A DNA stretch of 64,000 nt, taken from the NCBI GenBank assembly GCA_009914755.4, contig CP086569.2:12672001-12736000 (forward strand). Reading direction: 5' to 3'. The notes beneath the pieces are model-generated. The model had not been told where the DNA came from. It made no database searches and saw only the letters and a list, made by a program, of their open reading frames with translations. Of the stretch, positions 1 through 64,000 are shown piece by piece (positions within the stretch are counted from its first letter, which is position 1; each line of letters opens with the position of its first letter). Made by a program: the position numbers and the translations under genes. Source of the stretch: the human T2T-CHM13v2.0 reference genome, Homo sapiens.

Positions 1-61
1 TATCATAGCTACAGACCTATCACTGATTAAATAGATTTAAAACCAGTGCCAATGTTTATTT

Positions 62-74
62 ATTACTTCTTTTC

Positions 75-100
<26 letters not shown>
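62..100. repeat. (TTTTC)n simple repeat merging into poly-T, the degenerated A-tail of the antisense Alu that follows
   Basis: ttttc units repeated about 7 times, then a T-run, directly 5' of the Alu reverse complement. Confidence 0.85.
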
Positions 101-405
<305 letters not shown>

Positions 406-991
406 TGAGATAACCTAAGAAAGGATTGCTGCAGGTACAAATTTCTTCTTTTATACTTGCAATGGGAAAAAATTGGAGATCAAATATATGCTCATCAACA
501 GAAGAATAAACTGTAATACATGCATATGCAGTATTCTATAGTTGCTAAACAAAACTGGATCCAAATATGTCAACAGAAACAAATATCTAAAACAGAATCT
601 TTAGTGAGGAATGAAAACTGGAGAATATAAAATGTGGTATAATATTTGTGTAATTTTTTAAAAAACATTAATGTGTTTATGTGTGTGTGTTTCTAGATCA
701 TCAAATGAGAAAAACATGGACCAGATACAAACTAAATTCACAATTATGTCTAACTTGGTCAGGTGTGAAATATACAGAATCAGGAAAAGAAAAAGAACTT
801 TGAGGCAAATATTAATTTTGGGGTGATTCATTTTTCTGTGTTTCTGTATGTTGCACATTTCTCTAAAATAAAATAAACCCTAAGCTTTGAGTAATTGTTA
901 TACTTTTTTCATTAACAACTAATTATCTTTTAAAAAACCTTTCTAAAACCGTGGATTGTCCTGCCCGTAACACAAACATAAAACAGATTAA

Positions 992-1330
<339 letters not shown>

Positions 1331-1584
1331 ATAAAGGATGTTTTAACAAGAAAGATGACCTCACTCCCTTAGTACTGTATTTTAGTTCAGTCAAATTTTG
1401 ACTGGTGCCATTCTCCTCAGCTGCCGTGATTTCCAATTTAGTTGTGATAAACAGTCTTCTCTGAAAGTTTCCTTGACAGGATTTCTCTTTGAAAAAACAG
1501 AAGTTGCTGAAGGGAAAAGACCAGGAGTATAAATAAGCCCCTGCCTTCTTGACTGAAATTTTTACTGAGATAATTATAGAATAG

Positions 1585-1962
<378 letters not shown>

Positions 1963-2589
1963 TAACCAGTTTCCCCCAAGGGTAAAATTTTGCAGAGCTA
2001 TAGTATAACATCACAACCATATTGGCATTGATACAACCCACAGACCTTCTTCCAGCTTTCCCAGTTTTACTTGTACAATAATTCCTCGCTTAACGTGGCA
2101 TATAGTTTCTTGAAAACTGCAACTTTAAGTGAAACCAAGTATAATAAAACCAATTTTACCATAGGCTAATTGATACGAGCAGGAGTTAAATTCCTAGGTA
2201 CATTTCTGGTCCCAAAAATATGACCAAACTTCTAAATAAAGACGTAAAACACTCCTGATTAGTATTAAGCCCTGGAATAAATGTGAACTATACACACATT
2301 TAGGACAGATTAATAAAAACAGGTAAGATAATTGTTTACTCAATTTTGGGTGAATTTGTGAATGGTGGTGGTTGTCTGGTGGTGAGTTCAAAGAATAAAT
2401 GTAAAGCAAACATTGTCTGGGGCACCTCCCACCACCTTGCAGGCCAAAAACAATTACCAACATGGCGGCTTTTGTCAGGCATCATTTATTGTCATGCATT
2501 TGGATGATTATCATAGACTTTGTGAAATTTTATTTTATGATCATTTGTATGCATTCATTCATTTTCCAACCTGCTTATTTCAGTTAAGG

Positions 2590-2850
2590 GTTATTGGTGG
2601 CTGGAGCCCATCCAGGCAGCTCAGGTCACAAGGCAGAAACCAACCCTGGATGGGATGCCCTCTTATCCCAGGGTGCATTCACATACACCCACGCTGACTC
2701 ACACCACTGGAACCATGTAGACATACCAATGAACCTAAAAGGCACAGCTTTGGAATGTAGGAGGAAACCAAGGCACACAGAGAAAACCCACACAGTCATG
2801 CAGAGAACCCACAAACTCAACACAGACAGGCCCTGGCCAGGACTCTTTTT
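2590..2850. mobile_element. Ancient Deu-domain SINE relic (AmnSINE1 / LF-SINE / SINE3-like)
   Basis: ggctggagcccatccaggcag ... ctttggaatgtaggaggaaaccaaggcacacagagaaaacccacacagtcatgcagagaacccacaaactcaacacagacaggccc matches the conserved Deu-domain core (ctttggactgtgggaggaaaccggagtacccggagaaaacccacgcagacacggggagaacatgcaaactccacacagaaaggccc) recalled from vertebrate Deu-SINEs. Strand relative to SINE transcription is not resolved. Confidence 0.55.
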
Positions 2851-2923
2851 TTTCATCAGTGTTGTAACAAAATGACATTGAATGAAATGATGTTACTGGA
2901 GAACCTGCTGTACTCATGACTCT

Positions 2924-2947
2924 GTGTTTGTGTGTGTGTGTGTGTGA
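2924..2947. repeat. (GT)n microsatellite
   Basis: tgtgtgtgtgtgtgtgtg run. Confidence 0.9.
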
Positions 2948-3239
2948 ATCAGGTACTATCTACTTTTATCACATGTATGCTCAGACATCCACCAGCACAG
3001 TCAAGATACTGAGAAGTTCCAACATGACAAGTATCCCTTGTGCTGCACTTTTATAACACAACCCAAGTCCCTCCTAACTCCCCTCCCCACCCCTAACCTC
3101 TGGCAACCACTTATCTGTTCTCCATTTCTAAGGTTTGTTATTTCAGGACTGCTTTACGTAAATGTAATTACACAGTATGAAACATTTGCAGAATCACTTT
3201 TTTCATTCAGCATAATTCTCTGAAGATTCATCCATCAGT

Positions 3240-4100
3240 GTGTGTATCAAAAATTTGTTCCTTTTTATTACTGGGTTATTCCATGTATATACCACAGTTT
3301 GTTTAACCATTTACCCATAGAAGGACCTCTGAGCTATTTCCAGCTTTTAGATATTATGAATAAAGCTGCTATGAACATTTGTGTACAGGTTTTTGTATGA
3401 ACATAAATTTTTATTTCTCTGAGTTAAATGCTTAAGAATACAATTGCTGGGCCATATGGTAATTGCATCTTTAGCCGGATAAGAGCTGTGAAACTATTTT
3501 CCAAAGTGGCTGTATCATTCCTCCCAGGAATGTAAAAGCTCCATTTTTTTTCTGCATCCCTGCTAGGTTTGGTTTCGTCACTATTTTTTATCTTAGCCAT
3601 TCCAATAGCTGTGTATTGACAATTCATTGTGGTTTCATTTGCATTATCATGATGTCCAATGAGGTTGAACTTCTTTTTATGTGCTTATTTTCTAACTGTA
3701 TAGTCTCCTTGGTGAAATAGCTGTTTATGTGTTTTGCCCACTTTCTAACTGGATTTTTTTTAATGTTGAGTTTTCAGAGTCCTTTATATATTCTAAATAC
3801 TAGTCTTTTGATGGATATGTGATTTGCAAGTATTTTCTCTTGGTCTGCAACCTGTCTTTTCATCTTTTTCACATATGTTCCACAGATAACAAGCTTTCAG
3901 TTTTAATGAGACCCGATTTATCTACTTTTCCTTTTATGGATTGTGCTTTTGTTGTCAAGTCTAAGATCTCTTTGCTTAGCCCTAGATCCTGACGATTTTT
4001 CTCCTTTTTTCAAAAAGTTTCATAGTTTTACATTTAAGTCCATGATCCATTTTGAGTAAATGTAAAAGTGTTTAGATTGAGATTCCATTTTTTTTTTTGA
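3240..4100 (+). mobile_element. LINE-1 fragment, ORF2 C-terminal region (L1M/L1PB-like), sense
   Basis: ccatgtatataccacagtttgtttaaccatttacc...aataaagctgctatgaacatttgtgtacag...ttttccaaagtggctgtatcattc...ttgtggtttcatttgcat matches the L1 ORF2 3' region. Confidence 0.8.
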
Positions 4101-4226
4101 AACAGTATTTCCTCTACATACATACACCCTAAATCCATAAATCTAAATAGAGGCTATAACTCAATCAAAGAAGCAAAGAGTCAAATAGTTTCTTTTCATT
4201 GTAGAGATTAAATTATCAGATGATGA

Positions 4227-4562
<336 letters not shown>

Positions 4563-5141
4563 TAGTTCTGACATCTTAAAAATCCTCCAAAGGGTGAAAC
4601 AGGAAATATAATAGCAGCCCTCTTGCTTTCAATTTCCATTTTATACTGAATTAGGACCTGAACACTCCTTGCATTAGGCACTATACATCTACACTCTAGA
4701 GAAAGCCCAGTGGCCATTTATTCCTTCCATAGACACCTTGTAGTCTCTGACAGGGAACAGTCAGGGCCCTCACATGATTAAAATACAGGGAGCTCCCTGA
4801 CAAAAGAGAAGTTGAGAAATCTTCAAGACAGGAGTGCCCAGCTCTTTGGTGGGGAGCAGGAGAAGTTTCCCCAGCAGGGAGGAGGGGATGAGATGAAAGA
4901 TTAAATCAGCTTGAATGTGGAATGAAAGGCAACGGGAAAAAAGGCAAAAATTCAAAATATCTGGAAAAACTTGGCATGGCTGGAAGAATGGCTGCAAAAT
5001 GGAAAGAAATGGTGTCGCAGAGGCTCTGGGTGGGGAGTGATATCCATGGGGGTAGGTTGGAGCAGATGATTCTGAGTCTCTGTCTCTCCCTCTGTCTCTC
5101 ATTAACAGAAAGTTTCAGTTCCACTTTTTTTTTTTAAAGGT

Positions 5142-5212
5142 GTTAGGTCAGTGCAAAATTAACTGTGGTTTTAAAAGTAATGGCCAAAACTGCAATTACT
5201 TTTGCACCCACA
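5142..5212. mobile_element. MADE1 (Hsmar1-derived MITE) palindrome
   Basis: ttaggtcagtgcaaaattaactgtggttttaaaagtaatggccaaaactgcaattacttttgcaccc is the 80-bp MADE1 inverted-repeat hairpin consensus (ttaggttggtgcaaaagtaattgcgg...ccgcaattacttttgcaccaacctaa). Confidence 0.85.
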
Positions 5213-5870
5213 GAAAACCTTAGTCATACTAATTATACTAAGGAACTTATTTGGATTTAATAGAAGAGAGCAAGGCTAATTGAGACTGTGTAATTGTATT
5301 CAGAGCACATCAGAAGCACTATACTGGAGTCAGGAAACCAGGGCTAGACTTCCAGGCTGGCTACTAATCTGAAGAAATCACTGTTTGATCACAGCTTCAG
5401 GGTTTACAGATGGGGTTAAAATGCCTCTATAGTGAGTCTTCATCCGTCATTAAAAATGGAGTGAGTGGATGGTACTCTTCTAGTCACCCAGTTATCGAAA
5501 ATAAATACAATATCATTATCAATAATATGATCATTAAATTTATGTGATATTTACCATATAAAGTGTATATCAAACACGTAAAAATATTATTTTACTCTTT
5601 TTAATCCAATAAACAAATTTGCTTTCTTGGACTAAAAAATAAGTACAATAATTGGAGTCTAAAATTTTGCTGGTGGTTAGCCAATACTGCTTCACTCAGG
5701 TACACATTTCCTCTGATGATTTTTTAAAATTCTGATTAAATATTATGGAAGTTTGTTTACCTTGAACTTATACTGGTGCCTTTTTGAATTTATTGGTTGA
5801 TTCTGTATAAAAGAAACAAACAAACAGTTTCCACCTCTGAGGAAAAAGACACATAGAAAGTGTGATTTGA

Positions 5871-6209
<339 letters not shown>

Positions 6210-6614
6210 CTAGAAGGTTTCATCTCTCCCAAATCTTTTCACAAACCTTGCTTATACCCCTGTCTTCAACTTGCCCCAGCGTAAGGTATTGGATCCCAGG
6301 GCAACGTGCTTCCAGAGACCCCTCAGTCAGTGTTACACCCGATTTAAGCCAGAAAGCATGAGCACGTAAAAATTCACCAGTTCCCACTAAACCTGAAGTA
6401 ATTATTCTCATATGAATTGAGGGGGTTGAGACATTGTAGGGAAATTAGAGTTCTGGGAAGAAGGCTAAATAACCCCAACATGTATTTTTTAAATTCCAAA
6501 ATATATTTTCTTACTTCAGATTGAGTCTAACACCAAACCTGAGAATTAATTCAATTCACAAGCCAGAGTTAGCTAAACACTAATACTCATACACAAGCCC
6601 TGCCCTCCACAGAC

Positions 6615-6790
6615 ATCTGGATTCAAATCTCCACTCTGTCATTTACTAGTAGATGCAAATAACTTTATCTCTTGGTACTCTTTCCTCTTTAGTAAAATAA
6701 GGACAATATAAGAACCTGCCTCATAGGAGTTTGATGAGAACTAAAAAATTTAAATAAAATTTCTGATACACAGTGAGGGATCAATAATGG
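6615..6790 (+). mobile_element. MIR SINE fragment
   Basis: ggattcaaatctccactctgtcatttactagtagatgcaaataactttatctc...cctcataggagtttgatgag...acagtgagggatcaataatgg resembles the MIR core and 3' end. Confidence 0.6.
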
Positions 6791-9049
6791 TCAGACACAG
6801 ATTAGAAGAATCAGGAAAGACTCCCCAGAAGAAGTGATGCCTGAATCAAATCTTGAACTCTGAAGCAGATTATGCATATGAAGGTCAAAGAACAACGATG
6901 TTCAAGCATGAGCTTTGCTTTGGATCAGAGGGAAGCATGGGAAGCTGTGGGAAGTAAAGGAGAAGGAAAATGGGAGGCTAGACCAGGGGAAGGGAAAGCT
7001 GGAGATGGGAATGTTTAACACATTTGGAACAGAAAGCTCATCTCTGGTAGGACCATGAAGTTAGGGCTTTCTTACTAAATCTCTGTGGGGTGTCACTAAA
7101 GGATTTTAAGTAAGGATGAAAAATCATCTAATTTGCTTTTGGAACTGTAGTTGGGCAGCCAGATGGGGAATGAATAAGAAGAACAAGTGGAGTCCAAGTT
7201 CTTACTCAGGAGATTGATGGGGCACTTCAGGTGAAGGAACATGTTCCCAGCTAAAGCACTGAATGAGTAAGACTCGGGGACTGGTTGAAGGTGGGGAGTG
7301 AGGCAGATGACAGAAGTTAAGAAGATTCTGGATCGCTGGTTTGGATGACTGAGGTGGGTGATGGCATGATCAACTGAAACTGGAAACACAAAATAGGTTT
7401 GAGTCAGGGAAAGGGAGAGGTAACAAATCTAGTTTGGTACATGCCTGGTTGTGGAAGCTGTGAAACATACTAATGAAGCTGTTCAGCTGGAAGTTGAATA
7501 TAAGGGTCTGAAGCTTAGGATACTGATGCAAAAATGTAGAAGTCTGACACCATGCAAGGTCACACCAGGAGTGTACATAACATGACAATACTACACAGGA
7601 ATACCAACACAGAAAAAGACAAGCAGAGAAATTGGAGTACAAGGAAAATGAGCATGAATTCATCGAGGTGGAGATGTTAATTTATTTGAGATGTTTGTAA
7701 TCATAAATCAAAGTACTAGACATTGATATAGATTTATAGATGTATAAGTATCTCTACATGCATATCTGCAGCAAATTTTAACATCACCTCAGGTCAGTGA
7801 TGAATGAAGAACAACTTAAAGTTGGAAAACTAAGATAATCATATGAATAAATGTGGTAAACTAAATATGGTATAAAAAACTTATTTTTCTGGGATTTGTA
7901 GGAAGTGATGGTCAATGGATATGCAGTTTAGGAGGTTATCAATGATCAATGATTTAGGAGATTCTGTGATCTTATACACTAAGATCACCTAAGGTTTTAG
8001 GTTTAAGGTTTTAGGTTTTAGCACTGTGTATAATTCTCGCTTTCTGATACCTAAGACAGCATTGCATGTAAAGAAGCCATTAGTGCCTACTCATGCCCCA
8101 TGGTAGTAATATCTGCAAGATCATGTCTAGTTCAAACTCTACTGCATTTTCTAAGGGGAGACACCATCTCCAAATGCAATGGATGCTTTTACAAAGAGGA
8201 TCCTCAGAACGGAGAACACTCCATACAGCTACCAGTGGAAGACACGCATTCGCCTTTCTCATGTAAGTGTGTGGCAGGCTGAGAGGCTGTGGGATAACTG
8301 AATGAATTGATCCAGGATTTTTTACTCCTTAGCTCAGCTAGATCTGGGTTCTTGTCTCATGACCAGGAAAAATTAGACACACGGACATCAAAGAGTGAGT
8401 GAAGTAGAATTTATTAAGTGAAAAGGAAAGCCCTCAGCAAAAAGAGGGGTCCTGAAAGCAGGTTTGGTTGTCCCCCTTCACAGTTGAATACAAAGGCTTC
8501 TGTATTCCACTGATGGGGCTGGGTTCCCTACTTGTGTAAGGCATGAATTCCTGGAAGCCCTACTCCATCTTTCCAGTGCACATGCAGGCCCTTAGTCTGA
8601 GCCACTCTATATTGATTTATTTCTCTGACTGTGCATGAGTTAATGGATGGAATTTTTCACCACAGGCAGGTTTAGGCAAGCCCCCTGTGCAGGTTCCCTT
8701 ACCTGCACAAAGCATCTGGTGCAGATATGTGTGGGGCACGTCAGAAATTCTCTGGGGACCCTCCCCTATCTGCCTAGGAGAGTTCTCTGCTTCCTGCGTC
8801 TATCAAAATGACACAGTGATGAATGGCCTTGGGCTCCACTATTCCTCTAAAAAGCCCCCTAAGCCCAAGTGTTTCCATTTTTCAAAAAACATTTAGAGGG
8901 GAGGCAAAGTGAATAATGACTAGGAACATGAGTTTTGAAATCAAACAGACTTGGATTTGAAATCCTTGCTCCACCTCATAATATTTGCTACTGTTGATTG
9001 AGTGACTACTAGGCTGGGTACTAGTCAGAAAGCGTCATATTCACTAATT

Positions 9050-9333
9050 AATTTTTTTTTGTTTTTGAGACAGGGTCTCATTCTGTTGCCCAGGTTGGAG
9101 TGCACTAGCATGATCACAGTCACTACAGCCTCAACCTCCCAGTCTCAATTGATCTCCCTGCCTCAGCTTCTTGAGTACCTGGGACTACAGATGTGTGCCT
9201 GGATACTTTTGTTTTTGTAGGGATGGAGTCTACCTATATTGCCCAGGCTTATCTAGAACTCCTGGGATCAAGCAATCCTCCTGCCCCAGCCTCCCAAAGT
9301 GTGGGGATTACAGCCGTGAGCCACCATGCCTGG
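9050..9333 (-). mobile_element. Alu SINE, older AluJ-like, antisense
   Basis: poly-T, gagacagggtctcattctgttgcccaggttggagtgcac...gtggggattacagccgtgagccaccatgcctgg, more diverged from the consensus. Confidence 0.9.
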
Positions 9334-11308
9334 TTTCACTTATTAAATCTTTACAATAAACCTGGGGGCAAGAATGGGACATGGATGGTTAAGTTGATTA
9401 CTCATAGTCACAAACTGAGTGCCTGAGCAGAGATTGAAACCCAGATAGTTCAATTCCGGAACCAGCAGTCTTAATCGTGACATTTTTCTGCCAGGCTATC
9501 CATGAGACTGGTGAAAGCACACACTCTTTGAGATTCCATTTTCTCATACCTAGTGAGCCTATCTGATACAGTTATGTTGAGCATAAACAAAATAGTCTAT
9601 GTAAAACACATAGTACAGTGCCTAGAATATAGTAAGAACTCAATAGATCATAGCCATATTTTATTTTATTATTTCCTTTTTAAAAGGTATATTCAGTATT
9701 AAGAGGGAAAGGCTAAATTGAGCAATGGAAAAATAGGTCAGATTCAGCCCTTTGTCCCAACCCTAGTAAGAACAAGTACACTTGGTTTTGATGTCTCGAT
9801 ATCTCAAGGTTTTAAATTTATAGATGTTCATGTTCCTGTCTCAAGAGCACCTTGCTGTATCCATCAAAACCTGGTGGCAGATTAACTGAGTGTGAATGAT
9901 CTATCTCAAATAGAATTTGACCTTCAAACTAGAAGCAAAAGCAAGAAATAAATTGCTAAACTGTGAAAAGCATTCGGATGATCTAATATGCTATTCAACG
10001 CAGTGCTTGAGAGAAGATGTCTCACTGTTGGCTAATCTCTTCTTGTTTTTGAGACAGAATACATTGCATTTAATACCTTGCATTTGCAAATATACATCTG
10101 CATTGATATACTCATCACAGGTCAGTGTATGCAAACCTAAATTTTAGATACAACAACAACCATATGCAAGTCTATAAACCGAGACCCAAAACCATGTTTC
10201 CTCCTGACACGTAAAGTGGTTTTGATGTATTTTCCTGTTTATGAATGTATTAGAGCCAATCATGTCTCACCATGAAAACTATATTTTTTTTTGCTGTATT
10301 TCAGATTACCTTTCCCAAGTGGCAGTGAGAATTTGTATTCATTTAATTCAACACAACAAGTATTATAATTTAAAAGTCTGCTACAGGCCAGCAATGTGCT
10401 ACACATTCCCCAGACAGATAAAAGGAAAACCCTGCAGATTACCGGTAAGCCCCGTTTCTGAACCATGGATGTGAGGGCGAAGAGGCTCGATGCAATTGTT
10501 ACAGAGGGGCTGAGGCTGCATTGGTTTGGATGAGAGTAACACGGAGGAAGAGAATACCCACCAGTGTGCACTGCCTCTTCATCAAATGTGTTGTCATTTG
10601 ACTCCGAAAGCTCAATTTCCCCAGGTAAGGTGAGGCAGTCATGTGCCTGGAAAGCCTGGATTCTGGGGCTCAATGCTGCCTCATGTAAAGACGCCACTGT
10701 AAGCCCTGCGTGGTGCTGAGCCTGGCAGAGCAGGCCCTCAGACATCATGAACCTGTATTCAAATGGCCATCTCTAAAGGTTAGTCAATCATGGCATTTTT
10801 TCCATGAACTATGATTTGAAATGTTCCATCTACAGGACAGTAACAAGAAAGACAGTCAGTGGGAAACAATAATAAAATCAGGTCTGAACTTGCATAGGTG
10901 AATAGTTAACTGGGAGACACCAAAGTGGGAACATTCAGTAAGCAGCGGGGTATATAGTCAAGAGCTAGGTCTTGACTAGAAATCCTAACTTGGGAATTAT
11001 CAATTTAGTTGAAGTCGTAGACATAGATAAGAAGAGAAGAGAACCGAAGTGAAACCCAGGGAACCACGCACATCTGAGGGTCAGGAGAAACAAGAGAAGC
11101 TCCTGAAGGAGAGTGGGAAGTAGGAAGTAGGCATTTAAATGTGGAAAAGTCTCGAGATAGTTCCATTCTGAAAATATAGCAAAGTAGATCACTTGAAAGC
11201 TTTCTGTTACAAAACACTTGTATATGCGATATAAAATATATCAAAAAATATTTCTAATGCATAGCTGAGCCTCTAATAAATTAAGGAAAATTCAAATACA
11301 GAAATAGA

Positions 11309-11710
<402 letters not shown>

Positions 11711-12433
11711 TTAACTGCCCCATGGAGATTGGAGAGGCGGCTTTGGACTTCTGCAAGGCATAGAGTTGAAACAGAGACTCTTGCATGAAGCTGTAACATT
11801 TTTTTCCATGTGTTTGAAGTTTTCCACAATAAAAAGCTCTTTTTAAATAAGAAATGGGCACCAAAAGTGAACCATAATGTAAAGTATGGATTTTGAGTGA
11901 TGATGATGTACTGATGTAGGTTCAATTGTAAGAAATGTAGCATTCTCTTTGGATGGCAGGGGTGGATGCTAACAGTGGAGAAGTCTGTGTATGTGTGGGG
12001 ACAAGGGTTATGAGGAAACTCTGTACTTTTTGCTCAGTTTTGCTGTGAACCTAAAGTTGATCTAAAAATATGAAGTCTATAGAACAAAAAGAGAAAAAAA
12101 GAAATGAACTTCTGGGGTTCCTGGCAGAAGCAGATGCAAATGTCTCCAGAAGACAGATACAGGCAGTACAGAATTCCCACAAATATGGTGTACTCACAAT
12201 CATGAAATCGTGGATATGAACAAGCAAGCTGCATGAAAATCACACGCAACAACCGGTGAAATTAGAGCCTCAGGACTTGCAAAAATGAAGCACTTACGAA
12301 AATCATAGAAAAGAAATAAGTTTCATATTATTAAAAAATAAATCAAATCATAAGTAAGGAACTATTGGCTTTTTAAGGGAAAAAAAGCATATTTTAAAGG
12401 AAATGACCAAAACTTCCAGAAATGAAAAACTTA

Positions 12434-12805
<372 letters not shown>

Positions 12806-12989
12806 ATAGTGAGTTAAAAAGCAGATTAGACACAGCCAAACAGATAATTTTTACACCTCAAAAATGAAAGATCAGTAGTCTATCCAGATAATAGAACAGG
12901 GAAAAAAAGATATAGAATGCAGAAAGGAGGAATAGCAGTAAGAATTTTTATATATTGCAGAGGGGAGCAGAACTTGGTACAGTCAATTT

Positions 12990-13329
<340 letters not shown>

Positions 13330-14149
13330 TAGATTTGGTATATATCTTTGAAAATAAGTATCAAGTATCACTCATATTCTGCATTTTCTTTTGTCAGCAT
13401 GATCTATCAAAAACTGAGAGGCATATTATCTACCACAACTATTGTGCTACTACCAATTTTTACTTATGTTACAAAGATACTCACTGGCATTTTATACTTC
13501 AAAACTCTGCTATTTGATTTGTAAAATGTCATTATTTTAAAAGCCTCATTGAGGGCTGAACCCCTGATTTTCAATAGCCCTCTTGACTATTTCATATTCT
13601 TACTTAGTATTTTAACTGGTGAAGTTTTCGTCATCATTTCCTTTTGAAGTTTTGAGTTACTTTATTTTAGCTGTTCCTCCTTTAGATGGCATCTTGCTAG
13701 ATGTCTGTTTTTAAGCTCATTCTGAGGAATTTGTTTTCAATAGGCGAGTTCACTCCCTTCTACTGTTAAATCAGTTTAGTGTTGTCATTCATTTCATCTT
13801 GTATATTTGTAATGACTGTTTTTTAGTTTTTTTTTTTACATTATTCCATTTTTCTTTGCTTTTTCTTTAGGATTTTGATAGTTTTATAAGCTGTTGGGTT
13901 CTCTGTGTGCTTGGCTTTCTAAATTTAAGTTTTATGTCTGAAGTTGCATTACTCAGTACCTCAACTTCTGACATAGGAGGAAAAGCAAAGAAATAACACA
14001 AAATTGAGGGGAGTGGTTTTCTTTGGGAGTATGCAGTAGGGTGGCATAGAGTGGAACACATAGGTAAATGCAAATTATAGATATTTGTTCAATACCCTAA
14101 GTTTGGGTGGTGAGCTCTAGGCATTGATTATACTCATGCTTCCTTTTTT

Positions 14150-14478
<329 letters not shown>

Positions 14479-15959
14479 TAAACTTACATACATTTCATTT
14501 ATATTCTCATGTATATGCCAAATATTATTTTAAAGAATGAAAATATAATTGTCAAATTCATAAGTATTGACTTCTTCCAAAGCTTTTAATGTTTTTGTTC
14601 CTATCAGCACTCTCTTCTCTATCTCAGCGTACCAGTTTTTCCTGTTATACTCTTGACTTCTTACCCTGCCTGTTTTGGGTAAACCACTATTTTGATAATG
14701 TAGCTTTTAGTAAAAGACTATCAAAAACAAAATGACATGCACGCAATGATTTCAACAATCCTAAACAAGCAAAATCTTATAAAGCATGTAAACAAGGACT
14801 ACAGAATAAGATACAAAATGAAAACATTTTATGTTAGTGTTGTGAGATTATGTATTACAATTTTTCCCTGGAATTGTTTTTTGCTACCTCATCATTTAAA
14901 TTAAAATGTCAACAAGAAACATTAACTATAGCTGTAAAGCCTACTTACCTGTGCCATGATGAAAATATCACACTACAAAATTTTTTGTATTTGTATATTA
15001 TGTTATATTCAAAAGTGTTTTAGATTTTCAAAAGAAAGTTAGAAACAGTATCTTTAGATGAATGGTTTTGGCAGATTATGAAAGCCTAAAATTGTTGGCA
15101 AACTTGAACCTCAAAAAAGTAATTTGATGCTAATTAGCTATTTAAACATGCAGAAGATAACTGACGTGAGAGAAAGGAATGAAAATTCAGACTTATCTGA
15201 ATAGTAACAACACACAGGAAAACAGAATAATTTAGAGCTGGGGAATTAAAATAGTCCTCGTCTTCTCACAGAACAAAAGGAAAAAATACTCTGAAGTCTT
15301 TGTTGCAATGGTGTGGAAAATTTATGTTTGAAAAAGCTGCATGTTTGAAAAATTGCATTTTTAAAATTAGTTCAGATTTTAGCAATTAACTTCAAACTAG
15401 CATAAAAGTGTTCCTACATGGAGCAGATTCAATTCGAGGCTAAAGGAAAAGCACCTGACATTTTAGTTAGCCTATGCAGTCTGTCATGGATAAACCTGTA
15501 AGTGACTTTACGATTTAGGATTTCTGAGGTGTGAAAAACAGCTCTGGACCTCAGAGTCAAAGGTTGAATCAGAGCTGAAAGCGGACTTTGCCGATCAAAC
15601 CTCCGTCAGCAACAGCAAATGTTACACAGACGTTGAGACTATTAGGAGAGCTGAGTGCTTGTGACTGACACTATTTTTATCTGAACCCCCTCTCCAAATA
15701 CCAGTGGGTCCCTGGGGTTGCCAAAATAACTTAAATGCTCTTTATAAGAAAAAGCTTAGGTCATTTTTGTTAATGTGTTCAACTTGCCAGATTCTTTGAA
15801 AGCACCGATTCTTGTCTTCAGTACCATAATGAAGAATCACTTCTAAACATTTCTAAATAACAATCATCATGTTACTACATCCAAAAAGTTGTTTAAAGCA
15901 TGTACTTCAGAATAATCGTATTTAAATTCTTCCTTTGACTTCATGTCCCAGGGCACTTG

Positions 15960-17478
15960 GAAATGACAGCTGCCGTGAGACATGGAATTGGAGGAGTTTC
16001 TGGGAGAATTAGAGGGTAGGGGTTTGTACTCTGGCAGTTTCTGGGTATCATTTCATCTCTCACCATCACCAAGGAGCGGGAGTAACCCATGGCAGCCTGC
16101 TCTGAGAAGACACCATGCAGCGTCTTCATGTCTTGGACCGCAGTGGGAGATGTGGGCTTGTGAGTCCCCTCTGCCCAGTTCACCAAAGATCAGGGACTGG
16201 CCCCAGATGATCTGCAGCCACCATGATGCTCTTCCCATGAGCCAGGCTCCACATTCTCCAGCCACGGATGTTCAGCACTGCTTTCAGGTACATGATAGAC
16301 TCATGGGAAGTGTTGGTGGCCTCCCAGAAAAACACGTCACCCTCTTCACTGACAGCAAAGGACCAGGCATAACCAGCATAGATCTGGGGACCCCATTCCA
16401 GGAAAGCCAAACCGCTTGTGGGAGGTGGACCATCTCGTTTTTCTGCTCCACATGGTCCAGCCAGCAATAGCCACCCCGTGTCAGAAGAAGATGTGCTTCT
16501 GGGAGTCCAGGACCAGCATGTGGTTAGCTCTACAGGCCACATCTGCACAACCACGTGTGGTACTGGCAAAATCTGCTAATCTTTCTTCCTTCTCCATGAA
16601 GACAGCCACTTGCCTGGGCATCAGCTCCCAGCTGGACTCTATCCACAGCAGTGGGGACATGAACTTCTCATCATGAGTTGTATACCAGGTGACCATATTC
16701 AGGGCTCCCAAAGGAATAAAGTTTGGGTTTTTGTTTTTTGTTTTTTGTTTTGGTTTTAGTTTTGGTTTTTGCAGTCCATCATCCCACTGAATTCAGTCCC
16801 ATGGACCATTTTGGTGAATGGCTGGCCTTGTATACCTTCTGCGCAGGGCTAGGAACTGCATCTGTCTGACGACCAAGCCCCACCTTCTGCATCTTGTTCT
16901 TTCCAAAGGCAAATGCAGTGCCCACTTCCAGCAACACTGGGTTGTGGCTCCACCCATAGGCTGCTGACACAGTAACCCCAGGACTGGGACCCTTTATCAG
17001 TTTGGGTGCTTCAGCTTTCTTGGTGTCACCATGTTTCAGCTGCCCCTTTTCATTTCAACTCCAACTCCACAGATTCCCTTCTGTGGTGATAAGTGGACTG
17101 TAGGAAGCATATGTACCCAAAACCACTGCCTGCACCTGGACTCCCAGCAGGCATCCACTTCTATGGGGCACCTACAAATTCTGACTGGGGATCATGGTAA
17201 GCATCCTGTTATGTAAGTACTTATTTAACCAATCAAGCCCCAGCCAGTTGCTCTAAAAATCAAGGCTGCCATTTGCACTTAGAACCTTCATCTTTGCTGC
17301 ACTCCTTGGTGTGTTTGGCTCCGTGATGACGACAGCCACACCTCCCACCTTGTTGGCCACCTGGTCTGCCATGCTGGGTGCTTGCCTCTGCAGGGAGCAC
17401 CTCAAGTTCCAAGCTTTCCTTCTCATGCAACTGTTTGATGCTGCTGCTGCTGCTGCAGTACTTGGTCCTTGCATTGTT
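15960..17478 (-). pseudogene. Processed pseudogene derived from RCC2 (TD-60, an RCC1-repeat protein). It is 5'-truncated and has multiple frameshifts
   Basis: Minus-strand translations, in several different frames, match the human RCC2 protein in order over roughly residues 60-522. AVVITEPNT...GSKCKWQP matches AAVVITEPEHTKERVKLEGSKCKGQ. SLIFRATGWGLIG matches LLIFGATNWDLIG. AFAFGKNKMQKVGLGRQTDAVPSPAQKVY matches FAFGENKMGQLGLGNQTDAVPSPAQIMY. LMPRQVAVFMEKEERL...ADVACRANHMLVLDSQKHIFFWE matches LVPRRVAIFIEKTKDG...RDVACGANHTLVLDSQKRVFSWG. IYAGYAWSFAVSEEGDVFFWEATNTSHESIMYLKAV...GKSIMVAADH matches IYAGYTCSFAVSEVGGLFFWGATNTSRESTMYPKAV...GKSSIIVAADE. FGELGRGD matches FGELGYGD. TAVQDMKTLHGVFSEQAAMGYSRSLVMVRDE...LPETPPIP matches TAAQEVKTLDGIFSEQVAMGYSHSLVIARDE...LPEYNPRTL. 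The similarity is contiguous with no introns, so it is a retrocopy. At least 4 frame changes, and a microsatellite insertion, disable it. Confidence 0.85.
16722..16790. repeat. (TTTTG)n/(GTTTT)n microsatellite inserted within the RCC2 pseudogene
   Basis: gtttttgttttttgttttttgttttggttttagttttggttttt interrupts the RCC2-homologous reading frames. Confidence 0.85.
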
Positions 17479-19310
17479 AATAATCACCTCCCTTGCCACC
17501 AAAGGGTTTATAATGCTTGCAATAATACACAGCTGTGATGTTACTGGCACAAAAACAGACACATGGACCAATGGAACAAAATATAGAACCCAGAAATAAA
17601 GATGCACACCTACAGCCAACTAATTTTTACAAAGTCAAAAAAAAGGGAATGTGGAAAGTACTTCCTATTCAATAAATAGTGCTGGGATAGCAGGCTAGTC
17701 ATATGCAGAAGAATGAAACTGGATCCTTACCTGTCACCATATACAAAAATTAACTCAAGATGAATTAAAAATTTAAATGTACAACCTCAAACTATAAGAA
17801 TCCTAGAAGAAAACCTAGGAAATGCCATTCTGGAAAGAATTTATGATGAAGTCATCAAAAGCAATTGCAAAAAAATAAAATTGACAAGTGGGACCTAACT
17901 AAACTAAAGAGCTTCTCCTCAGCAAAAGAACCTATCAACGGAGTAAACATGCAACCTGCAGAATGGGAGAAAATATTCACAAACTACACATCTGACAAAA
18001 GTCTAACATCCAAAAATCTTTAAGGAACTTAATCAATTGAACAAGCAAAAAACAATTCCATTAAAAACTGAACAAAAGACATGAACAGACACTTTTCAAA
18101 ATAAGACATACAAGTGGCCAACAAACATATGAAAAAATGCTCCACATCACGAATCACCAGGGAAATGCAAATCAAAACCACAATGAGATACTACCTTATG
18201 CCAGTCAGAATGGCTATTATTTAAAAGTTAAAAAACCACAGATGTGGGCATGGCTGCAGAGAAAAATGAGTGCTTATACACTGTTGGTGGGAATGTAAAT
18301 TAATTCAGCCACTGTGAAAAGCAGTTTGGAGATTTCTCAAAGGACTTAGAACTACCACTCAACCCAGCAATCCCATTACTGGGTATATACCCACAGGAAA
18401 AGAAATCATTCTCTCAAAAAAGCACACACATGCGCATGTCCATCATGGCACCATTGGCAATAGCAAAGACATGGAATCAATCTAGATACCCATCAATGAC
18501 AGATTGGAAAAAGAAAATATGGTACATATACACTCATATAGTTTGGATATTTGTCCCCACTCAAATCTTATGTTGAAATGTAATCCCGAATGTTGGGGGT
18601 AGGGCCTGGTTGGAGATATTTGGGTCATGGTGGTGGATCCCTTATGGCTTGGTGTTGTCCTTGCAACAGCAAGTGAGTTCTCATGAGATATGGTTGTCAA
18701 GTGTGGGGCACATCACCCACTCTCTTTCTTGCTCCTGCATTCACCAAGTGAAGTGCCTGCTCCTGCTGCACCTTCTGCCATGAGTAAAAGTGCCCTTAGG
18801 CCTCCTCAGAAGCCTAGGAGATGCCAGTGCCATGCTTATACTGTTTGCAGAACCATAAGCCAATTAAACTTCTTTTCTGAATAAATTACCCAGTTTCAGG
18901 TAATTCTTTATAGCAATTCAAGAACGGCCTAACACCTATACCATAGAATACTATGCAGCCATAAAAAGAATGAAATCATAACCTCTGCAGCAACATGGAT
19001 GCAGCCTGGAGGCCATTATCCTAAGCAAACAAGAACAGATGGAAGAATAGAAAACCTCATACCTCATGTTCTCATTTATAAGCGGGAGCTTAATATTGGG
19101 TACTCATTGACATGAAGATGGCAACAATAGACACTGGGGTCTGCTAGAGCAGGGAGGAAAAGGGAGGAGGGCAAAAGTCAAAAAAACAACTATTGGGTAC
19201 TATGCTCAGTACCTGGGTAACAGGATCTTTCATACCTCAAACCTTAGCATTATGAAATATACTCAAGTAACAAACCCACACATGTAACCACTGAATCTAA
19301 AATAAAAGTT
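17475..19310 (+). mobile_element. LINE-1 (older L1PB/L1M-like) 3' half: ORF2 C-terminal region plus 3' UTR, sense. It is 5'-truncated and carries a nested MaLR LTR
   Basis: gttactggcacaaaaacagacacatggaccaatggaacaaaatatagaacccagaaataaa...aatagtgctgggatagcaggctagtcatatgcagaagaatgaaactggatcc...gaaatgcaaatcaaaaccacaatgagatactacc...ccactgtgaaaagcagtttggagatttctcaaag...atggtacatatacactc and the L1 3' UTR-like end ...caaacccacacatgtaaccactgaatctaaaataaaag. Confidence 0.88.
18535..18905 (+). mobile_element. MaLR LTR (THE1/MST family) nested inside the L1
   Basis: atttgtccccactcaaatcttatgttgaaatgtaatcccgaatgttgggggtagggcctgg...ccttctgccatgagtaaaagtgcccttaggcctcctcagaagc...tgcagaaccataagccaattaaacttcttttctgaataaattacccagtttcaggtaattctttatagcaa matches the THE1/MST LTR consensus. 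Confidence 0.8.
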
Positions 19311-19620
<310 letters not shown>

Positions 19621-20519
19621 GTTGAAGAAAATATTGTAGGACAAAATAATATAATACACAGCTCTAGTCTACAGATGAATTTCTCATCGGGTGCAGTTGT
19701 AGTAGTCTAAAAACCCTAATTTGGGGCAATCTGTCATGGGAGAAAGTGAAAGTAGTTTATATTAATAAAAGAAGCTATAAGCTACCTCCCACATGTTCTG
19801 CAGACCATGGAATTGTATGAAAATCCTTTAAAAGCAACATAAGTATATCCAGATATAGTTCGATGAGGCAGTAAGACCACTGCCACCAATTATTTAAGGA
19901 AAGCCTGTCTGGTGACAGTCATGCCAAGACCCTGAATCCACTTGAATGGTGGAAGTGGACACATAGGCTTAGGGAGTTCAAGTACTTTATGAGTAACATT
20001 CTCTTATCATACATAGAATGCAAAATGATGTATTTTTTTTTCTTTTAAAAAAGCAAAAGATGACTGAAGCTGCATTGTTGTTGGACTTTCTGAGGTCTTA
20101 TTTTATAAATGATTCAACTTGTCCTGTATGCTTTGAAAGTGCTTTTTTCTCTTAATGCTTAACTACAATATTTACTCATAGTTTACTTACCAACCCTACA
20201 AAAGAGGTAGTTAACTTGGCTGCTTCCATTTCCTGCCTGCCTGGCTGCTGAACTTCCTGGGACCAGAGAGGCCATGCCATTGCCCAAGTTTGGCTATGGG
20301 GGGCTCCCCTGACTTCCTGCCAAGCTGGCCTGGAGTCCTTGAGGCATGGAGATGCCTGCAACAATGAGGTGGCCCCAGACTCATCCCATGTGCTCCTGCT
20401 GGCCATGGCACAATGATGGCCTCCACAGGACCCCTGCCACTAGCCCTCAATCTACTTCTTTGCTGTGGGAGCTAACAAAGTTGAAATGGCTTCTCCTTCT
20501 GAGCCAAGTGCATTGCCCA

Positions 20520-21060
20520 TTTAAATTTTTTAATTGTTGAATAGTATTCTTATATAGATACACTTTTCTTTTTTTCTTTTGCTAGTTGATGAGTATTTGG
20601 GTTGTTTCCACTTTGGGTTACTATGGATGGTGCTGCTATGAGCTTTCACATGAGTCTTTGAGTGGACATAGGTTTCCATTTATTCTGGGTACCTATCTGG
20701 GAGTGAAGCTGCTGAGTCATATGGTAATTCTACATATGGCACTCTGAGAAACTACCAAATTGCTTAACAAAGTGGCTGCATTCATTTGCATTTCTGTAGG
20801 CAATGTCTGGGGGGTCCCTATTCTCCCCCTCCTTGTCATCACTTGTTATTTTCTATTGTTTGATTACAGCCACTCTAGTGAGTATGAAGTTGTATTGCAT
20901 TGTGATGCCAGTATGGATGTCTGTATTGACTAATGATATTGTACATATTGGAATAGTATATTTTCCTCGGAGAAATGCTATTGAAATCCACTTTACATTT
21001 TAAATAGTTTATCTTTTGTTAATGAGTACTATGAAATGTTTTCGTCTGAATAGTTCATGA
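20520..21060 (+). mobile_element. LINE-1 fragment (ORF2 C-terminal region, L1M-like), sense
   Basis: ttgttgaatagtattcttatatagatacac...gttgatgagtatttgggttgtttccactttgggttactatggatggtgctgctatgagctttcacatg...tatggtaattctacatatggcactctgagaaactaccaaattgcttaacaaagtggctgcattcatttgcatttc parallels the L1 ORF2 3' region. Confidence 0.75.
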
Positions 21061-22065
21061 GCAGATTTATCATTTGCAAATATGTCATTGCTTTTGGTGA
21101 TTTGTCCTTTCATTTTCAAAGATAAATATGCAAATGGATAACAACCAGTCTACATATAAAAAGAGAACTCTGAACACAACCTACAACAATCAGTCCCAAC
21201 AGTCTAGTCTTGATTAGTAACTGACAGCTGACCTAATTTTTGCCTTTGCTTCCAACTTAGGACCAAACTGAGAAGGCCAAACATGCACTCTTACCAGGAA
21301 AATAGAATATTCAGCTTCTGCTAAGCCTTCCTGCAGCTTCCCTATGTCAAGAGCCTCCAATCAGGACACATCTGGAGCCTTGCCTCTTTTTCCACTGTGG
21401 AGTTTTCCCACTCCTCTTCTTGCCTTTGAGTCTCCAACAAACACAAGTGATGGTGGCTAATTCCCTTGCTAGGGCAAAGTTGGGATACACAGCTTTTCTT
21501 GTTTTCATTTTTGTGGTCTCCAATTATTTCCACTGCTGTTATGGAGGTCCCACTGAGGTATCTGCTGCATTGTCCTTTGCCTTGGACCCTATAGTTTGAC
21601 CAGCACCCACCAAGTCATCTTGTTTCTTCTGTTCATGGCTGCCACAGCAGCACTGATGTGATACATGAGCACTGGTTCTGAACTCTCCGTCTTTGCACCG
21701 AGTTCCTTAGGTATTTATTCTGCATTTGGTAGAATAAATACCTGGTTTTTGTTATTGGTTCCTACTTTTTTGACATTCTTGGTGGAATCTGGTCTTCCCA
21801 TTCATTCATTTTGCTCTCTCTATGTTACTGTTTTGTCTTTTGTCATCCAAGTGTTGTCATAAGGAGAAGAATGAGAAGGTGGAACGTAGTCATAGGCCCT
21901 AGAAGGCTATTGTTCAAGCCAGCCTCACACACCGGCGAATTTGTGGTACTCATTGGTCAGACATCCATTTGGACACACTTCGCTATGGGTCACCAATGAA
22001 ATTGGATGAAGTTCTCCTTTATACTTCTGTCTTAGTTCTGTGCATTCCGGTTGTGATCCAGAGAG

Positions 22066-22136
22066 TTTTTTATTTTATTTTATTTTATTTTATTTTATTT
22101 TATTTTATTTTATTTTATTTTATTTTATTTTATTTA
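22066..22136. repeat. (TTTTA)n microsatellite, about 14 units
   Basis: tattttattttattttattttattttattttattttattttattttattttatttatt. Confidence 0.95.
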
Positions 22137-22608
22137 TTGACTTTCCACCTGCTAGCAGAACAGATTTTTGTGTCTTCATCTGGAAGTGACCAACTGTCAG
22201 GATGAGGACCCAAGACACGAGGTGCATAAGCATTACTCTCCTACTGCCTGCCACCAGCTCTCATGGGGCTAAGTCGGAGTCCTCTCTGCTTCCCAGAAAA
22301 GCTCCTGCTTCTTGTGTTTACTTTCATTACAATGCTCATTCTTGTGTCGGCCTTTCTAAATAGCATTACTTCATCAAGAACTGGGCCTTCTGTGACCATT
22401 CTGGGGAGCATTTGCTTTGAACAACATTGCTCATTTGAGAGGTTCCTTAAGAAAGAAAAGGAATAAGATTTCTCAGGCCCAATGAGCAGTACATTTTGGT
22501 TGGTAAGCAGAAGCTTTCAAATGCTATTCTGAATCAAGAATCATTTCATTAAATCTTCTCTGGCCAAACCTAAGACACAATTTGACACACTTAAGCAACT
22601 ACAAACTA

Positions 22609-22664
22609 TTAGGTTGGTGCAAAAGTGGTTTTGCAAAACCACAATTACTTTTGCACCAACCCAA
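22609..22664. mobile_element. MADE1 MITE, internally deleted copy
   Basis: ttaggttggtgcaaaagtggttttgcaaaaccacaattacttttgcaccaaccc: MADE1 termini with the central loop deleted. Confidence 0.8.
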
Positions 22665-23039
22665 TGGATTCATTTTCTTAGTAAACTCTCTCCCACTTTC
22701 TTGCCCTCCAGTTGACCTTATATCCAGGTGTCCCCCTTCCCCTTTCTCATCCTAATCTCTCTCCTTCTGTGCCTTCATCCTATCCTCCTTCCACTTCTCA
22801 TTCAGATCCCAGACCCTCCCCAACAACTCTCCTAAAACTCCAAATGACCAGTTTCCTCTGAAGTTTCTTCTGTTCCATAAACAAGTTTTGACAGCAACTG
22901 TAGAATTTAAACCTGGGACCCAGCTGAATCAAGAACTACAATTAAAGATTTTTCTAAACCCAGAGAAGTTTAGCAAACTCCAGAGGAGACCAGCAAATAT
23001 TCATAGAAGATTATAGAATTCTCTGGGTGCAAGAGGGTC

Positions 23040-23815
<776 letters not shown>

Positions 23816-23859
23816 ATGTTTCCACAGTAAGACTGAGAGTCAAAAAAAAAAAAAAGGCC

Positions 23860-24930
23860 ACGAGCAGGTCGAAGTGTCCTTCAACCTAGGCGGCCTCTGT
23901 GCAGGTCGGTTGGCCTGGATGGGGCCTGAAGCATCACGTGCATATTGCTTTTGTGCAGCTGGAGCCTCTGGAGCCCATTGAGGTAGAGGCAGACAGTGAG
24001 GAGGCCTGCAGCCTGGAAGACTTTCCAGGGGTGGTGTTTGAGGGCTCCAATTCCATTAAATTCTGTGCGGTCATTTCTGTGTTTAGAAAGGCCAGTGGGA
24101 AGTGACTGATTTTGGTAACTCATTGTCCTTTTCCAGCTCCTGCTTAATGTCTAGAGACACAGGCAATTCCAGTGCTGGCTCTGGTACATGCTGCCTGCTC
24201 CGGAGCCAGAGTGACTTGCAGCCCTGGGCCTCCCACACATCGATCCAGCACCACGGCCAGCTCCAGAGCCACAGTGCTCCTGCCCCGGTCCTGGGACTGC
24301 GAAGAACCAGCCCGGCGAGGCGTTGCCTGACATCGTGGTGTCTGTTGCCCCCACTCGCCTCAGCACTGGAGCTGGAAGAGGCTCCCCAGGAGAGGCGGCG
24401 GCCAGTGGGGCTCCGGCCAGCAGGCCTCGCGCCGCTCTCGGTCCTGGGCGAAGGGAGAGCCGCGGAGGCGGAGAGCAGGGCTGGCGGGCCGGCTCCTGGG
24501 CCTTGCTGAAGAGCTTCCCGCGTGCCAGCCTCGGCCCCAGCACGACCTGAACAACGTCTGTTTCTCGCAAGCCGCCACCCGGCCTATGGGCGCGAACTCC
24601 ACCAGCTCGCCCCCTCCACGTCCCCGCCTGGCCTGCCGCTGATGGGGGCGGACGGGGCGGAATTCCAGCAACTCCTCCTCCTGCTCCAGGACGTGGTCTC
24701 CTCCTCCGGCGACTGGGACCTGCCCTTAGCTGAGCATCTGAGCTGGGGGCCTCTGAGGTGCTGCCCAGGACGGGCTCTTCCTGGTTGGCAGGCAGGTGGG
24801 AATGTATTTTCCAAAGGGCACAGGCCCAGGCAGGACCTAGCAGCTGTACCTTGGGGTCACCATTGGCCCCATCCTGCCCAATGACTTATTTATATTGTTA
24901 TTACTTCAAATTTCTATAACTTTTAAATAA
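23860..24930. other. Orphan CpG-rich block, about 60-70% GC, with a CpG-island-like core at about 24280-24740. A canonical AATAAA lies at about 24925
   Basis: Dense CpG, for example ccggcgaggcgttgcc, ggcggcggccagtggggctccggccagcaggcctcgcgccgctctcgg, gagccgcggaggcggagag, gggcgcgaactccaccagctcgcc, gcggacggggcggaattc, ctccggcgactgg. The rest of this AT-rich, repeat-rich window has lost its CpGs. All six frames give only Pro/Ala/Gly/Arg/Ser-rich low-complexity ORFs with no protein I recognise. ttttaaataaagaatttggcttttt lies at the 3' edge. Confidence 0.6.
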
Positions 24931-25334
24931 AGAATTTGGCTTTTTAACTAAAACTCTCATGCCTTCTTTAACACCCTAGTGTCAGATGGAATTGTTGAGG
25001 CTAACATGAAAATCGCCCACAGTTTCCTCTTTTTGTTGTGGATGTTTCCATGAATGAATTGTGATCTGATCAACTGTTACTGTACCTTTCAGATTTAGGA
25101 CAGATTCCTCTCCCAGCACCTAGAGATCCCTGTTCTGTCTGTATTGAGGACAAAGATTAGCTAGAAGGAATCTTAAATCTCCTTTACAAATGTAAAAACA
25201 GATTTGCTGTCTATGTGCTTTGCCAAACAGAGAGAGACAGAGGCCATTGAGACATGATGAAAACAGCTTCTTCTGAGATGGGGGAAAAGAAAAATATGAA
25301 ATATGAACAACCACAGTAGGTCCAACAACCTTTC

Positions 25335-25505
25335 CACAGAGCCAGGCACTCAGGAGCCACCTGTCATGTCTTAGGCCATTTCATTCCTACAAGAACCTCA
25401 CTGAGATTCATCTTACTACTCCACTTTTCAGAGGTGCAAGTTGAGGCTCAGAAAGCTGCAGTGGCATCCCTAGACACAGCTAGTAGGTAGTAGGGTGTGC
25501 CTTGA
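25335..25505 (-). mobile_element. MIR SINE fragment, antisense
   Basis: Reverse complement reads ...ctttctgagcctcaacttgcacctctgaaaagtggagtagtaagatgaatctcagtgaggttcttgtaggaatgaaatggcctaag, resembling the MIR core. Confidence 0.5.
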
Positions 25506-25559
25506 AAGAAACAGACACTCACCTGCTGAACAGCTGCTCCAGGTGTAGCAGGACAAGCT

Positions 25560-26330
25560 GCAGACAAAACCCCTCAGATACTGAGTTAAAGAAGTAAGGG
25601 CTTTATTCGGCCAGGAGCTTCAGCAAGACTCACGTCTCCAACAACCGAGCTCCCCGAGTGAGCAATTCCTGTCCCTTTTAAGGGCTCACAACTCTAAGGG
25701 GGTCCGCGTGAGAGGGTCGGGATCCATTGACCAAGCAGGCGGTACGTGACTGGGGGCTGCATGCACCAGCAATTAGAATGGAACAGAACAGGACAGGGAT
25801 TTTCACAGTGCTTTTCTATACAATGTCTGGAATCTGTAGATAACAGAAACGATCAGGTCAGGGGTCGATCTTTAACTACCAGGCCCAGGGTGTGGCGCTG
25901 AGCTGTCTGCCTGCGGATTTCATTTCTGCCTTTTAGTTTTTAGTTCTTCTTTCTTTGGAGGCAGAAATTGGGCATAAGACAATATGAGGGGTGGTATCCT
26001 CCCTTACAAGAACTGTAGGACAGTGGTGAAGTCCCACTAGGAGCCCAGGAAGCTCCTGAAGGAGGGGATGGTTTGACCCTGGAATGCTGGAACCAGGGAT
26101 TCCACCAGCCTCTCCCTTGTGCCTGGCTGGGGGTTCCCTCTGCATAGTACAGATCTCCCCTAGGTTCAGAGTATGCTCATTTTCATACTAGAGAGGACCA
26201 GGAAGGACACGGTCAGTGACAGCATCATGAGCCACCAGGGAATTGGGATCTGGAGATCAGACTAGGAAGCCTCAACCCTTCAGGGACTTGTGCATGTGGA
26301 GGACATGGGTGTTCATGGTGAAAAAGGTTT
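25560..26330 (-). mobile_element. Unclassified LTR-like block, possibly an ERV1-type solo LTR. Family unresolved
   Basis: The minus strand shows ...ggccgaataaagcccttacttctttaactcagtatctgaggggttttgtctgca, an AATAAA followed by a TG-rich run and CA, like an LTR R/U5 end. Not matched to a consensus I can name. Confidence 0.3.
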
Positions 26331-27259
26331 TAGACTTTCAATGTAAAATGTGATGGGGGGGGAACAGATATTCATTAAATCATTAATAGCTTCAAGGCAC
26401 CATCACAGTATTTGGCAACTGTGGAGCAACAGCACCCACCTGTATTAACAGCCTGTATGAAGAGCACTATCCAAGTGAGTCCTCAAAAAAAAATACACTC
26501 ATTGTATAGATGAGAAGACACAGACTTTTGGATGTCAAATGGCTGCTCAACAGCACATGAGTCAGAACAGAGAATCATCCGCAAGGGAGGCTGCATGAAA
26601 TTCCCTCTAAACTACCTGAGGCTCGGCCTGCTCCTGCCATGGAGGAGAAGGGCCTGGGGAAGCCTCCTTTCCTCTCCTTTTCAGAGACAGTGCACAAGGC
26701 AAGACACTCTAGAAGAACTCTTTGGACTTAAAGCAACATAATTTGTTTTTCTTCCTTTAACATTAAAGGGAGTCTTGAGAAATAGCTAAAACAATCCCAC
26801 ACCTGGCAAAAGGGAAAATGTCAGGAGACTCCAGGGAGAAAGCTCATCAGAGAACCTAGGGGATCTGAGCATTTGGCTCAGGGAAAAGACACCCTGAGCA
26901 GATATTAAACAACTGAAAGACAACAAACACATCCGTTGGGAAACTTGGGAATGAAAGGAACAACGTGATGGTATTTGCCACACAGACACCAGGTTGGCAA
27001 AATATTAGAAATGTTAACCTTCAGGGGAGGCTGAATGCAGGGAACCAGTTACCTTCAGGGACTGCTGGTGACAATGTACCTGCTACAGCCATTTTGGAAA
27101 GTTATCGGGCTGTAGCTATACAATCTGACATATGTGTACTCTGGAGGGAGTTAGTATATGTTATCAGATGAATTGTGTTCCCTCCCACAAATTCATACAC
27201 TCAGTGCCTCAGAATCTCACTGTATTTGGACATATGCTCCTTAAAGAGGTAATTAATAT

Positions 27260-27860
<601 letters not shown>

Positions 27861-27985
27861 CTCTTCAGACACACATAGAATGTACCCTGCAGCCCAGTGG
27901 GGCTCTGTGTTCTGTGAGACAACACATTGCAGACAAACAAATAGAGTGGCTTCACCCACTTTTTTGTACAAGTCCCCTTTTGTAA

Positions 27986-28334
<349 letters not shown>

Positions 28335-28348
28335 AAGACTGATGGCTT

Positions 28349-28622
28349 TTGCTTTTTTTGAGACAGAGTCTGCCTCTGTCTCCCAGGCTGGAGGGCAGTT
28401 GCACGATCTCAGCTCACTGCAAACTTCATCTCCTGATTCAAAAGATTCTCCTGCCTCAGCCTGCTGAGTAGCTGGGATTAAAGGCACCCGCCACTACACC
28501 CAGCTAATTTTTGCATTTTTAGTAGAGACGGGGTTTCACCATGTTGGCCAGGCTGCTCTCGAACTCCTGACCTCAGGCAATCTGCCCGCTGGGATTACAG
28601 GCGTGAGCCACCACACCCAGCC
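28349..28622 (-). mobile_element. Alu SINE, antisense. Second of the tandem pair, with an internal deletion of about 25 bp
   Basis: tttttttgagacagagtctgcctctgtctcccaggctggagggcagttgcacgatctcagctcactgcaaac...gggattacaggcgtgagccaccacacccagcc. Confidence 0.92.
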
Positions 28623-56225: not shown

Positions 56226-57129
56226 GATCTGATTTAAGTTTTAAAGGGTCACTCTTGCTGCCGTGTGGAGATGATTCTGAAGGAAGAAATGGAAGCTGGG
56301 AGGCCAGTTAGTGAAACAGAATACTCCAGGCAGATTACCTGGCTTTGCATCGTACCTTGGCTACAAAACTTACCTAAGGAACTGGGTCTATGTTTTACAA
56401 TCTGCAGAATGGAGACAACGATTGATTTTCATGTCCAAGAGACATTGTTAGAATCAAATGAAATGACACAAGTGAGAGGACTTTGAGAAATACAAAACAT
56501 TTTATGCATCTAAGGATTAAACCACCCATTTCTAATCTCATCTCCCTAAACTGCCCTAAAACACCACATCTGACACTACTTCTTGCTCTATGCCCTTTCA
56601 GCTCCCTACTCATTAATTCGTTTGGAGGTGCTATGATGTACTATAACAGAAAACATAGGTTATGGTATATAGTATGGTGCTATAAATACATAACCACAAA
56701 ACATAGTCCCAATTTGCATTGCTTGAAATACATGTTTCTATGAAGAAGACTAGTATTTGGTGATCTGTTCTCCAAAAAGAAACTGTTTGGATGACCCAAA
56801 ACACCATTCTGGAAAACACACACACCCACACAAATACACACACACACACACACTCATTTCATACACACATTGATACATGCAGAACTTTCTTAGAGGCCAG
56901 AAAACATTTCAATTAAGAATTAAGATGATTGGTCTCTTAACCAAAATCCACCTGTGTAAAGAAACAATGTAGCCAAATCCACCTGTGTAACCAAAATCTA
57001 CCTGTGTAAAGAAACAAAGTAGCAGTCAGAAAGAAGTTCATGAGGACTTGTCCTGGTTCCTCCACTAAACCAAGCTCAAGGTTCACTCACCTGCAAATTT
57101 ATTCATTCAGCCAACATCAAGTCAGTGCC

Positions 57130-57270
57130 CATTTTGTTCAGTTTTCTCATTTAACTTCCATAGCACCCTGTGAGTAATTATCATTTCCCCTATTTGACAT
57201 GTGAAAAAACTAAGGCTTTGAGGAGCAAATGACTTACAAAAGTATTACTAGTTAGTGGTAGCATAGAGCA
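57130..57270 (-). mobile_element. MIR SINE fragment, antisense
   Basis: catttaacttccatagcaccctgtgagtaattatcatttcccctatttgacatgtgaaaaaactaaggctttgaggagcaaatgacttacaaaagtattactagttagtggtagcatagagc matches the reverse complement of MIR (catttaatcctcacaacaaccctatgaggtaggtactattattatccccattttacagatgaggaaactgaggcacagagaggttaagtaacttgcccaaggtcacacagctagtaagtggcagagc). Confidence 0.65.
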
Positions 57271-57990
57271 TACCCAAAGCGCAATCCCAGTGTGCAATTC
57301 GTGGGGCTCAGAGACCACTCCAAAAGGAAGGCCTGTGAAGCTGCCTCAGAAGCAAATGTTTTTCTCTGACCTTCTCCTCCCTTCGTGTTTCTGGCCCCTA
57401 CAGCTTCCCCGCAGTTAGCCATCGAAACTAGAATCCCTCTTCCCCAAGGCAGGTCACAGAAACCAGAACCCCTTTTCTCCAAAGCCAGCCATAAAACCTA
57501 AAAATACTACTATAACTTTCCCTCTGCCATTCTATGTTAAAAAACTGGACATGAAGAAATTAATCTGACCTACCTTATTTGACTTATTCTACAGTCATTT
57601 GACTTATTTGCTGAAAGGGTCCTGCCCCACGCCCCAGAAGGAAGGACTGCACAGAGGCCAAGAAGGAAAGAATGTATGCTCAGAGAGGCCCACCCTCTCT
57701 CCTTCTATTCCAGCATAGAACAGAGTCACACCTAATGCACCCACAGAACAGCGCCTTGTGTTTAATGCGTTGCTTTCAGTCCATTTCACCAGCATGTAAG
57801 AGCCCATGTGGATGATACATGCTTTCCCCTTTAGTTTCAACTCAAAGACATCATTTCTCAAAATATATCTACACAGACAGGCTTTGCTAGGTTCCCCACT
57901 CACTCTGTTAGCATTAGATCATTCCCTCTTTATCCAATCATATTTCTACATGACTGTTCATACTATGTTGAAACTAAGCATAAAAATGGA

Positions 57991-58303
<313 letters not shown>

Positions 58304-59532
58304 GGACACTATTCTCCGTTTTGTGGTCTTCATTCTGAAGGCTCCAATGTATACATATTACATAAATGTGTATGCCTTTTCTCCTTTGAATCTGCCTTTT
58401 GTAAGTTGATTTTTCACCAAACTTTGAGACCTTTTAGAGCACCTTGGCCCCTCCTCATCCCTCTCTAGACTGTGAGACCATTCACTGCAACTTCTAACTG
58501 CTGCTGGTGAGGGAGGAAGGCAGTGGGAAGGCACGCAAAACTGCATTTCAAATCAAAGGACAAATTCAGACCAGATGAAAACTAAGATAAAAGAGCCAGT
58601 CTTTGAAAAACATTGTTGTCTATTTCTCCTCTAATGTGCAGAGAGGTAACTGTTAAGAATCTGAAAAAGAATCAAACACACTTGCTCAGCAATAAAGAAA
58701 ACGTAATTTACTTTATATTTCCTGCACTCTCATTCCAAGTGAGGGGACATGGGAACAGCTTAGCAGAACAATCCTGTACAATTTAGTTGGAAATGGTGGG
58801 TGGATATTAACACAACCCTCTCAGGACGGAGAAGAAGCTGTCAGCCCAACCTCCACCTCCGCCTCCTGGAGTCTGGCCAGGCTCATGCTGCCCTATCCAG
58901 ATATCTAGAGTGAGCAGCCCACAGGCACAGAGCCAAATCCAGAAGTAGGTAAAGTTCAACTTGATCACAGGAAAAGACTGGAAATTCACTCAAAGGGAGG
59001 CCTCGGTGATTTATTACGGCCTAAAACGTGAGGCCTCAGCAAACCATCTTTCTCAGTGGTCTTTGTGCTCTCTCAGGACTCAGAGCCTTTAGGAAAATGT
59101 CCTGCTGGACCCATGTAAGAAAGAAGGACTGAACAGCATTGCTAAGCCTTCAGAAAAACCCTGGGAACATGCCTCCTATCAAGCAGCTTTGGAAGATGTC
59201 TTTGACCTAGCCATCTAGTAGCCCACAAGGCAGTAACCTATAAGCCAGTTCTGCCAGAGATGACTGTTCAGGGTGACAATTCCAGGATTATACAACCCTC
59301 ACAGCCTTTCCTAACATCTGCCTAACTCTGCCTATACAGGGCCCTTCTTCTGTTCTTCCAGAAAACAGAGAATAATTTTCCTTTCCTCCCCTCCCCGCCC
59401 TCCTCTCTCCTTTCTCTCTCTCTCCTTTTCCCTCTCTCTTCTCACACAAACACACACACACACAACCATCAGTGTTGCAAGCCCTTCAATCTGTCCTTCT
59501 CCAAATCCAGGACACCTAATTAAACTCCTCCA

Positions 59533-59848
59533 GGCTGGGCGTGGTGACGCACGCCTGTAATCACAGCACTTTGGGAGGCCAAGGTGGGTGGATCACGAGG
59601 TCAGGAGATCGAGACCATCCTGGCTAACTTGGTGAAACCCTGTCTCTACTAAAACAAAATACAAAAAATTAGCTGGGCGTGGTGGCAGGTGCCTGTAGTC
59701 CCAGCTACTCGGGAAGCTGAGGCAGGAGAATGTCATGAACCCGGGAGGCAGAGCTTGCAGTGAGCCAAGATCGCACCACTGCACTCCAGCCTGTGAGACA
59801 GCGTGACTCCGTCTCAAAAAAAAATATATATATAAATATTCCTCCAAA
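59533..59848 (+). mobile_element. Alu SINE, sense, with an A-run and (TA)n tail
   Basis: ggctgggcgtggtgacgcacgcctgtaatcacagcactttgggaggccaaggtgggtggatcacgaggtcaggagatcgagaccatcctggctaacttggtgaaaccctgtctc...ccagcctgtgagacagcgtgactccgtctc, then aaaaaaaaatatatatataaatatt. Confidence 0.93.
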
Positions 59849-61623
59849 GAAGAAGAGAAAAACAGTAAACCATCTCCATTAACTTTCTTCACTCCTAGAT
59901 TGCACATACAAATATCTTGTAAACCCTCATGCTCTCAAAGACAGCATTCATTACTCTGGGCCTGCCAGGAGAATGATCTCAGCTCTTTAGAAGGCTAGGG
60001 CAAGGCTGTCTTCCGAAGTTCACCATGCTAACTTCTTGTCTCTGACACGCCCTTCATCGCTAGTACTTAAAGAGGCACTGAAAAGCGAAAATAACTCTGA
60101 AGACCTGAGAGGCTGATAACTTGGCTACTTTGCAGCAATGTGCTGGCCTGGGGATTCACAATCTCTGTTTCTTTCCTAGGTCATTTAAAGGGATACATCT
60201 CTCGATGAGAAAATGTACCGCTCATGATGTCACCTGAGACAATCATGGGAGGGCAGTGAGTCCTGAGTATTTGTATCACTCATGTGGGAAAAATTTCTGG
60301 ATAATGGATAGCATGCCTGGCACTCCTGCCCACCCTCTCTCAGTCTATTCCAGCATCGAACAGAGTCACACCTAATGCGCCTACGGAACAGCTCTTGTGT
60401 TTTATGCGTGGCTTTCAGTCCATTTCACCGGGATGTAAAAGCCCATTTGGATGACACATGCTTTCCCCTCTACTCTCCGTTCAAAGACATCATTTCTCTA
60501 AAGTTTCAATCAGGACAATATGCCCCTAGCTACTTGGACACTGTTCCTCAGGCCCTTCTACTTACCCACACATCCCACCCTGCTTAGCTGACCCTTTGAT
60601 TCATTTAGCCAGTCATTCCAAGAAGCATTTTGTGGGCATTTCCCATGTGGTAAACGCTGGGCATACCCCGGGCCATGAAAATGAATTATCTCTGCCCACC
60701 AGAATCCCAGAGCCTAGCTGGGGAGACAAGTACAAAACTATCATAATGACACGACACCTGTGAAAAAAGAAGTTCTCTTGAGATGCTACAGCAACACAGA
60801 TACGGATAAATTACCAACCTGAGTGAGCCAGGAAAGGCCTCTCAGAGAGGATGATAAGAGAAATGGTATTTACTGTGGGACTGAGAAAAGCATAGATGCT
60901 TACCAGGTGGAAACAGAGAGGGCGTAAGGAACCAACACCGATCAACAATAATGGGATCAGACACTGGGCACTCACCTTGTAGTTCCAGCATCAGACGAAG
61001 CCTCACTCCAAGTCCTTAAGACACTTGGCTTAGTCTCTGTACATTGAGAATCACATACCTGCCCTTTCAGGGAACGTCTCGTTTAATTAAGCAGGAAACC
61101 AGTACTCAGTGTAGAGGAGTGGCTTGCTCATCGTCATCCCATGAGCGGTGCCTCTTGTTTTTTGTTCTCCCTGACTCCACTTCCAAATAAAATAAACCCT
61201 TTCTTAAAACATTCTGATTCTTCGTGTTAAAGCTTCCCTTGCCGAAAGAAAAGCATCCAAATGCCAAACACTTGTAGGAAGCAATATAGAGGCATCATCT
61301 CAGCCAGCAATGTGTGTAAGCCATTACTAAATCTCACAGCAGCAATCACACTGGTACAGGCAGAAATAAGTAAAACTTAAATGTAATAAATATGACTCTT
61401 TCTTTTTAGAATCACTAGTACATGTTCAGTAGTAGCCAACTAATATCATTTAGGAAAACGATATTAGTTCTGTCATTTAGGAAAATGACAGTTGAACGTC
61501 GTTATTCAATAATTCAATAGATAGAATACCCATGGCTGGAGAGTCAAGATCTAGAACAGTCTCAACATTGACTGCACGTGAAAACCACCAGGGAAGCTCT
61601 TTCTGTAAGAATCAATGCTGCAG

Positions 61624-61907
61624 GCCAGGCGCAGTGGCTCATGCCTGTAACCCCAGCACTTTGGGAGGCCGAGGTGGATGGATCACCTGAGGTCAGGAGT
61701 TTGAGACCAGCCTGGCCAACATGGTGAAACCCCATCTCTACTAAAAATACGAAAAAAAAAAAAATTAGCCAGGCATGGTGGCGGGTGCCTGTAGTCCCAG
61801 CTGCTCGGGAGGCTGAGGCAGGAGATGGCATGAACCCAGGAGGCAGAGCTTGCAGTTAGCCAAGATCGTACAACTGCACTCCATTCCATCTCAAAAAAAA
61901 AAAAAAA
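61624..61907 (+). mobile_element. Alu SINE, sense, TSD agaatcaatgctgca
   Basis: ggccaggcgcagtggctcatgcctgtaaccccagcactttgggaggccgaggtggatggatcacctgaggtcaggagtttgagaccagcctggccaacatggtgaaacccc...gcaactgcactccattccatctc plus A15. A 15-bp direct repeat agaatcaatgctgca sits on both flanks. Confidence 0.95.
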
Positions 61908-62029
61908 GAATCAATGCTGCAAAGCAATGAAAACCTGCATCTGGAGGTGGGTCCTGGTAGAGCTGGCCCTCAGGCAAGGGGAGAGCCATGGGTCTTAGAG
62001 GACCTGGCCCAGGAAGAAGATGACCAGCA

Positions 62030-62120
62030 AGGCCCTGGTCATGGGATGACAATGAGCAAACCACTCCTCTGCTAAGTACTGGTTTCCTGATCTGTAAAAT
62101 GAGGAGAAATTTGGTTGTTT
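62030..62120 (+). mobile_element. MIR SINE core fragment
   Basis: ...gagcaaaccactcctctgctaagtactggtttcctgatctgtaaaatgaggagaaatttgg resembles the MIR core (cagtttcctcatctgtaaaatgggga). Confidence 0.5.
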
Positions 62121-62541
62121 AAAAGTTTATTGTCTGAGTCAAGGGAGGGAGTTTGGACAGAAATGCTTTATAACTATCAAGAATCCTTTAGAGAAAAGGG
62201 AATGGTGTCAATCAATAGCAACCCTTCTAATTGATGTACTGGGTTATGGGGACACGAAGTGTCGTGTTGGTATTTCTAGTACTTGTTTATCTCAAATGCC
62301 TTGGAGGGAAATGGTACATTCATAAAAATGGGCAACGTGGAGGAGCATGTTTCTGGAGCTGAGTTACCAACCTTGATTTTCATGTGTTAATTTTGAGGTG
62401 CAGGTAGAGAGGTCCACAAGAGAGGCAGTTGAACAGGTAGAATATAGCTTGAGAGAAATTAGGACTAAAAATACAGATTGGGTAAATATTTGTGTATAAT
62501 TTGGGTGAGATTGATTCCTGCAACCCATAAATCTGCTGCCT

Positions 62542-62852
<311 letters not shown>

Positions 62853-63178
62853 CTAAATGTCTTCTGAGCCTTCCAGACTTTCCTTTAATAGTTCAGTAAA
62901 ATGGCTCCAATTTCCATGTGCAGTTCATTTGAGATCAACTGTCCTGGACCTTGACTCTCCAGCCATGGGTGGAGTATTCTATCTATTGAATTCTTGAATA
63001 ATGATATTTAACTAATATTATATTCTACGGGAAACCCAGTGCTCCCACTAAGATTTCTGTAGATTCCCAGAAAATTAGGGGTGTGGAGTGCAGCTTATGT
63101 TTATTACAACTTTTCCTTCCATTGAATCTCCTATGTCCTTTCTAATTGGTTCGTACTGACTCCCCAAAGCCCCACTAA

Positions 63179-63496
<318 letters not shown>

Positions 63497-64000
63497 CTTG
63501 TCCCACACTTTTATTAGGTTTGGCAGTAATGGCAGAAGATAAAACCAAGACCAGGAACAACTTCACCTTGACAGTTGGACATCCCATCCATCCCAACCTT
63601 GGAAAATTTCTCATTGAGTGGATTTCTCTGCAGTCCTCATCTGCTTCCGTGTTTGTAGCCCCCTTTCCCTACCCTGCCCACACACTCTTCTCGGAGCTCT
63701 CTAATTCTCTGCATGTTTCTGCTTTTGCTTTCAGTCCTACTTCCTGAATTGCCCGTGGAATCTCAAAATTCTTCTCCCTGTATCACACAGACGAAGTCAG
63801 CTCTATCTTGTACTTAATGTCACCCAAATAGGTTGTGTCAAGGAGGCGTTTCACTTTTCTGTCCATAAAGGTCCCCTCAAGCTGCATCAAGTCATATTCT
63901 TAAACAATAGAAATATCTACCCATAAAACAAGGGTTTGCAACTTCTGCAGATGACAAAAGCAGCCATATCTATCTCAGAAAAGACATATTTTCTTCCCAC

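What the first reader, a model, noticed from the sequence alone, without database searches (positions are those of the whole stretch)
15960..17478. Retrocopy of RCC2 (TD-60), disabled by frameshifts, on the minus strand
Reading the minus strand across about 1.5 kb gives, in several successive frames, a collinear intronless match to the RCC2 protein from about residue 60 to the C-terminus, at roughly 60-70% amino-acid identity. Matched landmarks are AVVITEP...GSKCK, LIFGATNWDLIG, FAFGENKMGQLGLGNQTDAVPSPAQ, DVACGANHTLVLDSQK, IYAGY..SFAVSE...FFWGATNTSRES..Y.KAV, FGELGYGD and TLDGIFSEQVAMGYS.SLV..RDE. The RCC1-repeat signature (hydrophobic-WG-N-x-GQLG-G) recurs throughout. The protein match requires at least four frame changes. 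A (TTTTG)n microsatellite at 16722-16790 sits in the middle of it. The first roughly 60 codons and the 5' UTR are missing. This is the only protein-coding-derived sequence I can identify in the window. Its age and degree of decay indicate an old retrocopy rather than a recent one, so it could mislead RNA-seq or variant mapping for RCC2.
Basis: partly seen in the sequence, partly recalled or inferred. Interest (0 to 1): 0.55.

Follow-up and report, generated by a model that had tools for sequence, protein, structure and literature searches.

The report
Old, broken RCC2 processed pseudogene

Summary
Confirmed. The minus strand of window 15921-17475 is a collinear, intron-less copy of RCC2 codons ~36-522 plus ~88 nt of 3'UTR. 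All 11 exon junctions of the parent gene (proboscis-monkey RCC2 locus L001, introns 363-8830 nt) are fused at adjacent bases. No intron sequence occurs anywhere in the window. Identity is 78% at nucleotide level and 63% at protein level. The copy carries 3 in-frame stops, ~15 net frame changes (26 frameshifting indels) and a microsatellite inside exon 6. A search of 5.8 billion proteins returns only RCC2 (best E 5e-157).

Two corrections apply. First, the 5' end is not missing. Codons ~14-40, and probably the ATG at 20347-20345, lie at 20215-20347, separated from the body by a ~2.74 kb block flanked by a 16-nt direct duplication of RCC2-derived sequence. The block holds a 5'-truncated L1, a nested repeat, an Alu and ~400 nt of unidentified DNA. 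Second, 3'UTR nt ~86-264 is present in inverted orientation at 20044-20217, starting exactly where the main body stops. I could not resolve how it got there.

Divergence implies an age of roughly 80-110+ Myr. Human RCC2P3, RCC2P5, RCC2P6 and RCC2P8 are already annotated. Ordinary; low interest.

The parts
15921..17475 (-). Piece B, the main body of the retrocopy: RCC2 codons ~36-522 (exons 1-12 fused), the stop-codon region and the first ~88 nt of the 3'UTR. 17475-17461 is one copy of the 16-nt duplication.
   Evidence: all 11 junctions at adjacent bases; per-exon identity 72-83%; 3'UTR part 85%
16721..16771 (.). Imperfect (GTTTTT)n/(GTTTTGGTTTTT)n microsatellite inserted within exon 6, between parent L001 23608 and 23612
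   Evidence: 13-codon insertion
20215..20347 (-). Piece A, the displaced 5' part of the retrocopy. Parent exon-1 nt 41-119 (codons ~14-40) is aligned at 20295-20215 (72% identity). An exact CCATGCC sits at 20349-20343 (putative ATG at 20347-20345). 20230-20215 is the second copy of the 16-nt duplication.
   Evidence: The extension from 20296 to the ATG is by eye only. The 5'UTR beyond it is not supported.
20044..20217 (+). Piece C: RCC2 3'UTR nt ~86-264 in inverted orientation relative to A and B. It abuts A and begins at the same parent position where B ends.
   Evidence: 74% over 188 nt, E 2e-28; single copy in the window
17476..20043 (+). Later-inserted block. It contains a 5'-truncated L1 (ORF2 3' part and 3' end, sense on the + strand, 17476-18545 and 18936-~19312), a nested interspersed repeat (18546-18935), an AluS-like element with A-tail (~19316-19625), a decayed A-rich tract, unidentified sequence Y (~19660-20030) and a T-run (20031-20043).
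   Evidence: Family names are from my own reading, not from a repeat database.
20519..20527 (-). AATTTAAAT, left copy of a 9-nt direct repeat bounding the whole RCC2-derived region (candidate target-site duplication). A TTTT/AA L1-endonuclease-type site lies next to it on the + strand.
   Evidence: read directly from the sequence
15920..15928 (-). AATTTAAAT, right copy of the 9-nt repeat. It also coincides with gaatttaaa of the parent 3'UTR (L001 35320-35328), so it may be microhomology rather than a pure TSD.

Best explanation
This is a non-functional processed pseudogene (retrocopy) of RCC2 in a primate genome. A spliced RCC2 mRNA was reverse-transcribed and integrated, presumably by LINE-1 machinery, into an older L1 element roughly 80-110 or more million years ago. 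It has decayed neutrally since then. Well after it formed, a ~2.74 kb block headed by a 5'-truncated L1 was inserted at codons 36-40, producing a 16-nt target-site duplication. That insertion split the copy into a short 5' piece (A) and the main body (B). An Alu and another repeat later landed inside the L1. The main body has no poly(A) tail and stops ~88 nt into the 3'UTR at an AATTTAAA motif shared with the flanking target. The next ~180 nt of UTR (C) lie inverted at the far end of the inserted block and end ~45 nt after the parent's proximal ATTAAA signal. Shown: RCC2 origin, intronlessness, disablement, the split, the 16-nt duplication, the inverted UTR piece. Inferred: L1-mediated origin, order of events, age. 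Unresolved: how piece C reached its present place.
For: RCC2 identity: all 120 listed hits are RCC2, best E 5e-157; RCC1-repeat Pfam families. Intronless: 12 parent exons with GT-AG introns of 363-8830 nt; all 11 junctions fused in the window; no intron or flank match anywhere in the window. Disabled: 3 stops, 26 frameshifting indels, 14- and 15-17-nt deletions, microsatellite; longest RCC2-frame ORF is 129 aa. Neutral decay and age: non-CpG codon positions 1+2 K2P 0.171; CpG sites 50% changed; about equally distant, ~60%, from RCC2 of all placental orders. Primate host: (10 Alu 5' ends). Split by a later insertion: (A and B rejoin into one continuous alignment). One search shows the two 16-mer copies share five CpG decays in the same direction plus a 1-nt deletion relative to the parent, at non-synonymous sites where the parent state is conserved. 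The duplication therefore post-dates much of the decay; matching direction alone has p ~0.03. Inverted UTR piece. Known class: (RCC2P3, P5, P6, P8 annotated in human).
Against: No poly(A) tail is visible at either candidate 3' end. The 9-nt bounding repeat is confounded with RCC2's own UTR sequence and is nearly palindromic. That the right flank continues the older L1 is my reading only; alignment to the inner L1 was not better than shuffles, and PDB and Pfam searches gave nothing. The 170 nt between the ATG and the left repeat could not be matched to the parent's upstream region. The insertion with the 16-nt duplication ends in RCC2 UTR sequence rather than an A-tail, which is not a standard L1 insertion. 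The parent used is a monkey orthologue, not the host's own RCC2, which slightly inflates divergence.
Confidence: 0.93

Rival explanations
1. The split and the inverted UTR piece arose in the original retrotransposition event. This would be a twin-priming or template-switching variant. One primer annealed internally at the UTR AAUUUAAA motif and copied the mRNA to its 5' end (B+A). The dangling 3' tail of the same short-UTR mRNA (nt ~86-264, up to the proximal poly(A) site), and then L1 RNA, were copied during second-strand synthesis and inserted with a 16-nt slip-back.
For: B ends and C begins at the same parent position (35328 and 35323). There is an 8-9 nt microhomology between that site and the target repeat. 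C stops ~45 nt after the proximal ATTAAA, as expected for the poly(A)-primed arm of a short isoform. C and the L1 are both in cDNA sense on the same strand.
Against: The canonical twin-priming product would place C with an A-tail next to the right-hand target repeat, after A, and not between B and A. The two 16-mer copies share derived mutations, which indicates that time elapsed between retrocopy birth and the duplication. There is no A-tail after C. Sequence Y is unexplained.
Confidence: 0.15
2. The retrocopy originally had a contiguous A-B-C-poly(A) structure made from the short-UTR isoform. DNA-level rearrangement, possibly accompanying the L1 insertion, later deleted the poly(T)-C segment between the two TTTAAATT direct repeats and re-inserted C inverted at the L1 insertion site.
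For: This explains why C starts exactly where B ends, the loss of the A-tail, the 8-nt direct repeat at the B/flank junction, and a late origin of the 16-mer duplication.
Against: It needs an excision and inverted re-insertion for which there is no direct evidence. It does not explain Y or the T-run preceding C.
Confidence: 0.3
3. It is a DNA-level (segmental) duplicate or a still-functional RCC2 paralogue rather than a retrocopy.
For: None found.
Against: No intron sequence is present and all junctions are fused. There are 3 stops and 26 frameshifting indels. Codon positions 1+2 have diverged 15-17% although the parent protein is ~99% conserved among primates.
Confidence: 0.01

Closest known systems
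Annotated human RCC2 processed pseudogenes (RCC2P3, RCC2P5 on chr3, RCC2P6 at 11q12.3, RCC2P8 at 4q25)
   Same: An intron-less, disabled copy of RCC2 mRNA in a primate genome. This is the same parent gene and the same kind of object.
   Different: I could not determine which, if any, of the numbered loci this window is, because no primate genome search was available. This copy is additionally split by an L1/Alu block and carries an inverted UTR fragment.
LINE-1-mediated processed pseudogenes in general (target-primed reverse transcription in trans)
   Same: Spliced mRNA origin, insertion into AT-rich DNA next to a TTTT/AA site, a short direct repeat at both ends, and neutral decay.
   Different: There is no recognisable poly(A) tail. 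The 3' end lies at an internal A/T-rich UTR motif with microhomology to the target, which suggests internal priming or a later deletion.
Twin-priming 5' inversions of L1 and processed pseudogenes (Ostertag and Kazazian 2001; from my own knowledge, not read here)
   Same: Two segments of one RNA lie in opposite orientation. Their breakpoints are adjacent in RNA coordinates, and there is microhomology between the internal priming site and the target repeat.
   Different: The order of segments is not the canonical one. The non-inverted arm is not next to the target repeat, has no A-tail, and is separated from the other arm by an L1-containing block with its own 16-nt duplication.

Membership tests
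Processed pseudogene (retrocopy) of RCC2 | Sequence derives from RCC2 and not from another RCC1-repeat gene | tested here: met
   all 120 listed hits are RCC2, best E 5e-157; other RCC1-family proteins are far weaker; collinear over residues 38-519.
Processed pseudogene (retrocopy) of RCC2 | Introns absent, exon-exon junctions fused precisely | tested here: met
   11 of 11 junctions lie at adjacent window bases; no parent intron sequence in the window.
Processed pseudogene (retrocopy) of RCC2 | Reading frame disabled (pseudogene rather than retrogene) | tested here: met
   3 in-frame stops, 26 frameshifting indels, and a split by a 2.74 kb insertion; no long ORF.
Processed pseudogene (retrocopy) of RCC2 | 3' poly(A) tract | tested here: not met
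   no A-run follows B (15921) or C (20217). This is expected to be eroded or lost in a copy this old, and possibly removed by rearrangement.
Processed pseudogene (retrocopy) of RCC2 | Flanking target-site duplication | tested here: inconclusive
   A 9-nt AATTTAAAT occurs at 20527-20519 and 15928-15920, but the right copy is also RCC2 UTR sequence. Continuity of the flanking old L1 is not statistically shown.
Twin-priming inversion | Inverted arm adjacent to one TSD and sense arm with A-tail adjacent to the other, with breakpoints contiguous in the RNA | tested here: not met
   The breakpoints are contiguous (35328/35323). However, C lies between B and A, lacks an A-tail and is not next to the target repeat.
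Standard 5'-truncated L1 insertion (the block splitting the retrocopy) | 5'-truncated L1 ending in poly(A), flanked by a 7-20 bp TSD | tested here: inconclusive
   A 16-nt direct duplication and a 5'-truncated L1 with an A-rich tail are present. About 600 nt (Y, a T-run and RCC2 UTR piece C) lie between the L1 tail and the right duplication copy.

The most novel reading that the evidence does not exclude
The arrangement records an unusual single reverse-transcription event. In this reading, L1 reverse transcriptase primed internally on RCC2 mRNA by 8-nt microhomology. During second-strand synthesis it then switched to the free 3' tail of the same mRNA and on to L1 RNA before returning. The product would be a three-template chimeric, partly inverted retrocopy, a natural example of multi-step template switching beyond canonical twin priming.
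Probability: 0.1. Interest if true: 0.4.

Novelty: already known. Interest (0 to 1): 0.12.

Why it matters
Practical value only. Knowing that the copy is in three pieces, one of them inverted, prevents mis-annotation as a 5'-truncated copy or as two separate pseudogenes. The rearranged 3'UTR fragment is a small curiosity for people who study L1-mediated insertion mechanisms.

Tried and rejected
(1) Looking up the chimpanzee RCC2 isoform (P0007) failed because it is not on record. I used the Nasalis gene model instead.
(2) Rfam scan of the window found nothing.
(3) I tried to place the old-L1 flanks on L1 ORF2p coordinates.
(4) I joined the outer flanks and aligned them to the inner L1. The left flank aligns, but the right flank does no better than shuffles. 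That script also used a right-repeat coordinate that was off by 3. I corrected this afterwards, but the test was not rerun with the corrected flank.
(5) A CpG-decay-aware alignment of 20296-20530 to the parent's 2 kb upstream region was not significant.
(6) Y (19655-20035) matches nothing in the parent locus on either strand and has no other copy in the window.
(7) Simple single-inversion models and canonical twin priming in either orientation were worked through on paper. I rejected them because they do not reproduce the observed order B' - L1 block - C - A' with direct 16-nt repeats.
(8) I could not assign the copy to a numbered RCC2P locus.

Full report
OBSERVATION. The minus strand of the flagged interval reads as RCC2. 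One 129-aa ORF fragment hits the crystal-structure chain of human RCC2 (5GWN) at E=2.8e-18. My recalled human RCC2 sequence is identical to that chain over residues 88-522, and its first 87 residues equal the chimpanzee protein returned later, so it served as the reference. tblastn of RCC2 against the whole window gives significant hits only at 16020-17469, spread over three minus-strand frames. A frameshift-aware protein-to-DNA alignment that I wrote covers residues 38-519 over window 17469->16020. It has 461 codon pairs, of which 290 are identical (62.9%), with 15 frame changes, 3 in-frame stops and a 13-codon insertion that is the microsatellite. Tandem Repeats Finder places the microsatellite at 16721-16771.

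UNBIASED IDENTITY TEST. I searched the conceptual translation, not RCC2 itself, against 5.8 billion proteins. All 120 listed hits are RCC2 orthologues, with the best at E 5e-157. Placental mammals of all orders sit at about 60% identity. Pfam finds RCC1-repeat families. The window contains at least 10 Alu 5' ends, so the host is a primate.

INTRONLESSNESS. I fetched the proboscis-monkey RCC2 locus with its introns (L001). I rebuilt its 12 coding exons with GT-AG junctions, and the translation is 520/523 identical to human. Window DNA matches exons only, in order. In a nucleotide alignment to the spliced CDS, all 11 junctions fall between adjacent window bases: 17296|95, 17205|04, 17060|59, 16928|27, 16839|38, 16685|84, 16517|16, 16341|40, 16235|34, 16176|75 and 16097|96. 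The parent introns at these positions are 363-8830 nt long. Exon 10, which BLAST missed, is present with a 14-nt deletion. Comparing the whole parent locus with the whole window gives no single-copy intron or flank match. This is a retrocopy, not a segmental duplicate.

DECAY AND AGE. There are 1224 matches and 345 mismatches (78.0% identity) and 30 indel events, 26 of which are not multiples of three. K2P distance is 0.268 overall. It is 0.171 at non-CpG codon positions 1+2, where the parent is almost frozen, so this value mostly reflects decay of the copy itself. It is 0.333 at non-CpG third positions, and half of all CpG sites have changed. With neutral rates of 2.2e-9 to 1.0e-9 per site per year this gives 78-171 Myr. 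A plausible reading is 80-110 or more Myr, around or before the primate radiation. That fits the equal distance to RCC2 of all placental orders. The rates are from general knowledge, and the parent used is a monkey orthologue, so the date is rough.

THE 5' END IS NOT MISSING. Parent exon-1 positions 6041-6119 (codons ~14-40) match window 20295->20218 on the minus strand at 72% identity. An exact CCATGCC sits at about the expected distance, placing the putative ATG at 20347-20345. Removing 17461-20214 lets this piece (A) and the main body (B) align to the parent as one continuous block. The two edges carry a direct 16-nt duplication of RCC2-derived sequence: AATGGAAGCAGCCAAG at 20230-20215 and AATGCAAGGACCAAG at 17475-17461.

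Relative to the parent AAGCGCGAGCGGCCCGAG, both copies share five CpG decays in the same direction and a 1-nt deletion. These lie at non-synonymous sites of the conserved KRERPER motif, so the parent state is ancestral. Matching direction alone has a probability of about 0.03. The duplication therefore arose well after the retrocopy had begun to decay, which makes it the target-site duplication of a later insertion.

THE INSERTED BLOCK. Read on the plus strand, the block contains:
- a 5'-truncated L1 (ORF2 3' part, sense) at 17476-18545 and 18936-~19312;
- a nested interspersed repeat at 18546-18935, with a second copy at 43079-43458;
- an AluS-like element at ~19316-19625, flanked by AAAAGTTGA repeats in the L1 tail;
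- a decayed A-rich tract;
- ~370-400 nt of unidentified sequence Y;
- a T-run.
Family names come from my own reading, not from a repeat database.

THE INVERTED UTR PIECE. The main body follows the parent only ~88 nt past the stop codon, ending at window 15921 = L001 35328. The next part of the UTR, L001 35323-35509, matches window 20044-20217 on the plus strand (74% over 188 nt, E 2e-28). It is inverted relative to A and B, lies at the right end of the inserted block and directly abuts the 16-mer of A. It starts where B stops. It ends ~45 nt after the parent's proximal ATTAAA (UTR nt 216); the distal AATAAA is at nt 2309. Neither end has an A-tail.

OUTER BOUNDARIES. AATTTAAAT occurs at 20527-20519 and at 15928-15920 in minus-strand reading. 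On the plus strand the left copy is followed by TTTT/AA, a typical L1 endonuclease site. Outside the left copy lies an older minus-sense L1 ORF2 C-terminus, 61% identical to the inner L1. By eye the right flank continues that ORF, but this is not statistically supported. The right repeat copy also coincides with gaatttaaa of the RCC2 UTR. It may therefore be a target-site duplication, a priming microhomology or both. The 170 nt between the ATG and the left repeat could not be matched to the parent's upstream region, so the 5' limit is uncertain.

MECHANISM. The well-supported part is retroposition of a spliced RCC2 mRNA, long neutral decay, and later disruption by an L1-headed insertion followed by nested Alu and repeat insertions. 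The position of piece C is unresolved. I considered three models.
- Model a: C was originally contiguous with B. It was deleted between the two TTTAAATT repeats and re-inserted inverted during the L1 insertion.
- Model b: a single-event twin-priming or template-switch variant. The contiguous breakpoints, the microhomology and C ending at the proximal poly(A) site favour it. The shared mutations of the 16-mers and the non-canonical order argue against it.
- Model c: C and Y were carried in with the L1, like a 3' transduction or chimera. That leaves the RCC2-into-RCC2 coincidence and the matching breakpoint unexplained.
Orthologous loci in other mammals would settle this, but no tool here reaches primate genomes.

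COMPARISON AND VERDICT. Human RCC2 processed pseudogenes are already annotated: RCC2P3, RCC2P5 on chr3, RCC2P6 at 11q12.3 and RCC2P8 at 4q25. I could not tell which one this is. The object is an ordinary, already-known kind of sequence. Interest is low. The only mildly unusual aspect is the rearranged UTR fragment.

Noticed in passing
window 24200-24800: A small CpG island (GC ~0.70, CpG observed/expected 0.64-0.72), the only one in the 64 kb window. It may be a promoter or first exon of an unidentified gene or lncRNA. Weak low-complexity similarity to the RCC2 N-terminus here looks like chance.
   Followed up: partly
window 18546-18935 and 43079-43458: Two copies (63% identity) of an interspersed repeat that I could not name. 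One is nested inside the L1 that splits the retrocopy.
   Followed up: partly
window 19660-20030: About 370 nt of single-copy sequence (Y) of unknown origin between the L1/Alu tail and the inverted RCC2 UTR piece. It is bounded by an A-rich tract on the left and a T-run on the right, and matches nothing in the RCC2 locus or elsewhere in the window.
   Followed up: partly
window 12460-12820, 12994-13360, 14145-14465: Three Alu elements lie close together just beyond the retrocopy's 3' side. Together with seven other Alu 5' ends across the window, they show the primate origin.
   Followed up: no
L001 35398-35409 versus window ~20118: The parent 3'UTR has a 12-nt segment (GTTAACTACCTT) that is absent from the inverted UTR piece. 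A similar GTTAAC string occurs at both edges of the 2.74 kb inserted block (17476-17480 and 20210-20214). This is probably coincidence in AT-rich DNA.
   Followed up: no
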